Positions 1-64,000 of a stretch of DNA of 64,000 bases are shown here, piece after piece; the first letter of the stretch is position 1; every line of letters begins with the position of its first letter. The translations under genes and the position numbers were made by a program. Origin of the DNA: Shigella phage ESh36; sequence record ON528746. The stretch is one strand, 5' to 3'. Under the pieces are notes generated by a model that saw only the letters and a list, made by a program, of their open reading frames with translations, searched no databases and had not been told where the DNA came from.

Positions 1-61
1 ATATTAATTTCCTCTAATTATTTTCTACTCCAAGGCCGCATGAATACACACGGCCGATAAA

Positions 62-277
62 TTAATCGTCGCAGTCGACGCTCAATTCCCAGAACTCTTC
101 TACAGTATAAGTTTCAGTATCGTTTTCAATACAGAAACGTTCATTACTGTTATTTGCTAAAGTAGCATTAACTGTCATTTTATCGCTAGTGCTCTTAAGA
201 GGTGAAATACGAATTAACTGATCACCACTATCCAAGCAAAAAATTTCGCCAACTTTTACATCTTTAAAAATTTTCAT
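62..277 (-). CDS. hypothetical protein
   Basis: 71-codon minus-strand ORF in gene-dense block; no recognisable motif. Confidence 0.35.
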   Translation of the reverse strand: MKIFKDVKVGEIFCLDSGDQLIRISPLKSTSDKMTVNATLANNSNERFCIENDTETYTVEEFWELSVDCDD

Positions 278-417
278 AATTCACCTCAGGGAGTATAAAA
301 TCCAAATGCAGTTGTTGACCATCCCATCCAATACGGAAAATTTGCACCAACGTAAAACATGAAAATATAAAACCAAATGCTTAGTAAATTCATTATTTTA
401 CACCATTCCAAATTGTT

Positions 418-591
418 TCAACAACAGATTTTTAAGCCATTTTGATGAATGTCCATTCCGACAACCGCCATCAAATAAATTCCAACTACAACTGAACCTA
501 AGGCAAAAATCAGCATGAAAATGAATAAAGCCGGAAAAATATTATCGAAAAACCATTCAATAAATGTAAAAGCACTGCGTTTACGCTTCAT
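418..591 (-). CDS. small hydrophobic membrane protein
   Basis: Internal ATG at 591 preceded by GAGG; product mostly hydrophobic; track ORF 418..612 extends upstream. Confidence 0.35.
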   Translation of the reverse strand: MKRKRSAFTFIEWFFDNIFPALFIFMLIFALGSVVVGIYLMAVVGMDIHQNGLKICC

Positions 592-598
592 ATTTTCC

Positions 599-712
599 TC
601 ACATAAATCCAAAGTAAGCGTTTAATACATCAATCATTAAAACGATTGGGAATATACTCAAAACTACTAGTATTATAACTACATTCCATATAGCTTTAAC
701 AATCTTTTTCAT
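599..712 (-). CDS. small hydrophobic peptide
   Basis: ATG at 712 preceded by GGAGG and an early promoter; track ORF 599..847 reads through the promoter. Confidence 0.3.
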   Translation of the reverse strand: MKKIVKAIWNVVIILVVLSIFPIVLMIDVLNAYFGFM

Positions 713-740
713 TTTCTGTTCCTCCGTAGTTGATAGGGTA

Positions 741-770
741 ATAATACCACAGAGGAACAGTCTTGTAAAC
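741..770 (-). promoter_or_regulatory. T4-type early promoter (GTTTAC -35, 18-bp spacer, TATTAT -10)
   Basis: Minus strand reads GTTTACAAGACTGTTCCTCTGTGGTATTAT, followed by GGAGG and ATG at 712. Confidence 0.6.
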
Positions 771-955
771 AACTTTTTTAAAAATATTCGTAATAAATGT
801 GAATACCAATCACCACTGCCGAAACTTGTGCAACCCACCACGCACAAGCAATAAGCACAGAATTCAAAATTTTCATAATAACCTCATTACAAAAGTAAAT
901 GTTAAACAAATTAATGGAATACTAATTAACCAAACAAAACACCACCACAATGAAC

Positions 956-1219
956 TCATAGTTCAATCTCAGCGATTTTCATTTCATTACTATTAATAGC
1001 CGCTTTAAGACTATCTGAAAGAATTACATTCCAGTGGTCATTCATATGACCATTAACTAAGCGTGTAATTTCTTCGGGAGTGGAAAAATAAGGCGTATCA
1101 GACTCCCAATGCGATAGACCCAAGCGAGTATAAATCATACCTTCATCATCGCTAGAATATTCAACTGACACAAACTCATCAGTTATTTTATGTTTAGCGT
1201 AATAAAATTTAAATTTCAT
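956..1219 (-). CDS. hypothetical protein
   Basis: ATG at 1219 (MKFKFYY) preceded by GGAGG and an early promoter; track ORF 956..1279 includes promoter sequence. Confidence 0.45.
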   Translation of the reverse strand: MKFKFYYAKHKITDEFVSVEYSSDDEGMIYTRLGLSHWESDTPYFSTPEEITRLVNGHMNDHWNVILSDSLKAAINSNEMKIAEIEL

Positions 1220-1246
1220 TTTTGCTCCTCCGTAGCTGATAGTTAT

Positions 1247-1276
1247 ATAGTACCACATTCCTTGTGGTATGTAAAC
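1247..1276 (-). promoter_or_regulatory. T4-type early promoter
   Basis: GTTTAC, 18 bp, TACTAT on minus strand, upstream of ORF starting at 1219. Confidence 0.55.
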
Positions 1277-1292
1277 CATTTTGTGAAAATTT

Positions 1293-1850
1293 TTAAATGG
1301 AAAGATACCATCCGTTGTAGTTGCTTTTTCTTACAACCTTACGAAGGTCTTCTCTATCACCGATGAACTTCGGAGTATACTGGATGACACCTGGATGAAT
1401 TTCTTTAGTGTTGAATATAATTATACAGTCAGCGACCTGATGATTCAGAATGGGCCCTAGATTTATTCCAGAACCATATGGATACTCTCCGCTGCATCCT
1501 GTTGTTACAGAAATCCAACGCGAGTCAGTTTGATGTGTCTTAACTTCTACACGAAGCCCGCAATATCTTGGATGCGCTAATACATCCCATGCGTATGTAT
1601 ACGGGTCATTAACATCCTCTTGGCCTTTGTTAACATGCCCGCTTAGCCAATCTGCTACAAAAAACTCTGCGTACACCGCGATACGGCATCTTTCGATAAC
1701 TTCTGCTTTATCCTGATTAGGATTTTGTTTTAAAGAGTATCTTGCTGTATCAGCAATTTTGACCTTCATTTCACTAGTCAAGTCACTGTTCGATAGGGTA
1801 AATGTCGGAATCTGAAATAGTCTCTGTAAACCCGGATTCGTTTTCTGCAT
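1293..1850 (-). CDS. denB: endonuclease IV (DenB)-like
   Basis: 185-aa ORF; size and position downstream of rIIB match recalled T4 denB. Confidence 0.7.
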   Translation of the reverse strand: MQKTNPGLQRLFQIPTFTLSNSDLTSEMKVKIADTARYSLKQNPNQDKAEVIERCRIAVYAEFFVADWLSGHVNKGQEDVNDPYTYAWDVLAHPRYCGLRVEVKTHQTDSRWISVTTGCSGEYPYGSGINLGPILNHQVADCIIIFNTKEIHPGVIQYTPKFIGDREDLRKVVRKSNYNGWYLSI

Positions 1851-2112
1851 TTAGACTTTCCTTTTTACCGCTGAGATAAGCGTTATATACTTTAAGAGTG
1901 CCGTAATAAATTCGGTCATTTTCATCTAAAGACTCACGGTCAAGTTCATCGAGTTCCTTTTTATCCATGACTATAATATCATTGCAGTAAAGAAACCCAA
2001 GTTTTTCGTGACCAAACTCAAATTTATTGCAGTACACAATATTAGCATGATGATTTCCGTGCAGTTTAATCTCTTTTATGTCGGAATCACCGATATTCAT
2101 ACAATAAATCAT
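1783..2112 (-). CDS. hypothetical protein
   Basis: 109-codon ORF, start preceded by AAGGA; 3' end overlaps denB start by 68 nt in another frame. Confidence 0.35.
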   Translation of the reverse strand: MIYCMNIGDSDIKEIKLHGNHHANIVYCNKFEFGHEKLGFLYCNDIIVMDKKELDELDRESLDENDRIYYGTLKVYNAYLSGKKESLNAENESGFTETISDSDIYPIEQ

Positions 2113-2130
2113 AATTTTTCCTTAAAACAA

Positions 2131-2147
2131 AAGGGCCGAAGCCCCTT
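2131..2147 (-). terminator. UUCG-tetraloop hairpin followed by U-run
   Basis: mRNA strand GGGGC-UUCG-GCCC then UUUUGUUUU, just after stop of ORF 2151..2345. Confidence 0.5.
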
Positions 2148-2150
2148 ATT

Positions 2151-2345
2151 TTATTTGAATTGTGCAATTCTTTTTTCTAAACAATCTGCGTAAGATTTCA
2201 TTGAGATGAACTGTGAAAGCAGTAATTCTTGCTCAACTTCATTAATCGTTAGAAACTTTGTGCTTTCTAAAAATTTGCTCAGTGCATTAATTTTGAGCAT
2301 TAATTGATCGTATTCTTCTTTTACTCGTGCTTGATAACCTAACAT
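2151..2345 (-). CDS. hypothetical protein
   Basis: 64-aa ORF immediately downstream of rIIB; start context AAGGAAAAUUAUG. Confidence 0.5.
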   Translation of the reverse strand: MLGYQARVKEEYDQLMLKINALSKFLESTKFLTINEVEQELLLSQFISMKSYADCLEKRIAQFK

Positions 2346-2359
2346 AATTTTCCTTAGTT

Positions 2360-2375
2360 AAGGGCCGAAGCCCTT
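2360..2375 (-). other. UUCG-tetraloop RNA hairpin between rIIB stop and next gene
   Basis: mRNA AAGGGC-UUCG-GCCCUU overlapping rIIB stop codon. Confidence 0.5.
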
Positions 2376-3312
2376 ATTTAAATTGTTCTGTAACGTCTTC
2401 AACTACTTCGTATTGGCAGGTACGCATTTTAGCATCGTTGTAATCAATCGGAATTGATACTACATCACGCGGATGTACTTTAACTTTTACAACTCGGCTG
2501 GTTGAACTGCCAAAGTGACGAATATAAGATTTAGAACACACATGCAGACCGCGAGAACAAGTTTGTGTATCATCGTCATTCACACGAGTACGTGGCATTT
2601 TAACTACTTTACCCGGACTGTTATCAAAGGTGTTTGAGTGACAGTCAAAGTAGTTGTCACGAACTACTTTCCAAGCATAGAAGTAACCATCTTCGGTGAT
2701 TTCAATATCGTTTGCTACCAAGAAATCAAAGAGTCGAGATACCGCTTTTTGGCTTGGGTTTTCCAACAGATTTTCCAGGAACGGAAAATAAAATTCAAAG
2801 TTTTCACCTTTTTCCATCGAGTCAAGAATACGATCAACCAAACCAGATCGTAATTCGATATTTTGATAGAACAAGCTTCCACCTTCAATTCGAACATCAC
2901 CGGAAATATATTTTTCAACAGCGCGACGAACGTTAATTTTTTGCGCTGCTTCTTCCAATTTATCTGCAACAAGCAGATTAAGAATTTCTTGGAAGTTTGA
3001 ATGAGTATTAGGAGTTGCGTTATAAGTTACGCCGTCAACGGTAATTGAAATGAATTTTTTAGATGCATTCCAAATAATGTCAGATTTAGCAACTGGAGCA
3101 ATAACTGCATCGCTATTAACTTTAACTGTAATATCACCGCTAATAGTAACTTTAGAGCGTTTAGCTTCTTCAGCATTTTTCAAAACACGACGGATTGTGT
3201 CAACCGATACACCTTGCCAATCAGCCAATTCCTGTTGGGTGTAATTACCACTTGAATACAGCTTAACAATTTCAGCTTGTTCGTTTTTGGTCAGGCATTT
3301 AATATTGTACAT
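2374..3312 (-). CDS. rIIB: rIIB protein
   Basis: 312-aa ORF directly downstream of rIIA; size and position as in T4. Confidence 0.85.
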   Translation of the reverse strand: MYNIKCLTKNEQAEIVKLYSSGNYTQQELADWQGVSVDTIRRVLKNAEEAKRSKVTISGDITVKVNSDAVIAPVAKSDIIWNASKKFISITVDGVTYNATPNTHSNFQEILNLLVADKLEEAAQKINVRRAVEKYISGDVRIEGGSLFYQNIELRSGLVDRILDSMEKGENFEFYFPFLENLLENPSQKAVSRLFDFLVANDIEITEDGYFYAWKVVRDNYFDCHSNTFDNSPGKVVKMPRTRVNDDDTQTCSRGLHVCSKSYIRHFGSSTSRVVKVKVHPRDVVSIPIDYNDAKMRTCQYEVVEDVTEQFK

Positions 3313-3323
3313 AATTTTCCTTA

Positions 3324-5501
3324 TTAGGCCGCAAGGGCCTTCATAGTTTTAGCGATTTGGGAAACTTCATCATCACTTAAAGAGTTGCGATAACCGATGA
3401 AGTCGGAAACAATACGGAATTTCTTGGTAAACTCAGCAACCATTTTATCACTATTTTTTGAAGCATTACGTGATAATTCATCAAAGAGATTAGTTACTGT
3501 CCAGATATCATGACCAATGGTATCTTTTCCACCATTGAAATACACACCGCGTAATGAACTAACCATATTAGCGAGTCGTGTATATTCTTCAGAAACTTCA
3601 TCTGTACTGAAGTACTTCATCATAAAATCTAGTTCAGGATGCTTGATAATTTTATCAATATATCGTTGAGCTGAACTTGAATAACCTACATACTTATCAT
3701 AATCTACATCATCAAAAGCATCTACATATAAATCACGCAAAGCTTCAAAAATACATTGGCACTGACCGAGTTCTTTTACCTTTTTCTGTAAAAGCGGACG
3801 AATAACATAAAATTCATTAATGCCAATAAGATTAGCCATACGAATCAAAATATTCATAGATGGATGACAAAGTGATGTAGTACCATCCATAGAGAAAATA
3901 TCAGAACGATGCATATACGCTACATAACCAGTAATTTCATCTGCTTCTGACGTAAGTGTAAATAATTCCTCTTTTTCCCAACGCCCATCTTTAATTTCAA
4001 ACTTAAATGCTGTAGCAGCTTTAGGACGAGGAGCTTTACTTTTAACTGCCTTCGGAATATAACTTTTAACTAAAGCTTCAATTTCTGACAAATAATGAAT
4101 GTTAACTTCATCACTTTCAAACATTGCCATAATATCAGGGAGTAAATCAATCTGCGATTCTACTTCCGGATTAATAAACAAAAGACGCTCATTATGATGA
4201 ATATTCAAAGTGTTATTAAATTCACTATCATCTAACGCATGCGCTAATCCACGGACAATATTAACGCGATTTTTAATATTATCAATAACGATATTAATTT
4301 TTGTTGTATTAATACCGAACAGACGATAACTTGATGCAACGGCTGAAGTTTCATGACTTTGCTTAATGCGTTTCAGTCGAGGGTCAAGATTTACTTCATA
4401 CACAACTCCTGCATTGCATAGCTTACTATCTGGTTCAAACATGCTTTGCATCTTCTTATATGACAGATTTTTAGTCGTAAATTTGACTGAATTACTAATC
4501 ATATAATCTCGAGCAGAATATCCCATCTTCATCAATTCACGGTATGTATGACGAGGAGATGTAGATTCTTTAAATCGTTTTACATCTTCATTGAATGCCT
4601 TCTCACTAAGCTCTTTAACACGCTCAATAATATTTTTACGAGTACGATCATCTAATGAAAGAGCTTCGCGTGATGGAGCAATATCAAGTGAACCCATTGG
4701 AAACTTAATGTAATTCACTTCATTACGGATGCTTAACCAGTTACGGTCTCTAATAACACCATCAATAGGATAAACAATACCGCCGTAGATAGCATATAAT
4801 CCACCACGATCTGGCCAATATCTTTCTGGATTTACACCGTAATAGTCATCAAAATCCGGAAAATAATCAATTTCACGGTCAAGACCATTAATGATAGCCA
4901 AATCTTTGAATGGTCGCATGATATAAGAAACTTCATAAGCAAAGTTTCTAAAGTCTTTTTCTTCAACTGGAACTACGATTTCAATACCAGTTTTATCATC
5001 TGGACCCATTTCTTTTACGAATGTAGGTTTAATCTGTGGACCATCACCATCCATGTAAGCTACATAACCACGAATTTCACCTTTATGATATGAAGTAATA
5101 CTAAATGTATCAGTATAACTAAACGGAGATTTAGAACCTAAACCAAACCCGCCAATAAAGTCATTAGATTCAGCCTTAGATGAACTGAAGTATGAATTAT
5201 ACAGACCAGGAGAATTATCATCACCCTGAATATCAAAATCACTCATACCCGGACCAAAATCTCGACAAACAAATCGTGGATCTAAACGTCCAGGAACTTG
5301 TATGATAAATTTTTCAGGATTTCCATTGAGAGCATGGGCATCAATCATGTTGGTAATCAATTCACGGACTACTGCGCGAATTTTGTTTGTATACAAATCA
5401 GATGACAGAATTTTAAATACTTTAGGAGATGCTGTGATGCTAAATGCTTTTGATTTAGAACCATTACCAAGAATTGTTTCTTTTTCAGTGGTGATAATCA
5501 T
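3324..5501 (-). CDS. rIIA: rIIA protein
   Basis: 725-aa ORF beginning [27 protein letters not shown], matching recalled T4 rIIA N-terminus and length. Confidence 0.9.
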
Positions 5502-5511
5502 AATTTCCTCA

Positions 5512-5715
5512 TTAATTCATATTACGCTTAATAACTTCAGCAACTTCTAGTAGTTCATCTTTAGTTGCAGTGTCGGATTGAATTTTATCTCTAATATCCT
5601 TAAAGCGGTTTTTAAATTCTTCGGCTTCTCCCATATCGAAAAAGCGTTGAATGATTCTATATTCTCGATGAACTGCTTTATCAAAAAGTTCTAAATTTAC
5701 TTTATATGATTTCAT
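5512..5715 (-). CDS. rIIA.1-like small protein
   Basis: 67-aa ORF between gene 60 and rIIA, preceded by an early promoter. Confidence 0.6.
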
Positions 5716-5740
5716 TTCAATATCCTCATTTGCCCAATTA

Positions 5741-5770
5741 ATTATACCACATCCTTGTGGTAAAGTAAAC
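5741..5770 (-). promoter_or_regulatory. T4-type early promoter
   Basis: GTTTAC, 18 bp, TATAAT on minus strand; the -35 G is the last base of the gene 60 stop codon. Confidence 0.6.
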
Positions 5771-6302
5771 TACTGGCTCATCCATTCTTTACGAAGGTCA
5801 GCATTATCTCCCATGAGCATTTCAAAAAGCTCTTTCCAGTTCTCAGGAAGTTTAACAACATCATATACTGGATTTTGAATCATCTCACGATATTCAGATT
5901 TTTCCAAAGAGCCAAGTCCTTTAATATAACGGATGCTATGTTTAGGTAGAGCATCTTTGGCACTCTCATATTCAGCGACTGTATAAAACCATTCTTGTTT
6001 TTTACCGACCTGAGCGATGATTACAGGAGTTTTGACAAAGCGAATTCTTCCTTGTTCAAACAGTTCTGGCCAATTACTAAAAAATCCGAGCAGAGAAGGA
6101 TAAATAGAACCTAATCCAATAATCTCTTAATTATGAGGTATTTCTATAGATAGCCCGAAGGCTATCCATCGTGATCTGCGTCTGTCATAATAGCGACATT
6201 CGCATAGTTCATTGAAGAGGATTTAATAGAACGACGAACATTGTTCTGCAATTTATATTTTTTCATATCAACGCTAGAAGAATCAATTTTTACAAATTTC
6301 AT
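5770..6302 (-). CDS. 60: DNA topoisomerase II small subunit gp60, interrupted by 50-nt bypass; CDS = join(6165..6302, 5770..6114) on minus strand
   Basis: Codons 1-46 MKFVKIDSS...MTDADHDG end at take-off GGA, then UAG and a 50-nt gap with CUUCGG hairpin and landing GGA, then LGSIYPSLLGFF...EWMSQ in frame. Confidence 0.85.
6115..6164 (-). other. 50-nt translational bypass (hop) element of gene 60
   Basis: mRNA UAGCCUUCGGGCUAUCUAUAGAAAUACCUCAUAAUUAAGAGAUUAUUGGA between matched GGA codons. Confidence 0.85.
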
Positions 6303-7101
6303 TATACACCTCATAGAACTTTTCATCAGGAATCCAACCGCGTTTAAATTCATTAAATGCTCGGCCGAATAATTTTGAATTCACAGTTATATTATTAACT
6401 GATTTCCATTTAGCAACTCCCGTTCGTTTATAATGATCGGGGTCATATTTCGTGACGTACCATTCATATAAATTTGGTATTAATTTTACAGCCTCTGGAT
6501 TTGTCGCTGATTTATTATACCATGGTTTCGCCTTTTCAAGTTCAGCTGCTTTTGCAGTAGCAGCAACAGTATTTCCAATACCAACTAATTTTTCAGCTTT
6601 AATGCGTGGATCATTAACATGAAGACGAAAAACTTCGCCTTTTTCATTTTTAAAGCATGTCATGCCTTTAATTCCAGGAAGCTTAACACCTTTATTAACA
6701 CCGCACCATTCCTTTGGGTTAAATGATCCTTTAATTAATAAGGCGCATTTACCCGATTTAATACTTCTCATTAAAACTTTATCTTTCATAAAGTTTTTTG
6801 ACCATTCAGATACTGCTCTTTGATGGTAAATTCTAGCAATTTCATATAATTTACTAGAACGTAAATATTTTTCAGTGTTTAACATTCTATTCATCGCATA
6901 TGCCATTTCACGATTACGATGAATTTTATATAGTAGAAAATGTGCTAAAAAGTGTTCACGAAAAGTCAGTTTCACCAAATTTTCTTTATCATCAGAACCT
7001 CCCATTGATCTTGGAAGGATATGATGAATTTCACCCTTAAATTTAGAAACGCGGGTTTTACCCCGCACTATTAAGTCATTATAGATTTTTTCGTAATTCA
7101 C
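6283..7101 (-). CDS. mobA: HNH homing endonuclease (MobA-like)
   Basis: HNH motif EIHHILPRSMGGSDDKENLVKLTFREHFLAHF; lies between gene 39 and gene 60; apparent GTG start overlapping gene 39 end. Confidence 0.7.
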   Translation of the reverse strand: MNYEKIYNDLIVRGKTRVSKFKGEIHHILPRSMGGSDDKENLVKLTFREHFLAHFLLYKIHRNREMAYAMNRMLNTEKYLRSSKLYEIARIYHQRAVSEWSKNFMKDKVLMRSIKSGKCALLIKGSFNPKEWCGVNKGVKLPGIKGMTCFKNEKGEVFRLHVNDPRIKAEKLVGIGNTVAATAKAAELEKAKPWYNKSATNPEAVKLIPNLYEWYVTKYDPDHYKRTGVAKWKSVNNITVNSKLFGRAFNEFKRGWIPDEKFYEVYNEICKN

Positions 7102-8632
7102 CTACTGTTATCCATTTACCATTAATCTGTACTTCATCATTTTCATTTACGATAATTGTATCGCCATTTAGTTCGAAAGTAAACCACTCGCCATCTTCTT
7201 TTTCTTCAAACGCCTTTTCACCAAGAACTAATCCAGTGATTGCGCAAATATCAAATAATTCTTTGTTTTTAAGCATATCGGCATATGACATACCCCAACT
7301 GTTGAGAACTTTACCACGTAATGGATAACCGCCATGAAGTTCTTTATCACGAACATCAATAAGATATCCGATAGCAGAATCACCCTCAGTCAAGAAAAGA
7401 GTAGTGTCAGCGTCTTTACCGCAAAGATTCGCTTTAATATGTTTATGAACCTTAGCTTTAGAAGCCTTTTTAGCTGCTTTAGTTTCTGCTGCTTTTTCTG
7501 CCGCCAATTTACGAGCCAAGGCAGCTTCAATAATTGGCATCAAAATAGCTTCATTATTTAGAATAGCGCGTGAAATCTTTTTAGCATCAAGTTGAATATG
7601 ACTACGGATTTCACCAAATGGAGAAGTCAAACGCTCTTTAGTCTGAGAATCAAATCGCATGTTTTTCATATCACGAACAAACATAACGATAGTCAAACAT
7701 TCTTTAACGCGTGCTTTAGTTACATCAATTTTGAACTTGCGTTTGATTTGTGGAATAAGGTCTTCACAAATATCATCCATAACACAGTCAATGTGATGGC
7801 CACCATTCTTAGTATGAATGTTATTGACGTATGTTAATTGACGAAAACCATCCGGTGAACGACCAACCGCAATAGAACAATTTTCTTGTTCTTGAACGAT
7901 AGCATGTTCATCATACTGTCGTGCATATTTCTTAAAATTGCCCTGAACCTTTTTACCATTAAAGGTAAATTGAATATCAGGATAAACAACAGCAAGTGTC
8001 TGGAGACGATCTAGTGTAATGTCAAGATAAACCTGAGATAGCTCATTAGTTTCAAATGACATAAAATCAGGAATGAAAGTAACACGAGTTCCTTTCCATT
8101 TTCCAGGAATAGTTTCCCATGATTTATTTTCCATGCCATTTGAACAACGAACTACAATATTATTTTGACCGTCGCCAGTTTCACCGACAAACATCACAGA
8201 AAAAATGTTAGTTAAACTAGAACCAACACCGTTCATACCGCCAGTGACACGTTCTTTATCATCGCCAAAGTTACCACCTGCTTTTGGAATAGTCCATGCA
8301 GCAACAGGACCAGGAATTTCTTCACCGGTAGGTGTTTTAACCATTGCCTGTGGAATACCACGACCGTTATCTTCAACTGTTACTTGGTTGTTTTTGATAG
8401 TAACATTAATTTTATTTGCGAATTTAAACTTAGTACGAATACCTTCATCTACTGAGTTATCGATAATTTCATCAATAAGCTTAACAAGACCAGGTACATA
8501 CTGAACACTTTCCCATTTACCAAACAGAAAGCGCTCATGCATTTCATTAGCAGAAGAACCAATGTACATGCCGCTACGCTTTTTGATATGTTCAATATCG
8601 CTCAGAATTTTAATTTCATTCTTAATCATCAC
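7079..8632 (-). CDS. 39: DNA topoisomerase II large subunit (GyrB-like ATPase) gp39
   Basis: 517-aa ORF with GHKL ATPase motifs (IIDNSVDEG, GGMNGVGSS). Confidence 0.9.
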   Translation of the reverse strand: MMIKNEIKILSDIEHIKKRSGMYIGSSANEMHERFLFGKWESVQYVPGLVKLIDEIIDNSVDEGIRTKFKFANKINVTIKNNQVTVEDNGRGIPQAMVKTPTGEEIPGPVAAWTIPKAGGNFGDDKERVTGGMNGVGSSLTNIFSVMFVGETGDGQNNIVVRCSNGMENKSWETIPGKWKGTRVTFIPDFMSFETNELSQVYLDITLDRLQTLAVVYPDIQFTFNGKKVQGNFKKYARQYDEHAIVQEQENCSIAVGRSPDGFRQLTYVNNIHTKNGGHHIDCVMDDICEDLIPQIKRKFKIDVTKARVKECLTIVMFVRDMKNMRFDSQTKERLTSPFGEIRSHIQLDAKKISRAILNNEAILMPIIEAALARKLAAEKAAETKAAKKASKAKVHKHIKANLCGKDADTTLFLTEGDSAIGYLIDVRDKELHGGYPLRGKVLNSWGMSYADMLKNKELFDICAITGLVLGEKAFEEKEDGEWFTFELNGDTIIVNENDEVQINGKWITVGELRKNL

Positions 8633-8656
8633 TTATCCTCGTTTGGTTTCGGGAAT

Positions 8657-8681
8657 ATTATACTCCGGTAATCATAAAGCT
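8657..8681 (-). promoter_or_regulatory. candidate MotA-type middle promoter for gene 39
   Basis: TAGCTTTA box, 12 bp, TATAAT on minus strand. Confidence 0.4.
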
Positions 8682-8698
8682 AAAGGCCCGAAGGCCTT
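8682..8698 (-). terminator. UUCG-tetraloop hairpin
   Basis: mRNA AAAGGCC-UUCG-GGCCUUU right after stop of ORF 8699..8959. Confidence 0.45.
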
Positions 8699-8959
8699 TT
8701 ATTTAAAACGGATAGTCGAATCCTTGAAGAATAGACCAGAACATACGGTTCCTTCTACTTTCTGCCCGGTAGGTCCAATAGCACGAAATCCAGTATGTTG
8801 GAAATCATTTTCAGAGCAACCGAACCAGTTATATCCAGTGATTTCAATATTAGTAAAACCACTTGAAGACAAAACTTTGGTTGCATTATCAGCATCAGTA
8901 CATCCTGCTAAAGACACTGCTAATACTAATGCTGCGATAGAACGATTAACATATTTCAT
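8699..8959 (-). CDS. putative lipoprotein
   Basis: 86-aa ORF with signal peptide and lipobox-like LAGC. Confidence 0.5.
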   Translation of the reverse strand: MKYVNRSIAALVLAVSLAGCTDADNATKVLSSSGFTNIEITGYNWFGCSENDFQHTGFRAIGPTGQKVEGTVCSGLFFKDSTIRFK

Positions 8960-8961
8960 AA

Positions 8962-9138
8962 TTACCCTTTAAGCAAGTCGTAAAATCCACCATTCACATG
9001 CTTAGGAGCGGAAACTAACTGAATAGCAATCCGATGACAATCAGGACATACATCAGTATCTCTTTCAGAAATTTTCTTGATTTTTTCGTATTCTTTTGCG
9101 CAGTCTTTTGATTGACATTTATAATCATAAAGCGGCAT
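8962..9138 (-). CDS. zinc-ribbon small protein (two CxxC pairs)
   Basis: 58-codon ORF below track threshold: MPLYDYKCQSKDCAKEYE...VCPDCHR. Confidence 0.4.
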   Translation of the reverse strand: MPLYDYKCQSKDCAKEYEKIKKISERDTDVCPDCHRIAIQLVSAPKHVNGGFYDLLKG

Positions 9139-9140
9139 AA

Positions 9141-9560
9141 TTATTCCTTAAAGTGAGCTTTCAACATCTGATACAAGGACCATGCTTGTTCATTATTTTC
9201 AATAGTAACTTTCATGATCGGGAATTCTGTGAAATCTTCTATTTGTTCTTGCTCTTCCTGCTCTTGCTCTTCAGCTGCCTGATATGGATTTTCCACTTCA
9301 TCAAAGAACCCAGCTTCACTTTTTGAAAGCCAAATAAAGTCTTCATCCAAAACATCTTTACCAGAAGATAGTACTAAATTTCCAGTAGATGACAAAATTT
9401 TAATAGGACGCCCAAGAGCATCCACATCTAAAATTTTAAAAGGATGCATACCTAAACGGCGCGCATAGATTCCGTTATCAGTATGGTCTTTAATAAAATT
9501 TTCTTGAGCTTGTTTATTTTTAAATTGATACCATTTATTAACTTCAAATTTAATAGCCAT
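9141..9560 (-). CDS. hypothetical acidic protein (position of T4 goF)
   Basis: 139-aa ORF with [10 protein letters not shown] acidic run; assignment positional only. Confidence 0.35.
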
Positions 9561-9775
9561 TAATAAATTTCCTTCCAGTAAGTTGTACCGTCTTCAGTAA
9601 TTTCACGAAATACACCATAAATTGGCTGTTTATCACCGACTTTCTCATACACATAAACAGAAGTCAAGTGAGTAAACTTGCTAGTATGTTCCTTTTGAAC
9701 TACTACCAAATCTGGATCGAATAATACATCTTCAAATTCGTCATTAGTACAATTCTGAACAATTTTACGTTTCAT
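9560..9775 (-). CDS. cef: Cef-like small protein
   Basis: 71-aa ORF upstream of motB; size and position match recalled T4 cef. Confidence 0.5.
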
Positions 9776-9870
9776 TACAATTTCCTCATTAATTGAACAT
9801 TGGAGCGATGCATTTCAGAAGAGTATCAACACCTTTAGCGAATTTTCCATTTTATTCTCCAAGTTGTTTT

Positions 9871-9922
9871 CTATATCAGTAGTTGATATTGATATAGTAC
9901 CATAATCAACTACTGATGTATA
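9871..9922. repeat. inverted repeat (13-bp perfect arms, extended imperfect) in cef-motB intergenic
   Basis: atcagtagttgat ... atcaactactgat flanked by ctatat / atatag. Confidence 0.6.
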
Positions 9923-9947
9923 TAGTTTTATGAAAAAATTTTAAACT

Positions 9948-10436
9948 TTATGCATAGAGAGCTTTGCTGTAGTGTTTAATCCAACTTTCAGGAATGACTT
10001 TGTATGTTCCTAAAAATACCACGTTGTACAACTTAACGCCATCTTCTACCCACTGATCGGTAATGTATGCGCACATAGCACGAGTATAAACAGCCGCACC
10101 ATCATCTTTGATAAATTTAAATTCACAAGGAGCAATGAACTTAATAGCCTGACCGAGTTTCCACTTAAAGTCTACACCTACATGCGAAGTATCAATCGTT
10201 TCAATTCCTTTAGCAGGAACAGCTTTCAAAAACGCAGACTCAAGAAATTTCGCACGAACATAGCCAAACTGGGGTTTAGACTTTCCATCTTTAGGAATGA
10301 TACGCACTTTTACTTCAGAATCTTCATCTTTAACGCCGTGTTTAAGCTGAATGCTTACAATTTCGACCAATTTTCCTGCTGCTTTAGAACGGGATTTATC
10401 AGATACACGAGCAATTTCACCAATATTAATAATCAT
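9948..10436 (-). CDS. motB: MotB-like protein
   Basis: 162-aa ORF; size and position match T4 motB; preceded by early promoter. Confidence 0.6.
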   Translation of the reverse strand: MIINIGEIARVSDKSRSKAAGKLVEIVSIQLKHGVKDEDSEVKVRIIPKDGKSKPQFGYVRAKFLESAFLKAVPAKGIETIDTSHVGVDFKWKLGQAIKFIAPCEFKFIKDDGAAVYTRAMCAYITDQWVEDGVKLYNVVFLGTYKVIPESWIKHYSKALYA

Positions 10437-10480
10437 AGTTATCTCTCACTTGTTAAAAAGATTTTATACTCCACAGGACC

Positions 10481-10510
10481 ATTATACTCTGGTCCCAAGA
10501 GTTTGTAAAC
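10481..10510 (-). promoter_or_regulatory. T4-type early promoter
   Basis: GTTTAC, 18 bp, TATAAT on minus strand. Confidence 0.6.
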
Positions 10511-10512
10511 TA

Positions 10513-11052
10513 TTAATTCAAAATAGCTACCACTGCACTACGAGGTACTACACTAAAATCACCTGCATGAACAACGTTCAGAAGTTCAACACCATCTTCA
10601 ATCCACTGGTCTGTTACCCAACCACAGACCGAAATAAATGGGGTCTTGATAGCTACAGCACGAGTTAGAAGGTCAGTAGGATCGCATTCTTGGAAGAGGA
10701 TAAGCTCTGCTTCAAAGACTATAGTTTTAATTACTTCATCATTATCTAAGCGTTGTGCTCGAATCACATAAGCTTTATTCTTATCATGCCAATTACTTTT
10801 TGAAAAACTTTTAACCACAAACTCGCCTTCACCCAAAACACTGGTCAATGCTTTATAACCCAAACTTAGTTCAGTAGTTTTAATTTCAGTTTCAACCAGT
10901 TTGTAGGTTTTGCCGATTTCAATAGCGGTAGTCATAGTAGGTTCCTTAATTTCCAGTGGTTTAACAGGGCATACATAAGTGCTTACAACATCAAAATCAA
11001 TCAGTTTAGCTACCGGATTTGGTGTGTATTCAGGATTATAATTAAATTTCAT
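10513..11052 (-). CDS. hypothetical protein
   Basis: 179-aa ORF. Confidence 0.5.
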   Translation of the reverse strand: MKFNYNPEYTPNPVAKLIDFDVVSTYVCPVKPLEIKEPTMTTAIEIGKTYKLVETEIKTTELSLGYKALTSVLGEGEFVVKSFSKSNWHDKNKAYVIRAQRLDNDEVIKTIVFEAELILFQECDPTDLLTRAVAIKTPFISVCGWVTDQWIEDGVELLNVVHAGDFSVVPRSAVVAILN

Positions 11053-11054
11053 AA

Positions 11055-11555
11055 TTATCTCATTTCAATAAAATCTACGAGTTCAGCATGCGATTTGCGG
11101 AACATTACTTGGTGCCCGCCAATGATAACTTGGTCATTTGGCACTTCATATACAGCAAGATAAAATCCTTTAGAAGATAATTCTTCACGCTCTTCTCGTG
11201 TGAACCATCTCATCATATCATATTCACTAGCGAAAGCAAAATGATAAAGAGCTATAAACCATCCAGGAATATGATATTCTACTCCAACATAATCTTTCTT
11301 GAACTTAGTATTAATTACTATATTAGCGTTTTTAACTAATAGTTTATCTTCGTGTGGTAAAGGAATTCTTTTATTATCATCACTATGATGCATAAAATTA
11401 GGTCTACTATAACCTACACGTAATAGCCACTCTTCGCTCCATGAATCTATTATACTCCTGTATGGTGTTATTTGAACACAAAGATTTCGACGCATTGTTA
11501 TAGCATCTTCATAATCAAGAATGCTAAACGATGATTCAACACGATAAATTTTCAT
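11055..11555 (-). CDS. hypothetical protein
   Basis: Start at internal ATG 11555 (MKIYRVESS) with GAGGA and early promoter upstream. Confidence 0.5.
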   Translation of the reverse strand: MKIYRVESSFSILDYEDAITMRRNLCVQITPYRSIIDSWSEEWLLRVGYSRPNFMHHSDDNKRIPLPHEDKLLVKNANIVINTKFKKDYVGVEYHIPGWFIALYHFAFASEYDMMRWFTREEREELSSKGFYLAVYEVPNDQVIIGGHQVMFRKSHAELVDFIEMR

Positions 11556-11582
11556 TTTATTATCCTCAGTAGCTATGGTGTT

Positions 11583-11612
11583 ATAATACCACAACTAACC
11601 GAGGAAGTAAAC
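11583..11612 (-). promoter_or_regulatory. T4-type early promoter
   Basis: GTTTAC, 18 bp, TATTAT on minus strand. Confidence 0.55.
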
Positions 11613-11618
11613 AACTTT

Positions 11619-12302
11619 TTATCGTTTTGTTGGAAGAGATAGAGGATCGCACTCTTCCTCTGACGGAGCATCTTCAAGACCCATAGCATACCGCAAAGCA
11701 TACTTCATCATCAGGATGTCTTTCGCACAGTCATGAATAGAATCATGTGCAACGAATCCATCTAAAGTTCCCTTTGGAAGAGGACATGTAGTCATATCAC
11801 GAACAAGCAGAAGTGCTTCAATTCTGGTACGAATATCACGTTGATTCCAGAATTTACAAGGTTCTAACTTAAACGTATCAAGCTCATTCTCGGAAACGCC
11901 ATTAAGACGTTGAATATCGCGAATGAGATCAACTAAAATTGGAAAATCAAACGACATTCCACGGCACCAGCCTTGAGATTTCCAAGGATCGATGTTATGT
12001 GCATTGATGTAATCATTAAATTTTGCAATACCATCGATGGTGCTTACATCTTCATCTGATGGTGCAATATTTTTTCGAGCTTCTGGAGATTGGTTTTTCC
12101 ACCATTCGATAGTGCTTTTAGTAAAAAGACGATGTCCTTTTTGGCTTTTTAAATCAAACTTGATTTTAATGCCGCGTGAAACTAATTCATCAAACGTTTC
12201 AACTACTTCTGGATTAGGGTCAAAGGCAATAACAGCCAAATCAATAACAGCTGCCTTTTCACCGCTTCCCATTGTTTCAAAATCTATAATAAAATCAAAC
12301 AT
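11619..12302 (-). CDS. dexA: exonuclease A (DEDD family)
   Basis: 227-aa ORF, N-terminal DFETMG exonuclease motif; size matches T4 dexA. Confidence 0.8.
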   Translation of the reverse strand: MFDFIIDFETMGSGEKAAVIDLAVIAFDPNPEVVETFDELVSRGIKIKFDLKSQKGHRLFTKSTIEWWKNQSPEARKNIAPSDEDVSTIDGIAKFNDYINAHNIDPWKSQGWCRGMSFDFPILVDLIRDIQRLNGVSENELDTFKLEPCKFWNQRDIRTRIEALLLVRDMTTCPLPKGTLDGFVAHDSIHDCAKDILMMKYALRYAMGLEDAPSEEECDPLSLPTKR

Positions 12303-12577
12303 TAAATTTTCCTCGCTAAATCGCGAATTTGACCTACAGTATAATCTTGGATATAAACTTTATTAATAGGCTCATCAATAAATTTTGCCATAGATTCAAT
12401 ATCTTTTTGTATCTCTTCAAGACTGTATACTATCTTTAAAGCTTTTTCGCGAATAGTAACATTATCAGGTCCTGAATTTTCTTGGATGACAGCTTTAACA
12501 TTTGTCATAAGAGATTTAAACTGCTGCAAACTTAATTCAATCATTAATAACCGCCTTATAAAGATGGCTAATTTCAC
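12302..12577 (-). CDS. hypothetical small protein (paralog family member)
   Basis: 91-aa ORF; C-terminal pattern LEEIQKDI...YIQDYTVGQI shared with the next two ORFs. Confidence 0.5.
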   Translation of the reverse strand: MKLAIFIRRLLMIELSLQQFKSLMTNVKAVIQENSGPDNVTIREKALKIVYSLEEIQKDIESMAKFIDEPINKVYIQDYTVGQIRDLARKI

Positions 12578-12797
12578 CTAAAACATAATCACTGATTGTA
12601 ACAGTTTTCACTTCGCCGCAAAAGAATTCTAACGCAATCAAATCTCGTTCAATTTCTTCCAATTGAAGCATTAACTTGCCTGATTCAATTTTCACGTTTT
12701 TGCGATTTTTACTATAAGCTATTTCATAAATTTCGCTCACTTTATCTTGAAGCAGATAAAACTGGTCTTTAGTTATTTCCACGAATAGCTTCCTCAA
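12537..12797 (-). CDS. hypothetical small protein (paralog family member)
   Basis: 86-aa ORF; LEEIERDL...ISDYVLGEI motif. Confidence 0.5.
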   Translation of the reverse strand: MRKLFVEITKDQFYLLQDKVSEIYEIAYSKNRKNVKIESGKLMLQLEEIERDLIALEFFCGEVKTVTISDYVLGEISHLYKAVIND

Positions 12798-13029
12798 ATT
12801 TAATCAGCAGCTTACAGACACTTTCATCTAGCGTAATTACCGTGTCTGTATTACTGTGATATGATTGTTTTTCAATTCGTTTAATTGCTAGTATAGTATC
12901 ACTTATAAGATTAAGCTTATAAAGGAGCTCAGCTCCTGTTACCATAACACTGAGGTTATCTTGCTTATCAGTGTGCTTCTTTATACCATCTATTAGACGA
13001 TTTAAATATTTTGAATTGATGTTAATCAT
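12769..13029 (-). CDS. hypothetical small protein (paralog family member)
   Basis: 86-aa ORF, similar size and pattern. Confidence 0.45.
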   Translation of the reverse strand: MININSKYLNRLIDGIKKHTDKQDNLSVMVTGAELLYKLNLISDTILAIKRIEKQSYHSNTDTVITLDESVCKLLIKFEEAIRGNN

Positions 13030-13035
13030 ATATCC

Positions 13036-14355
13036 TCACACATAAAACACATCATAACGACCACGAGTGACACCAACATAAAGAAGCTGCTGAGCCAATT
13101 CAGCATCTGCATAATGAATACAAGGTGTGTAGATGAAAGCACGATCTACAGACATGCCCTGAGCTTTGTGGAATGTTGATGCAGGAAGTGCTTTCACTTT
13201 ACTAAACTGCGATTTAGCATCCCAAAAATCACTCCAAGGAGCTTTTCCACCTTTATTCCAATTTTTATACGTTTCTGCCGTTTTACCTAAAAATAAGTTA
13301 AACTTATACAGCTCTTCATCAGATGAAATTATTTTAATCTTTTCACGATAATATTCATCATCGCCGTAAGTTTCTACTGTTAAATCCCAATGACGAATTA
13401 GATATTCTCCAGAAACACCACGAGCTTTAACAAATGTTGATGTATACTCTGCTTCTATAATACGAACTAATTGTCCGTTATTAAAAATAATTTCTGACAC
13501 AGGCTTTCCATCAATTTTATATGTTTTAATTAATGGTTCCTGCATTACAATAATTTCACCAACGATAAAATCTTTATCAGTTTCAAAAATCTTTTTACGA
13601 ATAATGTTATTTAACTTGTCAACAGATTTATTCGTAAATGCCATTACGCGATTTTCAAACAAATCATCTAATGATTTTACGATTGAAAAATAATTTACCA
13701 TAAAATCGCGTAAAGCGGTATCACCAGTAAATCCACGTACTCCATGCCCGTCAACAACTTTATCATAAATCCACTTACCGTTGCGAACATCAGTAGCTAC
13801 ATCAATAATAGGAGCATTACTGCGTTTAACTTCAGTGAGTTCACACTGATAAAAATCTTTATGTGTAAAGAACGGACTGATATAAGCAGTGTTTTCTCCT
13901 GGGTCAACAGGTCTAATTTGCTTATTATCGCCTATTCCAATTATAGTACACCACGGCGGGATAGTTGAAAGCAGAATTTTAAATAGCTTTCTATCATACA
14001 TTGACACTTCGTCGCAGATTAATACTCTGCATTTAGCTAAATCCGGTACTTCTTTTTGTTCAAAAAGAACGTTTTCTTCATATGTTACCGGGTTAATTTT
14101 GAGAATACTGTGAATAGTACTCGCTTCTTTCCCTGACAGTTTAGAAAGAATCTTTTTAGCTGCATGAGTAGGAGCTGCTAAAATAATGCCAGTTTCGCCC
14201 GTAGATATTAAGGCTTCAATGATGAACTTAGTAAGAGTAGTCTTACCAGTACCAGCAGGTCCATTAATAGTTACATGATGTTTCTTTTCTTTAATAGCCC
14301 TCATAACGATGTTAAAGGCATTTTTCTGGCCTTCGGTCAAATCATCAAATGTCAT
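13036..14355 (-). CDS. dda: Dda DNA helicase (SF1)
   Basis: 439-aa ORF with Walker A GPAGTGKTT. Confidence 0.85.
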   Translation of the reverse strand: MTFDDLTEGQKNAFNIVMRAIKEKKHHVTINGPAGTGKTTLTKFIIEALISTGETGIILAAPTHAAKKILSKLSGKEASTIHSILKINPVTYEENVLFEQKEVPDLAKCRVLICDEVSMYDRKLFKILLSTIPPWCTIIGIGDNKQIRPVDPGENTAYISPFFTHKDFYQCELTEVKRSNAPIIDVATDVRNGKWIYDKVVDGHGVRGFTGDTALRDFMVNYFSIVKSLDDLFENRVMAFTNKSVDKLNNIIRKKIFETDKDFIVGEIIVMQEPLIKTYKIDGKPVSEIIFNNGQLVRIIEAEYTSTFVKARGVSGEYLIRHWDLTVETYGDDEYYREKIKIISSDEELYKFNLFLGKTAETYKNWNKGGKAPWSDFWDAKSQFSKVKALPASTFHKAQGMSVDRAFIYTPCIHYADAELAQQLLYVGVTRGRYDVFYV

Positions 14356-14663
14356 CGTAAATTCCCTGCAATTGGTATACTAACAATACGCCCAGTATCT
14401 AAAATTCGCCGATATAATCTTTGTGTGTCTACATCAGGCTTAACATGTTTAACTTCTATTTTATTAAACCAAAACTTGCGTGGAGTCTCAACTAATCTCG
14501 GAATTCCCATACCTAAAGCTAGTCGATACTGATCTTTAAGAGTGGTAAATACTTTATCAGCAATCTCCCTTTCAAAAAATACAGCAGGGCGGTGTTCATC
14601 AAGAGGAACAGGCACTGCAAATCCATCTTTGTCTCTATACACTATCGCATATACATAAAACAT
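14352..14663 (-). CDS. hypothetical protein (dda.1 position)
   Basis: 103-aa ORF overlapping dda start by 4 nt. Confidence 0.5.
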   Translation of the reverse strand: MFYVYAIVYRDKDGFAVPVPLDEHRPAVFFEREIADKVFTTLKDQYRLALGMGIPRLVETPRKFWFNKIEVKHVKPDVDTQRLYRRILDTGRIVSIPIAGNLR

Positions 14664-14664
14664 A

Positions 14665-15411
14665 TTATCCTCGGATAAGTTTAAAAATTGAACAATTTAG
14701 CGGGTATCCTCTTTTTAGTTTAAGTTTATCAATAAAAGACAAGTTTTGATACCGCTCTACACCTTGAATAATTTTATCACACATATCATATTGCATTTCT
14801 GCTTCTGACAACTTTTTCACAGTTTTCCAATCAGAGCCTTTAAGAAGAACGTTCAATTTAACAACTTCAGTGCCTTCTGCTATACGAGAACCATCAATAC
14901 GAGCTTTGAGTGCTACAATCGTTAGCTTAATGTCTGAGGTTTGTTTTGATTTAGAAAGCTGAGAAATGTGTTCAATTCGGTTTTCACGTTTTTTCTGTAT
15001 AGCTTTAATTTGATTATAAGTCTTTTTGATTTTAGCCCATTTCTTTTCATCTAAATTTAGTTTATGAACCTTTTTCGCAGATGAACGACCAATTCGCAAA
15101 GCAAATAAATCACGCTTTTCAATCAACTCTTCTAAAGTATAATCAGAACGAAATGTATTGTACTTTTTCTTTACTGCAATAACATTCCCTTTAATGTATC
15201 CAACGTTATTATCAAAACGTTCTAATGATAATTTCTCTCCTTCAATACGATTATCAAAAGGTTCTCCTGAGTAAGCGCAAACTTTCTGATCTAAAATGTT
15301 CTTAATGTAATTGAAGTCTAAGTTAAAATCTTTAGAACGTCTTTTAGCAGATGCCTGGGTATGCTCTAGACGACGTGTAATTTTACGAATTTGATTTTTA
15401 GACAGTTTCAT
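14665..15411 (-). CDS. srd: Srd-like protein
   Basis: 248-aa basic ORF between dda and modA; positional assignment. Confidence 0.5.
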   Translation of the reverse strand: MKLSKNQIRKITRRLEHTQASAKRRSKDFNLDFNYIKNILDQKVCAYSGEPFDNRIEGEKLSLERFDNNVGYIKGNVIAVKKKYNTFRSDYTLEELIEKRDLFALRIGRSSAKKVHKLNLDEKKWAKIKKTYNQIKAIQKKRENRIEHISQLSKSKQTSDIKLTIVALKARIDGSRIAEGTEVVKLNVLLKGSDWKTVKKLSEAEMQYDMCDKIIQGVERYQNLSFIDKLKLKRGYPLNCSIFKLIRG

Positions 15412-15441
15412 ATTTTTCTCACGGACGGGTTAACTACTTAT

Positions 15442-15471
15442 ACTATAACATTTTTACTTCAGCTTGTAAAC
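15442..15471 (-). promoter_or_regulatory. T4-type early promoter
   Basis: GTTTAC, 18 bp, TATAGT. Confidence 0.55.
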
Positions 15472-15527
15472 AACTTTATGAAAAATGCTTTAAAACTTTC
15501 ATGGTATAATGAATCTAAGTCCTTCCA

Positions 15528-16130
15528 TTATAGATTAAATCCTTCAAAATCAAGAGTATAGACAGTGTATGTTGAATACTTTTTATACTCATATCTATCC
15601 GCAATTCTAAATACACTTCCAGCCGGTATCATTACTTCTTGTTCATCTGAAACTAATTCCATATTACGATAGCGATGGCTATCTGGAAACTTAAAACTCG
15701 GACTATATTCTTTACAACGTAAAGCTTTTATAGCATACTCCTGGAAATTAAACACCATAGGAGCTTTGAATTCAAAAATAACTTGCGTGTTGTATTCTAA
15801 TCCAGAAGCAAAATGCAGAGCTATATTTTTATCATATGAAGCTGATACTACTTTATCAAATGTAATAATATCAATTCCTTGATTTAACACCTGCTTAGTC
15901 TCAACTGGAACACCTCTCCAAAGAGGTTTATCGTTTGGAACCAAACGAGATTTGATTATTTCATTTAACCAAGAATGATCGTCTGGCTTATTAGTAATAC
16001 AATGAATTAAAAGTTCAATTTCGGATAAATTAAATCCTTCAGAAAGTAATTCTTCACGAATAGAAGCACGCACCGATGCATCCATTGATTTGATTTTAAA
16101 ATCTTTTAATTGCATTGCTGAATATTTCAT
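15528..16130 (-). CDS. modA: ADP-ribosyltransferase ModA-like
   Basis: 200-aa ORF adjacent to a 207-aa paralog; sizes match T4 modA/modB. Confidence 0.65.
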   Translation of the reverse strand: MKYSAMQLKDFKIKSMDASVRASIREELLSEGFNLSEIELLIHCITNKPDDHSWLNEIIKSRLVPNDKPLWRGVPVETKQVLNQGIDIITFDKVVSASYDKNIALHFASGLEYNTQVIFEFKAPMVFNFQEYAIKALRCKEYSPSFKFPDSHRYRNMELVSDEQEVMIPAGSVFRIADRYEYKKYSTYTVYTLDFEGFNL

Positions 16131-16750
16131 TCAACTACCTCAATATCATACACTTTAAATGTTCCAAATGAATCGTGTAATTTTTCTTTTGAAATAGAAG
16201 TTATTTTATACTTTCCAATTGGAATCATCCATTCTTGTTCACGCACAATCATCATTAAGTTATCAGTACGTTCTGAATCTAATCCATCAGTATCTTCATA
16301 TGTATACTTAAACTCAGTATTAGGAGAAGAAAGTATAATATCACTGATATGGTCAGAATAATTAAAAGCTTTATCAGTTTTTAAGCGAAATATTATTTCA
16401 GTGGAATATTCAACATAAGAAAAACCACATGCTGTGTGCAAACTAGTAGTAAATGAATCTACTCTGTTCGTTGAAAACACTTCTCCAACTTGCAAATCTT
16501 TAATGAGTTCTTTTGTCGATTTTGATATACCACGATATAGCTGATAAGGCGATTTAGTTAAATGCTTTTTAATGATTTTATTCAACTGCCGATGAAGAGC
16601 TTCATTCTTTTTGGCTTCCATACATTGCCAAAGAACTGACTGTTCAAAGTCAGTAAATTTTTCACAGACCTTTTTATACATATCATATTGAAAATCGACA
16701 CTTTCAGCTTTTATAGATAACTGTTCAACATCTGCAAGATTAATAATCAT
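16127..16750 (-). CDS. modB: ADP-ribosyltransferase ModB-like
   Basis: 207-aa ORF preceded by early promoter. Confidence 0.65.
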   Translation of the reverse strand: MIINLADVEQLSIKAESVDFQYDMYKKVCEKFTDFEQSVLWQCMEAKKNEALHRQLNKIIKKHLTKSPYQLYRGISKSTKELIKDLQVGEVFSTNRVDSFTTSLHTACGFSYVEYSTEIIFRLKTDKAFNYSDHISDIILSSPNTEFKYTYEDTDGLDSERTDNLMMIVREQEWMIPIGKYKITSISKEKLHDSFGTFKVYDIEVVE

Positions 16751-16776
16751 GATAGCCTCCGTATACTTCAGAAGCT

Positions 16777-16806
16777 ATCATATCATTGTTAGGAAGGAAA
16801 GTAAAC
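16777..16806 (-). promoter_or_regulatory. T4-type early promoter
   Basis: GTTTAC, 18 bp, TATGAT. Confidence 0.5.
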
Positions 16807-16818
16807 AACTTTTTTGAA

Positions 16819-17001
16819 TTATTTTGCCCAGGGAGCCCAGGGCGGAGGGTCAAGATGGTATGAAGCTAGTTCTTCTAGAAGAGCATCTGGGGCTTCAATT
16901 CCATAATTCTGTAATACTATACGGTACTCTTTCTTATAATCACTAGAATCATTCTGGATATTCGTAGAATGATTATCTTCTAACATCTCAAATAAATCCA
17001 T
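16819..17001 (-). CDS. hypothetical protein
   Basis: 60-aa ORF. Confidence 0.4.
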   Translation of the reverse strand: MDLFEMLEDNHSTNIQNDSSDYKKEYRIVLQNYGIEAPDALLEELASYHLDPPPWAPWAK

Positions 17002-17009
17002 ATTAATTC

Positions 17010-17480
17010 CTAGCGATAAAAACCAAAATGACGATTAGCTTCAATAATCTTTCTTTCTTCTTCGGACATTCTCCAGCGTAGTCCAACATCAAAATGAGCC
17101 CAGACCATCTTAACAAATGCATTTATATCTTTAATATCTTCAATAATGAATGATTTACTTTTAGAAGGTTGACTCGCTAATTTAACTTTATCGTCTTCAA
17201 ACAGGTCAAAAAGACCATATTCATGGGCTCTTTTATAGCCTTTAATAGTTAAAGCTTCAGAAGAAGAAAAAGGTGAATCAGTATTCTGCAAAATATCTTC
17301 AGTATGCTTTATAATTAGAATAACATTTTCTGGATATTTTCTTTCTTTTATATCTTTAATTAAAATATCCGGATTTTCTGCTAAAGGAATAATTAATGAG
17401 CACTTTTTATCAAGTGCATTTACTGATTTACCTTCTTTAGACATAAATTCTATTGAATAATGTTTTGCTACTTCAATCAT
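17010..17480 (-). CDS. hypothetical protein
   Basis: 156-aa ORF. Confidence 0.5.
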
Positions 17481-17633
17481 GTGATTTCCTTTTGCCTACT
17501 AATGGGCCGTCAGGAATTTTGTTTTCCTGGATATATTTCTCATTTTCTTCCATCATTTTACTGCCAATTTTAAGAAGCAAATCCAGTGCTTCATTTGCTT
17601 TAGCCTTGGCCTCTTCTAGCGTCATATCTCTGT

Positions 17634-17837
17634 TCATGATTTATCCCCATAGATGTCTCTCATCAATTTAAGCGCTGAGCGTTCTAATTTCTTTTCTTTC
17701 TCAGCACTAATCATTGATTTCATCCATTCTTCCGATTCGTTCTGCATTTCTTTATTTGCTTGTTCAACCCAACCATCATCAATATACATTGAGTTTGGTC
17801 TATTGAACCATTCAAGAATCTTCTTGGGAGCTTTCAT
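17634..17837 (-). CDS. hypothetical protein
   Basis: 67-aa ORF. Confidence 0.4.
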
Positions 17838-18309
17838 TTATTTTACCTAAAACAATAGTAGGAGCATCATCAAATTCATGAATTTTTAGCAAATTTGGAT
17901 GTAAACTATTCCATACAGAAGAAATAAAGTATGATAAAGCATCTTCGTCCACAATTATAAATTTATTTCCTTTATCTATTTTCCAACTATATACTGAATC
18001 GTACGAATAAAAAGATAAAGGTTCATCATTATATTTTTCTGTGTTAACATTAATGTATTCAGATTTAGTAAATGCTTCAATTGCTCTAAACGGAATATTT
18101 GGTACAGTTTCAATAATACCAATCTTTTTAAGTTTTATTTCAGCATCTTCTGGAACTGGCATTGAAACGAAATTTTCTACGAGATACATAGGGTTACAAT
18201 AACCCTTATCAATCACTACGGCTACAGTAATTGGAACATCTTTAGCAAACGACATGCTATTACTGCTAATATACATTTCAAATAAAATCGCTTCCATAAT
18301 TTTCCTCAA
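17812..18309 (-). CDS. hypothetical protein
   Basis: 165-aa ORF. Confidence 0.5.
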
Positions 18310-18683
18310 TCACAAGATGTAGATGAACAACCAGAATCACAAGAACTTCCGCATGAATCACCTGCCCATACATGAACAGGAACATTAGTGTCATATGAAT
18401 CAGAACTAGACTGTGCATTAGATGATGTAGTAGGTGTTGACCAGCGCCAAGGATTTTTATAATATTCTTGGGCTTCTTCATAAGTCATAGTAACTGCTTC
18501 TACTGTTCCATCTCCCATATAAACATATTCAACTACAGTTAAAGGAAGGTAGTCATTTGAAATAGGAACTACACCTTCTCCGGGAGTTGTAGAGAAAAAA
18601 TCCGTAAAGAAACTTTTAAACCAATTAAAGATAAACATTACAAAAAGCCTCTTTGAAATTCGACTCTTTGAAATCCACCCCAA
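18306..18683 (-). CDS. hypothetical Cys-rich protein
   Basis: 125-aa ORF with C-terminal [15 protein letters not shown] cluster. Confidence 0.45.
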
Positions 18684-18850
18684 TCAGTGTATCGCATTTC
18701 AGCATTGAACTCGACTGAACCATCTGCATGCATCATGAATGAATGCGTGACGACATCACAATCCCAGCTTTTCATACCCCATTTATCAGAGATAGCTTTA
18801 TCAAGAACCTTCTGGAGGTCTTCATTTGGTTTAATCCAGCGATTTAACAT
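18638..18850 (-). CDS. hypothetical protein
   Basis: 70-aa ORF preceded by early promoter. Confidence 0.45.
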   Translation of the reverse strand: MLNRWIKPNEDLQKVLDKAISDKWGMKSWDCDVVTHSFMMHADGSVEFNAEMRYTDWGGFQRVEFQRGFL

Positions 18851-18876
18851 AGTGCTCTCCTCTATAAGATAATTTT

Positions 18877-18906
18877 ATTATACCACACTCATTTTGACAT
18901 GTAAAC
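18877..18906 (-). promoter_or_regulatory. T4-type early promoter
   Basis: GTTTAC, 18 bp, TATAAT. Confidence 0.6.
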
Positions 18907-18919
18907 CATAAAATGAAAA

Positions 18920-18941
18920 AAGGAATCCCGGAGGATTCCTT
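18920..18941 (-). terminator. hairpin terminator after soc
   Basis: mRNA AAGGAAUCC-UCCG-GGAUUCCUU followed by UUUUCAUUUU. Confidence 0.5.
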
Positions 18942-18947
18942 AAATTA

Positions 18948-19184
18948 TTAACCACCTATTTCTGTAGGGGTAAACATTGCAGCATTCTTAGTTTTCCAAT
19001 CAGCTGCATCAGAAACTACGGTAGAATATGCTGCCTTTTCAGAAGGAAAGATCTGATAATGAGAATCTGCGATACGATGCTCGTTAGAATAAATTTCAAA
19101 CGGAACAGAAACTTCCATACCTTTAACTTCTTTGCCTTCACCTGCTGGATGAGTAAAGGTCTTGATGTTAACGAAACCACCCAT
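18948..19184 (-). CDS. soc: small outer capsid protein Soc
   Basis: 78-aa ORF with YVNIKTF...HYQ.FPSEKAAYSTV pattern; diverged from recalled T4 Soc; late promoter upstream. Confidence 0.75.
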   Translation of the reverse strand: MGGFVNIKTFTHPAGEGKEVKGMEVSVPFEIYSNEHRIADSHYQIFPSEKAAYSTVVSDAADWKTKNAAMFTPTEIGG

Positions 19185-19215
19185 AATAAACTCCTTTATT
19201 GTTTAATTACAGGTG

Positions 19216-19223
19216 TATTTATA
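19216..19223 (-). promoter_or_regulatory. T4 late promoter TATAAATA
   Basis: Exact TATAAATA on minus strand about 30 nt upstream of soc ATG. Confidence 0.55.
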
Positions 19224-19226
19224 TCA

Positions 19227-19745
19227 TCAATAACCTCGGTCTTGACGAGCGAAGTTTTCAGCATTTTTCAGATAATAAAGTTTAAAGATTTCTTCAGCCG
19301 TAAGACCGAGACCTTGGAACATGTTCAGAACGAAATGAAGAATATCAATCATTTCGAATTTAATTTCCAACTGGTCTTGTGGAGATAAGTCAGTAATCAG
19401 AGTTTCACGACGTTCACCGTGTTGCGACTTCCAAGGCTTCCATACAGCAGATGCATCTTTTTCGCCATTGCTCATACCACCAAGAGAAGTCAGAAGTTCG
19501 CGGAATTCATCATCAATATAATCTTTCTGATTACGCAGCCAATCAACAACTTCACCTGCAGTAGCCAAATCATCAGGATGACGGTTATATTCAGGTTTAT
19601 CTTTAGCTAAACGAACCTGCAGAGATTTCTGCATATCAAGCATAACTTGCAACGGATCTTTTTCATCACCGAGAATATCCCAGTATTCATTTTGAGCTTT
19701 ATCAGCGCCTTCAATCAGTTGACTACATTCATTAAAGTAAGCCAT
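19227..19745 (-). CDS. 56: dCTPase/dUTPase (gp56)
   Basis: Start at internal ATG (MAYFNECSQ), about 172 aa; size and position match T4 gp56. Confidence 0.75.
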   Translation of the reverse strand: MAYFNECSQLIEGADKAQNEYWDILGDEKDPLQVMLDMQKSLQVRLAKDKPEYNRHPDDLATAGEVVDWLRNQKDYIDDEFRELLTSLGGMSNGEKDASAVWKPWKSQHGERRETLITDLSPQDQLEIKFEMIDILHFVLNMFQGLGLTAEEIFKLYYLKNAENFARQDRGY

Positions 19746-19779
19746 TATTTTTCCTTTCAATTCATGGGTTAGTAGATTA

Positions 19780-19803
19780 ATTATACAATAAATATATAAA
19801 GCA
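19780..19803 (-). promoter_or_regulatory. candidate MotA-type middle promoter for gene 56
   Basis: ATTGCTTTA box, 11 bp, TATAAT. Confidence 0.45.
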
Positions 19804-19816
19804 ATAAGGAGGACAT

Positions 19817-20017
19817 ATGGTACAAAAATTAATGGCACTTGTTAATGCCATAAAAGGTAATAAAAAACGTATAGCTTTTACTATTTCTGCTATGGTAGGA
19901 ATTTTACTCTGGAATTTTGTTTTATCACCAATTGCTATTGCTCATGGTGTTAATATTCCAGTAATTACTCTTGATACATTCGTAGATTTAGCATTTGCTT
20001 TAGTTGGGTTAATTTAA
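19817..20017 (+). CDS. possible small membrane protein (opposite strand)
   Basis: 66-codon ORF exactly filling the 56-61 intergenic gap, AAGGAGG before ATG; overlaps minus-strand promoter so uncertain. Confidence 0.25.
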   Translation: MVQKLMALVNAIKGNKKRIAFTISAMVGILLWNFVLSPIAIAHGVNIPVITLDTFVDLAFALVGLI

Positions 20018-21042
20018 ATCTTAGCATATTTAGATAACCGCATTTTAGCCATTAACCCCTGGGCAATATTATTTTTCATATATTCCATAATTTGTTCAGG
20101 GGTTGCACCTTCCTTTCTAATCATATCATTAACATCTTTTGATTTCCAGGGAGATTTATCCCAAAACATAACCCTTTCTCCTGCATCAACTAATTTAGTC
20201 ATTCGTTTAATAGTGTCAGGGTGACGAGGTTCATTATCTAAAACCCACACTCGTCTATCTTTAAATGGAACAACTTCTAGGTCTAATTGACCACCCGTAA
20301 TAGCTATACCATTTTCAATAAAAAGTGAATCTATAGGTCCTTCTAGAACATATACATCACCATCTTTAACTCGTTCGACTCCATATATTTTTGTTGCCTC
20401 AGGATAAGCTTTGATGGTGATATATTTTTGAGGAGCATCTTTCTTTAATGCACGTCCTTGAAAAGACTCAGCTTTTCCATTAGCATTATAAATTGGAATA
20501 ACAAGACGAGGCTCAGAAATTTCCTTTTTGTATGTTCCCGGTGCTATGCTATTAACCAATTTAGGCCATTCGGTTGTAAACCAAAGATATTTCCATTTAT
20601 CCTTTGGAATACAACGAGCTTTTACATATTTTATAATTGGATGGTCTTCCGCCAGTTTATCTAATCTAACACATGACGGAAGAGATTTAATTATTTTCTT
20701 CTCAGGTTGTTTAGGAAGTTCTTTAAGTTTTTCTACTGGACGACTTTTACCTTTTTCTTTTCTTATTTCAAAGATATACTCACGATATAAATCAGGTTCA
20801 AACTCCTTTAAATATATTCCGATTGGTGCATGATAGTTACAGTTATAACAATGAATATTTCCTTCATTATTATCACCATAATACCATCCACGGGCTTTAT
20901 TCTGGTCGGTTTTTGAATCTCCACACACTGGGCATCTAAACCGTAATTTAAAAGTTGAACTATTATTTACTTGTGTGAATTTAGGTAAATGAGCTAATGC
21001 ACGGTATGCAAACTCATTATCAATCCAAGGTATTGATGACAT
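20014..21042 (-). CDS. 61: DNA primase gp61
   Basis: 342-aa ORF with zinc-binding CPVCGD...CYNC and primase core; length equals T4 gp61. Confidence 0.9.
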   Translation of the reverse strand: MSSIPWIDNEFAYRALAHLPKFTQVNNSSTFKLRFRCPVCGDSKTDQNKARGWYYGDNNEGNIHCYNCNYHAPIGIYLKEFEPDLYREYIFEIRKEKGKSRPVEKLKELPKQPEKKIIKSLPSCVRLDKLAEDHPIIKYVKARCIPKDKWKYLWFTTEWPKLVNSIAPGTYKKEISEPRLVIPIYNANGKAESFQGRALKKDAPQKYITIKAYPEATKIYGVERVKDGDVYVLEGPIDSLFIENGIAITGGQLDLEVVPFKDRRVWVLDNEPRHPDTIKRMTKLVDAGERVMFWDKSPWKSKDVNDMIRKEGATPEQIMEYMKNNIAQGLMAKMRLSKYAKI

Positions 21043-21044
21043 TT

Positions 21045-21209
21045 TTACTCTTCTTTTTCTTTAGATTCCTCTTTTTTCTTTTTAGGAATCTGTTCAGGAC
21101 CTTTATTTACTACAGCGCCTGATGTTGTTCCAGTAGAGATATTTTCAGGACTACTACCTGAATCTCCAGCGACCATATCTTCTTTAATAAATTCTTTAAA
21201 TGTTTTCAT
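21045..21209 (-). CDS. hypothetical small acidic protein
   Basis: 54-codon ORF below track threshold; start codon lies inside the 46-bp repeat. Confidence 0.35.
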   Translation of the reverse strand: MKTFKEFIKEDMVAGDSGSSPENISTGTTSGAVVNKGPEQIPKKKKEESKEKEE

Positions 21210-21252
21210 ATTAACCTCTATTCATAAAAGCATTAAAAATTTGGTCATCAAT
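21207..21252. repeat. 46-bp direct repeat, copy A
   Basis: Identical to 21564..21609; spans a stop codon, GAGG SD and ATG of the next gene. Confidence 0.8.
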
Positions 21253-21566
21253 CGACGGAATAGCAACCTTTCGGCATCATTTAGCAAATCATTAATTTCA
21301 TCAGATAGCATAACACATGTGTCTTTATTTCCTGTAATTGTTACTGCACAATTACGAACGTTTTCTTTATCAAATTTTAGGTTAATATTTTCGTAGTGAA
21401 AATCCTTTAATGCCGAATATATCTTTAAAATGAAATTGTCTTTTACTACAATAAACCCAACCTCACTATTAAAACGTGGTTCATGGAAACTGTAATAAAC
21501 CTTTTCATCTATAAAATCGTATGAAATTTTTTCCATTTTTAAATATGAAAATTCAGAACTATACAT
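21222..21566 (-). CDS. hypothetical protein, paralog of half of adjacent 208-aa protein
   Basis: 114-aa ORF with GFIVVKDNFILKIY motif also found twice in ORF 21568..22194. Confidence 0.5.
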   Translation of the reverse strand: MYSSEFSYLKMEKISYDFIDEKVYYSFHEPRFNSEVGFIVVKDNFILKIYSALKDFHYENINLKFDKENVRNCAVTITGNKDTCVMLSDEINDLLNDAERLLFRRLMTKFLMLL

Positions 21567-21609
21567 ATTAACCTCTATTCATAAAAGCATTAAAAATTTG
21601 GTCATCAAT
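21564..21609. repeat. 46-bp direct repeat, copy B
   Basis: Identical to copy A, 357 bp away. Confidence 0.8.
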
Positions 21610-22194
21610 AGAAACATTTACTTTAGACTGTTTTTCGGATGGTAATTCATATCCACATATTACAATTTTGTGATCAATATCAAAATACACAGAAGCAATA
21701 TGATTAATGCTGCTTTCAGTAAAGTCTAAATCAACATCAATATCTTTTTGACCAAAGCCCAAAGGATAAATAATGCGAGTAATTCGATTATCTTTAACAA
21801 AGATTCCACCGACATACTCTGTACTGCGTTTAAAGTCTATACGCCGACGAAATGAAAAATATTCAGGCTCTTTATGAGCTCGGCTCATAGGGCACAACGA
21901 ATAACTAGAATAAGAGATGTCAAATCCTACGCCTTCAATATGAACTAAATTGTCATGATTAAACCAATTATAATCATATGCCAAGTCCATTAGATTGTCA
22001 TATGTGAAAGGCACCGGATTAACATCATTGGTCACAAGCATATAATTAGCAACTGCTATAATTTCATTATTTTTAACGAATACAAACCGTGATTGATGCG
22101 AATGACCTGGACCCGCGTTTTCACGATTAATGATATAACACTGGGCACCTTTATATTTGTATGTATCTTTGCACTTGTGCATTTGATAGAGCAT
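21568..22194 (-). CDS. hypothetical protein with internal duplicated motif
   Basis: 208-aa ORF; motifs FVFVKNNEIIAV and GGIFVKDNRITRIIY. Confidence 0.55.
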   Translation of the reverse strand: MLYQMHKCKDTYKYKGAQCYIINRENAGPGHSHQSRFVFVKNNEIIAVANYMLVTNDVNPVPFTYDNLMDLAYDYNWFNHDNLVHIEGVGFDISYSSYSLCPMSRAHKEPEYFSFRRRIDFKRSTEYVGGIFVKDNRITRIIYPLGFGQKDIDVDLDFTESSINHIASVYFDIDHKIVICGYELPSEKQSKVNVSIDDQIFNAFMNRG

Positions 22195-22487
22195 TATTCA
22201 CCTACCACTTCAGCGATGATATTTTTATTATTAAAGTTTTTATCGCAATACAGAACATAATTATACTGCATTACACCACCAGATTTAAGTTGTTTTTGCA
22301 CTTTAGCTTTCATTTCAGGACGATCGCGCTCAACGATATTCATAATATCTGCTTCAATTTGAGTTTCAACCTCAGTCTGATCCGCAGTCATAGACCATTC
22401 ACACAAATCTTTGTCATAACCCGCCATAGCAGGCTGAGCAGCGCAAGAAGATAAAGCAAAAATTGCAGCAAAGATAAATTTTTTCAT
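22194..22487 (-). CDS. sp: Spackle-like periplasmic protein
   Basis: 97-aa ORF with signal peptide; size and position match T4 sp. Confidence 0.6.
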   Translation of the reverse strand: MKKFIFAAIFALSSCAAQPAMAGYDKDLCEWSMTADQTEVETQIEADIMNIVERDRPEMKAKVQKQLKSGGVMQYNYVLYCDKNFNNKNIIAEVVGE

Positions 22488-22515
22488 GATAATCTCCTCA
22501 GTAGTTTATGTTTAT

Positions 22516-22545
22516 ATAGTATCTCAATTTCCAATAAAAGTAAAC
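22516..22545 (-). promoter_or_regulatory. T4-type early promoter
   Basis: GTTTAC, 18 bp, TACTAT. Confidence 0.55.
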
Positions 22546-22547
22546 AG

Positions 22548-22805
22548 TTATTTTAAAACTTTTGCGTAATCACATGTTACAAACTGTTTCTCTAGCTTAA
22601 CGATCTTACGAAAATACCTTTTACACTGACGAATCTGTCGCTTCGTAGGACGTACAGCAAACTTAATAAATTCCACTCGACCAGATGGAGGACTTTCTTC
22701 TGGTGGAATATCTAACACCAATTCCCACGTATCTGCAATAAGTGCTTTGAATTGAGTATTTTTCCTGATGTTATACGGTGTAGGTTTAAATAAAACAATA
22801 TGCAT
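22548..22805 (-). CDS. hypothetical protein
   Basis: 85-aa basic ORF. Confidence 0.45.
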   Translation of the reverse strand: MHIVLFKPTPYNIRKNTQFKALIADTWELVLDIPPEESPPSGRVEFIKFAVRPTKRQIRQCKRYFRKIVKLEKQFVTCDYAKVLK

Positions 22806-22806
22806 A

Positions 22807-22989
22807 TTATCCTCGGCAATCTACTTCACATACTTTCTTGTCATCAATGAAAGCTTTAACTAATGCTTTATTAACTTCAGCATATTGAGTAGTAGCCCAT
22901 TGAACGTCATCTTTCATCATTGTGATCTCTTTAGTAAACATGCTTTCATTCTTAAACCACCCCATAAAAACTACCTTTACCAATTCCAT
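22807..22989 (-). CDS. dmd: Dmd antitoxin-like protein
   Basis: 60-aa ORF just downstream of gene 41, preceded by early promoter; size and position as T4 dmd. Confidence 0.65.
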   Translation of the reverse strand: MELVKVVFMGWFKNESMFTKEITMMKDDVQWATTQYAEVNKALVKAFIDDKKVCEVDCRG

Positions 22990-23018
22990 AACAATCTCCC
23001 CATTTAACCAACAAGACT

Positions 23019-23048
23019 ACTATACCATAGTCTTGTCAGCTTGTAAAC
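23019..23048 (-). promoter_or_regulatory. T4-type early promoter
   Basis: GTTTAC, 18 bp, TATAGT; -35 overlaps the gene 41 stop codon (TAGTTTAC). Confidence 0.55.
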
Positions 23049-23671
23049 TAAAATTTTAATTCATTTGCCAAAGCATCTAACTGTGCTCGAGTGGATTCAT
23101 TTCTTTGATAGCGATTCTGCTCAGCCTGAATCTGTTGTGAACCTGCTACCTCACTCACTTCAGTTGGAGTAGAATCTTGTTCAATTTCTACCCATTTCTG
23201 ATTTCCTTTTTGAACACCCATCAAAAACTTATTCCATTTGTTCTTATCACCATATCGTGATTTGATTTGCTTAATGAGTTGTTGTTCAGCAGCTGCTAAC
23301 TCCTCAGTTTCAATGACTGCAAGCATAAAATCAGCTGTTGCTGGAAGTCCGGCACTGTTTTTAGTCAGTATACCGTTAGCATAGAAAAGCTGGTCCCCGG
23401 CAACAGAAATATCATACATCATGTCTTCTTCGAGTTCTTCAATTTTCAGAACTTCATCATTATAATCAAGTAATTTATCTGTTTTCTCATAAAGCTTAGC
23501 GTTATACTTTTCTGTCTGCATCAGAGCTTCAAAGATTTCTTCAGCGGAAGAATCATTACCGTTGATTGATGCATAATGATTAGCAATTGACCAACATCTT
23601 AAAGATGCTAGATACTCATCAAAATCCGTGTACTCTGCCGTCCCATCCAAATTATACACATTAGCAAGCAT
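23048..23671 (-). CDS. 41: helicase gp41 C-terminal fragment: split-intein C-half fused to C-extein
   Basis: KIEELEEDMMYDISVAGDQLFYANGILTKN (intein blocks F/G) immediately followed by SAGLPATADFMLAVIETEEL... helicase C-terminus; start of C-half uncertain. Confidence 0.75.
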   Translation of the reverse strand: MLANVYNLDGTAEYTDFDEYLASLRCWSIANHYASINGNDSSAEEIFEALMQTEKYNAKLYEKTDKLLDYNDEVLKIEELEEDMMYDISVAGDQLFYANGILTKNSAGLPATADFMLAVIETEELAAAEQQLIKQIKSRYGDKNKWNKFLMGVQKGNQKWVEIEQDSTPTEVSEVAGSQQIQAEQNRYQRNESTRAQLDALANELKF

Positions 23672-24659
23672 TTTTAATCACCTCTACCATTTCAGATAGT
23701 CTCATTGTATCATTGATTCTTACTAAAGCAAAACCATTCTTTTTCGCTATAAGCTCCTTCCTAAGATCTTTTCTTATCGCCTTAGTTTGGCTTATACCAT
23801 AAACATACCCTCGATACTCATGCTCATGACCTTTAATAACATGGAATGCTCTGCCGTCATATTCTATTAAAGTATTGCCTATTTTACCATCATAAAATAC
23901 GATAGAATTTTTTCTTCTAATAAACCATTCTCTATCGATCTTTATTGACAAAGCCGCTTCTATTTGGTTTAATATTCTATCACATTCTTTTGACGTACGG
24001 GTTCTTGGATTTTTAAAAAATGCTCTAGCTTGTTCTGCCTTTTTATCTTTATACACATGTTCCCAGCTATTTCCGTATTTGTATTTTAATTTATTTTTAA
24101 AATTTTCAACGGTTTTTAATGCGTGAGATTCTTTGGCTTCTTTGAGAGCTTGCTCGGGGTTATCAACTCCTTTGTTAGTCCAAAATTCCAATTCATACCA
24201 TTTTCTATTAGATTTGTGCCAATTTTTCTTAAGTGAAATTGAAATCTTTTTAGAAATTTCTTCAGATTTTTTGAATTTTGATTTTGTCAAAGGATTTGAA
24301 TTTCTAACTTTAGCACCTGAAATATAATTAGCATTCGCCTTCGACCATGCGTATTCAGCATAAGCTAAACCATATACTAAAACATTTCTATCGTATTGTG
24401 ATATTCCCGCAATAGAAATTTTGCCTCGTTTGAGGCATTGTTCTATCTCAGATTCTGTTGGCCAACAGCATAACCTAGCATAGTATTTTACTGTAGATTT
24501 TAAAAATATCGTTTTATCTAATTTTATGGATGCAAGATGTTCCTTTATTTTTATAATATTATATTCCTTTGGCTCATTAACAAGTTCATCTTTAAAATGT
24601 TTTAAAGAACAAAGGCGTTTCCATACGCCTTCAACAGAATAATCAGTTATTTGTCGCAA
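23661..24659 (-). CDS. free-standing homing endonuclease, EDxHD / Vsr-like (DUF559) family
   Basis: 332-aa ORF in a third frame between the gp41 halves; C-terminal FYDGKIGNTLIEYDGRAFHV...DLRKELIAKKNGFALVRIND; apparent TTG start. Confidence 0.65.
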   Translation of the reverse strand: MRQITDYSVEGVWKRLCSLKHFKDELVNEPKEYNIIKIKEHLASIKLDKTIFLKSTVKYYARLCCWPTESEIEQCLKRGKISIAGISQYDRNVLVYGLAYAEYAWSKANANYISGAKVRNSNPLTKSKFKKSEEISKKISISLKKNWHKSNRKWYELEFWTNKGVDNPEQALKEAKESHALKTVENFKNKLKYKYGNSWEHVYKDKKAEQARAFFKNPRTRTSKECDRILNQIEAALSIKIDREWFIRRKNSIVFYDGKIGNTLIEYDGRAFHVIKGHEHEYRGYVYGISQTKAIRKDLRKELIAKKNGFALVRINDTMRLSEMVEVIKNAC

Positions 24660-26028
24660 ATTTAGTACCTACCGTAATACCATTGGCAATAGACATTCTT
24701 CCACGGTCTGTTGGAAACTTATGCATATCCGAGCATATGATTGTTTTACCTGATTTAAGAGTAATTTTGTATTTTTTAGAACGCTTCGGATGAGAAACTT
24801 GGATGACAGGTCTGAATCCATCATATGATTCGACCATATCACCTACTTTAACTTCATTGATGAATTTTTCACCCTTTAAAGTTTTTACTACAGTAGATTT
24901 ATCTAAACATTCTGCAATATCACTCATGTTAACATCAGAAGAATCCCAAGCTTGTTTACCAACCTGCGCTGCAGTCCAAAGAACAGTTTCGGTTTCAACA
25001 GCCAGAGCACGCAATTCCTCTGCAATAGCTTTAACAGTTGTGTAACTATTTTCTGAATAAACTCTAATGCGGCAAGATTTACAAATACCTAGATAGTCGA
25101 CAATAATGATTGTTGGAACAAAATTCTTCTTGAGCTTTAATTCATTTAAAAGTGATCGAAATGTATTAGCGTCTGCTCCACCAGTAGGATATTGCTTAAC
25201 GATTAAACGACCAAGGGTAGATTTCTCACGCCATTTTTCCATTTTTCCTTTATATTCAGCGTAAGAAATATGTCCATCATCAATATCGTCAAGAGAAACA
25301 TCGAGCATATTAGCATCAATACGCTTAGCACAGACTTCTTCTGCCATTTCCATGGAAATGTAAAGAACATTATGTCCGAGCTGCAAATAATCTGCTGCCA
25401 ATGAACACAAACCTAATGACTTACCGACGTTAACACCAGCCATTAAAACGTTCAGTGTTCCTGTCTCAGCTCCGCCTTTAGTAATTTTGTTTAGAATTCT
25501 GAGTTTAAATGGAACCTTACGAGCTTTATTCATATAAGATAGCCAACGTGCTTCGTAGTCATCCATCCAATCATGACCAACGTAGCTATCAAATGAAATT
25601 GATAATGCTTGCCGCATAATGTCAGGAATAGCACCAACATCCGGCATTTTCTTATTTCGTTTTTCCGGAGGAAGTTCAGCATTGGTTTGAATTTCGATTA
25701 TTTTAGACGTAGCATTAAACATCGCCCTTTGCTGAACATATTTTTCTGTTTCTTTTATTAACCAGCTGTGGTCTTCTGGAGAATCAGCCAGTTTTGAAAT
25801 AAGTGTTTTTACACCAGAATATTCTGTTTCAGTAAATGAACTATTTTCTAATGCAACATTTAACGCATTAATAGATGGAACGCTATGATACTCATTAACA
25901 TGAGATTTAATTAATTTGAACGTATTTTTAGCTGGACCACTTTCAAAATATTCTGAATCCATATATGGCCAAACTTTTGAAAAATAAGCTTGATCAAATA
26001 TGAGATGAGAAAGAATAATTTCTACCAC
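24643..26028 (-). CDS. 41: helicase gp41 N-terminal fragment: N-extein (373 aa) fused to split-intein N-half (88 aa)
   Basis: DnaB-like helicase with Walker A GVNVGKS up to ...NMSDIAE, then CLDKSTVVKTLKGEKF...TIICSDMHKFPT (intein blocks A/B) and stop. Confidence 0.8.
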   Translation of the reverse strand: MVEIILSHLIFDQAYFSKVWPYMDSEYFESGPAKNTFKLIKSHVNEYHSVPSINALNVALENSSFTETEYSGVKTLISKLADSPEDHSWLIKETEKYVQQRAMFNATSKIIEIQTNAELPPEKRNKKMPDVGAIPDIMRQALSISFDSYVGHDWMDDYEARWLSYMNKARKVPFKLRILNKITKGGAETGTLNVLMAGVNVGKSLGLCSLAADYLQLGHNVLYISMEMAEEVCAKRIDANMLDVSLDDIDDGHISYAEYKGKMEKWREKSTLGRLIVKQYPTGGADANTFRSLLNELKLKKNFVPTIIIVDYLGICKSCRIRVYSENSYTTVKAIAEELRALAVETETVLWTAAQVGKQAWDSSDVNMSDIAECLDKSTVVKTLKGEKFINEVKVGDMVESYDGFRPVIQVSHPKRSKKYKITLKSGKTIICSDMHKFPTDRGRMSIANGITVGTKFATNN

Positions 26029-26037
26029 ACTTACTCC

Positions 26038-26382
26038 TTAAAAGAATTTAAACTTTTTCTTTGACCTTTTATTAAATGCATCTTGTAGTTGCATTGTAAT
26101 ACATTTTTCTACATGAGGAGCTAACTCAGCTTTTCTTTCTTGGTCAAGAACAGCAAAGTCCATTACAACCTTTCCATTAACCCAATCTAATTTTGTCACA
26201 TACACAATGTGTGTAGAACCATCTTCTAGTTTAATGACAATCTCCTGGATAACATTTTCCATGGCAGATTTAATTATCTTAAGAGACTCATTAAAAAGAC
26301 GTTCTTTTCTTTCTTCTTCCCCCTCCGAAGAGGGGGATTCGTCGATAATTTCTAGATCTAAATCTAAATCATCTTTATTCAT
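26038..26382 (-). CDS. 40: gp40 head assembly protein-like
   Basis: ORF between uvsX and gene 41; ATG start MNKDDLDLD (track ORF extends to GTG at 26400). Confidence 0.55.
   Translation of the reverse strand: MNKDDLDLDLEIIDESPSSEGEEERKERLFNESLKIIKSAMENVIQEIVIKLEDGSTHIVYVTKLDWVNGKVVMDFAVLDQERKAELAPHVEKCITMQLQDAFNKRSKKKFKFF
26319..26336 (-). other. UUCG-tetraloop hairpin inside gene 40 coding region
   Basis: mRNA CCCCCUC-UUCG-GAGGGGG, 7-bp G/C stem, encoding SSEGEE. Confidence 0.5.
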
Positions 26383-27550
26383 TAAATTCTTCCATATCAC
26401 TTAACTGTTCGAGGTCAGTTTCTAAATCAGCAGCTGATTTACTTTTACTTTCTGGAGATTTAAATTTTTCAACCTTTGAGTTAATTAATTCATCAACTTC
26501 AGCTTCAACAATTTCATTACTATCAATAGCACCTAACTGATAAGCACGTTTAATAGCATCTCGGAATGGTTGATGTTTAAATAAAGGACCCCAGAATGTA
26601 GTGCAGTTAGTATCTTTTGCACGCCAAGATTTTTCTTCGCGAACCATCTCGCCGGTTTCTTCGTCAAGAAATTCACGAGCATACCAACCATTTTTAGGTT
26701 TTACAACAAATCCTAATTCTAGAGCCATATCTAACAATCCAGAATAAGGATCGATACCACCGTCAAATTTAACATCAATAAAGAATTTACTTTTTTCTTT
26801 AACGGTACGAGATTTTTCTACATTTAGAACAAATTGATACCCCTGAAGATCAGAACCATCTTTAATCTGGCGTTTACCGATAATGAATACGGTATCAGCC
26901 GAATACATCGGTCCAGTACCACCTCCCATAACTGTTTTACTAAACATTTCTTGTGTTTCGTATGTATGGTTAATAGCAATACATGGAATATTTTTAGTAC
27001 TAAAATAGGGAGTTACGATACGAAATAAGCTTTTCATTGTTTTAGCTCTAGTCATATCACTAACAACTTTTTCATTTAAAGCATCTTCAGTTTCTTTCTT
27101 AGAAGCTAAGTTACCAAGTGAATCGATAAAAACGACTACCTTTTCGCCGCGTTCAATTGCATCCAATTGATTAACCATGTCAATACGTAATTGCTCAAGT
27201 GATTGAACCGGAGTATGAATTACTCGTTCTGGATCGACTCCCATAGACCGCAAATAAGCAGGAGTAATACCAAATTCACTATCATAAAACAAACATACTG
27301 CATCAGGATATTGACGCATGTAAGATGACACCATTGTTAATCCAAAGTTTGATTTAAATGATTTTGATGGACCTGCCAAAATTAACAGACCAGATTGCAT
27401 ACCACCAGTAATTTCACCAGAAAGTGCAATATTCATCATAGGAATTTTTGTTCGAACTACATCTTTTTCATTAAAGAATTTAGATGCTGTTAATTCTGCA
27501 GTCAATTTAGAAGTAGAAGCTTTAATCAAACGAGATTTTAAATCAGACAT
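26375..27550 (-). CDS. uvsX: UvsX recombinase (RecA-like)
   Basis: 391-aa ORF with Walker A GPSKSFKS. Confidence 0.9.
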   Translation of the reverse strand: MSDLKSRLIKASTSKLTAELTASKFFNEKDVVRTKIPMMNIALSGEITGGMQSGLLILAGPSKSFKSNFGLTMVSSYMRQYPDAVCLFYDSEFGITPAYLRSMGVDPERVIHTPVQSLEQLRIDMVNQLDAIERGEKVVVFIDSLGNLASKKETEDALNEKVVSDMTRAKTMKSLFRIVTPYFSTKNIPCIAINHTYETQEMFSKTVMGGGTGPMYSADTVFIIGKRQIKDGSDLQGYQFVLNVEKSRTVKEKSKFFIDVKFDGGIDPYSGLLDMALELGFVVKPKNGWYAREFLDEETGEMVREEKSWRAKDTNCTTFWGPLFKHQPFRDAIKRAYQLGAIDSNEIVEAEVDELINSKVEKFKSPESKSKSAADLETDLEQLSDMEEFNE

Positions 27551-27558
27551 ATAATACC

Positions 27559-28236
27559 TTATAGTAGTGTTCTTGTTCCACGAAATACTTCGAGCATTCT
27601 TGCATAAGATTTATTTGGAAATCCAGCTTCAATTGCTAATTTTTTAAGCTTAATAGCACCGGGTTTTCCAGAGTTTTCCCATATTTCTTTAATCTTTTCA
27701 ATGTTATCCCACATTATTGGGTCACGTTTATGTGATGGTTTATTTCTATTATAACCATATGGATTATTAAGCAAAGCTTCTTTTCGTTTTGCTTTAGTTT
27801 CTTCTGACTGCTTTTTGCCTAGCTGGGCTTTCCGGCAAACATCACTAAATCCAAGATGTTTTGGTTTTCCTTTTTGAGCTTTTGAAATTTTTTCTTTGGT
27901 TTCTGATGAAACTCTATAACCAATTCTTCTACCACCCTCTCCACCAATTTTTAAATTATAAGTCATAGGATCATTTACCACATCTATTGTTACTAATTCT
28001 CTTTCAGCATCACGGGCTGATTTAAAATCTTTATAAAACCCAAGAATGCTTAAATTAAAATTTTTCTTACCATACTTTTTCTTGGCTTGTGCTAATAAAG
28101 TTCCTGATCCCATATAACCATCATTTAAATCATCGGTTGAATGAGTTCCATAGTAAATTTTATTATTAACTAAATTAGTTATAACATAAGTATAATTATA
28201 TTTCTTTTCTTTATGTCTTTTCATGTCATTAATCAA
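27559..28236 (-). CDS. segA: GIY-YIG homing endonuclease SegA-like
   Basis: GIY-YIG motif YNYTYVITNLVNNKIYYGTHS; located between uvsX and the glycosyltransferase as T4 segA. Confidence 0.65.
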   Translation of the reverse strand: MINDMKRHKEKKYNYTYVITNLVNNKIYYGTHSTDDLNDGYMGSGTLLAQAKKKYGKKNFNLSILGFYKDFKSARDAERELVTIDVVNDPMTYNLKIGGEGGRRIGYRVSSETKEKISKAQKGKPKHLGFSDVCRKAQLGKKQSEETKAKRKEALLNNPYGYNRNKPSHKRDPIMWDNIEKIKEIWENSGKPGAIKLKKLAIEAGFPNKSYARMLEVFRGTRTLL

Positions 28237-29077
28237 CTGCTATTGGATGAATAGCATTAAACTTATGAAATGCTTCTGATTTTTCTTTGCGCGAAACACA
28301 CATGCGAAGAACCTTTAATGGTTCATCTTCTTCACCCAATGATTTTCGTTTTTCAATATTAGAAGTTTTCCAACGAGCTTGCTCTGGAAACTCTCTATTG
28401 ATTTGCTCAAGCGCTCTATTATGTTTAGAATTACTACGAATTGAACTACACCCGCCGGGAGCGTGTGATTTTCCAGATACAACTAGATATTTGAACAAGG
28501 CCAAATGCGGATAACCTTGATTAATTAAATTGAGAAATGCATACATATCTTCGCATAAATCAATTTTTCCATACCCAATTTGTTCTGTCGTAAGTTTTCC
28601 GAGGTCATACCATGTATTCGTAAATCCATATGAATTTTCACGATAATTACCCCAAGATGAAGTAATTTTAAAAATTGGTAGACGAGCATGACCGTGATAA
28701 TACCCGCAATCCATAGCATCTTCAACGTATTGAATCAATTCGTAGAATTGTTCACGGGTTAATTGATTAATTTTATCTACGCGCCGTTTATCGTCTCTCT
28801 TTCGTATTGAACTCATACGAATAGTAGTATCATCATCAATCATCCAGATTCGTTGACCTGCATACATATCAGTAATTGCTTTACGAGTACCGGCAATTCC
28901 ATTAACATCATCAGGAATAGTTACAATTTTAGCTCTAGACCCATAAGCATCATAATAAGCTTTTTCTTCGTGTTCACGCACTACAATATGTGGTTCATAA
29001 TCAGTCGGAAACATATCAAGGGCAGAAACTGCCCCTACACGTTGATAGCTTGGAATTACGAATTGAATCATTTCCAC
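28229..29077 (-). CDS. GT-A type glycosyltransferase (DxD) at the beta-gt locus
   Basis: 282-aa ORF with IPSYQR and MIDDD motifs; unlike the 351-aa GT-B beta-gt recalled for T4. Confidence 0.5.
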   Translation of the reverse strand: MEMIQFVIPSYQRVGAVSALDMFPTDYEPHIVVREHEEKAYYDAYGSRAKIVTIPDDVNGIAGTRKAITDMYAGQRIWMIDDDTTIRMSSIRKRDDKRRVDKINQLTREQFYELIQYVEDAMDCGYYHGHARLPIFKITSSWGNYRENSYGFTNTWYDLGKLTTEQIGYGKIDLCEDMYAFLNLINQGYPHLALFKYLVVSGKSHAPGGCSSIRSNSKHNRALEQINREFPEQARWKTSNIEKRKSLGEEDEPLKVLRMCVSRKEKSEAFHKFNAIHPIAVD

Positions 29078-29808
29078 TCACCGTTATAATCTTTTTTCAC
29101 AATATGAGTTTCGCCAGTATTCCACCAATGATCAACCAAGTAAAAATGACGAGAATATACATGAAGACTTCCAACATTCCATATAATAGAGCCTGCTTTA
29201 TACTGACGAGTTGAATCGCCTGCATTCAAATCAGATACTAATTTATCTAATACGTATTTTTGCCATGCATAATCATTACGGAATCCGAAGACCACGTCAT
29301 TTGAGCGCATGCTTACTACTGCATTGACTTTCTTATCACGAATCAGGTACTGTACTGTATTCGTACACATGAAATCTGACATACCATCTTTATTGTAGTC
29401 AAATTGCATGGATGGACGAGTATAAATCATGATACCACGTCGAGAATCAGGATTTTGACCAAGTTCAGCTAAACACATATCATACTGAGCATAGTTATCT
29501 TCTGACCAGATAGCCCAACCATAATTCGAGTTAATTTCGCCTTTAGAAGATGCTACCTGCTGCCAAATCTTCGGTGTTTCACCTGGAATATCTTTAACGA
29601 ACAAGCTCTTAGATTTATACCATTCAAGTTCACGCTGAATGTATTCATCATTAAGAGCGCCAAAAATAAACGGTTCATCTGCTACAAATGATGCGCCAAT
29701 AATTTCAATAGTTTTAACGCCAGTTTTATCAATTACGAAATCTTTTTCCTTTAATGCAAGCCCCAAATGAAGACGGATTTCTTCAACTGTCATAGAGTCA
29801 TTAATCAT
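29068..29808 (-). CDS. 42: dCMP hydroxymethylase gp42
   Basis: 246-aa thymidylate-synthase-fold ORF; size and position as T4 gp42. Confidence 0.85.
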   Translation of the reverse strand: MINDSMTVEEIRLHLGLALKEKDFVIDKTGVKTIEIIGASFVADEPFIFGALNDEYIQRELEWYKSKSLFVKDIPGETPKIWQQVASSKGEINSNYGWAIWSEDNYAQYDMCLAELGQNPDSRRGIMIYTRPSMQFDYNKDGMSDFMCTNTVQYLIRDKKVNAVVSMRSNDVVFGFRNDYAWQKYVLDKLVSDLNAGDSTRQYKAGSIIWNVGSLHVYSRHFYLVDHWWNTGETHIVKKDYNGEWK

Positions 29809-29961
29809 TTAAACCTCAATTGATGCATTCATATTTAATTTGTAACAGTAATAAACCCCACCCTATGATAAGAGTTGGAATCATAGCAGGAACTGTTACG
29901 CTATAGTATATACTTATTATAATCATCAAGATTAAAAGCAATACTGCTAAAATTTTGCTTT

Positions 29962-30213
29962 TCATTCCTTCTCTCTGATGATAATTACTTGATTTTGCTG
30001 TGCAGATTTTTTAGTTTCACCAGCAATTGACCAAATAAAGGTAATAAACCAACCAATAATTGACCAGTTAAACAGTAAAGATGTGAAAAAGATTCCTACT
30101 GTCGATTTTGACCCGCGCATCAAGGCGATGAACCACGGAAGCATGTATATAATAATAGCCAACACGCCTGAAACTAAAACCATAAAAATTGAACCTGCTA
30201 CTAAAGTTTCCAT
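29962..30213 (-). CDS. imm: immunity protein Imm (membrane)
   Basis: 83-aa two-TM ORF between genes 43 and 42. Confidence 0.65.
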   Translation of the reverse strand: METLVAGSIFMVLVSGVLAIIIYMLPWFIALMRGSKSTVGIFFTSLLFNWSIIGWFITFIWSIAGETKKSAQQNQVIIIREKE

Positions 30214-30220
30214 GTTTTCC

Positions 30221-30601
30221 TCACTTAGTCAAATTTTTTACACATGAATTATAAGAATTCACTACATACTCCATCGGAGCATTTTTACCAGTACGCCATT
30301 GGTAATTATTAGCCCAATTAGCCCAAAGTTCAGCACAGTAGTTTTCAATTTTTTCTTCGCGTGTAATTACATCTGAATTACGATATGCTTGAGCAGATTC
30401 ATCTGGACGAATAGCTTCGTCAAAATTCGCCTGCATTTGTTCTACTGTCTGTTTTGGAGCTTCTTTATAACATTTAACATTAGGATTATAAAATTTGCTT
30501 GAACAGTTTACAATTTTTCCTACATCAGACTGATTTACTACCGGTCCTTGAGCTACACAACCAGTAAGACCTAATGCAATAACCAAAATAGCGATTTTCA
30601 T
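30221..30601 (-). CDS. putative lipoprotein
   Basis: 126-aa ORF with signal peptide and LTGC lipobox. Confidence 0.5.
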   Translation of the reverse strand: MKIAILVIALGLTGCVAQGPVVNQSDVGKIVNCSSKFYNPNVKCYKEAPKQTVEQMQANFDEAIRPDESAQAYRNSDVITREEKIENYCAELWANWANNYQWRTGKNAPMEYVVNSYNSCVKNLTK

Positions 30602-30611
30602 AATAATTTCC

Positions 30612-30848
30612 TCAAATACAAGTAGTAATTACTCCAGTAGTGCTTATGCAGGTATTACCCATTTGCACACCTAAAGATCCATTTGTATTCACATGAAGAT
30701 TATCATCAATTTTAACTGATATTTTACCATTAGTGTGAATAACGGTGCTAGATTCAATCACAGGTTGAGTATCATTTTCAACACTAACAAATGGAACTGC
30801 TGCTAATGCAACTAAACAAACTGCTAAGCATCCCATAACAATTTTCAT
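30612..30848 (-). CDS. small secreted/membrane protein
   Basis: ATG at 30848 (MKIVMGCLAVCL) with GGAG SD and early promoter; track ORF extends through promoter. Confidence 0.45.
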   Translation of the reverse strand: MKIVMGCLAVCLVALAAVPFVSVENDTQPVIESSTVIHTNGKISVKIDDNLHVNTNGSLGVQMGNTCISTTGVITTCI

Positions 30849-30885
30849 TTCATTCTCCAAATCCGTATCAGTAGTTGATAGTTGT

Positions 30886-30915
30886 ATAGTACCACAGAGG
30901 AACAGTCTTGTAAAC
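30886..30915 (-). promoter_or_regulatory. T4-type early promoter
   Basis: GTTTAC, 18 bp, TACTAT; part of a repeated cassette. Confidence 0.6.
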
Positions 30916-31003
30916 CGTTTTGTGAAAAATTTTTTAATGAATTCCAAAGGTCCAGAATCATCTATTTTTCCTAAGTATAGATTTATATTACTTGTATGAA
31001 AAA

Positions 31004-31019
31004 GGGACCCGGAGGTCCC
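31004..31019 (-). terminator. hairpin terminator after gene 43
   Basis: mRNA GGGACC-UCCG-GGUCCC followed by UUUUUC. Confidence 0.5.
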
Positions 31020-31032
31020 TAGATTTATTCTA

Positions 31033-33729
31033 TCAGCCAAACAGGAAGTCTAACGAAGCTTTTTCTTCATAGTCCATACCAGCCGATTCACACATGCCCG
31101 CAAGCGGTTTAACAAACGATTTTTGGAACAAAGTTGAGTAGTCAATCCAAGATAGTACATCAGAACGAATTTCTTTTGGAAGTTCTGTGCCCGACGGCCA
31201 AGCAATGCACTTGTCACCAAATGGATTTCCTTCACGCAATGGAAGAACCATTACTTTATTTCCATCCAAAATTGGAGCTACACCCAGACCACTAACAGCT
31301 CGACGATAAGTTAGCACACCGCGAATATGGAACGGACATTTAAATCCTGGCCAACCTTTATCATCATATTTTGCTATATCGTTCGCAGTTTTTACTTCAG
31401 CAATAACTTTATAGTCAAGTTGACGATATTCTTTCTCGAAGTTCTTGTAGTATTCTTGGACAGACTCTTCACCTTCCTGAAGAATACGACGAATACTTTC
31501 TTCGAGAGCTTCTTGTACTGCTTTTGGTGTTGAACTCTGCTGAGTTTCCATACCCATGATTTTTAGATGCGGTTCAGCAAATCGCTTATCTTCCATATCA
31601 TAAACGTTCAGAGCATAACGTTTTTTCGCTTTCCAAAATCCACCAACACCCTTTGAACCAAGCGGAGGGCAAGAAATAGCTTCACGGTCCATATGCATCA
31701 GATGCTCGCGGTTATTCATATAGTCACATAACTCACGATATGCAACATCAATCATAGGTTCCATCTTTTTCTTACCGAACTGATTCATGAATTCAACTAA
31801 ATCATTTTGTTCTTTAAAGCGATCAAGACCTACTTTTTCAATAACTTTATCTACACAAACGTATACCGAATCAGTATCACCTGCTGCGATGAAATCTTCA
31901 CCATTAGTTCCACACACTTTATTTAGATATTCATTAATTTTGCGAGCAATCCACTGAATACCGACTTGACCGAAAATTGTGATAGCAGTAGCATTTCGCA
32001 AATCATAGTAACGGAAATGAATATTACCAAGAGCACCATAAAGACTGTTAATAAGAATTTTACGGTTCAACTGATTTGTGTTAGCAAGCGTAGCTGCTTT
32101 TTCACATTCTTCGATCAGACTATTAAGAACAGATTCAGTGTAATTCGATAATTCGTTTAAGAAATCATCACTGAACTTAACATATCGTTCAACTTCTGGT
32201 TTAGTTGAACAAGACCCTGCACCTTTCATAATAATCTTTTTAATAGCTTCGGCATTCATTTCTTCCGCGAACATTTTCTTTTTCCAATCTTTACGCTGGA
32301 AAAATACTTTAGCGATTTCCTTTGGAATGATACCTTCTTGGTGCTTATCATACATCCATCCATTCGGAGAGCAAGAATATTCATCACTTGGCTTAGGAGC
32401 TGTTCCTGCGATATATTCATGAATTGGATGAACTTTAAACTGCCCACGAATAGTCTCAGGACTAATGTTAACCTGACGAATAATGCTAGGATACAGAGAC
32501 GTCAAGTCAAAACTCATAATGTATCGACGAGCAATCGGTTTAGGTTCAAACACAAATGCACCTGGAAAACTCTGTTTAACGTGCGAACCTTGTTGAGGAA
32601 TAACCTTATGTTCACCTTTCAGTGAGTTAAAAATAATAGCATCCCAAGTTTTAATAGGACTCATTACACCAGAAAAAGGCATTTTAGCGTAATAAGACAT
32701 ACTTAAAACTAGATCGATAAACCCACGAATTTTATCAATTGCTTGAACTGATTCTACGTCAATGATGTTATAACTAATGTATCGTTGATGATTAGTCTCA
32801 CGAAGTTTATTAATAGGACCATCGTACGGCAATTTACCTTTTTTGGTTTCATGTTGAGCAACTGATTCCAAAGAGAACGATGGCAAATTAGTAAATGCGA
32901 ATTTCTTGTACAAATCTAAATAATCAAGAATAGATACGCCATCAATAGAATAAATTTCTTTGCTACCGTACATATTTTGAATTAGTTTAGATTTTACTCG
33001 ACCGATTGGAGAGAAGCGTTTCATACTACGTTCACCGAGAACCATTTTAACGCGATTCATGATATACGGAACGTCAAATCCCTCAATATTCCAACCAGTA
33101 AAAATAGCAGGTCGTTTCTGTTCCCAAAGATTGATATATTCCATGAGCATATCACGCTCATTATCGAATGGCATATAAATTACTCGGTCAAGAATTTCTT
33201 GAGGAACTTCATCACCACCTTCACAGTCAAGCTTAGCAGCTAACTTTGCATCCCATTTTGATACTGAACCGTACATTGAATTCAACAAATCAAAGACGTA
33301 AAAACGATCGTCAATTGAATCATAATGAGTGATAGCATCAATTTCATATTCAGCTTTCATTGGGTCAGGAAATTTATCACCAGTAACCTCAATGTCACAG
33401 TTAGCTACACGAACAAATTTTCGGTCATAAACAATTTCTGAACCATATGTATCACTGATATAAGCGAGTTTAAAATCGTTCATACCGAGAGCTTCGAGAC
33501 CAATGTCTTCCATTCGTTTCATCCAGTCTCGTGCATCTTTCATTGATGGAAATTTTTGAGGAGCGCAGTTTTTACCATAGATGTCTTTGTACTTTGACTC
33601 TTCCTTACAGTGCCTAAACATAGTCGGAAGATATTCTACTTCACGAGTACGTTCCTTTCCGTTTTCATCAATATAACGTTCAACAATGTTATTTCCGACT
33701 GTTTCAATAGAGATATAAAATTCTTTCAT
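31033..33729 (-). CDS. 43: DNA polymerase gp43 (family B)
   Basis: 898-aa ORF with exonuclease and polymerase motifs; length equals T4 gp43. Confidence 0.92.
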   Translation of the reverse strand: MKEFYISIETVGNNIVERYIDENGKERTREVEYLPTMFRHCKEESKYKDIYGKNCAPQKFPSMKDARDWMKRMEDIGLEALGMNDFKLAYISDTYGSEIVYDRKFVRVANCDIEVTGDKFPDPMKAEYEIDAITHYDSIDDRFYVFDLLNSMYGSVSKWDAKLAAKLDCEGGDEVPQEILDRVIYMPFDNERDMLMEYINLWEQKRPAIFTGWNIEGFDVPYIMNRVKMVLGERSMKRFSPIGRVKSKLIQNMYGSKEIYSIDGVSILDYLDLYKKFAFTNLPSFSLESVAQHETKKGKLPYDGPINKLRETNHQRYISYNIIDVESVQAIDKIRGFIDLVLSMSYYAKMPFSGVMSPIKTWDAIIFNSLKGEHKVIPQQGSHVKQSFPGAFVFEPKPIARRYIMSFDLTSLYPSIIRQVNISPETIRGQFKVHPIHEYIAGTAPKPSDEYSCSPNGWMYDKHQEGIIPKEIAKVFFQRKDWKKKMFAEEMNAEAIKKIIMKGAGSCSTKPEVERYVKFSDDFLNELSNYTESVLNSLIEECEKAATLANTNQLNRKILINSLYGALGNIHFRYYDLRNATAITIFGQVGIQWIARKINEYLNKVCGTNGEDFIAAGDTDSVYVCVDKVIEKVGLDRFKEQNDLVEFMNQFGKKKMEPMIDVAYRELCDYMNNREHLMHMDREAISCPPLGSKGVGGFWKAKKRYALNVYDMEDKRFAEPHLKIMGMETQQSSTPKAVQEALEESIRRILQEGEESVQEYYKNFEKEYRQLDYKVIAEVKTANDIAKYDDKGWPGFKCPFHIRGVLTYRRAVSGLGVAPILDGNKVMVLPLREGNPFGDKCIAWPSGTELPKEIRSDVLSWIDYSTLFQKSFVKPLAGMCESAGMDYEEKASLDFLFG

Positions 33730-33747
33730 AGATATTCCTTAGTTTAT

Positions 33748-33766
33748 AGCCCGAGTTATTAGGCTC
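33748..33766 (-). promoter_or_regulatory. gene 43 autogenous translational operator hairpin
   Basis: mRNA GAGCCUAAUAACUCGGGCU (loop AAUAACUC) just upstream of SD AAGGA and the gene 43 AUG. Confidence 0.7.
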
Positions 33767-33788
33767 TTGATATATTATACTCCAAATA

Positions 33789-33804
33789 AGGGGCCGAAGC
33801 CCCT
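33789..33804 (-). terminator. UUCG-tetraloop hairpin after regA
   Basis: mRNA AGGGGC-UUCG-GCCCCU. Confidence 0.45.
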
Positions 33805-33807
33805 TGC

Positions 33808-34176
33808 TTAATTACCAATCGTATATTTTGGAACGAGTTTCCATTCATGTTTTTGTTTAAAAGAAATAACTCGGAAGTTATTAGTTAAATCTTTCATAAA
33901 AGTTCTTTGACCAGGAGCGATTTCAATCAGTCCCCAATCTTCTAACAGCCATGCAATCGAATCACGACGAACTTCATCTTCTTCTGTCATTTCAACTTGG
34001 CGACCATCCATACGAAGCATTTCTTTAAAATGAACGATATAGTATAGTCCTTTTTTCTGAAGAATATGACAGGACTGATACAGAACTTTATCTTTATTAT
34101 TAGCAATTCCCATACGAGTCAAAGTTTCTTTTACTTTCAGAAAATCTTCAGGTTTTTTAAGAGTAATTTCAATCAT
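33808..34176 (-). CDS. regA: translational repressor RegA
   Basis: 122-aa ORF between genes 62 and 43. Confidence 0.8.
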   Translation of the reverse strand: MIEITLKKPEDFLKVKETLTRMGIANNKDKVLYQSCHILQKKGLYYIVHFKEMLRMDGRQVEMTEEDEVRRDSIAWLLEDWGLIEIAPGQRTFMKDLTNNFRVISFKQKHEWKLVPKYTIGN

Positions 34177-34177
34177 T

Positions 34178-34741
34178 TTACCATTCCAATGCTAGTTTTT
34201 TGAGTTGTTTCTGTTCTTTTACGTTCTTAGTCACTTCTTTCAAAAAATCATCCGTGACTAAACCTTTTAGTTCTTTTAATACTAAAGGAAGTTTTCCATT
34301 TTTAGTAAGAATTGATTTATAGTTAATTGCATCATTTGTATTAACTTGATACCGCTTAGCAAGTAACTTAATAATCAATACTTCAGTAGAATCTTCGACC
34401 AGTTTTGCCCATTTACTATATCTTTTACCCCGAGGAACAGCAGCCATCAGATAATTAAAATGGGCTTCATCGCTTAAACCTGATCCAATTAAATTCATAG
34501 CATATACAGCTGGCATGCATTCAGGAAATTGCGATAATGCATTCTCAACCATGTATTTTGAATAATCTTTTTGAGCAATAGAGCATTTAGTTTTATTATT
34601 AATAGCTCCAATTATTTCAAAAAACTCATTTTCAGCTTTTTCCTTAAAAGAATCAGCAGCAGATTGGACAGCTGTCCAATCTTTTGAATACCAAGCAACT
34701 TGATGCTCGTTTAATTGAATATCATCTTCAAATAAGCTCAT
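34178..34741 (-). CDS. 62: clamp loader small subunit gp62
   Basis: 187-aa ORF adjacent to gene 44. Confidence 0.8.
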
Positions 34742-34742
34742 A

Positions 34743-35702
34743 TCACTTCCACTGCATTTCGCATGCTAATTGAATGAAAAGATATGCTAAATGTAATTCC
34801 GTATTAGCCGCAATTCCATGATACTGGTTATTTTCACCAACAATTTCATACATACGAATAATACTTTGCGGAGTTACGCGTGTATAGATTTCTTCGGCAA
34901 GCTTACCAACGAACCACGAATAATCAGCTGCATATTTTGGTGCTAAAGCTCTGAGTTGTTTAACATCTTTATTTTTGAGAGACTCAAGAACATCATCAAT
35001 AGCACCACGATCGTTAGTAACCAGTGATAAAATACCAGCATCCAAAACACCTTTAGATGAATAACTATCGAGCTCACCAATAGTTTTACGAAAATCAGGA
35101 AAATTCTTTTTAACCAAAGCTGCTACAACTTTCATATCAGCTATAGCAATTCCTTCATGCTTACAGATTTCAGTCAACCGACGAATCATCTGCTTCATCA
35201 TTTCAATTTTATCTTCATCGGTCGGTTGACCGAACGTAATAACTCGGCAGCGTGACTGAAGCGGTTTAATAATACCATCAATATTGTTAGCAGTAATAAT
35301 AATACTGCAGTTTGAACTATAAGCTTCCATAAAGGAACGAAGATGCCGCTGAGACTCTGCTAATCCTGAACGGTCAAATTCATCAATAACAATTACTTTT
35401 TGACGACCATCAAATGAAGCTGCACTAGCAAAATTAGTCAAAGGACCACGAACGAAATCAATTTTACAATCTGACCCATTCACAAACATCATATCAGCAT
35501 TTACATCATGACACAATGCTTTTGCTACAGTTGTTTTACCTGTTCCTGGAGAAGGAGAATGAAGAATAATATGTGGAATTTTACCTTTACTTGTAATAGA
35601 TTTAAAGGTTTCTTTATCAAAGGCGGGAAGAATACATTCATCGATAGTAGATGGACGATATTTCTGTTCAAGAATGTGTTCTTTTTCATTTACAGTAATC
35701 AT
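34743..35702 (-). CDS. 44: clamp loader ATPase gp44
   Basis: AAA+ Walker A SPGTGKTT; start chosen at MITVNEK (319 aa). Confidence 0.85.
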
Positions 35703-35751
35703 AATTTCCTCATTCAAGTTTTAGTGTAAATTTAAGGGCCGAAGCCCTTTA

Positions 35752-36438
35752 TTAAAAATCGTGGGTAGAATCAGCTTCAAGAGCTACTACATAATTCGCG
35801 TGTTCACCTTCAAATTTAGCAGCACCTTGTTTACCTTTTGCCCAGAGCAGAAGTTTATAATTTCCTGGTTGCATTTTCATATTTGCCATATTGATAATGA
35901 AATTAAATGTATTTTCACCGTCATAATCACCAAGAGTCAAAGAATATTTAACACGGGTCAAAGCAGAATCTTCTACTTTATTAAAACCGTTAATTACGAT
36001 TTTACCTTCTTTTATTGTGATAGCAATTGTATCAATCTGCAGACCACGAGATACACGCAACAGTTGTTGAAGGTCTTCAGCTTTAATTTCAGTAACAACA
36101 GATGCTACCGGGAATGGAATTGGTTTATTAGGAGCCACTACTGTGCTCGGATCAGCTGCTGGCCAAAAAATTGTTGAACGAGCATCAGCAATTTTAATAT
36201 TTCCATCTTCTGACTGGGAAATTTCTGCATCGTCATTAACTAGGGACAGAATACCGAGAAAACCGTTCAAATCGTAAATTGCTACATCAAAATCAATAGT
36301 GTCAGAAATATTTGCTTCCGCATAAGTTGTACCATTAACTGCGCGAGTCATAATAAATTGACCAGATTTAAGCATAATACCAGAGTTAATAGTAGCGAAA
36401 TTTTTAAGCAGAGCAGTAGTATCTTTAGACAGTTTCAT
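35752..36438 (-). CDS. 45: sliding clamp gp45
   Basis: 228-aa ORF; size and position match T4 gp45. Confidence 0.85.
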   Translation of the reverse strand: MKLSKDTTALLKNFATINSGIMLKSGQFIMTRAVNGTTYAEANISDTIDFDVAIYDLNGFLGILSLVNDDAEISQSEDGNIKIADARSTIFWPAADPSTVVAPNKPIPFPVASVVTEIKAEDLQQLLRVSRGLQIDTIAITIKEGKIVINGFNKVEDSALTRVKYSLTLGDYDGENTFNFIINMANMKMQPGNYKLLLWAKGKQGAAKFEGEHANYVVALEADSTHDF

Positions 36439-36467
36439 GTAATTTCCTTCAATTCAAATGAGATTTA

Positions 36468-36492
36468 ATTTTATAACTAATTTAATAAAGCA
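36468..36492 (-). promoter_or_regulatory. candidate MotA-type middle promoter for gene 45
   Basis: ATTGCTTTA box, 12 bp, TAAAAT. Confidence 0.45.
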
Positions 36493-36493
36493 A

Positions 36494-36883
36494 TTAACGA
36501 TTAAAATCAGAAGCAATTGTTTCCGCAACAATTTGAGCAGCAACAATTAGACGTTCATCTGCATTACCGCAATAATCATCTTCAAGGCGTTCACCACATG
36601 AAGTCATAATAAATTTAGCACCAGCATTTAAAGATTCTGTCGTATGTTTGCGCATTAGTTCAATCCATTTATTACTTACTTCACGATCGATAGCTTCATA
36701 ATACGCATGACGAGCAGGTGCAGATTTAATTTTATTCTGAATAACTTCCATTGCGTTATCAGAAAGAGACAAAACCCATGCTCGACGAATTTTATTTTGG
36801 TTTTGTGGATTTGAATCAGAACGCACGTGTTTTGGCTGAATATCTTTTACATCAACAGTATAATTCACAGTAATTTTAGTCAT
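36494..36883 (-). CDS. rpbA: RNA polymerase binding protein RpbA
   Basis: 129-aa ORF between 46-side ORFs and gene 45. Confidence 0.6.
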
Positions 36884-36892
36884 AATACACCT

Positions 36893-37081
36893 TTAGTCAT
36901 AATAATCAGTAACAGTCCAAGCTTCATTTCTGTTGGACATTATTTTCGTATATTCTGCTTTAAATGCATTCTTAAGCATAGATTCAGTAACTATATGCTC
37001 TTCATTAGAAAAATTATTTCTCAGAATATATCGTTTTATTTCAGGAATAGTTAATAGATGCTGTCCAGTTGAATATTCCAT
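36893..37081 (-). CDS. hypothetical protein
   Basis: 62-aa ORF. Confidence 0.4.
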   Translation of the reverse strand: MEYSTGQHLLTIPEIKRYILRNNFSNEEHIVTESMLKNAFKAEYTKIMSNRNEAWTVTDYYD

Positions 37082-37136
37082 GTTTTTCCTCCATAGAGAT
37101 TATACTCTAATAAATTAAAGCATAATCTCTTATAAA

Positions 37137-38819
37137 TTAAACCATTACAGTAAATCGACCAACTTTCTTCATTTGAAGATGCTGACCATATGCTTGCGGG
37201 TCGTGGTCTCTATGTGAAATAACAAAAACATTAGTATTTTTTAAACTATCTAAAATAGTTGAAATAGCTTTTACACCTTCAACATCAGTTGCTGAATCAA
37301 AAACTTCATCGAGAATTAGTGTGTTTATTTTAACACCTGAAACTTTTTCAGCAATATCACGCCAAGTAAATAGAAGAGCAATATCAATTCGTGCTTTTTC
37401 GCCTTGACTGAATGAAGCATAACTAAAATCTTCACGACCACGGGATTTAATTGTCTCATTAAATTCTTCATCTAATGTAAACACATAATCCGCTTCCATT
37501 ATTTTAAGATAATGGTTAATCTGCTTATTAAATAATGGAATGTACTTTTTAATAATAGCACCTTTAATACCAGAATCTTTGAGCATATCAGTCAAAATTC
37601 CTCTGTGGTATTTTTCCATTACTAAATTAGTTTTTGTCTTAACAATTTTATCAAGTTCTTCTTGAAGCAGTGCTATTTCATCAGCATGGTCAATAAACTC
37701 GGATGATGCTTTTTCTATAGCTGCTTTAACTTTTTTAGCTTTATCTACAGTCGTGATTAGAGATTGCTTTTTATTGCGAATATCATTTGCCAACGTCTGT
37801 TGGGTTTTAATATTATCTCGGTATTCATCAACGAGAACTTTTAAATTATCACGATGTGTTGAAAGCTGTTCAAACGAATGCGTGCATTCAGAAACTTTAT
37901 CTTTAATTTTAGAAACAACTTTATCACCGGAACTTAATTGTGACAAACAGGTTGGACATAATCCACCTTCGTGATACATATTAATGACTTTATTATACGA
38001 GTCAATTTTTGATTTAATTAAAAATGCTTCTTGGCCGATTTTATTAAATGCATCAGTCGGGTCTTCATCCAAAACAATATTAACTAATCTTTCATTAGCT
38101 TCTTCTATTTCCGATTTTAGCGTTCTAGCTTCTTTTGCCAAATCATCATACATATTCTGTAGACGAGTAAGGTTATCACCAGTTAATTTTTTCTGGCGTT
38201 CAACGTTATCATTATATATTTTAATTTGTTGGATAATACTATCTTTTTTAACATCAAGCACTTGGTTTTGTGAATTTAATTCACGTATTAGTGCTTTATT
38301 AAGCTTATCCATTTCAGCTAATGTTCCTACCTCGAGCAGGTCTTCCACAAGCTTTCTTCGTGCAGGGGTCGACAAACCCATGAAAGGGGTATACCCTGCT
38401 GTACCAAGGACAACAATCTGCTTGAAACTGGCATATGACATTCCGATAAGCTGTTCAAATTCTGCTTGGAAATCTTTACTGCTGGCAGATTCATTAAGAC
38501 GTGTACCGTTAACGGTGATTTCGAAAACGTTTGGTTTTTGCCCTCTTTTGATATAGTACTTTTTCTCATCATATTCCATCCACAGTTCAACTAAAAGTTC
38601 TTTCTTATTTGTGCTGTTTATTAATTGACCTTTCTTTACATCACGAAATGGCTTGCCAAAAAGCCCAAATGTGATGGCTTCTAACATAGTAGACTTACCA
38701 CCACCATTTCGTCCAGTAATAAGAGTTTTTTGAACCTTATCTAGTTGAATGTCAATAGGATTTCCACCTACTGACATTATATTTTGATACCTAACTCGGT
38801 TTAGTTTAAAATTCTTCAC
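37137..38819 (-). CDS. 46: recombination nuclease subunit gp46 (SbcC/Rad50-like)
   Basis: 560-aa ORF with Walker A GRNGGGKST, coiled-coil middle, CPTC zinc hook. Confidence 0.85.
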   Translation of the reverse strand: MKNFKLNRVRYQNIMSVGGNPIDIQLDKVQKTLITGRNGGGKSTMLEAITFGLFGKPFRDVKKGQLINSTNKKELLVELWMEYDEKKYYIKRGQKPNVFEITVNGTRLNESASSKDFQAEFEQLIGMSYASFKQIVVLGTAGYTPFMGLSTPARRKLVEDLLEVGTLAEMDKLNKALIRELNSQNQVLDVKKDSIIQQIKIYNDNVERQKKLTGDNLTRLQNMYDDLAKEARTLKSEIEEANERLVNIVLDEDPTDAFNKIGQEAFLIKSKIDSYNKVINMYHEGGLCPTCLSQLSSGDKVVSKIKDKVSECTHSFEQLSTHRDNLKVLVDEYRDNIKTQQTLANDIRNKKQSLITTVDKAKKVKAAIEKASSEFIDHADEIALLQEELDKIVKTKTNLVMEKYHRGILTDMLKDSGIKGAIIKKYIPLFNKQINHYLKIMEADYVFTLDEEFNETIKSRGREDFSYASFSQGEKARIDIALLFTWRDIAEKVSGVKINTLILDEVFDSATDVEGVKAISTILDSLKNTNVFVISHRDHDPQAYGQHLQMKKVGRFTVMV

Positions 38820-39079
38820 AAAAGATTCCTTTTAATGTATCTTTTAGACCATTCTATCATATCATCATAATCTAAAAAGTATTCATCAAATTCAGCCATG
38901 CAAACAACACCTTGTGCTGATTTTGATGTGATATAAATTATTCCAACATATCTAGAATCTTCTTCGGTGTAATCAATATTTGCTATGAATTCATCGTTAA
39001 TGTCAAATGTCGAAAACTTCACAGTATGCATCCTTAATACAAGATACAGCCATATCTTGTAATGATTTAGGTGTGTCAT
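38816..39079 (-). CDS. hypothetical protein
   Basis: 87-aa ORF. Confidence 0.45.
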   Translation of the reverse strand: MTHLNHYKIWLYLVLRMHTVKFSTFDINDEFIANIDYTEEDSRYVGIIYITSKSAQGVVCMAEFDEYFLDYDDMIEWSKRYIKRNLL

Positions 39080-39266
39080 TATCTAAAATGTTGAAGTTAA
39101 AAGATACAGCCCAGTCAGTGCAGACCGTAACCTTTTTAATACAATTATCTTCAACCTCTAGCGGTTCAAACCAATATTCAATAATTTCTTTATGCCCAAT
39201 ATCATCTTTTACTTCGCATTCAAAATGCTGACTCATCATAACATTTTTAAATTCATCAAAAGTCAT
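39003..39266 (-). CDS. hypothetical protein
   Basis: 87-aa ORF. Confidence 0.45.
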   Translation of the reverse strand: MTFDEFKNVMMSQHFECEVKDDIGHKEIIEYWFEPLEVEDNCIKKVTVCTDWAVSFNFNILDNDTPKSLQDMAVSCIKDAYCEVFDI

Positions 39267-40282
39267 TGTGTTGCCTCTACATATAACTGATTTGCATATT
39301 GAATAAGTGCTTCGCGATCAGAATCAGTGATGTCTGGAATTGCATTAATGTATTCTTCCATCAATGTCTGAAGAGATTGAACTTCAACTTCTTCACTATC
39401 ATCTGACTCGACAGAGTTATCAATCTTTGACACAACTCGTAATGAATGCACAACTTTTTCTAGTTCAGATTCGAACTTCGTTAGATTTTTGTCTACTTCA
39501 GTTACTATAACACGTACTGATAGATTTGTAAAATCTTTATAGTCAATTTTTCCCTTAAATGGATATTGAATTCGACGATGCCAGGTAGTGTTGTTTGGAA
39601 TAAATTCCATTCGTTCTGTTTCTGTATCAAACATCCAGAACCCGCGAGGGTCATTCTCGTCACCTGCAGTTAGTGTCCATGGTGTCCCAATATATCTGAC
39701 ATTAGCAGCCTCAGAGATAGTATGGAAGTGACCAGACCACACCTCTTTATAAGTCTTAAGGAAATCAGGTTCAAGACCGTGAGATTTCATTCCTTTATAA
39801 AAATAAAATCCATTCAGTTCCCAGTGACCAACACAAAAAGAAGCAGATGAAGTTTTGATATGTTCAAGAATTTCACCAGTATTTTCTTCACACATCCAAG
39901 GAATTAAATCAATCAAACATCCGTCAAAATCTACTGTAGTAGGCTTATCATATACTTTAACATTAGGATATTTAGCCAAAAGCTCAGTAGAAGCATTTGG
40001 ATGCATTACATTTTTGTAGTGGAGATCGTGATTTCCTACAATAGTATGTAATGTGATTCCAGCGTCATCAAGCATTTGAACTATTTCACGGGCAAACTCC
40101 ATTGTTTTATGCGTGATCGCTTTTCGCACATCAAAAATATCACCATATTGAATCCATACCGTAATTCCATTTTTCTTAGAATATTCTATCGCTTGCTTAA
40201 TTCCATCAATTTGAATACCGCGAATCCACTCATCATCAGCTTTAACGCCTAAATGCCAATCACCCAAGTTTAGTATTTTCAT
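39263..40282 (-). CDS. 47: recombination nuclease subunit gp47 (SbcD/Mre11-like)
   Basis: 339-aa ORF with phosphoesterase motifs DWHLG, GNHD. Confidence 0.85.
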   Translation of the reverse strand: MKILNLGDWHLGVKADDEWIRGIQIDGIKQAIEYSKKNGITVWIQYGDIFDVRKAITHKTMEFAREIVQMLDDAGITLHTIVGNHDLHYKNVMHPNASTELLAKYPNVKVYDKPTTVDFDGCLIDLIPWMCEENTGEILEHIKTSSASFCVGHWELNGFYFYKGMKSHGLEPDFLKTYKEVWSGHFHTISEAANVRYIGTPWTLTAGDENDPRGFWMFDTETERMEFIPNNTTWHRRIQYPFKGKIDYKDFTNLSVRVIVTEVDKNLTKFESELEKVVHSLRVVSKIDNSVESDDSEEVEVQSLQTLMEEYINAIPDITDSDREALIQYANQLYVEATQ

Positions 40283-40392
40283 GATGTCTTTTCCATCCTA
40301 ATTTAGCTGCTTTTGAAACCAGTTCTTTAATTTTTCCTTTTGCCCATTCAGGACCAGGAGGTTCATGACATAACATTTGCTTAACTCCGTTA

Positions 40393-40884
40393 TTATACCA
40401 TTTTTTTACCTTTATTATGTGATGAAGCTTTAAATTTATTTGACCTTCCTTTTACATAACCTTCTGGAATATAAGGTAAAAAGGCAGATTTTCCTGTTAA
40501 TGGATCATGTGAATGTATATTTCCTTTACAATTATGAGAACCATATAATGGATGATTTTGTCCTTTATTATCTCTTCCAAATGAACCTTTTGGAGCAGCA
40601 TATGACATATTAAAGAATAATGGATTTTTAACTGCATCATGCAATCGTTGATAATATAACTCGCATTTAATAGCTTCTTCACGCGTATCAAATTCAGCTA
40701 AAATGCATGAATCAAATAAGTGAGGATTATCTGAAAGCTCTTTATTATAAATTTTCTTATACTTTTTAGATAAAACTGAACCATGATATCCAGCTAAATG
40801 CCTATCTAAAGACGTAGATCCAATATAAAAAGGAGGAAGTTTATCTCCACTATATATTGTTAAATAAGTTATATATTTTTTCAT
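40393..40884 (-). CDS. GIY-YIG nuclease-domain protein (Seg-like, possibly truncated)
   Basis: N-terminal YITYLTIYSGDKLPPFYIGSTS with downstream R and E positions; only 163 aa. Confidence 0.5.
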   Translation of the reverse strand: MKKYITYLTIYSGDKLPPFYIGSTSLDRHLAGYHGSVLSKKYKKIYNKELSDNPHLFDSCILAEFDTREEAIKCELYYQRLHDAVKNPLFFNMSYAAPKGSFGRDNKGQNHPLYGSHNCKGNIHSHDPLTGKSAFLPYIPEGYVKGRSNKFKASSHNKGKKMV

Positions 40885-41019
40885 ATATCAAGAACCGTCA
40901 TTGAAATGCAAAATAAAATTATTGAAATAAATCCATCTGGAGTGCTAAAGAACCCAATCCAACACGCTCTAGTGAATAGATAAAACGCTAGAAAAAGTAT
41001 CACATATCCAAGAAATATC

Positions 41020-41044
41020 ATTATATCAAACTCCGTATAAAGCT
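41020..41044 (-). promoter_or_regulatory. candidate middle-type promoter
   Basis: TAGCTTTA box, 12 bp, TATAAT; near-identical architecture to site at 8657..8681. Confidence 0.35.
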
Positions 41045-41061
41045 AAAGGGCCGAAGCCCTT
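41045..41061 (-). terminator. UUCG-tetraloop hairpin after alpha-gt
   Basis: mRNA AAAGGGC-UUCG-GCCCUUU. Confidence 0.45.
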
Positions 41062-42263
41062 TATTTTGTAATAATGTCAAATTGTTCTTTAAAGCAGAAG
41101 CTTGAATCTTGATGCTGATACAAAAATTCATAAGCTTTTTCGCGTTCGCGGTCATAAAGAGCTCGGTCAGATGACAGTTCTTTAATACGTTCAAATGTTG
41201 ATTCCATGTCATTTTCATCAAACCAAACGATACCGCTATCATGAGAAATTAACGGAGTATTATCAACACGAAATTTTAAATTTTCGCCAGTAGATTTCCA
41301 AAATACTGGAATTGTTCCGCATGCACCAAGCTCTAGATGAGTATATTCTAAAGAACGTTGTAGATATTTTTTATCTAATTTACTCAGCTGATAACCAAAT
41401 CCGGATTTACTCATGCGTTCAAGCATTTCACTATTTACATAACGGTCAAGAATTTGCGTTGGCAAATTAGGAGCAATTTTAATTTGGTCTACTTGATGAA
41501 GACGATAATACTCATATGGAATTCCTTTTTCTTTAATAGGAATGAACGCTGGAGAACGTTCCAGACCTTCCATAATAGTACTTAGTCCTGCAGGTTTAAG
41601 ATGTTTTTCGTGAAAATCAAACATCTGATAAAAACCTTTCCATGTAGTCGTACGACCAATCCAACGGTTGACATTCATATTAATTTCAGAAACATCTTTC
41701 CAGTATGTTGATCGAACCTTCGCAATATCCATAGGAGGCTGAAAGTTGTATACAGTCGGTGCTTCTTCAATATCATCAAACAGAGAAACTGTTTCTGGAT
41801 ACCATTCTTTCATCAAAACTTTATTAAAATCGCCATTATCAGAATGGCTAAAAATAACATCAGCTCGACGAACAGTTTCTTCTAATCCCAAATTTCGGCG
41901 CAAAGAAAGAGAAGAATGGTCATGTTGATAAACTACAACACGAACCGAAGGTTTAATGTTATCAATAATTTTTTTATAGTTATTAATAGTGTCTTCTTCG
42001 ACTGAAGTAGCAGGAACTGAATTGATAATTAGAATATCACAATCATTTACCAGCTTAAGTGTTTTATCGTATTCTTTTGCCAATAAAACCGGAATTGAAA
42101 ATGATTTATAATCATGCGCGCAATTACGAGTAAATGATTTATCTTTAGCATAAACCAAAGTTACTTCATGACCATTTTTAATAAACCAATCACGCTGCTC
42201 GAGAGAAAATTTAGTTACGCCGCAACCTTCAAGACCTCGAGCCATAAAAATGCATACTTTCAT
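41061..42263 (-). CDS. a-gt: DNA alpha-glucosyltransferase
   Basis: 400-aa ORF; size and position between genes 55 and 47 match T4 alpha-gt. Confidence 0.8.
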   Translation of the reverse strand: MKVCIFMARGLEGCGVTKFSLEQRDWFIKNGHEVTLVYAKDKSFTRNCAHDYKSFSIPVLLAKEYDKTLKLVNDCDILIINSVPATSVEEDTINNYKKIIDNIKPSVRVVVYQHDHSSLSLRRNLGLEETVRRADVIFSHSDNGDFNKVLMKEWYPETVSLFDDIEEAPTVYNFQPPMDIAKVRSTYWKDVSEINMNVNRWIGRTTTWKGFYQMFDFHEKHLKPAGLSTIMEGLERSPAFIPIKEKGIPYEYYRLHQVDQIKIAPNLPTQILDRYVNSEMLERMSKSGFGYQLSKLDKKYLQRSLEYTHLELGACGTIPVFWKSTGENLKFRVDNTPLISHDSGIVWFDENDMESTFERIKELSSDRALYDREREKAYEFLYQHQDSSFCFKEQFDIITK

Positions 42264-42287
42264 TTAATATCCTCATTGTTTTGGTTT

Positions 42288-42311
42288 ATTTTACCAAAAA
42301 TTTATAAAGCA
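42288..42311 (-). promoter_or_regulatory. candidate MotA-type middle promoter for alpha-gt
   Basis: TTGCTTTA box, 11 bp, TAAAAT, preceded by a UUCG hairpin. Confidence 0.4.
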
Positions 42312-42506
42312 ATATAGGAGCCGAAGCTCCTATCCGCATAATACACCATACAGAGGCTCATTAGAGCTTCTAAATTTTATACGTTTATGTGTTATAGTTC
42401 CTTCTGCTTTAGCTTTATCGTGAGCCTCTTTAAAGCGTCTCATCATTTCTACTTTAGAGGAACGAATTTTATTATAATCTATTTCAGAAGTCTGGGTGTT
42501 CATCTT

Positions 42507-42713
42507 TCACAGTTGCCACCATTTTTTGACTTGATAAGAATCAACCCACACTTTCATATTAGGGTCTGCTCTTACAATAGGAGGATTAACTTCTTTAATT
42601 GAACTATCATGGTATTCTTTTTCAGAAATTTTCACACAAAGATGACCATTCAAAGATTCAGTAAATCCTGCATTAATTTTAAGACGCTTGAATTTTACGT
42701 GTGTAAGCATCAA
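42507..42713 (-). CDS. hypothetical protein
   Basis: 68-aa ORF. Confidence 0.4.
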   Translation of the reverse strand: MMLTHVKFKRLKINAGFTESLNGHLCVKISEKEYHDSSIKEVNPPIVRADPNMKVWVDSYQVKKWWQL

Positions 42714-42996
42714 TCATATCCTCAATCTGCGATCTAGTAGTCTTCCAAAGAATACTAATGAGTTCATCGTTATATGGCTGTTTTAGAATATCCCGACTTT
42801 TCTTGATAGCATATTCGTATTGAGCAAAATTATTGTTTTCAGCTGCAATTTGAGCGTGTTTATAAAGACGGTTCAGTTCGCGTTTATTTTTAGACAATAA
42901 CTTATTTGCTTTTCTTTCTGCTTCAAGACGGTTCTTTTCTTCAATAGAAGAAATAAGCTTTTCCACTTCATCATTAATTTCGGGTTTATCAGTCAT
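42679..42996 (-). CDS. hypothetical protein
   Basis: 105-aa ORF. Confidence 0.45.
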   Translation of the reverse strand: MTDKPEINDEVEKLISSIEEKNRLEAERKANKLLSKNKRELNRLYKHAQIAAENNNFAQYEYAIKKSRDILKQPYNDELISILWKTTRSQIEDMIDAYTRKIQAS

Positions 42997-42997
42997 A

Positions 42998-43216
42998 TTA
43001 TTTCTCTAATATAATATAAAAATCATCATCTGTTAAATGATACCGATAGTTTAATTCTACACCATTAGATTTAAAAGCGGTATCATACGGATTTTCTGGA
43101 TCAATATCAATGTCAAGAGCTAAAACTTCCCTGAGATACATTTTAAGTAAATAGGGAATAGCTTCAACTTCAGGTATTTCTTCCAAGAATCCGGAGAGGT
43201 TAATCGTTAGCCTCAT
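42998..43216 (-). CDS. hypothetical protein
   Basis: 72-aa ORF. Confidence 0.45.
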
Positions 43217-43757
43217 ATAAAAAATCCAAACTAGGAGAATCGTCTACAACACTTTTCTTTTCAGCCCCCGGTGTTCTATAGGTTGATTCTTCGTAATGCG
43301 TCATTTTATCGTAGATGTCTTGAATAAAAGTTTCATCTACTAACGCAACCATATCGTCGTCACGACTGTCATAGACATTGTGAACGAAGTAACTATATTT
43401 CTTTGCAACTTCCTTACGTTCTTTTTTAATACGTTGGACGAATGCATTAAAACAAGCTTGAGTTATATATGCATGTGGGTTTTTATATTTCGTTTCATCA
43501 AAATTATGAAGCCCCTTAATAGAAGCTTCTATACCATCTGCAATCATTTCTTGTTTCCAGGATTGGGTGTATCCTGAAAAGTTGAAACGTTTAGATAAGC
43601 CTTCTGCAATAAGCATAATGGCTAATCCGATAGTATCATTCTGACGAACTACTTTATTTGGGTCTTTATTATTTGCTAATTCTGTTTTCCAATCAATAAT
43701 AGCTTGTAAAAGCTCTTTATTGTTTACGTAATTATATTTAGGCTTAGTTTCTGACAT
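43200..43757 (-). CDS. 55: late sigma factor gp55
   Basis: About 185-aa ORF (start [10 protein letters not shown]); size and position match T4 gp55. Confidence 0.8.
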
Positions 43758-43835
43758 TTTCACCTCTTAGCTCAATTCATAGATCTATTATATCATAATA
43801 TTTGAATATCTATCTTAAAGCATAGAGGATATCAG

Positions 43836-44105
43836 TTATCTAAGTAAACAGTATGCTTGGAACACTTTCTCCATCATCTTTTTAAATTCATGAATATCTA
43901 TATAATGACTAGTTAAATCAGCATGATATAAAAAGTCTAAAAACTTTTCATGTGTGCTAACATATTCGCTTTCATTTAATTCAGAAACATGGCTTTCCCA
44001 ATATCCAACACCAGTCTTATTTGGGAAAAATGAAATTTTCATGCATTGGTCAACATAGAAAATACCAAAATTTTCAATAGCAATAGAAATATTAATTAAT
44101 TTCAT
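43836..44105 (-). CDS. hypothetical protein
   Basis: 89-aa ORF. Confidence 0.45.
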   Translation of the reverse strand: MKLINISIAIENFGIFYVDQCMKISFFPNKTGVGYWESHVSELNESEYVSTHEKFLDFLYHADLTSHYIDIHEFKKMMEKVFQAYCLLR

Positions 44106-44323
44106 ACATTCATCAACTTAGCCGCTTCAAGAGCTGCATCTAGTGAATCAAACTGGTCAACGTATTCAATCAATTCGCCATAATTAGCGTATAACCACCA
44201 TTGGCTAAATTCATACTCAAGGATGAATCCATTTCCTTCAATTTGAGTTAAACCAATGCCATTTGTATTTACTTCATATCCGGCAAGACGTAAATCGTTA
44301 ATAAGAGCTTCGTTCATATTCAT
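44102..44323 (-). CDS. hypothetical protein
   Basis: 73-aa ORF. Confidence 0.45.
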   Translation of the reverse strand: MNMNEALINDLRLAGYEVNTNGIGLTQIEGNGFILEYEFSQWWLYANYGELIEYVDQFDSLDAALEAAKLMNV

Positions 44324-44646
44324 ACCTTAGCAATTTTCAGATCAGCAAATTTTTTCTTGCGTTGATTTTTCATACGACGAATAGTTTTATCGGAAATTTC
44401 ATGCTTTTGATAAGCTTTAGATTCTACGCCAAAAGCTTTAACATCAAATTCTGACAAGATATATTGAACCAACAATTCACGGACAGTATTGCGCCCAATC
44501 TTCTGATCATTCTGTTTCATCGTCTGATGAAGCTCTTTTTCCCATTTATCCAAAATTTGAGGAGTTACAATATCGCCTTTTTCTAGCAAAGAAACTACTT
44601 TATCATATGCGTAAGAATTGATGGCGTTTTTAATTTGAATAGTCAT
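44320..44646 (-). CDS. hypothetical protein
   Basis: 108-aa ORF. Confidence 0.45.
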   Translation of the reverse strand: MTIQIKNAINSYAYDKVVSLLEKGDIVTPQILDKWEKELHQTMKQNDQKIGRNTVRELLVQYILSEFDVKAFGVESKAYQKHEISDKTIRRMKNQRKKKFADLKIAKV

Positions 44647-44698
44647 ACATTATCCTCAATTGCGTTAAAATTTTATTATCCAAAAAGGGCCGAAGCCC

Positions 44699-44899
44699 TT
44701 AGCTAAACTGTTTGGCACCCTTCCAGCCTTCGTACATCATTGCGACTGATATTAATATTGCTCCTGCGCATTTTGAATATTTGTGATTCCAAAACCAGTT
44801 CAGAAAAACTTCGTCATCAATACCTTGGGCTATCATATTTTCAAAGAACTGACGACGAGCTTCAGCAATTCGTTGTGATAATTTAGATTCAGGATTCAT
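44699..44899 (-). CDS. hypothetical protein
   Basis: 66-aa ORF. Confidence 0.4.
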   Translation of the reverse strand: MNPESKLSQRIAEARRQFFENMIAQGIDDEVFLNWFWNHKYSKCAGAILISVAMMYEGWKGAKQFS

Positions 44900-45115
44900 T
44901 TAAATTTTCCAGTTACCATTTTCATCAATAAATTTAATCCAATCATTTACTGACCACTTGGTCGTATCGCCTTTTGGAGCAACATTTAAAGTGTATAATC
45001 CTTGTTTAAAAAGCATGCGTTTGATATTCATATTTTCCTCAGCTGTAACGATAGCACTCGTTTGATTTACGCTTAGCAACTCGTTGAGAAGTATTGTAAT
45101 CAAAATCATCGTCAA
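44900..45115 (-). CDS. hypothetical protein
   Basis: 71-aa ORF. Confidence 0.4.
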   Translation of the reverse strand: MTMILITILLNELLSVNQTSAIVTAEENMNIKRMLFKQGLYTLNVAPKGDTTKWSVNDWIKFIDENGNWKI

Positions 45116-45332
45116 TGTAAACTGATTTTTTCAACTTTCTTACTTCACCACGTAATTGGCGATTTAACTCATCTTTAACTTCTGAATCAATGCCTTTCAT
45201 TCTACGCCATTTATCAGAGCGAAAAATGTTTTCGACCATATCTTTATGACTTACACCATCAGGAGCTTTACGCTTTCCAAAATAGTCATAATCACGCACT
45301 TTTAAATCTTTACGACGATACGTTTTACCCAT
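45039..45332 (-). CDS. hypothetical basic protein
   Basis: ATG start MGKTYRR inside track ORF 45039..45377. Confidence 0.4.
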   Translation of the reverse strand: MGKTYRRKDLKVRDYDYFGKRKAPDGVSHKDMVENIFRSDKWRRMKGIDSEVKDELNRQLRGEVRKLKKSVYIDDDFDYNTSQRVAKRKSNECYRYS

Positions 45333-45531
45333 GGAGTTTAATTTCCTTAGCAACTGAACTAAATACAGCACGATCACAAATCAAGCGTTTATTCCATTTA
45401 AGTAAAGTATAGTGAACCTCAAAATCATCTACTGCTGTAACAATAACAATATGTCCGTTAACACGATAATACTGATCTCTTTTAATCTCTTTATCAACCA
45501 TATCAATTCCTCAAAGGCAATTCATGTGTTA

Positions 45532-45561
45532 ATAATACCACAGTTTGAACTTCTTGTAAAC
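45532..45561 (-). promoter_or_regulatory. T4-type early promoter
   Basis: GTTTAC, 18 bp, TATTAT. Confidence 0.55.
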
Positions 45562-45658
45562 AACTTTGTGAAAATTATTTTAGGGAATGATAAGAAGGGA
45601 ACGATAGTTAGAATGGTAATATACAGAATGTGAGAAAGAAAGGCCCAGAGGGCCCATC

Positions 45659-45967
45659 TTAGTCTTCTATGATATCTCTATCATATCCAAGTGAAATGAG
45701 AGTTTCTTTGAAGTGTTTAATGTTCTTTTGTCTAGAATCATTGATGAAAATGACTGGATAACGAATGTTAAGAGATGTGAATCCAGCGCGTTTAGCAAGA
45801 GATACAATCAGTGGACGATCATACTCAATCTTACCATTATTTGTAAGAACTTTATAGAAAGTAAAAGGAGCATTGAGCTCCTTTAGAAGTTTTGTAACTG
45901 ATTGACATCCAGGACAACGACCTACTTCATCTGGAATTCCATAGACTTCAATCTTGTTCTGTTTCAC
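45659..45967 (-). CDS. nrdH: glutaredoxin-like protein NrdH
   Basis: 102-aa ORF with CPGC redox motif. Confidence 0.7.
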   Translation of the reverse strand: MKQNKIEVYGIPDEVGRCPGCQSVTKLLKELNAPFTFYKVLTNNGKIEYDRPLIVSLAKRAGFTSLNIRYPVIFINDSRQKNIKHFKETLISLGYDRDIIED

Positions 45968-45969
45968 AA

Positions 45970-46182
45970 CTATTCCTTACTAAGAGCAGCATTCAGCTTA
46001 TTAGTAATTTTATCCAGACGCTCATTGAACTCGCTAGAAGACAGTCCTTTTTCTGGAGAAATCAAACTAATCACGAAAAATATAGCAATAAAAGGAATAA
46101 GGAAAATAGCTCCAACTGCCATAAACAGAAAGAATGTTACAGTTGTAAGAAAATCAGCTAAACCTTTGCGAAATTTATACAT
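45970..46182 (-). CDS. small membrane protein
   Basis: 70-aa ORF with central TM segment. Confidence 0.45.
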   Translation of the reverse strand: MYKFRKGLADFLTTVTFFLFMAVGAIFLIPFIAIFFVISLISPEKGLSSSEFNERLDKITNKLNAALSKE

Positions 46183-46297
46183 ATTTTACCCTTAATTGAT
46201 TAACCAAGCATTGATAAGCACTAAACTATATTGCGAATAAAATTCTGGACCAAAATGAAAAATCATATCATTTATAGTGTCCATAATATAATTCAAT

Positions 46298-46768
46298 TTA
46301 ATCATGTTTCCACACCCCATCGGTATTTGACCAAAGTCGCTGATTATCTGATCCTCGCCACAGCTTTTTAGTCGGAAGATTTTTCTCATACTTCCCATCA
46401 ATAATAACATCAACATATTTAAGCATTTCTAGTTGTTTAATATCCTCAAACTTATATCCTGTCCACAACCAAATGCTTTTATTTGGATAAAGATTTTTTA
46501 CTGTTTGAACAATGCAATGAATAACATCTCGGTTATCAGGATAGAGAGGGTCTCCTCCAGTTATAGTCAATCCTTCTATATAATCATTATTCAAACATTC
46601 AATTAATTGTTCCAGTGTTTCACCAGTGAATGGAACGCCATTTCTAGCATTCCATGTTGATTTATTATAACACCCTTCGCATTTATGCAAACAACCTGTG
46701 ACGAAAAGAACGACCCTGCATCCAGGGCCATTCACAAAATCACAAGGATAAAATCTATCATAATTCAT
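46298..46768 (-). CDS. nrdG: anaerobic ribonucleotide reductase activase NrdG (radical SAM)
   Basis: 156-aa ORF with cysteine cluster CLHKCEGC. Confidence 0.8.
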   Translation of the reverse strand: MNYDRFYPCDFVNGPGCRVVLFVTGCLHKCEGCYNKSTWNARNGVPFTGETLEQLIECLNNDYIEGLTITGGDPLYPDNRDVIHCIVQTVKNLYPNKSIWLWTGYKFEDIKQLEMLKYVDVIIDGKYEKNLPTKKLWRGSDNQRLWSNTDGVWKHD

Positions 46769-48582
46769 TGGTGTTTAACCCTACGCATGATTTCTTTATT
46801 TTTTCCAAGATTAAATCCGCGTTCGTTCGGATTTCCCAAATAACCACAAGTTCTTCTTATTGTGTTCATCTTTTTAGGATCAGTTTCTCCACAAATAGAA
46901 CAAACAAATCCGTTTTCAGTAGGAGTCATTTCATGAGTACTTCCACACGTAAAACATTTATCTACTGGCATATTAACACCAAAATAATCTAAATGTTGTG
47001 CAGCATAATCCCATACAGCCTCAAGACCTTTTAGGTTATTTTTCATATCAGGAAGTTCAACATAAGAAATGTGACCACCTGTCGCAATGAAATGATATGG
47101 TGCTTCGCGAGAAATCTTTTCAAACGGAGTGATATTTTCTTCTACTGAAACATGGAAACTGTTAGTGTACCATCCTTTATCAGTAACATCTTTTACACTT
47201 CCATATTTTTCAGTATCAAGTTTACAGAAGCGATAACAAAGGTTTTCAGCAGGTGTAGAATACAAACTAAAAGCAAAACCGGTTCTTTCAGTCCACTGCT
47301 TAAGACGAGCATTCATTTTAGTTAAAATTTCCTGTCCAATATCACGACCGACAAGAATATTCAATTCGTGAATACCAATGTATCCCAAAGACACTGAACT
47401 TCTACCGTTTTTAAATAACTCAATTATGTCGTCATCAGGTTTAAGACGAACCCCGAATGCACCTTCTTGGTAAAGAATAGGAGCAACAGTCGCTTTAACT
47501 CCTTTTAAGGAACTAATTCTACACATCAAAGCTTCAAAGCATAAATCCATTCGCTCATTGAACAATTCGGCAAATTTTTGTTCATTGAACTGTGTTCCAA
47601 TATAAGAATCTAACGCAATGCGAGGAAGATTCAGTGTTACAACACCAAGATTATTACGTCCATCAAGAATTTCATTACCAGTCGAATCTTTCCATACGCT
47701 TAAGAAACTACGGCAACCCATTGGAGAAACAGGAATAGATGAACCAGTGATAGCTTTATTGTTCTTAGCTGAAATAATATCAGGATACATTCTTTTGCTT
47801 GCACACTCTAGAGCAAGCTGCTTAATATCATAGTTCGGATCATCTTTATAAAGATTAACACCTTCTTCAACGAACATAACAAGCTTAGGGAAAATAGGAG
47901 TTATCCCATCGCGACCAAGACCTTTAATACGATTTTTCAGAATTGCTTTCTGAATCATTCGTTCAGTCCAGTCAGTTCCCGTACCAAATGTAATTGTTAC
48001 AAAAGGCGTTTGTCCGTTTGAACTAAAAAGAGTATTTACTTCATATTCATAAGCTTGGAATGCATCGTATACGTCTTTTTCTGTTTTAGATTGAGCATAA
48101 TTCAACGCATCAGCGATTTGCCATTTTTCTGCGTCCTCAATATGTTTTGCGTAGGTACGTTTAACATAAGGAGAAAGTACTTTATCTACATTCGCAAAGG
48201 TCGTTCCGCCATATTGATGGGAAGCAACCTGTGCAGTAATTTGTGCCATAATTGCAGTAGCAACGCCAATTGATTTAGGAGTTTCAATCTGTGCATTACC
48301 GAGCTTAAATCCGTTCTCAAGCATTCCTTTTAAATCTACTAAACAGCAATTAGTAAATGGAAGAGCAGGGGAATAATCAATATCATGGAAATGAATAATT
48401 CCGCTTTCATGCGCTTTCATAATAAAAGACGGGACCATATTTTTGGCAATGTGTTTAGACACAATACCAGCCATAAGGTCCCGTTGAGTTGGAAAAACAC
48501 GAGAATCTTTATTAGCATTCTCGTTTAAAAGGTCTTTATTAGTTTTATGAATCAATCCTTCAATTTCTTTTTCAATTGTCAT
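46765..48582 (-). CDS. nrdD: anaerobic ribonucleotide reductase NrdD (uninterrupted)
   Basis: 605-aa continuous ORF with C-terminal glycyl-radical region RRTCGY and Zn-ribbon CxxC pairs. Confidence 0.85.
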   Translation of the reverse strand: MTIEKEIEGLIHKTNKDLLNENANKDSRVFPTQRDLMAGIVSKHIAKNMVPSFIMKAHESGIIHFHDIDYSPALPFTNCCLVDLKGMLENGFKLGNAQIETPKSIGVATAIMAQITAQVASHQYGGTTFANVDKVLSPYVKRTYAKHIEDAEKWQIADALNYAQSKTEKDVYDAFQAYEYEVNTLFSSNGQTPFVTITFGTGTDWTERMIQKAILKNRIKGLGRDGITPIFPKLVMFVEEGVNLYKDDPNYDIKQLALECASKRMYPDIISAKNNKAITGSSIPVSPMGCRSFLSVWKDSTGNEILDGRNNLGVVTLNLPRIALDSYIGTQFNEQKFAELFNERMDLCFEALMCRISSLKGVKATVAPILYQEGAFGVRLKPDDDIIELFKNGRSSVSLGYIGIHELNILVGRDIGQEILTKMNARLKQWTERTGFAFSLYSTPAENLCYRFCKLDTEKYGSVKDVTDKGWYTNSFHVSVEENITPFEKISREAPYHFIATGGHISYVELPDMKNNLKGLEAVWDYAAQHLDYFGVNMPVDKCFTCGSTHEMTPTENGFVCSICGETDPKKMNTIRRTCGYLGNPNERGFNLGKNKEIMRRVKHQ

Positions 48583-49052
48583 TTTAAACTCTTTCTAAGC
48601 TGCTTCTTAAATGAAGCTATTAATTGTGTTTTAGTGTCAGATTCATTATATTCAAATCCTCTTTGAAGCATCTCAGCCATCATTTCCTCTTTTCCTAAAC
48701 GAGAAAATTCCTTTGATTTATCTCCAACGAAGTTAGGGTGAATATTATTTTGGGTGTAATCGGATTTTAAATAAGTAAGTAAATTTTCTAACCATTCAAG
48801 ATAATCAACACCTTGTCCCTTTAAGCCAGAACGATTAAATTTGTGTTTCATTTGACCTTCTGCAGCATTGCAGAGATTACAGAGCAATCCACGTACCTTT
48901 CCAGCTTTCGGTCCATTTAATTCATGGTCATGGTCAAGATGATTAGCTTGAACATCAGGATTTAATTCTCGTTGGCAAATTAAGCATTTACCGTTTTGTG
49001 CATTATAAAATTTCTGTTTTTCTTCTTTATATAATTTGCCAGTCAATAACAT
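48579..49052 (-). CDS. 49: endonuclease VII (Holliday junction resolvase) gp49
   Basis: 157-aa ORF with zinc-binding CLICQ...CNLCN. Confidence 0.8.
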   Translation of the reverse strand: MLLTGKLYKEEKQKFYNAQNGKCLICQRELNPDVQANHLDHDHELNGPKAGKVRGLLCNLCNAAEGQMKHKFNRSGLKGQGVDYLEWLENLLTYLKSDYTQNNIHPNFVGDKSKEFSRLGKEEMMAEMLQRGFEYNESDTKTQLIASFKKQLRKSLK

Positions 49053-49100
49053 AATAAACCCTTACCTTAAATAGATAAGGGTATTTATTATTTTCAAGTA

Positions 49101-49547
49101 TTAAAACGCTCGGTCAGAAAAAGAAATTTGAGTTTCAAGCCATTCAATATATTCTGCCGCAGCTTGCATTAAATTTCCTTCATAGCCATCGTTGTTTTCT
49201 TGTGCAGCTAATTTAGCTAATGCATATGAAATGCGTTCACCTTGAAAAGCGGCTTTAGGTTTATGAATAGCTTGATCAACTCGTTCTACAACTTCTTCAA
49301 TTTCGCCATTTTCTACTGATTCAGTGTTCCACAAGCACCAATACGTAATTGGCTTATCGTAAATGTTAATAACCTTTCCGCCAGAAAGTTCAATTTCAAT
49401 AATTCCAGTATCAGGTTCTATATCATCTTCGCATTCTTTTGCAAGTTCACGAACTTTAAAGACAGTACCTGCACTAAGTTCCGGCCAGTAATTACATAGC
49501 CCTTTATCAGCACGATTAATTCTAAACCACTTATCTACTGCAATCAT
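49101..49547 (-). CDS. hypothetical protein (position of T4 pin)
   Basis: ATG with GGAG SD inside track ORF 49101..49565; positional assignment only. Confidence 0.35.
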   Translation of the reverse strand: MIAVDKWFRINRADKGLCNYWPELSAGTVFKVRELAKECEDDIEPDTGIIEIELSGGKVINIYDKPITYWCLWNTESVENGEIEEVVERVDQAIHKPKAAFQGERISYALAKLAAQENNDGYEGNLMQAAAEYIEWLETQISFSDRAF

Positions 49548-49587
49548 ATCCCATCTCCATATCAATTAAGTCATTTATCGTTGGTTC

Positions 49588-49617
49588 ATTATATACTGTT
49601 TCTTCATCAGTGTAAAC
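49588..49617 (-). promoter_or_regulatory. T4-type early promoter
   Basis: GTTTAC, 18 bp, TATAAT. Confidence 0.55.
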
Positions 49618-49670
49618 CGGTTCTTCCGGCTCTGGCTCTACAGTTTCCCATCTAGCCGCCCACCAAGGTT

Positions 49671-50018
49671 TTATAGCGTAATCCATTCTCGTATTGTCTG
49701 AGTTACTACACGTTCACGAGGTTCGACTAATTCAACAGTCGGAACTGCATAATACCAATCAGAATGGTAAGAACCTGAGCGAGATTCATTTACGGAAACA
49801 TGCACATTATGTTTTGGACTAAAATAAACACACTGACGATATTGGCATTTGCCGTCTTGCACCCAGTCTTCTATTTCGACAGGTTTAAGATAATCCGAAA
49901 AATCGAAATCATAGTTTTCTGAAAATGCATCATGGTCTTCGATGATTTCACTCAGAACTGCATCAACATCGTAAATCATATTTACCCCAATTTGACCATA
50001 CAATCGCCGTATTTCCAT
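49671..50018 (-). CDS. hypothetical protein
   Basis: 115-aa ORF. Confidence 0.45.
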   Translation of the reverse strand: MEIRRLYGQIGVNMIYDVDAVLSEIIEDHDAFSENYDFDFSDYLKPVEIEDWVQDGKCQYRQCVYFSPKHNVHVSVNESRSGSYHSDWYYAVPTVELVEPRERVVTQTIREWITL

Positions 50019-50197
50019 TTAGAAATAGACTTTTCACCATTAGAATAATAAACTTCGAGTTTAGCGCGGCCATTTTTAATTTGAATAACCTTTGCTGTCA
50101 TCAAAGTTCCATACCCATAATAAACTGCAACCTCATCACCCACATATACCGCGCTTCCGCGGTAGTCATGGATATAATCAGTTCCTTCGAGCATCAT
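49982..50197 (-). CDS. hypothetical protein
   Basis: 71-aa ORF. Confidence 0.4.
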   Translation of the reverse strand: MMLEGTDYIHDYRGSAVYVGDEVAVYYGYGTLMTAKVIQIKNGRAKLEVYYSNGEKSISKWKYGDCMVKLG

Positions 50198-50457
50198 TTA
50201 AAGTATTCCCGCAATTGGTCAAATCCACCAATATGACTTCCATCAGGAGCAAATACCTGAGGCATCGTCAATCCAATTTGAGTATCACGACCCAGTTTCG
50301 TCAGAAGCTCAGCGATTTTCTCATCATCAAAAACACCTTTTTCCGGCATAATGTTGATAAATTCAAACGGCTGTTTCTTCACAGTCAAAAGACGTTTTGC
50401 ATTATCGCAATACACACATTTGTGGATGTTGCTATCATAACCATATACTTTAAACAT
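50194..50457 (-). CDS. nrdC: thioredoxin/glutaredoxin NrdC
   Basis: 87-aa ORF with CVYC active site. Confidence 0.8.
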   Translation of the reverse strand: MFKVYGYDSNIHKCVYCDNAKRLLTVKKQPFEFINIMPEKGVFDDEKIAELLTKLGRDTQIGLTMPQVFAPDGSHIGGFDQLREYFK

Positions 50458-50458
50458 A

Positions 50459-50716
50459 TTATTCCTTAATTCCTAGTACTTGTTTAAAAGTCTCGTCGTA
50501 ATCAAGACTTTGGCCCGTTTGTTCTTTATGTTTGTATATAATATCACTTACTTCTGATAGCATATTTTTATATGAACGAGTTAAAGCAGATTTAAGCACG
50601 CTGTATCTATCAGGAAATTTACCATGTTCATTATAATAAGCTATTGCTAATTCACGGACTGCTTTTTCAGCAATCTCCATATATTCTTTACGCTTTTTCA
50701 TTTTCTTCTCGGTCAA
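50459..50716 (-). CDS. hypothetical protein
   Basis: 85-aa ORF. Confidence 0.45.
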
Positions 50717-51002
50717 ATCGGTGTTTACAATGACGACATTTATAACGAAGATTACTAGTCTGCCAATGAACTAATTGAACCTGTTCAGTTCCACATTCAG
50801 GGCAATTAGGAACGTTTTTAGAAGCCCTTTCGCGACGTTCAACCATGACCATTACAGAATCCCAATTAATAGGGCTGCTATAATCATCACAACCGTGAAT
50901 CTTTCCACGCATTTCCAGATCGTCTTCTTCACCAGCCATAATAATTTTAATTAGACTAGAATTACTTGAAGCTGCAATGTCTTCTAATAGACGCTTTTTC
51001 AT
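50688..51002 (-). CDS. zinc-finger small protein
   Basis: 104-aa ORF with CPEC...CRHC. Confidence 0.45.
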
Positions 51003-51925
51003 TTCAATACCTCAATAGCATTGCGTAAACCATTTGCTTTGGCGGTTAAAGCCTTAAGAACTTTAGTATGCTCTTCAATTTGTTTTTCAACTTCAATCAA
51101 ACGAGCATTGAGATATTCGCGTTCTTCTTTCATAGTATCATTTCCATGATTGGATTTTGGTGTAGGTTTAAATTCACTAGGGTCCTTTAATTTAATAACA
51201 AATTTAGTTTCAAACAGTGAAAGACCATAATTCGTATTATCATCAAAGGATTTGACTACATCCATATCAGATAATAACACGCGCAAATTATAAGCCAAAG
51301 AACTAATAGTTTCATTGTGTTTATTAGCTTCGCGTGGTTTCATATACGGAAGATTTTTATATATTTCATGCGGAGCACAAACAATAATTGACAATTCAAA
51401 TTGCCCATTCTGGGACGATGGAGTGAATTTAGCCGTAACCCAGTCTTTTACATTCACATTAATAGTACGGTTATCACCATGACAAAACAGTCTACGAGAA
51501 TGCTTAAAAAGCATATTCACGTTATTATTGAATTCGTGTGAAAATTCACTAGCAAATTTTTCTTTACTATCTTTAGAAAACCATTCTTCTAAATAAGTTC
51601 TTTTCACGTCGTTAATAATATTAAATGTAACAACACTAGCATTTGATACATTAGTCTCAATGTAGCTTGGATACATAAATTTTTTAACATTATTAACAGC
51701 TATCACAGAAGATAGTAATCGGGAACGTTTGAACCACTCGAGCAAAGAACCAAGAGAATGTGAATACGCATTTTGTGTATCTTTACAAATATGGTTTTCC
51801 CATCCAATATAGTCTAAAAAATCACGAAGAATATTATTGATTACTGCTCTGTGTCCGATCTGATAATTACGGTGTTTAGTAATAAGACTGTCAAAATAAT
51901 CAATATAATGTTTACGAGTTTTCAT
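50999..51925 (-). CDS. coiled-coil protein, tandem paralog 1 of 4
   Basis: 308-aa ORF; RSRLLS and LFKHSRRLFCHGDNRTI motifs plus C-terminal coiled coil. Confidence 0.5.
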   Translation of the reverse strand: MKTRKHYIDYFDSLITKHRNYQIGHRAVINNILRDFLDYIGWENHICKDTQNAYSHSLGSLLEWFKRSRLLSSVIAVNNVKKFMYPSYIETNVSNASVVTFNIINDVKRTYLEEWFSKDSKEKFASEFSHEFNNNVNMLFKHSRRLFCHGDNRTINVNVKDWVTAKFTPSSQNGQFELSIIVCAPHEIYKNLPYMKPREANKHNETISSLAYNLRVLLSDMDVVKSFDDNTNYGLSLFETKFVIKLKDPSEFKPTPKSNHGNDTMKEEREYLNARLIEVEKQIEEHTKVLKALTAKANGLRNAIEVLK

Positions 51926-51977
51926 GTTCTTCTCACTTGGTTAATGATTTATACTCCGAGCCATCCTTGGCTTTAAA

Positions 51978-52979
51978 TTACTTAATTAACTGTAAAGCTT
52001 GTTCCAAACGATCAAGGCGATTAACAGATTCTTCCCAAATCCTTTTAGCACTTTCATATTCTTTTTCTGCTTTATTTTTAATTTCTAAAGCTTCTTTATA
52101 AGCTTTTTCTAGTGCAATAACTTCTGGACGAATTTCTATTGGCTCAGGAGAATCATCGAGCCAATCCATCAATTCTTCAAGTGTGGTTTCTTCTTTAGGA
52201 GCATTCACAATTTCTTCACATTTCTTCTGATGAATTTCTTTATCTGTTAGTGAATAAGTACATTTCACTTCACGAAGACTAACTACAATTTTATATCCTT
52301 CCCAACCGCATATATTCTTAAAAGGATATGTATGAATATTTTCTACTGTTTCCATACAAAGTAGTGCAGTCTCTAATTGACGAGTTATATCGCTAGCAAT
52401 TGAGAAAAATTTATTGATGTTCTTTTGATTAGCTTCTGGTGTAAAAAATTCATAATTCACAAAAATAGCTGCTTTATTTTTATCAAGTTCATATTCTTTT
52501 ATGATAATCATATCAGAAGCCCAAGGATGAATTTGACGATAATCGCCATAACATAATTTAGAAGCTGATTTTAGAATCTGTCCTTTGAAAAGTCTGAAAT
52601 TACTGATCCAACGACGAGTAAAAATATTCTCAGGGTCTTCTTTATTATTAAGATGATATGAATTAACATCACCGAACCAATTATATCCTACTACATCTTT
52701 AGTTCGTTTAATTTCTTTCCCAAATTTACCAAGAATATCTTGGTTAACTAAATATGAAAGAAGACGAGACCCTTTAAAGGTTTCCTTAATATCATCTTTA
52801 TATTCGCGACTAGAAATTTTATGAACTTCATGAATAAATTTGCTGGAAGAAACAATACTTGCATCAGTATTATTGAGCCATTGATTGATAATGGAAATAA
52901 CGCTATTCTGACTAGACACAGGTTTAACTTTATCATCAATAACGCTATTGAATGATTTGATATATTCGTTACGAGTCAT
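51978..52979 (-). CDS. coiled-coil protein, tandem paralog 2 of 4
   Basis: Start at MTRNEYIK with early promoter upstream; GSRLLS and FRLFKGQIL...CYGDYRQI motifs. Confidence 0.5.
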   Translation of the reverse strand: MTRNEYIKSFNSVIDDKVKPVSSQNSVISIINQWLNNTDASIVSSSKFIHEVHKISSREYKDDIKETFKGSRLLSYLVNQDILGKFGKEIKRTKDVVGYNWFGDVNSYHLNNKEDPENIFTRRWISNFRLFKGQILKSASKLCYGDYRQIHPWASDMIIIKEYELDKNKAAIFVNYEFFTPEANQKNINKFFSIASDITRQLETALLCMETVENIHTYPFKNICGWEGYKIVVSLREVKCTYSLTDKEIHQKKCEEIVNAPKEETTLEELMDWLDDSPEPIEIRPEVIALEKAYKEALEIKNKAEKEYESAKRIWEESVNRLDRLEQALQLIK

Positions 52980-53007
52980 ATTAATCTCCTCAGTAGAAAG
53001 TAAGAAC

Positions 53008-53037
53008 ATTATACCACATCCTTGTGGCAAAGTAAAC
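53008..53037 (-). promoter_or_regulatory. T4-type early promoter
   Basis: GTTTAC, 18 bp, TATAAT; -35 overlaps upstream stop codon. Confidence 0.6.
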
Positions 53038-54059
53038 TAGTTTAGTGCATTTAGTGCATTGTTCAGTTTAGAACGTTGCTTTGTCAGATTTTGAACCCTT
53101 GACTGAGCTTGTTCTAACACCTTTTCAGTTTCTAGCACTTCATTGGTCGCTTTAACGAGTTCATCATCTACTGCCTTAAGAGACTTCTCAATCGCGTCAG
53201 CGTGCCATTTTTCTACAGGTTTAAAATTTGAATTTTCAGTAGGAAGAAAACTCACTTTATTAAGTTTACATGCATCTATATTGCTTGAGCTATACATCCA
53301 AAATTTAGGATCGTTTGATGAGTAATTGGATAAATTTAAGATATCTTGCACTTCCTGCTTTTTCTCTTGCGGGACTTCGTCCTTTCTCAAAAAATCGTAT
53401 TTAAATGAAACGAACATATCAAGTTCATATGTTGTTGTGTCTAATTTAAATCGTTCGAAATGCTGTGAAATCTTAGACTGAACAGTGGCAACAACATCCA
53501 TATACTTAAATGCTTCTGTCAACTGCGATTTAAGGCATTCGCAAATTGAAAGAGAATTTTTTGTATTAGGTTTAAAGCTAATTCGCGCAGTTCTGTTATT
53601 TTCTTTTAATGGTCTTACTTCCATCTGAAGAGTATAACCATCAAATTTCAGGTTCTTTAAGTTAATGTCAGAACCTTTTAATCGACTAGCAGTCGACAAA
53701 ATTTGCTTTAATTGTCTACGGAACAGAGCAATAAATCTCCATTCAATACGATAATGATTTGGATTGAAAAATCCAGATGATAAATCGACCTTACTTTGAC
53801 CAACACCTTGAACAAATAGAGGATTTTTATAATCAATAGTTTTACAGAAATCGGTGAGCTGTTCACGAGCAGTCATTTGAGTAATATACCCAGCTTCATT
53901 AAAATTACGCACCCATTCACTGCTGTTCAGATGTTTAAAGGCGTGAATGGAACAATTAACTTTATCAGGGTCTAAATTATTTTCACACAAAAATGTCATA
54001 ACATTACGAGTATCGCTGGCAGTACGAACCATATCTTCAATTTGAGAACGAGTTTTCAT
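53037..54059 (-). CDS. coiled-coil protein, tandem paralog 3 of 4
   Basis: 340-aa ORF; FIALFRRQLKQIL motif and C-terminal coiled coil. Confidence 0.5.
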   Translation of the reverse strand: MKTRSQIEDMVRTASDTRNVMTFLCENNLDPDKVNCSIHAFKHLNSSEWVRNFNEAGYITQMTAREQLTDFCKTIDYKNPLFVQGVGQSKVDLSSGFFNPNHYRIEWRFIALFRRQLKQILSTASRLKGSDINLKNLKFDGYTLQMEVRPLKENNRTARISFKPNTKNSLSICECLKSQLTEAFKYMDVVATVQSKISQHFERFKLDTTTYELDMFVSFKYDFLRKDEVPQEKKQEVQDILNLSNYSSNDPKFWMYSSSNIDACKLNKVSFLPTENSNFKPVEKWHADAIEKSLKAVDDELVKATNEVLETEKVLEQAQSRVQNLTKQRSKLNNALNALN

Positions 54060-54067
54060 GGTATTCC

Positions 54068-54976
54068 TTAAGATTTAAGTAAATCGACAATTTTAATTAA
54101 CTTTTCACGCTCAGATTTAGCTTTACTACTCAGTCCAGATAGTCTGAAAATTTCATCATCATATTGTTGAATAGAAATATTCAGCTCTTCAATTTGCTTA
54201 TTAAAATAATCAATTTGTTCAGAATGTTTTTCGTTACTACGAACTGGTGCAGGTTTTGTAGGCAATTTAGTTGAACTGGATTCATCCGGGCGATAAATTA
54301 AAATACAACTTGAACCAATCGGACATTTAGCACCAGACACATATTCTAATGTTCCGGCTTCTTTTAAAACTTCAAAAGCTAAACAGAGATGATGCCCCAT
54401 ATTGACATAATCTGTAGAGTGAGCTCTGATGTAATAATCATCTCCGCGAATACTAAATTTAAAGCATTTAAGGTCTTCTGTATTATTGGTCTTAAAAATC
54501 ATTTGTTTATCTAGACCTTTAGCTAATCGAGCGCCCAATGCTAATAATCGTCGTTGATTTTCCCACAAATCCGCAATCATTTGGTCAAATGATAATTTCG
54601 GCATTAGTCGACCATAAAGGTCATATCCTTTATTATAATTACGAAGGATTTCACTCGCGTTAATACGAGACAACGCTCCAATTTTATTAAGGGCTTTCAT
54701 AATGCGATTAGATAAAAGCATTCCAGACCCGTTTGTTCGTTGTAAATGTTTTTCTAATCCAAATCCAATATCAACTTTAAACTTATCTAAAATTTCAGCA
54801 TGAACATCTCTGTCAATAACATTCAAATCCAAAGTTGGGTTAAATCTATGAAAAAATTTATCTGGCTCTCCACGACGAAGTACAGTCCATTCATTTGATT
54901 TTTTATTAACTAAAGATTTAATTACTGCATTGACATTATTAATTACTACTGACATATTTTCCTCACTCAATTTCAA
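54068..54976 (-). CDS. coiled-coil protein, tandem paralog 4 of 4
   Basis: 302-aa ORF, similar architecture. Confidence 0.45.
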   Translation of the reverse strand: MKLSEENMSVVINNVNAVIKSLVNKKSNEWTVLRRGEPDKFFHRFNPTLDLNVIDRDVHAEILDKFKVDIGFGLEKHLQRTNGSGMLLSNRIMKALNKIGALSRINASEILRNYNKGYDLYGRLMPKLSFDQMIADLWENQRRLLALGARLAKGLDKQMIFKTNNTEDLKCFKFSIRGDDYYIRAHSTDYVNMGHHLCLAFEVLKEAGTLEYVSGAKCPIGSSCILIYRPDESSSTKLPTKPAPVRSNEKHSEQIDYFNKQIEELNISIQQYDDEIFRLSGLSSKAKSEREKLIKIVDLLKS

Positions 54977-55370
54977 TTTTACTAAATATACAGAATAAGA
55001 TGGAACAGACTATATAAGCACCACACACAGATTGAACTAATACCATTCCAAAGAACCAAACAATATTATCAAACAATGTCTGTTTTACGTCGAAAGGACG
55101 TAAACTTACAGTAATATTATCACCTTTTTCTATTGAAGAATACATCTCTGGGGAAATATATTCACTAAATCTATAACCGTCTTTTAGTTCATATACGGCA
55201 ATAAACGATAAACTAGACCCTTTTCCTTGTGTTCCTGTAATGGTATTAACTACAGTAACATCATAATCTTTATAATGCATATAATCATTAATTGCGTAAT
55301 AACCATATGCAACTACTACACATAAACAACATATCAATAAATTCAATCTTTTAATTATCAACCGTTTCAT
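54963..55370 (-). CDS. membrane protein
   Basis: 135-aa ORF with N- and C-terminal TM segments. Confidence 0.45.
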   Translation of the reverse strand: MKRLIIKRLNLLICCLCVVVAYGYYAINDYMHYKDYDVTVVNTITGTQGKGSSLSFIAVYELKDGYRFSEYISPEMYSSIEKGDNITVSLRPFDVKQTLFDNIVWFFGMVLVQSVCGAYIVCSILFCIFSKIEIE

Positions 55371-55399
55371 AATAATCTCAATTAAAAGGGCTTAGAACC

Positions 55400-55423
55400 A
55401 TTATACCATCCTTGGTATAAAGC
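55400..55423 (-). promoter_or_regulatory. candidate middle-type promoter
   Basis: GCTTTA box, 12 bp, TATAAT. Confidence 0.3.
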
Positions 55424-55425
55424 GG

Positions 55426-55953
55426 TTATGCGAGTACCGTCTTTAACCGTTCTTCAAACTTCCGAAGAGTATTTTGGCGTTCAGCTCTTTGCTTTTTGTA
55501 AGTTTCAATACGCTCTGAAATGAGAGTGTATCGTTCATTTACCGATTCTTTCATAAAATCAGGAATTTCACGAGAAGCTTTAATCTCGTCAAATTTATCA
55601 ATAACAGCTTGTTCTTCAGCAATTAAGTTATCATACATTAAAATATCTTTCTTGATGAACTCAATATCTTCTTGAGTTACACGAGATAATTTAGATGCTT
55701 TATCCTTTTTGTACTGTTCGTTAGTATCACGAGACCAGTGTAATGTACGATTTTTATTCGTATTCTTGTAAATTTCTACAATACCAATCTCATCAATAAT
55801 AACGATCCAATTCCAACGGGATTTGTAAATTTGTCCTCCATCAACAGTGATTTCACCTCCGATTGAGATGTCATTAAAGAACTTGCTTTGTGCTTCAGAT
55901 TTAAATTTACCATCGTTGTAATTTACCAAGTTGAAAATATCTTTAGCGTTCAT
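55426..55953 (-). CDS. hypothetical protein
   Basis: 175-aa ORF preceded by early promoter. Confidence 0.5.
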   Translation of the reverse strand: MNAKDIFNLVNYNDGKFKSEAQSKFFNDISIGGEITVDGGQIYKSRWNWIVIIDEIGIVEIYKNTNKNRTLHWSRDTNEQYKKDKASKLSRVTQEDIEFIKKDILMYDNLIAEEQAVIDKFDEIKASREIPDFMKESVNERYTLISERIETYKKQRAERQNTLRKFEERLKTVLA

Positions 55954-55981
55954 TTTCTGTTCCTCCGTAGTTGATAGTTGT

Positions 55982-56011
55982 ATAGTACCACAGAGGAACA
56001 GTCTTGTAAAC
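55982..56011 (-). promoter_or_regulatory. T4-type early promoter
   Basis: GTTTAC, 18 bp, TACTAT; repeated cassette copy. Confidence 0.6.
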
Positions 56012-56013
56012 CA

Positions 56014-56328
56014 CTAAAAGAAACTTCTTTCACAATTTTTTCCACTGAACCAGGCGCTCACTGCTTTCTTAGTCTCAGGAGCAGTGTTATCCATAAACCA
56101 TTCAAAGGCAGCCTTTTTATGATTCTGGAGGGCTTCTCGGGCTTTAATCTGCTCACGGTCTATTAACACTAACATATGAGCCTTTCTTGTCACCATGGGC
56201 TTCTTATGATTTTTTGAATACTCCCAGTCATTTGTCCATCGCATTGTCGTTGCGAACTTAAATACTGCTTCTTTAATTTTAGTTTCGTAAATTTCACGAG
56301 CCTTTGAGTATAACATCATTACCTCCAT
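56014..56328 (-). CDS. hypothetical protein
   Basis: 104-aa ORF. Confidence 0.45.
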   Translation of the reverse strand: MEVMMLYSKAREIYETKIKEAVFKFATTMRWTNDWEYSKNHKKPMVTRKAHMLVLIDREQIKAREALQNHKKAAFEWFMDNTAPETKKAVSAWFSGKNCERSFF

Positions 56329-56417
56329 TCACCAGTTTAATTCTAGTCATCTTTTTAATGGCAATCCATATAATCTATTTCTGAACTGCCTTTTTGTCAT
56401 AGAAGTCCTCTTATGAA

Positions 56418-57386
56418 TTATTTCAGAAGAGTAACCTCAGCAATTTCTTCCCAACCGTTTTTGTCGGTCATAATAAAGTCAGCAAGATAAAGAGCAGTAC
56501 GCAGTGAAACATTGCGTAAACGATTAACATTAACTTTCATCCATGATAATGCTTTATAAGTTTCTTCATCAGAAAGACCGCGCTTTTGCATCATGTCAGT
56601 TGAAAGAATAACATCTTCAACCCTGACCATAATTTCTTCATTAGTGTGAACACCCAAATCTAAATAAACTGAGCGGGACACTAATGCTTGTAAATGTGGA
56701 GCAAGTTTAGTACCACGGTCTAATTCGCGGTCAATGTCAACGTTTGTGATAAAAACAATCGTTCCTTTAAATTCAAACTCACGCTCAATGCCTTTTTCTT
56801 CTAAGTAAGAAGATGCAGTGCTCCAGCAGACTTTACGGGTCTCTCCGGTGTCCAGAGCGGCTTTTAGAAGATTAAGAATGTCCATATCAGAGAAAACATC
56901 CACATCATCAATCAAAAGGACAGAATTCTCTTCACGATTATTCCAGAGCTGTTCATAAAGACCAATACCAGAGATTTTACCGTTAATGCTTTTATATTCA
57001 ATGTATCCCTTATCATTTGCTTTATTCAAAGCTTTATCTAAAGAATACGTTTTACCAATACCCGCCGCACCAGAGATAATTAATGAACGAATGTTTCCGT
57101 TAATAATACCATTCGTCATCATTCCCATAACATTAAATCTTTTATTAATGCGGGTTTTCATATCTTCATATGATTCTTTAACTTCTTCAACTTTTACACC
57201 ATCATATGAAATGTCTGATTTGTAAACCCAAACACCGCGACGCTTACCGTCAATTTCAACAAAAACTTTACCATCTCCTTGTGCATCTACCGGAGCATTA
57301 TCTGGGAACCATTCACCTAAGAGCTCAAAAGTTCCAGAGATTTCTTTACCGAAGTAGATACCCTTATTGATAGTTACAGTTTTCAT
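56418..57386 (-). CDS. P-loop NTPase (Walker A/B ATPase)
   Basis: Walker A GAAGIGKT and Walker B VLLIDDVD; ATG start MKTVTINK with GGAG SD. Confidence 0.55.
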   Translation of the reverse strand: MKTVTINKGIYFGKEISGTFELLGEWFPDNAPVDAQGDGKVFVEIDGKRRGVWVYKSDISYDGVKVEEVKESYEDMKTRINKRFNVMGMMTNGIINGNIRSLIISGAAGIGKTYSLDKALNKANDKGYIEYKSINGKISGIGLYEQLWNNREENSVLLIDDVDVFSDMDILNLLKAALDTGETRKVCWSTASSYLEEKGIEREFEFKGTIVFITNVDIDRELDRGTKLAPHLQALVSRSVYLDLGVHTNEEIMVRVEDVILSTDMMQKRGLSDEETYKALSWMKVNVNRLRNVSLRTALYLADFIMTDKNGWEEIAEVTLLK

Positions 57387-57422
57387 TTTATTCTCCAATC
57401 TCACATTTGTTTTGATAGGGTA

Positions 57423-57452
57423 ATAGTATCACACTACTACCCTTCTGTAAAC
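57423..57452 (-). promoter_or_regulatory. T4-type early promoter
   Basis: GTTTAC, 18 bp, TACTAT. Confidence 0.55.
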
Positions 57453-57455
57453 AAT

Positions 57456-57719
57456 TTATTTTAACGTTCGCCAAATTTTTACTGCTTCACGGCGAGATAC
57501 TTCTACAGCTCCAAGTTCTATAGCTTTTTGGCGTCGGCGAGCGTGTAAGTCATAATGTTTAATGCGTTTATCTTGAAACCAAGAACGTTTCATTCCTATT
57601 GCTTCTGCCATTTCATGAAGCTCTTCAATATCTCCATCAGTGAACATATGACAATTTTTAGTTGGATGACCGCGAAGTTTCCATCCATGATTCATTAAAA
57701 CATCTACGTAAACTGTCAT
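57456..57719 (-). CDS. hypothetical protein
   Basis: 87-aa ORF. Confidence 0.45.
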   Translation of the reverse strand: MTVYVDVLMNHGWKLRGHPTKNCHMFTDGDIEELHEMAEAIGMKRSWFQDKRIKHYDLHARRRQKAIELGAVEVSRREAVKIWRTLK

Positions 57720-57865
57720 TGATTCTTCTCCAAATAAGTTTCGATAATTTTCTGAGCGAGATAAACCGCGTTATCTTCAGTTGCGTCTTCTAAGAAACTT
57801 TCAAAACACTCTGAAATTTCTTCTGTGTCAATCAACTTTTTTACTTCAATTGGTGTAATTTTCAT
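57716..57865 (-). CDS. hypothetical small acidic protein
   Basis: ATG at 57865 (MKITPIEV) with GGAG SD and early promoter. Confidence 0.4.
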   Translation of the reverse strand: MKITPIEVKKLIDTEEISECFESFLEDATEDNAVYLAQKIIETYLEKNQ

Positions 57866-57899
57866 TTTATTCTCCAAATCCGTATCAGTTGATAGTTGT

Positions 57900-57929
57900 A
57901 TAGTACCATAAAGCTTTATGCTTGTAAAC
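57900..57929 (-). promoter_or_regulatory. T4-type early promoter
   Basis: GTTTAC, 18 bp, TACTAT; repeated cassette copy. Confidence 0.6.
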
Positions 57930-57955
57930 CACTTTGTGAAAAATTTTTGAAATAA

Positions 57956-57973
57956 AAAAGGAGCCCGAAGGCT
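57956..57973 (-). terminator. UUCG-tetraloop hairpin terminator
   Basis: mRNA GGAGCC-UUCG-GGCUCC followed by UUUUUU. Confidence 0.5.
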
Positions 57974-57978
57974 CCCTA

Positions 57979-58989
57979 TCATTTATAATAACTTCGGTGG
58001 TTTTCAAGATAAACCCTCTCAAGGAAGTCATCCCAAAAACCCATGTCTACTTTTTGCTGCATACCGTTCTTAGAAGCTTCAGTAGATGCTGCTTCTACTT
58101 GATCGACCACATCTTCCAAAAACTCTTGAACCGTTTTAAATGGATGCTTACCCAACTTCACGTCGAGAATAAAGGGAGCATCTTGGAGTGGATAAATCAA
58201 GTCGCCAGTTTTGTAAATTTCCAATAGTTGAAGTCCACCACGACAAGCATGGCTCAGAGCTTTCCAGTCAATGCCTTCGTTGGCTTCGGCTTTACGAGCA
58301 CGTTCACCGTATTCAGCATCTAATTTGTTCAGTGACTGCTTAAGCTCAATAAGAGAAAGCGTTGTCTGATATTTACGACCCAACACAGTGTAGAACGTTT
58401 GTGGACCTGTTTTCTCATGATTATGGAATACCCATTCACAGAATTCGTTCTCTGGAAGACGATGCTTAATATCTTCAACTTTAGTACGACGCTGCTTAAT
58501 GGAACCGTCTTCTTGGTAATCAATCCACTGCTCAGGGATTTGATTAACTACTTTCAATACATCACGTAATGCAGCCAAACGAGAACCCTTAACGCCGTAT
58601 TTAGAAGCTTGCTTGCGAACATATCCTAAATAGGATTTCATGTTAGTCGTATAAAAACGAGAACGGTTGTCTTGAATAAACTTCCACACATCAGGCAAAT
58701 CAGATTTAACCACTAGTTCAGGTGGAGTGTGAAGCATATCTAATGCTACAGTTTCACCATCTGCTGCTAATTTAAAGAAATATTTAAGACTGTATAGTTC
58801 ATGGTCAATATCATCTTTAGTGTTTTTAGATGATGTGTTGTTAGTATTTTTACTCATGTGCTCTTTAACATTTCCAATAAGAATATCGCGAGCAGGAGGA
58901 ACAAAGATTTCTTTAAAATCTACATCAGATTCTGGAGTAGAAGTTCCATAAAGATGACTACCAAAATAAGACTTAACTACAGTTTTCAT
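57979..58989 (-). CDS. nucleotidyltransferase-fold protein (Pol beta superfamily motif)
   Basis: N-terminal YFGSHLYGTSTPESDVDFKEIFV resembles the GS-x9-DxD NTase signature. Confidence 0.5.
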   Translation of the reverse strand: MKTVVKSYFGSHLYGTSTPESDVDFKEIFVPPARDILIGNVKEHMSKNTNNTSSKNTKDDIDHELYSLKYFFKLAADGETVALDMLHTPPELVVKSDLPDVWKFIQDNRSRFYTTNMKSYLGYVRKQASKYGVKGSRLAALRDVLKVVNQIPEQWIDYQEDGSIKQRRTKVEDIKHRLPENEFCEWVFHNHEKTGPQTFYTVLGRKYQTTLSLIELKQSLNKLDAEYGERARKAEANEGIDWKALSHACRGGLQLLEIYKTGDLIYPLQDAPFILDVKLGKHPFKTVQEFLEDVVDQVEAASTEASKNGMQQKVDMGFWDDFLERVYLENHRSYYK

Positions 58990-59462
58990 TATTCAGCCTT
59001 ATATTCAATAACAGGACATACTTTAGCTTTACGAGCTTTTAAAAATTCAACGATAATCGATTTCTTGGGTTGAATAGGAGGTAAACCTTTATACGCCCTA
59101 TCAATATTTTCTATGTGTAAAGCATAATCCTTTTTCCATTTATAATCTTTATATTTTTCATACAAATGCGCAGGAATAACAAATGAACCGATAATAAGTA
59201 AAACAACCAAAAGCGCAAGTATAAATGCTGATGGAAGAAGAGTCCATAAACTACCGAAAATAAGCCAACGTTGTAGGCTTTCTGCACAAATAATTGTTAG
59301 ACCTGCGAGTATAGTACATCCGAAAAAAGAAACGAAAAATGTAGGGATAACAATAGACCAAAAGTATGCACACAGTGTCTTAGGTCGTTTCCATTCATCG
59401 TTAAACAGTTTGAATAATTTATAGTGCCAAGAGTTTTCATTAATAATCATAATTATAATCAT
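58989..59462 (-). CDS. membrane protein
   Basis: 157-aa ORF with several hydrophobic segments. Confidence 0.45.
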   Translation of the reverse strand: MIIIMIINENSWHYKLFKLFNDEWKRPKTLCAYFWSIVIPTFFVSFFGCTILAGLTIICAESLQRWLIFGSLWTLLPSAFILALLVVLLIIGSFVIPAHLYEKYKDYKWKKDYALHIENIDRAYKGLPPIQPKKSIIVEFLKARKAKVCPVIEYKAE

Positions 59463-59980
59463 CCTTTCATTGAAGGTGTAACAGTTGTTAAATACTTAAT
59501 CATAGCCTCAGCTTCTGATTTTGATAATGAAATTTCTTCATTGTTTTGACGAATAGAAATAAAATCCGGATGACGGTCACCACCAGCTTTTAAAACACAC
59601 ATATAAGTATCAGTTTCATCTTCAATATTTGAAATGATTGAAGCAGTTCCACATGAATGCGGTTTTTGATAAATCAATACAGCTTTTCTTCCGCCATTTG
59701 ACTGTTCATAAACTTTTAACACATCAAACAAATCGCTTCTTTTATCAATAGCTAAGATGTTGTTTTCATCTTCAATATTAAATCCTTCGGATACTTCATA
59801 AAGTGTCACCCATAAATCACCAATATCAATAACAGCGTTCACTTTTCCATGACTTTCAAGAGCATTACAAATTTTCTTAATTTCATCATAACTCATTTTA
59901 ATAATATCATCTCCTTGAATAAGGAAGATGTCATTTTTAAATTCAACACGAATTAAACCACTTCCACTTGAAATAAACAT
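59459..59980 (-). CDS. hypothetical protein (paralog pair member)
   Basis: 173-aa ORF; C-terminus SKSEAEAMIKYLTTVTPSM similar to next ORF. Confidence 0.45.
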   Translation of the reverse strand: MFISSGSGLIRVEFKNDIFLIQGDDIIKMSYDEIKKICNALESHGKVNAVIDIGDLWVTLYEVSEGFNIEDENNILAIDKRSDLFDVLKVYEQSNGGRKAVLIYQKPHSCGTASIISNIEDETDTYMCVLKAGGDRHPDFISIRQNNEEISLSKSEAEAMIKYLTTVTPSMKG

Positions 59981-59986
59981 ATTTCC

Positions 59987-60541
59987 TCACTTTGAAATCA
60001 TAATTGGAATGACAGAATCGAGATAAGTCTTTAGCGCAATAGCTTCGTCTTTGGTAAATGTGACAATATACGATCGAAAATCATCAATTTGACGAATAGT
60101 TAAGACATCACCATCTTCATAGCATTTTGAAACATTTAAAATAGTTTCATCATTCTGATTACAGGAGTTAGTAATAATAGCATTACATTTTTTAAACCAT
60201 TTTAAATTATGTTTTCTTTTAGTAGAATCATAAAAATATTTAATGTTAGTTATAAAATTATCCCAATTATTAATTGATAAGCACATTGACTCGCTTTTAA
60301 TATTAAATCCTGGGCATGAAGAATAAAAATTAATTTTATGCTCATCATTAATGCTTACAATTTTATCAGTGTAAGCATATTCAATTTGGGTTAAACGAAC
60401 AATTTCACTAAACGTAAAATATAACATATCGTCTTCTTGCGTCAAACGATACATGTTATTTACTTTTTCTATAGCCAATTCACCAAAAAGCGGACTAACT
60501 TCTAATACTAATCGTTTCATATTAATCCTTTTTATTGGCAC
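59987..60541 (-). CDS. hypothetical protein (paralog pair member)
   Basis: 184-aa ORF; C-terminus TKDEAIALKTYLDSVIPIM. Confidence 0.45.
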   Translation of the reverse strand: MPIKRINMKRLVLEVSPLFGELAIEKVNNMYRLTQEDDMLYFTFSEIVRLTQIEYAYTDKIVSINDEHKINFYSSCPGFNIKSESMCLSINNWDNFITNIKYFYDSTKRKHNLKWFKKCNAIITNSCNQNDETILNVSKCYEDGDVLTIRQIDDFRSYIVTFTKDEAIALKTYLDSVIPIMISK

Positions 60542-60800
60542 GAATTTGTTCTAAAATTTTAGAGTATTCCTTTGTATCAGATTTACGTACAATCGATACA
60601 CTATACGGCATACTATCGGTGTCTTTTATAAAGCGTTCCAAATGACATTCTAATAAAATTTCTGGATTATAAATCGTGTACATCAAATTACCTGTTGCTC
60701 CACGATATTGACAGACTTCTACTGATTGAACACCATTCCATAATTTTGTTAAGACCAAATCACCTACTTCTAATTTAGGAAAGCCCATGTTATTCACCAA
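60522..60800 (-). CDS. hypothetical protein
   Basis: 92-aa ORF. Confidence 0.45.
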   Translation of the reverse strand: MVNNMGFPKLEVGDLVLTKLWNGVQSVEVCQYRGATGNLMYTIYNPEILLECHLERFIKDTDSMPYSVSIVRKSDTKEYSKILEQIRANKKD

Positions 60801-60975
60801 TTAAAGTTTCAATATAAGAATCAAGATTTACTTTAGCTTCTTCCATAAGAGTTTTGTATTTAATCTTGTTAGCATGTCCGGAGAAAGCTGATTCATCAAT
60901 AACTGTTGCTGTATGAACAGCTTTGCTATATGTTTCAATTAATTCTTTTAATTTAAAAGCCTGCTCACTTGTCAT
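60790..60975 (-). CDS. small helical protein (small-paralog family)
   Basis: 61-aa ORF beginning MTSEQAFKLKELIE. Confidence 0.4.
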   Translation of the reverse strand: MTSEQAFKLKELIETYSKAVHTATVIDESAFSGHANKIKYKTLMEEAKVNLDSYIETLIGE

Positions 60976-61107
60976 TACATACTCCTTTGAATAATATCAA
61001 TAATGTTGTTCACCAGATTATAAGTAAACATTGGGTAATTATATTGAATCATCACATACACAACAAACAAAACTTTCATTCTCTTCTCCTTGGCAGTTGA
61101 CAAGATT

Positions 61108-61137
61108 ACTATACCATAACCTTGCCAACTTGTAAAC
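61108..61137 (-). promoter_or_regulatory. T4-type early promoter
   Basis: GTTTAC, 18 bp, TATAGT. Confidence 0.55.
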
Positions 61138-61139
61138 CA

Positions 61140-61313
61140 TTAAATGACGTTTTCAATAAAATTCTGAAGCTTTGTGTGAGCATCAACCATGATTTTCATT
61201 TCTTCTTTTGCGAAAGCTGTACCTCTTTCACGAGAAGAACATTCATAGTCAGAAACTGCATTAGCATATTCTTCAATTAGCTTCATTAAAAACATCTGCT
61301 TTTCAGTTTTCAT
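61140..61313 (-). CDS. small helical protein (small-paralog family)
   Basis: 57-codon ORF below threshold: MKTEKQMFLMKLIEEYANAV. Confidence 0.35.
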   Translation of the reverse strand: MKTEKQMFLMKLIEEYANAVSDYECSSRERGTAFAKEEMKIMVDAHTKLQNFIENVI

Positions 61314-61497
61314 TATTCCACCTAATCATTTCAAGATATTGAACTAACTTAGCTTTAGATTTATCCAAATCCTTTTTAGCTGCTTCTATACCATCGTATG
61401 AATATCCTTCACAATGCTCAACTGCTAATTGATATGAATCTATTTCAATATCACGTGCTAATTTAATGATTTTTTCAAACTGTTCGCGTGTTAGCAT
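61303..61497 (-). CDS. small helical protein (small-paralog family)
   Basis: 64-aa ORF: MLTREQFEKIIKLARDI. Confidence 0.4.
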   Translation of the reverse strand: MLTREQFEKIIKLARDIEIDSYQLAVEHCEGYSYDGIEAAKKDLDKSKAKLVQYLEMIRWNNEN

Positions 61498-61499
61498 AC

Positions 61500-61739
61500 T
61501 TACACTCTCGTATTATGATCGATAATTTCATCAAGAAACATATCTAACGCTTCTATAGCATTATCCACTTTAGTTTCAAAGTCTTTAATGCCTTTATTCG
61601 AAATACCCGATGAATACCAAGCAAAGTCAATCAGCTCTTCATCTGCTTTACGAATTGAAGCCACTAATTCCTTGATTTTATCTGCTTGCTCTATACTAAT
61701 CATTATTCCACCACATATGACAGAGAGAATATTGCACAC
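61500..61739 (-). CDS. small helical protein (small-paralog family)
   Basis: 79-aa ORF containing [16 protein letters not shown]. Confidence 0.4.
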
Positions 61740-61879
61740 GCCATGTGAATTGCAACTTCATCACACATATCATAACGTTTCTTAAGAAGTTCTACAAGTT
61801 CTTCACTAGTGACTTCATCCATGTCGACGAAAAAATCACCATTAATGATGACATAGCGATTAAGTGCTTCAATTTTCAT
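61703..61879 (-). CDS. hypothetical small protein
   Basis: ATG at 61879 (MKIEALNRY) with GAGGAG SD and early promoter. Confidence 0.4.
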
Positions 61880-61907
61880 GATGTTCTCCTCTTTATCCGA
61901 TGGTTGT

Positions 61908-61937
61908 ATAGTACCACAGCTCAAACGTAAAGTAAAC
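61908..61937 (-). promoter_or_regulatory. T4-type early promoter
   Basis: GTTTAC, 18 bp, TACTAT. Confidence 0.55.
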
Positions 61938-61945
61938 CGGTAAAA

Positions 61946-61963
61946 TGAAAAAAGTCTCCCGAA
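61946..61963 (-). terminator. UUCG-tetraloop hairpin terminator
   Basis: mRNA GUCUCC-UUCG-GGAGAC followed by UUUUUU. Confidence 0.5.
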
Positions 61964-61974
61964 GGAGACTAACG

Positions 61975-62361
61975 TTATTCGAGGGAAAGAAGATACTTAC
62001 TCTGGTAAAACATTCCAGTAATATCATCTATCGTGCTTTGGATGGCTGGAGGCATTTCTTTATAAATGCTGTTAGATTGGTCTAGTATGCGATCAATCAT
62101 TTTAATTGTGTCGGTAGGAAGTTTACTAGCATCTGGAATTGAAGGTGTGTATTTTCTACCAGAATACCCCAAATATTGCTCACCAAATTTATCAATCAAA
62201 TCTGGCAACTCGGAGAAAATAAAATCGTATGCTTTGTGTCTAGCATAACTTTTAGTTTCAAAATGCGCAGAATGAAAATAAGCTTGTGCAGCCATTAATA
62301 AACCTAAGTATTCATCTGCCTTTGAAGGTTTTCCACTTTGTGAAAAGTCGCTGAATTTCAT
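61975..62361 (-). CDS. hypothetical protein (rI.1 position)
   Basis: 128-aa ORF immediately downstream of rI. Confidence 0.45.
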
Positions 62362-62651
62362 TCAGTCTCCAATTTAATGTTCATAATTCTAGCGTATGAT
62401 TGTGCCATCTCCGCGCCTCGCTCTATACATTCAAAATCGGAAGAGCACGGGTCATTTTTATAAGTCGTTCGCATAAAACTATAGAACTGTTCAGATGATT
62501 CTACGCTTTTATTTTCAAAAAGCATATAAACGTGTCTAATACCAGATTCCATAAATTTATCAAAATGAGGATCGACATTCGCTTCAATTGGTGGAGATAA
62601 AGCAAACGCTAATCCTAGCATGGCAAATAGTGCCGTTGCTTTTAAGGCCAT
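62358..62651 (-). CDS. rI: lysis inhibition regulator RI (periplasmic antiholin)
   Basis: 97-aa ORF with N-terminal signal/SAR-like segment MALKATALFAMLGLAFALS; size and position next to tk match T4 rI. Confidence 0.7.
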   Translation of the reverse strand: MALKATALFAMLGLAFALSPPIEANVDPHFDKFMESGIRHVYMLFENKSVESSEQFYSFMRTTYKNDPCSSDFECIERGAEMAQSYARIMNIKLETE

Positions 62652-62663
62652 AAAGGCCTCCTA

Positions 62664-62876
62664 TCATTTTTGTCCTGTATTTACTTTATGCCGATGCACG
62701 GCCTTAACTTTATCAAGGTATTTTTCAAAATTTCGCAATCTAGTATAGTCTGCCGGAGATTGGTTGAGTGATACTTCTCGACGCAAAGCTGAAATGATAT
62801 TTCCAACTTCCCTACGAATTTCATCTAATTGAAGAACAGTAAGATTGCGAAGTTGCTTTTCAGTTAATTGTAGCAT
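62664..62876 (-). CDS. hypothetical protein (rI.-1 position)
   Basis: 70-aa ORF preceded by a late promoter. Confidence 0.45.
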
Positions 62877-62901
62877 ATATACCCCTTTAGTTAGATAAAC
62901 C

Positions 62902-62909
62902 TATTTATA
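62902..62909 (-). promoter_or_regulatory. T4 late promoter TATAAATA
   Basis: Exact TATAAATA on minus strand about 25 nt upstream of ATG at 62876. Confidence 0.5.
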
Positions 62910-62918
62910 ACTTTTGCA

Positions 62919-63500
62919 CTAACCGAGCTTTTTAGTTAATTCATTCCAATGTTTTCTACACAAAGAAACATAAATTTCATCACCAATACAGATTTGATTA
63001 CCTTCTTTAACTGGTGTTCCATCTTCCATTAATCGAGCTGTCATAATAGCTTTTTTACCACAATGACAAACTGCCTTTAGTTCAATAAGTTTATCTGCAA
63101 TCGCCAAAAGTTCTTTAGAACCTTCAAACAATTTTCCAGCGAAATCAGTCCTTAGCCCATAAGCCATAACAGGAACATTATATGTATCAACAATTCGACT
63201 TAATTGATGCACCTGTTCAGTTTTTAAAAACTGAGCTTCATCTACAAATACACAATGAATATCTTTTTGTGCTTCAGCCCATTTATAGAACTCAAAAATA
63301 TCCATATCATCCGTAATAATATTCGCTTCCTGCTTAATTCCAATGCGAGAAACGACTTCACAGACAGAATCGCGAGTATCAATAGCAGGCTTAAGAACTA
63401 ATACACTCATTCCGCGTTCTTTATAATTATGTGCAGCAGTCAAAAGAGAAGCAGATTTTCCAGCATTCATTGCTGCGTAAGTAAAAATTAAACTCGCCAT
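62919..63500 (-). CDS. tk: thymidine kinase
   Basis: 193-aa ORF with P-loop AAMNAGKS and C-terminal zinc ribbon. Confidence 0.9.
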   Translation of the reverse strand: MASLIFTYAAMNAGKSASLLTAAHNYKERGMSVLVLKPAIDTRDSVCEVVSRIGIKQEANIITDDMDIFEFYKWAEAQKDIHCVFVDEAQFLKTEQVHQLSRIVDTYNVPVMAYGLRTDFAGKLFEGSKELLAIADKLIELKAVCHCGKKAIMTARLMEDGTPVKEGNQICIGDEIYVSLCRKHWNELTKKLG

Positions 63501-63509
63501 ATCACCTTC

Positions 63510-63695
63510 TTAAAGCATATTCACATAAGCTATTAATTCGTTTTCTTTCTTATCAAACCGATCAGCAAATTCTTCCTGCTGTTCAGGAGATAGCGGGCCG
63601 TATTCATCATAAAAGGTGTTTGCTTCTGTATGCTCATCTAGAAGTTCATGGATAAGCTCAAACAATTTATCTTTTTGTTCTTTACTCAGACTCAT
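63510..63695 (-). CDS. hypothetical protein
   Basis: 61-aa acidic ORF upstream of tk. Confidence 0.45.
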   Translation of the reverse strand: MSLSKEQKDKLFELIHELLDEHTEANTFYDEYGPLSPEQQEEFADRFDKKENELIAYVNML

Positions 63696-64000
63696 GTATT
63701 AATTTCCAGGAGTTTTAAAATAATTCGCTTTTGCTTAAATATTTCCATGGTTAAATGACCAGTATCTTTTTGACCGATTCCAATGGCAAAACCTTTATTG
63801 ACAGCGAGTTCAATTAAATTATCAAGCTCACGTAACACTTCATATTGTAACTCAAAACTATTCATTTTGGTTTACCTTCTTTAACGAAATCAGGATAAGG
63901 ATAAAATCCTGAATAAAATCCTTCACCTTTATGATTGATGCATCCTTTATTAGAACAATAGCACCAATAATCGAAATCACAAGCCATTTCATCATTACAT

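Follow-up and report, generated by a model that had tools for sequence, protein, structure and literature searches.

Two Tandem Families of Small Genes, Most Probably Duplicated Long Ago, in the nrdC.11-tk Region of Shigella Phage ESh36

Introduction

The question raised by this locus is whether the small, mutually similar reading frames clustered between nrdC.11 and tk in Shigella phage ESh36 are members of real gene families and, if they are, when they multiplied and how they may act. The window analyzed is a stretch of 64,000 nucleotides (sequence record ON528746) from this T4-like phage (Tequatrovirus), and all genes of the nrdC.11 to tk region lie on its minus strand. An initial annotation had noted, at 59459-61739, two adjacent ORFs of about 180 aa with a common C-terminal motif and four consecutive ORFs of 57-79 aa with a common N-terminal pattern, and had described them as locally amplified families of unknown function upstream of rI. 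Each of these ORFs is present on the minus strand where it had been placed; transcriptionally, the family genes are downstream, not upstream, of rI.

The locus is very probably part of a variable accessory block, nrdC.11-tk, holding two small gene families that are restricted to T4-like phages and that were tandem-duplicated long ago and then deeply diverged. Both families are already catalogued in Pfam, as DUF7438 and T4_y05I_N/C, and neither family has a known activity, in agreement with the earlier description. They include the named T4 genes mobD.1, mobD.2a, mobD.3, mobD.4, tk.1 and tk.2, a correspondence that the initial annotation overlooked. Because the families are catalogued and present in hundreds of sequenced phages, the novelty of the finding is low.

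Table 1. Features of the nrdC.11-tk region of phage ESh36, in window coordinates
Feature	Coordinates	Strand	Evidence and remarks
157-aa basic membrane protein, after the y05I genes	58989..59462	(-)	phrog_944 membrane protein, E 1e-50
y05I paralog A, 173 aa, acidic, pI 4.7	59459..59980	(-)	Pfam PF24449 E 1e-34, 119.6 bits; PF24448 E 1e-23, 83.8 bits
y05I paralog B, T4 MobD.1 ortholog, 177 aa from probable ATG start	59987..60520	(-)	PF24449 E 3.5e-42, 143.5 bits; PF24448 E 2e-18, 66.8 bits
Phage_tudor gene, 88 aa, directly before the y05I pair, in neither family	60522..60788	(-)	Pfam PF24144 E 2.7e-40
DUF7438 member D61, 61 aa, no T4 counterpart	60790..60975	(-)	Pfam PF24219 E 1.1e-15, 58.1 bits; phrog_4859; dN/dS 0.25
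mobD.2 ortholog, 34-aa hydrophobic ORF, first gene past the early promoter, outside both families	60975..61079	(-)	Comparison with T4 mobD.2; upstream Shine-Dalgarno AAGGAG
Early-promoter-like site, TTTACA-17-TATAGT with TG	61108..61136	(-)	Best promoter match of the region, 10/12
DUF7438 member, full-length MobD.2a, 57 aa	61140..61313	(-)	Pfam PF24219 E 3.7e-15, 56.5 bits
DUF7438 member, MobD.3 ortholog, 64 aa	61303..61497	(-)	Pfam PF24219 E 1.5e-17, 64.1 bits; 97% identical to T4 MobD.3
DUF7438 member, MobD.4 ortholog, 67 aa from probable ATG start	61500..61703	(-)	Pfam PF24219 E 4.4e-16, 59.4 bits
MobD.5 ortholog, 58 aa, opens the mobD.5-mobD.2a unit, outside both families	61703..61879	(-)	No Pfam match; own phrog_3024; hhalign control
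Terminator-like hairpin and T run, between rI.-1 and the mobD.5 unit	61953..61970	(-)	Sequence; phage OE5505 annotated with a terminator at the same place
Fifth DUF7438 member, T4 Tk.2 ortholog, 61 aa, pI 4.3, adjoins tk	63510..63695	(-)	Pfam PF24219 E 6.6e-19, 68.5 bits

Results

Family membership

All four of the small ORFs singled out initially belong to DUF7438 (curated gathering cut-off 25 bits, whole-protein score), and a fifth member lies outside the stretch considered at that time (Table 1). T4 Tk.1 and Tk.2 also match PF24219, and MobD.5, rI.1 and a 57-aa ORF at 63692-63865 do not. The four ORFs do not form an unbroken series: three adjoin one another (61140-61703), while D61 is set apart from them by the early promoter and the 34-aa ORF. 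The upper end of the length range is also to be revised, in that the 79-aa ORF most likely begins at the ATG at 61703 and encodes 67 aa; GGTGG stands ahead of this ATG, and the upstream GTG of the 79-aa version has no ribosome-binding site.

The Pfam DUF7438 model may derive from these same subfamilies, and therefore two separate tests were run. Comparison by hhalign of ortholog-group profiles that had been built separately gave full-length links between D61 and MobD.4 (E 1.8e-6), MobD.4 and MobD.3 (9e-6), MobD.3 and Tk.2 (7e-5), and D61 and MobD.2a (4e-4), with linked pairs ranging up to 4.7e-4; three small neighboring ORFs compared as controls with the DUF7438 profiles gave no link (E of at least 0.036). 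In single-sequence Smith-Waterman shuffles the linked pairs had z scores of 2.8-7.5 (7.5, 5.8, 4.5 and 3.3 among them) and the controls 1.3 or less. Some pairs, such as MobD.2a and MobD.3, connect through intermediates only.

Statistical support for the shared motifs, on which the initial annotation had made its proposal depend, is thus provided by Pfam, by profile-profile comparison and by shuffling. A chance likeness among AT-rich small ORFs, some of them not genes at all, might be argued from two pairs that are not significant alone in the shuffles (D61 vs MobD.3, z 0.8; MobD.2a vs MobD.4, z 1.2) and from hhalign probabilities that are only moderate (32-90%). This reading is nevertheless refuted by the Pfam E values of the five genes (1e-15 to 1e-19), by significant links that form a connected graph with negative controls, by dN/dS values of 0.13-0.25 for the DUF7438 genes and by the detection of T4 orthologs as proteins; its probability is negligible.

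The two larger ORFs are likewise related, and their similarity, first described as a C-terminal motif, extends from end to end (26% identity over 176 columns; BLASTP, E 2e-10). Both Pfam domains are found in each paralog at scores above the curated cut-offs of 24.9 bits (N domain) and 27 bits (C domain). The reading frame of paralog B runs on to a GTG at 60541 (59987-60541, 184 aa), but translation more likely begins at the ATG at 60520, preceded as it is by a Shine-Dalgarno sequence. Paralog A, with a dN/dS of 0.13 and a net charge of -10, is found only in Tequatrovirus, where it is at least 90% identical in 433 of the 481 matching phage records; T4 has no counterpart and carries the mobD homing endonuclease at that site. 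In other genera, y05I is represented by one full-length gene or by a C domain standing alone.

A search of every six-frame ORF of the window with our own HMMs, built from 5, 30 and 21 sequences, recovered no genes beyond the five of DUF7438 and the two of y05I, the next best match having E 0.16. More widely, the range is restricted: among 1.84 billion proteins DUF7438 yielded only 39 clusters at 50% identity, and the y05I family has 49 clusters at 90% identity. The Phage_tudor gene is absent from T4, which lacks the stretch 60519-60963, and the succession of a Tudor gene and a y05I(C) gene recurs in a distant T4-like contig. The gene for the 157-aa membrane protein keeps the same position in Mosigvirus, Dhakavirus and metagenomic relatives.

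Age of the duplications

Within the families, paralogs share 16-37% protein identity, and nucleotide repeats among them are limited to echoes of 15-26 nt, none of them longer. The DUF7438 database matches fall into five ortholog groups, one per window gene, with T4 tk.1 forming a sixth. Each copy has its own orthologs, 70-100% identical, in hundreds of phages, across Tequatrovirus and in some cases in other genera, where some copies occupy the same positions. Crude pairwise, gene-wide dN/dS values of 0.13-0.36 across the family genes give no sign of positive selection, and a Shine-Dalgarno sequence precedes each start. Given the low identity, the short repeats, the separate orthologs of each copy and the dN/dS values, duplication took place long ago, and purifying selection has since maintained the copies.

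A presence/absence comparison across relatives, which had been proposed as a check, gave DUF7438 copy numbers from one in distant genera to six in Tequatrovirus (5-6 copies in Tequatrovirus, three in Dhakavirus VR5, two in Mosigvirus PhAPEC2, and a single one in both Jiaodavirus JD18 and Tegunavirus TG1). The copy adjacent to tk is the one present in every genus examined.

Amplification of the "accordion" type is seen when phages or poxviruses adapt to host defense. A recent local amplification of this kind, with copy number under current selection, would suit genes that are tandem and in a single orientation, that vary in number among relatives and that occupy a region prone to deletion and recombination. 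It is rejected, however, by the identity levels and the repeat evidence, and the orthologs proper to each copy, some at constant positions in other genera, also argue against it, making it highly improbable. Thus, "locally amplified families" is apt in that two genuine tandem paralogous families are present, but the amplification was ancient and not a recent gain.

Expression, dispensability and turnover

In T4, MobD.1, MobD.3 and MobD.4 have been detected among the early proteins, and Tk.1 and Tk.2 among the middle ones (supplements of PMC9697503). The promoter-like site of ESh36 falls, by our own coordinate mapping to T4, at the position of the early promoter Pe57954; the T4 early promoters Pe57954/Pe57.9 are named in PMC6024815, and a promoter and transcript of T4 mobD.5 are documented in PMC1702504. 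T4 mutants without nrdC.11-mobD.3 are viable (PMC9825161). The family copies are thus real genes, expressed early as judged by their T4 orthologs, under moderate purifying selection and dispensable in the laboratory. Laboratory dispensability is uninformative as to a role in nature.

Copies are gained and lost by deletion, by recombination between paralogs and by homing endonuclease insertion. The MobD.5::y05I-A fusion protein of phage Bas43 implies a deletion of the intervening block, and two metagenomic contigs carry a hybrid y05I gene in place of the tandem pair. T4 itself lacks four genes that are present here, and its MobD.2a is frameshifted to 38 aa, with the gene in two frame-shifted pieces. 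Divergence from T4 is also found in MobD.4 (75% identical, with an indel within the loop between its predicted helices) and in Tk.2 (54% identical; the neighboring tk gene has 98% nucleotide identity).

Predicted folds

Structure prediction, also suggested initially, yielded models for both families, neither of which has a significant solved relative. The DUF7438 model (MobD.4; AlphaFold2 with a 30-sequence alignment) has helices at residues 4-30 and 36-65 with a mean pLDDT of 82, and the family is accordingly predicted to be a single-domain acidic two-helix hairpin of about 57-67 aa. The five proteins have pI values of 4.3-5.3, and together with y05I paralog A carry net charges of -2 to -10. 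In MobD.4 and Tk.2, sequence variation is greatest in the loop; in MobD.3 the loop is highly conserved. For y05I (paralog B, AlphaFold2; mean pLDDT 79), three beta-meander-plus-helix units are predicted, and the N domain is predicted as two beta4-alpha units; the C domain is modeled at low confidence (pLDDT 56-80).

When the profiles of both families were searched against the sequences of solved structures, no match fell below E 0.18. By fold, DUF7438 matched only generic hairpins in the PDB (best E 0.47), and y05I had no PDB match at E of 0.001 or below; its top PDB matches, Ctf4, Pob3 and the beta clamp, are spurious (TM of 0.2 or less). Below significance, y05I matched Pur-alpha (3k44_B; probability 0.95, E 0.07, TM 0.30/0.37) and, among viral models, a phage "Whirly transcription factor" (E 0.11); Pur-alpha is retained as a lead only, and the significant viral matches were family members only.

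Discussion

Possible modes of action

The explanation that best accounts for the locus as a whole, to which we give slightly less than an even chance, combines ancient tandem families with small oligomeric proteins that act early as binders. How the families work is a more tentative matter: we infer, as distinct from a result, that they may be small binders of host or phage factors in which each paralog has specialized. A fold of two long helices in a hairpin normally pairs into a four-helix bundle. The DUF7438 hairpins (~60 aa) would likewise associate as oligomers in such a bundle, and might bind and modulate proteins of the host or of the phage early in infection, each paralog being adapted to a different target. 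In MobD.4 and Tk.2, specificity could be carried by the variable loop and the adjoining helix ends; the MobD.3 loop is highly conserved, and therefore variable-loop specificity fails for some paralogs. The y05I proteins would also be early-acting binders of macromolecules, either protein or single-stranded nucleic acid. Searches by sequence, fold and literature found no homology or experiment tying either family to a target.

Two narrower functional readings deserve comparison with that of paralog-specialized binders. Each paralog might inhibit or decoy a different host anti-phage system, with duplication and loop variation as the record of an arms race. The proteins are of small size and acidic, appear early and can be dispensed with in laboratory hosts; copy number and the loops differ in close relatives, Tk.2 has diverged beside a nearly unchanged tk, and the variable early block of relatives also contains an Acb2/Tad1-hairpin gene and internal-protein genes. 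This reading is unlikely, however, since there is no similarity to Acb2, no gene-wide positive selection and no experimental link; PADLOC gave nothing above noise, a weak test in that its library consists of defense and not anti-defense proteins. An Acb2/Tad1-type hairpin sponge in particular was rejected by comparison of the DUF7438 profile with the Acb2-like gene of a related contig (hhalign probability 0.1%, E 0.41). NCBIfam gave no meaningful matches. A bolder variant, which we consider decidedly unlikely, would make the DUF7438 genes a diversifying array of hairpin inhibitors, up to six of them co-expressed and perhaps forming mixed four-helix bundles, each neutralizing a different host defense or takeover target with the loop setting specificity, and the y05I pair with the Tudor gene a second such module.

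Alternatively, the proteins might bind nucleic acids, DUF7438 as a Rop-like four-helix-bundle dimer on RNA and y05I as a protein of Whirly/PUR type that binds single-stranded DNA or RNA and regulates phage or host gene expression, a role to which Pfam's "putative transcription factor" name alludes. The predicted N domain of y05I has the Whirly/PUR topology, the Pur-alpha and Whirly matches point the same way, early timing would suit a regulator, and DUF7438 presumably resembles Rop in size, hairpin fold and N-terminal sequence. Against this, the fold matches are not significant (TM-scores 0.3-0.37), Pfam PUR, Whirly and Rop have no match at E of 1 or below, the C domain of y05I is poorly modeled, and acidity such as that of DUF7438 and paralog A is unusual for such binders, so that this reading, too, is unlikely.

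Product names and wider meaning

Orthologs in public phage records carry three product names that appear to be mistaken, among them "helicase loader" and "starvation-inducible transcriptional regulator." Characterized helicase loaders include T4 gp59, DnaC and lambda P. The "helicase loader" name of the 61-aa gene (phrog_4859, some RefSeq records) was rejected, as no helicase-loader Pfam family matched at E of 1 or below and none appeared among PDB sequence matches at E of 10 or below; the gene belongs with the DUF7438 hairpins. Also rejected was [quoted passage not shown] (RefSeq, homologs of MobD.1 and MobD.4), for which there is no MobA/MobB-type match in Pfam or NCBIfam; it apparently arose by confusion with mobD, the T4 gene symbol for a mobile endonuclease. 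Pfam names PF24449/PF24448 (T4_y05I) a "putative transcription factor," a label for which we found neither a significant match to a solved DNA- or RNA-binding protein by sequence or fold nor a paper. No paper mentioning DUF7438 or the y05I family was found in the literature search, and the main text of the CRISPRi-ART T4 preprint does not mention the family genes.

The comparison casts T4 as the depleted case, in which one y05I copy, one DUF7438 gene and the Tudor gene are gone and another DUF7438 gene is frameshifted, and the fuller set of ESh36 as the one carried by most Tequatrovirus genomes. The result has little weight as a discovery, since hundreds of sequenced T4-like phages carry counterparts of these genes at 90% identity or more and Pfam already lists both families, and the gains are modest. 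In the best-known phage, expressed early proteins that form an unstudied six-member family nonetheless offer a sensible subject for screens by deletion and for interaction.

Comparison with known systems

The closest known system is that of T4. Four of the DUF7438 genes of ESh36 are orthologs of T4 genes (54-97% identical) and agree with them in length, genome position and early expression, but ESh36 has the 61-aa member missing from T4 and an intact MobD.2a, and lacks Tk.1. Both ~180-aa genes carry PF24449 and PF24448 as T4 MobD.1 (Y05I) does, and paralog B is 94% identical to it; the second copy, strongly acidic and with an identity of only about 25%, is confined to Tequatrovirus and missing from T4.

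Rop/Rom of ColE1 plasmids is a 63-aa helical hairpin whose dimer, a four-helix bundle, binds RNA. DUF7438 is of similar size with a predicted antiparallel two-helix hairpin, so that Rop may serve as a model for a small stable oligomer, but DUF7438 is acidic, has no Rop match in Pfam at E of 1 or below, and did not return Rop among its top 50 fold matches. Whirly/PUR-alpha proteins share with y05I the repeated beta-beta-beta-beta-alpha units of the predicted N domain and weak fold matches; they differ in that these matches are not significant (E 0.07-0.11), that no sequence signal accompanies them and that paralog A is so acidic.

Tandem paralogs are known from other T4-type variable regions, for example alt/alt.-1/alt.-2 and the motB duplicates; duplications of this kind are reported in PMC1524935, and hyperplastic regions are described in PMC4122927. 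As in those sets, the early accessory genes of ESh36 are duplicated side by side in a variable block between core modules. The alt/motB-type sets differ from the two families of ESh36 in having known activities, such as ADP-ribosyltransferase. DUF7438 also reaches a higher copy number, with up to six in phages related to ESh36.

Gene order, expression and selection

Two old families of tandem paralogs, DUF7438 (Pfam PF24219) and y05I (T4_y05I_N and T4_y05I_C, Pfam PF24449 and PF24448), are found in the region between nrdC.11 and tk, as placed by comparison with annotated phage OE5505 and T4, and both consist of expressed, early accessory genes. Because all genes of this region lie on the minus strand in the order tk, rI, mobD block, nrdC.11, the cluster is transcriptionally downstream of rI, rather than upstream of it as the initial annotation had placed it. 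A search with the 3.7 kb around the cluster retrieved 508 phage records, 90-96% identical in nucleotide sequence and with hosts that are mostly Escherichia, Shigella and Yersinia, and the records inspected belong to the genus Tequatrovirus. Most Tequatrovirus genomes share the arrangement of this phage, with 419 of the 508 matching records covering at least 80% of the query and paralog A, the 173-aa y05I gene, occurring at 90% identity or more in 433 records.

Features of the nrdC.11-tk region, in order of transcription
Feature	Position	Strand	Remark
tk	62919-63500	-	
rI.1	62664-62876	-	
rI	62358-62651	-	
rI.-1	61975-62361	-	
terminator-like hairpin	61970-61953	-	between rI.-1 and mobD.5
mobD.5	61703-61879	-	
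mobD.4	61500-61703	-	
mobD.3	61303-61497	-	
mobD.2a	61140-61313	-	
early-promoter-like site	61136-61108	-	TTTACA-17-TATAGT with TG
mobD.2	60975-61079	-	
D61	60790-60975	-	61 aa, DUF7438
Tudor gene	60522-60788	-	88 aa
mobD.1 ortholog	59987-60520	-	y05I
y05I paralog A	59459-59980	-	173 aa
membrane protein	58989-59462	-	157 aa
nrdC.11	57979-58989	-	

A plausible Shine-Dalgarno sequence precedes every gene, and in several cases the stop codon of one gene overlaps the start codon of the next. The best promoter match of the region, downstream of mobD.2a, maps by coordinate conversion through the T4 alignment onto T4 early promoter Pe57954, which has been named as DksA-sensitive (PMC6024815); a promoter and transcript of T4 mobD.5 are also documented (PMC1702504). 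Time-resolved transcriptome and proteome data for T4 (PMC9697503, supplementary files 4 and 6) class MobD.1, MobD.3 and MobD.4 as "early RNA, early protein", Tk.1 and Tk.2 as "early RNA, middle protein", and mobD.2, mobD.2a and mobD.5 as early RNA with no protein class. Every cluster gene has a dN/dS of 0.13-0.36 in pairwise comparison with OE5505 and T4, a sign of moderate purifying selection; the values for tk are 0.01-0.02.

The Tudor gene immediately precedes the mobD.1 ortholog, and on a 173-kb metagenomic T4-like contig, L003 (10454-10943), a y05I gene cut down to its C domain is directly preceded, or overlapped at its start, by a Tudor gene, suggesting that the two form a conserved gene pair, possibly translationally coupled. 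Beyond nrdC.11, the nrdC.10 ortholog (56418-57404) shows sub-threshold matches to STAND/AAA NTPases (nSTAND3, E 8e-5; AAA_16; AAA_22) centred on a GAAGIGKT Walker A motif.

Evidence for two families

The two proteins of about 180 aa, initially linked by a shared C-terminal motif, are paralogs that can be aligned from one end to the other (single BLASTP comparison: E 2e-10, with 26% identity across 176 columns). Both match T4_y05I_N (E 1e-34 for paralog A, 3.5e-42 for the MobD.1 ortholog) and T4_y05I_C (E 1e-23 and 2e-18, respectively). All four small ORFs match DUF7438 at 56-64 bits (Pfam cut-off 25); since such matches would follow by construction if the Pfam model had been seeded from all subfamilies, the link was tested in two other ways. 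Profiles built from database relatives, one per ortholog group, and compared pairwise with hhalign gave full-length links between D61 and MobD.4 (E 1.8e-6), MobD.4 and MobD.3 (9.4e-6), MobD.3 and Tk.2 (6.9e-5), D61 and Tk.2 (1.1e-4), and D61 and MobD.2a (4e-4), while the controls, neighbouring MobD.5, rI.1 and the 57-aa ORF at 63692-63865, gave E values of at least 0.036 and probabilities of at most 1.4%. Smith-Waterman scores against 1000 shuffles gave z = 7.5, 5.8, 4.5, 3.3 and 2.8 for linked pairs and no more than 1.3 for all pairs with a control ORF. Taken singly, not all DUF7438 pairs are significant, but the links that are significant join into a single connected graph. When checked for statistical support, the similarities are backed by BLASTP for y05I and by hhalign and shuffling for DUF7438, and chance similarity is excluded.

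The small ORFs had been described as four consecutive genes of 57-79 aa; they do share a family by Pfam, hhalign and shuffling, but only three of them abut. The 79-aa ORF (mobD.4) most likely starts at ATG 61703, which is preceded by GGTGG and gives 67 aa; the longer version would start at an upstream GTG that falls within mobD.5 and lacks a ribosome-binding site. A fifth DUF7438 member adjoins tk at 63510-63695.

Both families are already known in Pfam, with no assigned function, and each gene has its orthologs among the named T4 genes or in hundreds of sequenced relatives, so that the observation is correct but ordinary; a literature search found no paper discussing either family. What is gained are corrected gene starts, the fifth DUF7438 member, a view of T4 as a reduced genome, and suspect product names. 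Several of these names on RefSeq orthologs look like propagation errors. No domain support was found for "helicase loader" on D61 orthologs among Pfam and PDB sequence matches, or for "molybdopterin..." on MobD.1 and MobD.4 homologs in Pfam and NCBIfam, and the rI.-1 ortholog, named "starvation-inducible transcriptional regulator", has DUF5856 as its sole match in a Pfam scan only.

Age and distribution of the duplications

The reading of these genes as locally amplified holds for their being tandem paralogs, but recent amplification is excluded. Protein identity between paralogs is 16-37%, nucleotide echoes between them extend over only 15-26 nt (three in register with paralogous genes), and the 118 database clusters retrieved with a five-gene profile separate cleanly into five ortholog groups, every group having its own window gene as counterpart at 53-100% identity. 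Judged from this divergence, the duplications in both families are old. One 26-nt similarity (77%; 61297-61322 and 61687-61712) covers, in register, the ribosome-binding site and start codon of both mobD.2a and mobD.4, and could be a duplication remnant or a shared translation-initiation signal.

Among 1.84 billion representative proteins, searched exhaustively with a DUF7438 profile, only 39 clusters reached E <= 0.001, two of which, long multi-stretch proteins, were taken as false positives. The 25 new clusters that were retrieved have lengths of 42-133 aa, in most cases near 60 aa, and an N-terminal M-x-T-x-E-Q-x-x-K-L signature is common to the majority of them; y05I comprises 49 clusters at 90% identity. 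In other genera, scanning of the tk neighbourhood with family HMMs found two DUF7438 genes and one full-length y05I gene in PhAPEC2 (Mosigvirus), three and one full-length in VR5 (Dhakavirus), one and a weak match to the C-domain region in JD18 (Jiaodavirus), and one weak DUF7438 match and a stand-alone C domain in TG1 (Tegunavirus). L003 carries two DUF7438 genes next to tk, and a Tudor gene followed by a C-domain-only y05I gene. DUF7438 copy number is one to three in these relatives, and all six DUF7438 genes occur on one Tequatrovirus contig (L011). The tk-adjacent copy is probably ancestral, being widespread across genera; the four DUF7438 genes within the mobD block, like the second copy of y05I, are Tequatrovirus expansions.

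A few genes from its DUF7438 pair, in the same variable early block as in this phage, L003 encodes an Acb2/Tad1 hairpin-domain protein (3029-3307) of the anti-CBASS/Thoeris sponge family; profile comparison ruled it out as a DUF7438 relative.

Predicted structures and possible functions

DUF7438 is predicted to form an antiparallel two-helix hairpin (helices 4-30 and 36-65; AlphaFold2, 30-sequence alignment, mean pLDDT 82) with invariant leucines in each helix. Variability, including indels, is greatest in the loop and adjoining helix ends in MobD.4 and Tk.2; the MobD.3 loop is conserved. A fold search returned only generic hairpins (histidine-kinase dimerisation domains and designed homo-oligomers, best E 0.47), and a sequence search of the PDB found no relative. 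The y05I model (21 sequences, mean pLDDT 79; about 90 in the N domain, 56-80 in the C domain) has two predicted beta4-alpha units in the N domain and a predicted five-stranded meander with a long helix in the C domain. Because the first unit weakly resembles the C domain (hhalign E 1.7e-4, residues 5-49 and 127-169 of the MobD.1 ortholog), and this C-domain unit occurs alone as proteins of 71-75 aa in other T4-like genera, the sequences suggest that y05I arose by internal repetition.

It is conceivable, though short of likely, that DUF7438 hairpins would pair into four-helix bundles and serve as small binders modulating proteins of host or phage, with targets that came to differ between the paralogs, and that y05I proteins would be early binders of macromolecules. 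Nucleic-acid binding is a possible alternative, Rop-like for DUF7438 and Whirly/PUR-like for y05I; for y05I, fold searches gave two matches compatible with the beta4-alpha topology, though as leads only: Pur-alpha in the PDB (E 0.07, probability 0.95) and, at E 0.11, a phage protein carrying the label "Whirly". Against this role count the absence of any significant PDB match and the acidic charge of the proteins, all five DUF7438 members having a pI of 4.3-5.3 and a net charge of -2 to -10, and paralog A a net charge of -10. A counter-defence role would fit the genomic neighbourhood and the variability, but has no direct support.

Comparison with T4 and gene turnover

Nucleotide alignment and annotation reveal T4 as a depleted genome relative to this phage. 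The T4 mobD HNH homing endonuclease, absent here, occupies the site of the 157-aa membrane protein and paralog A (window 58994-59961, T4 56450-57257); the stretch 60519-60963, holding the Tudor gene and D61, is missing from T4, and of the 57-aa mobD.2a gene T4 keeps a frameshifted remnant. T4 does have a pair of DUF7438 genes next to tk (tk.1 and tk.2, each confirmed with Pfam), whereas this phage lacks tk.1 and has a tk.2 ortholog with only 54% protein and 68% DNA identity, beside a tk that is 98% identical in DNA. Similarity to T4 breaks sharply directly after tk (63501-64000), and the ORF at 63692-63865 has neither a DNA match to T4 tk.3 nor a Pfam match. A stretch of about 460 bp between nrdC.10 and nrdC.11 (57399-57858), carrying an 87-aa DUF4031 gene (57456-57719, minus strand; Pfam E 1e-21) and part of a small ORF, also has no T4 counterpart.

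Viable T4 mutants lacking nrdC.11-mobD.3 have been obtained by CRISPR-based genome reduction (PMC9825161), and the cluster genes are dispensable in the laboratory. In Bas43, a protein joining the MobD.5 N-terminus to the paralog A C-terminus implies deletion of all intervening genes, and in several records labelled phage T4 the C-terminus of NrdC.11 is fused to MobD.1 or MobD.3. On two metagenomic contigs (L011 and L012; 4001-4540) the tandem y05I pair is replaced by a hybrid gene with a MobD.1-type N domain and a paralog-A-type C domain joined at a shared D-E-T motif, between flanks that are otherwise syntenic; this hybrid is direct evidence that the paralogs recombine with each other. Gain and loss proceed by deletion, inter-paralog recombination and homing-endonuclease insertion. 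This setting fits the "hyperplastic regions" of T4-like genomes (PMC4122927) and, as reported earlier for alt and motB among others, the duplication of genes into neighbouring paralogs (PMC1524935).
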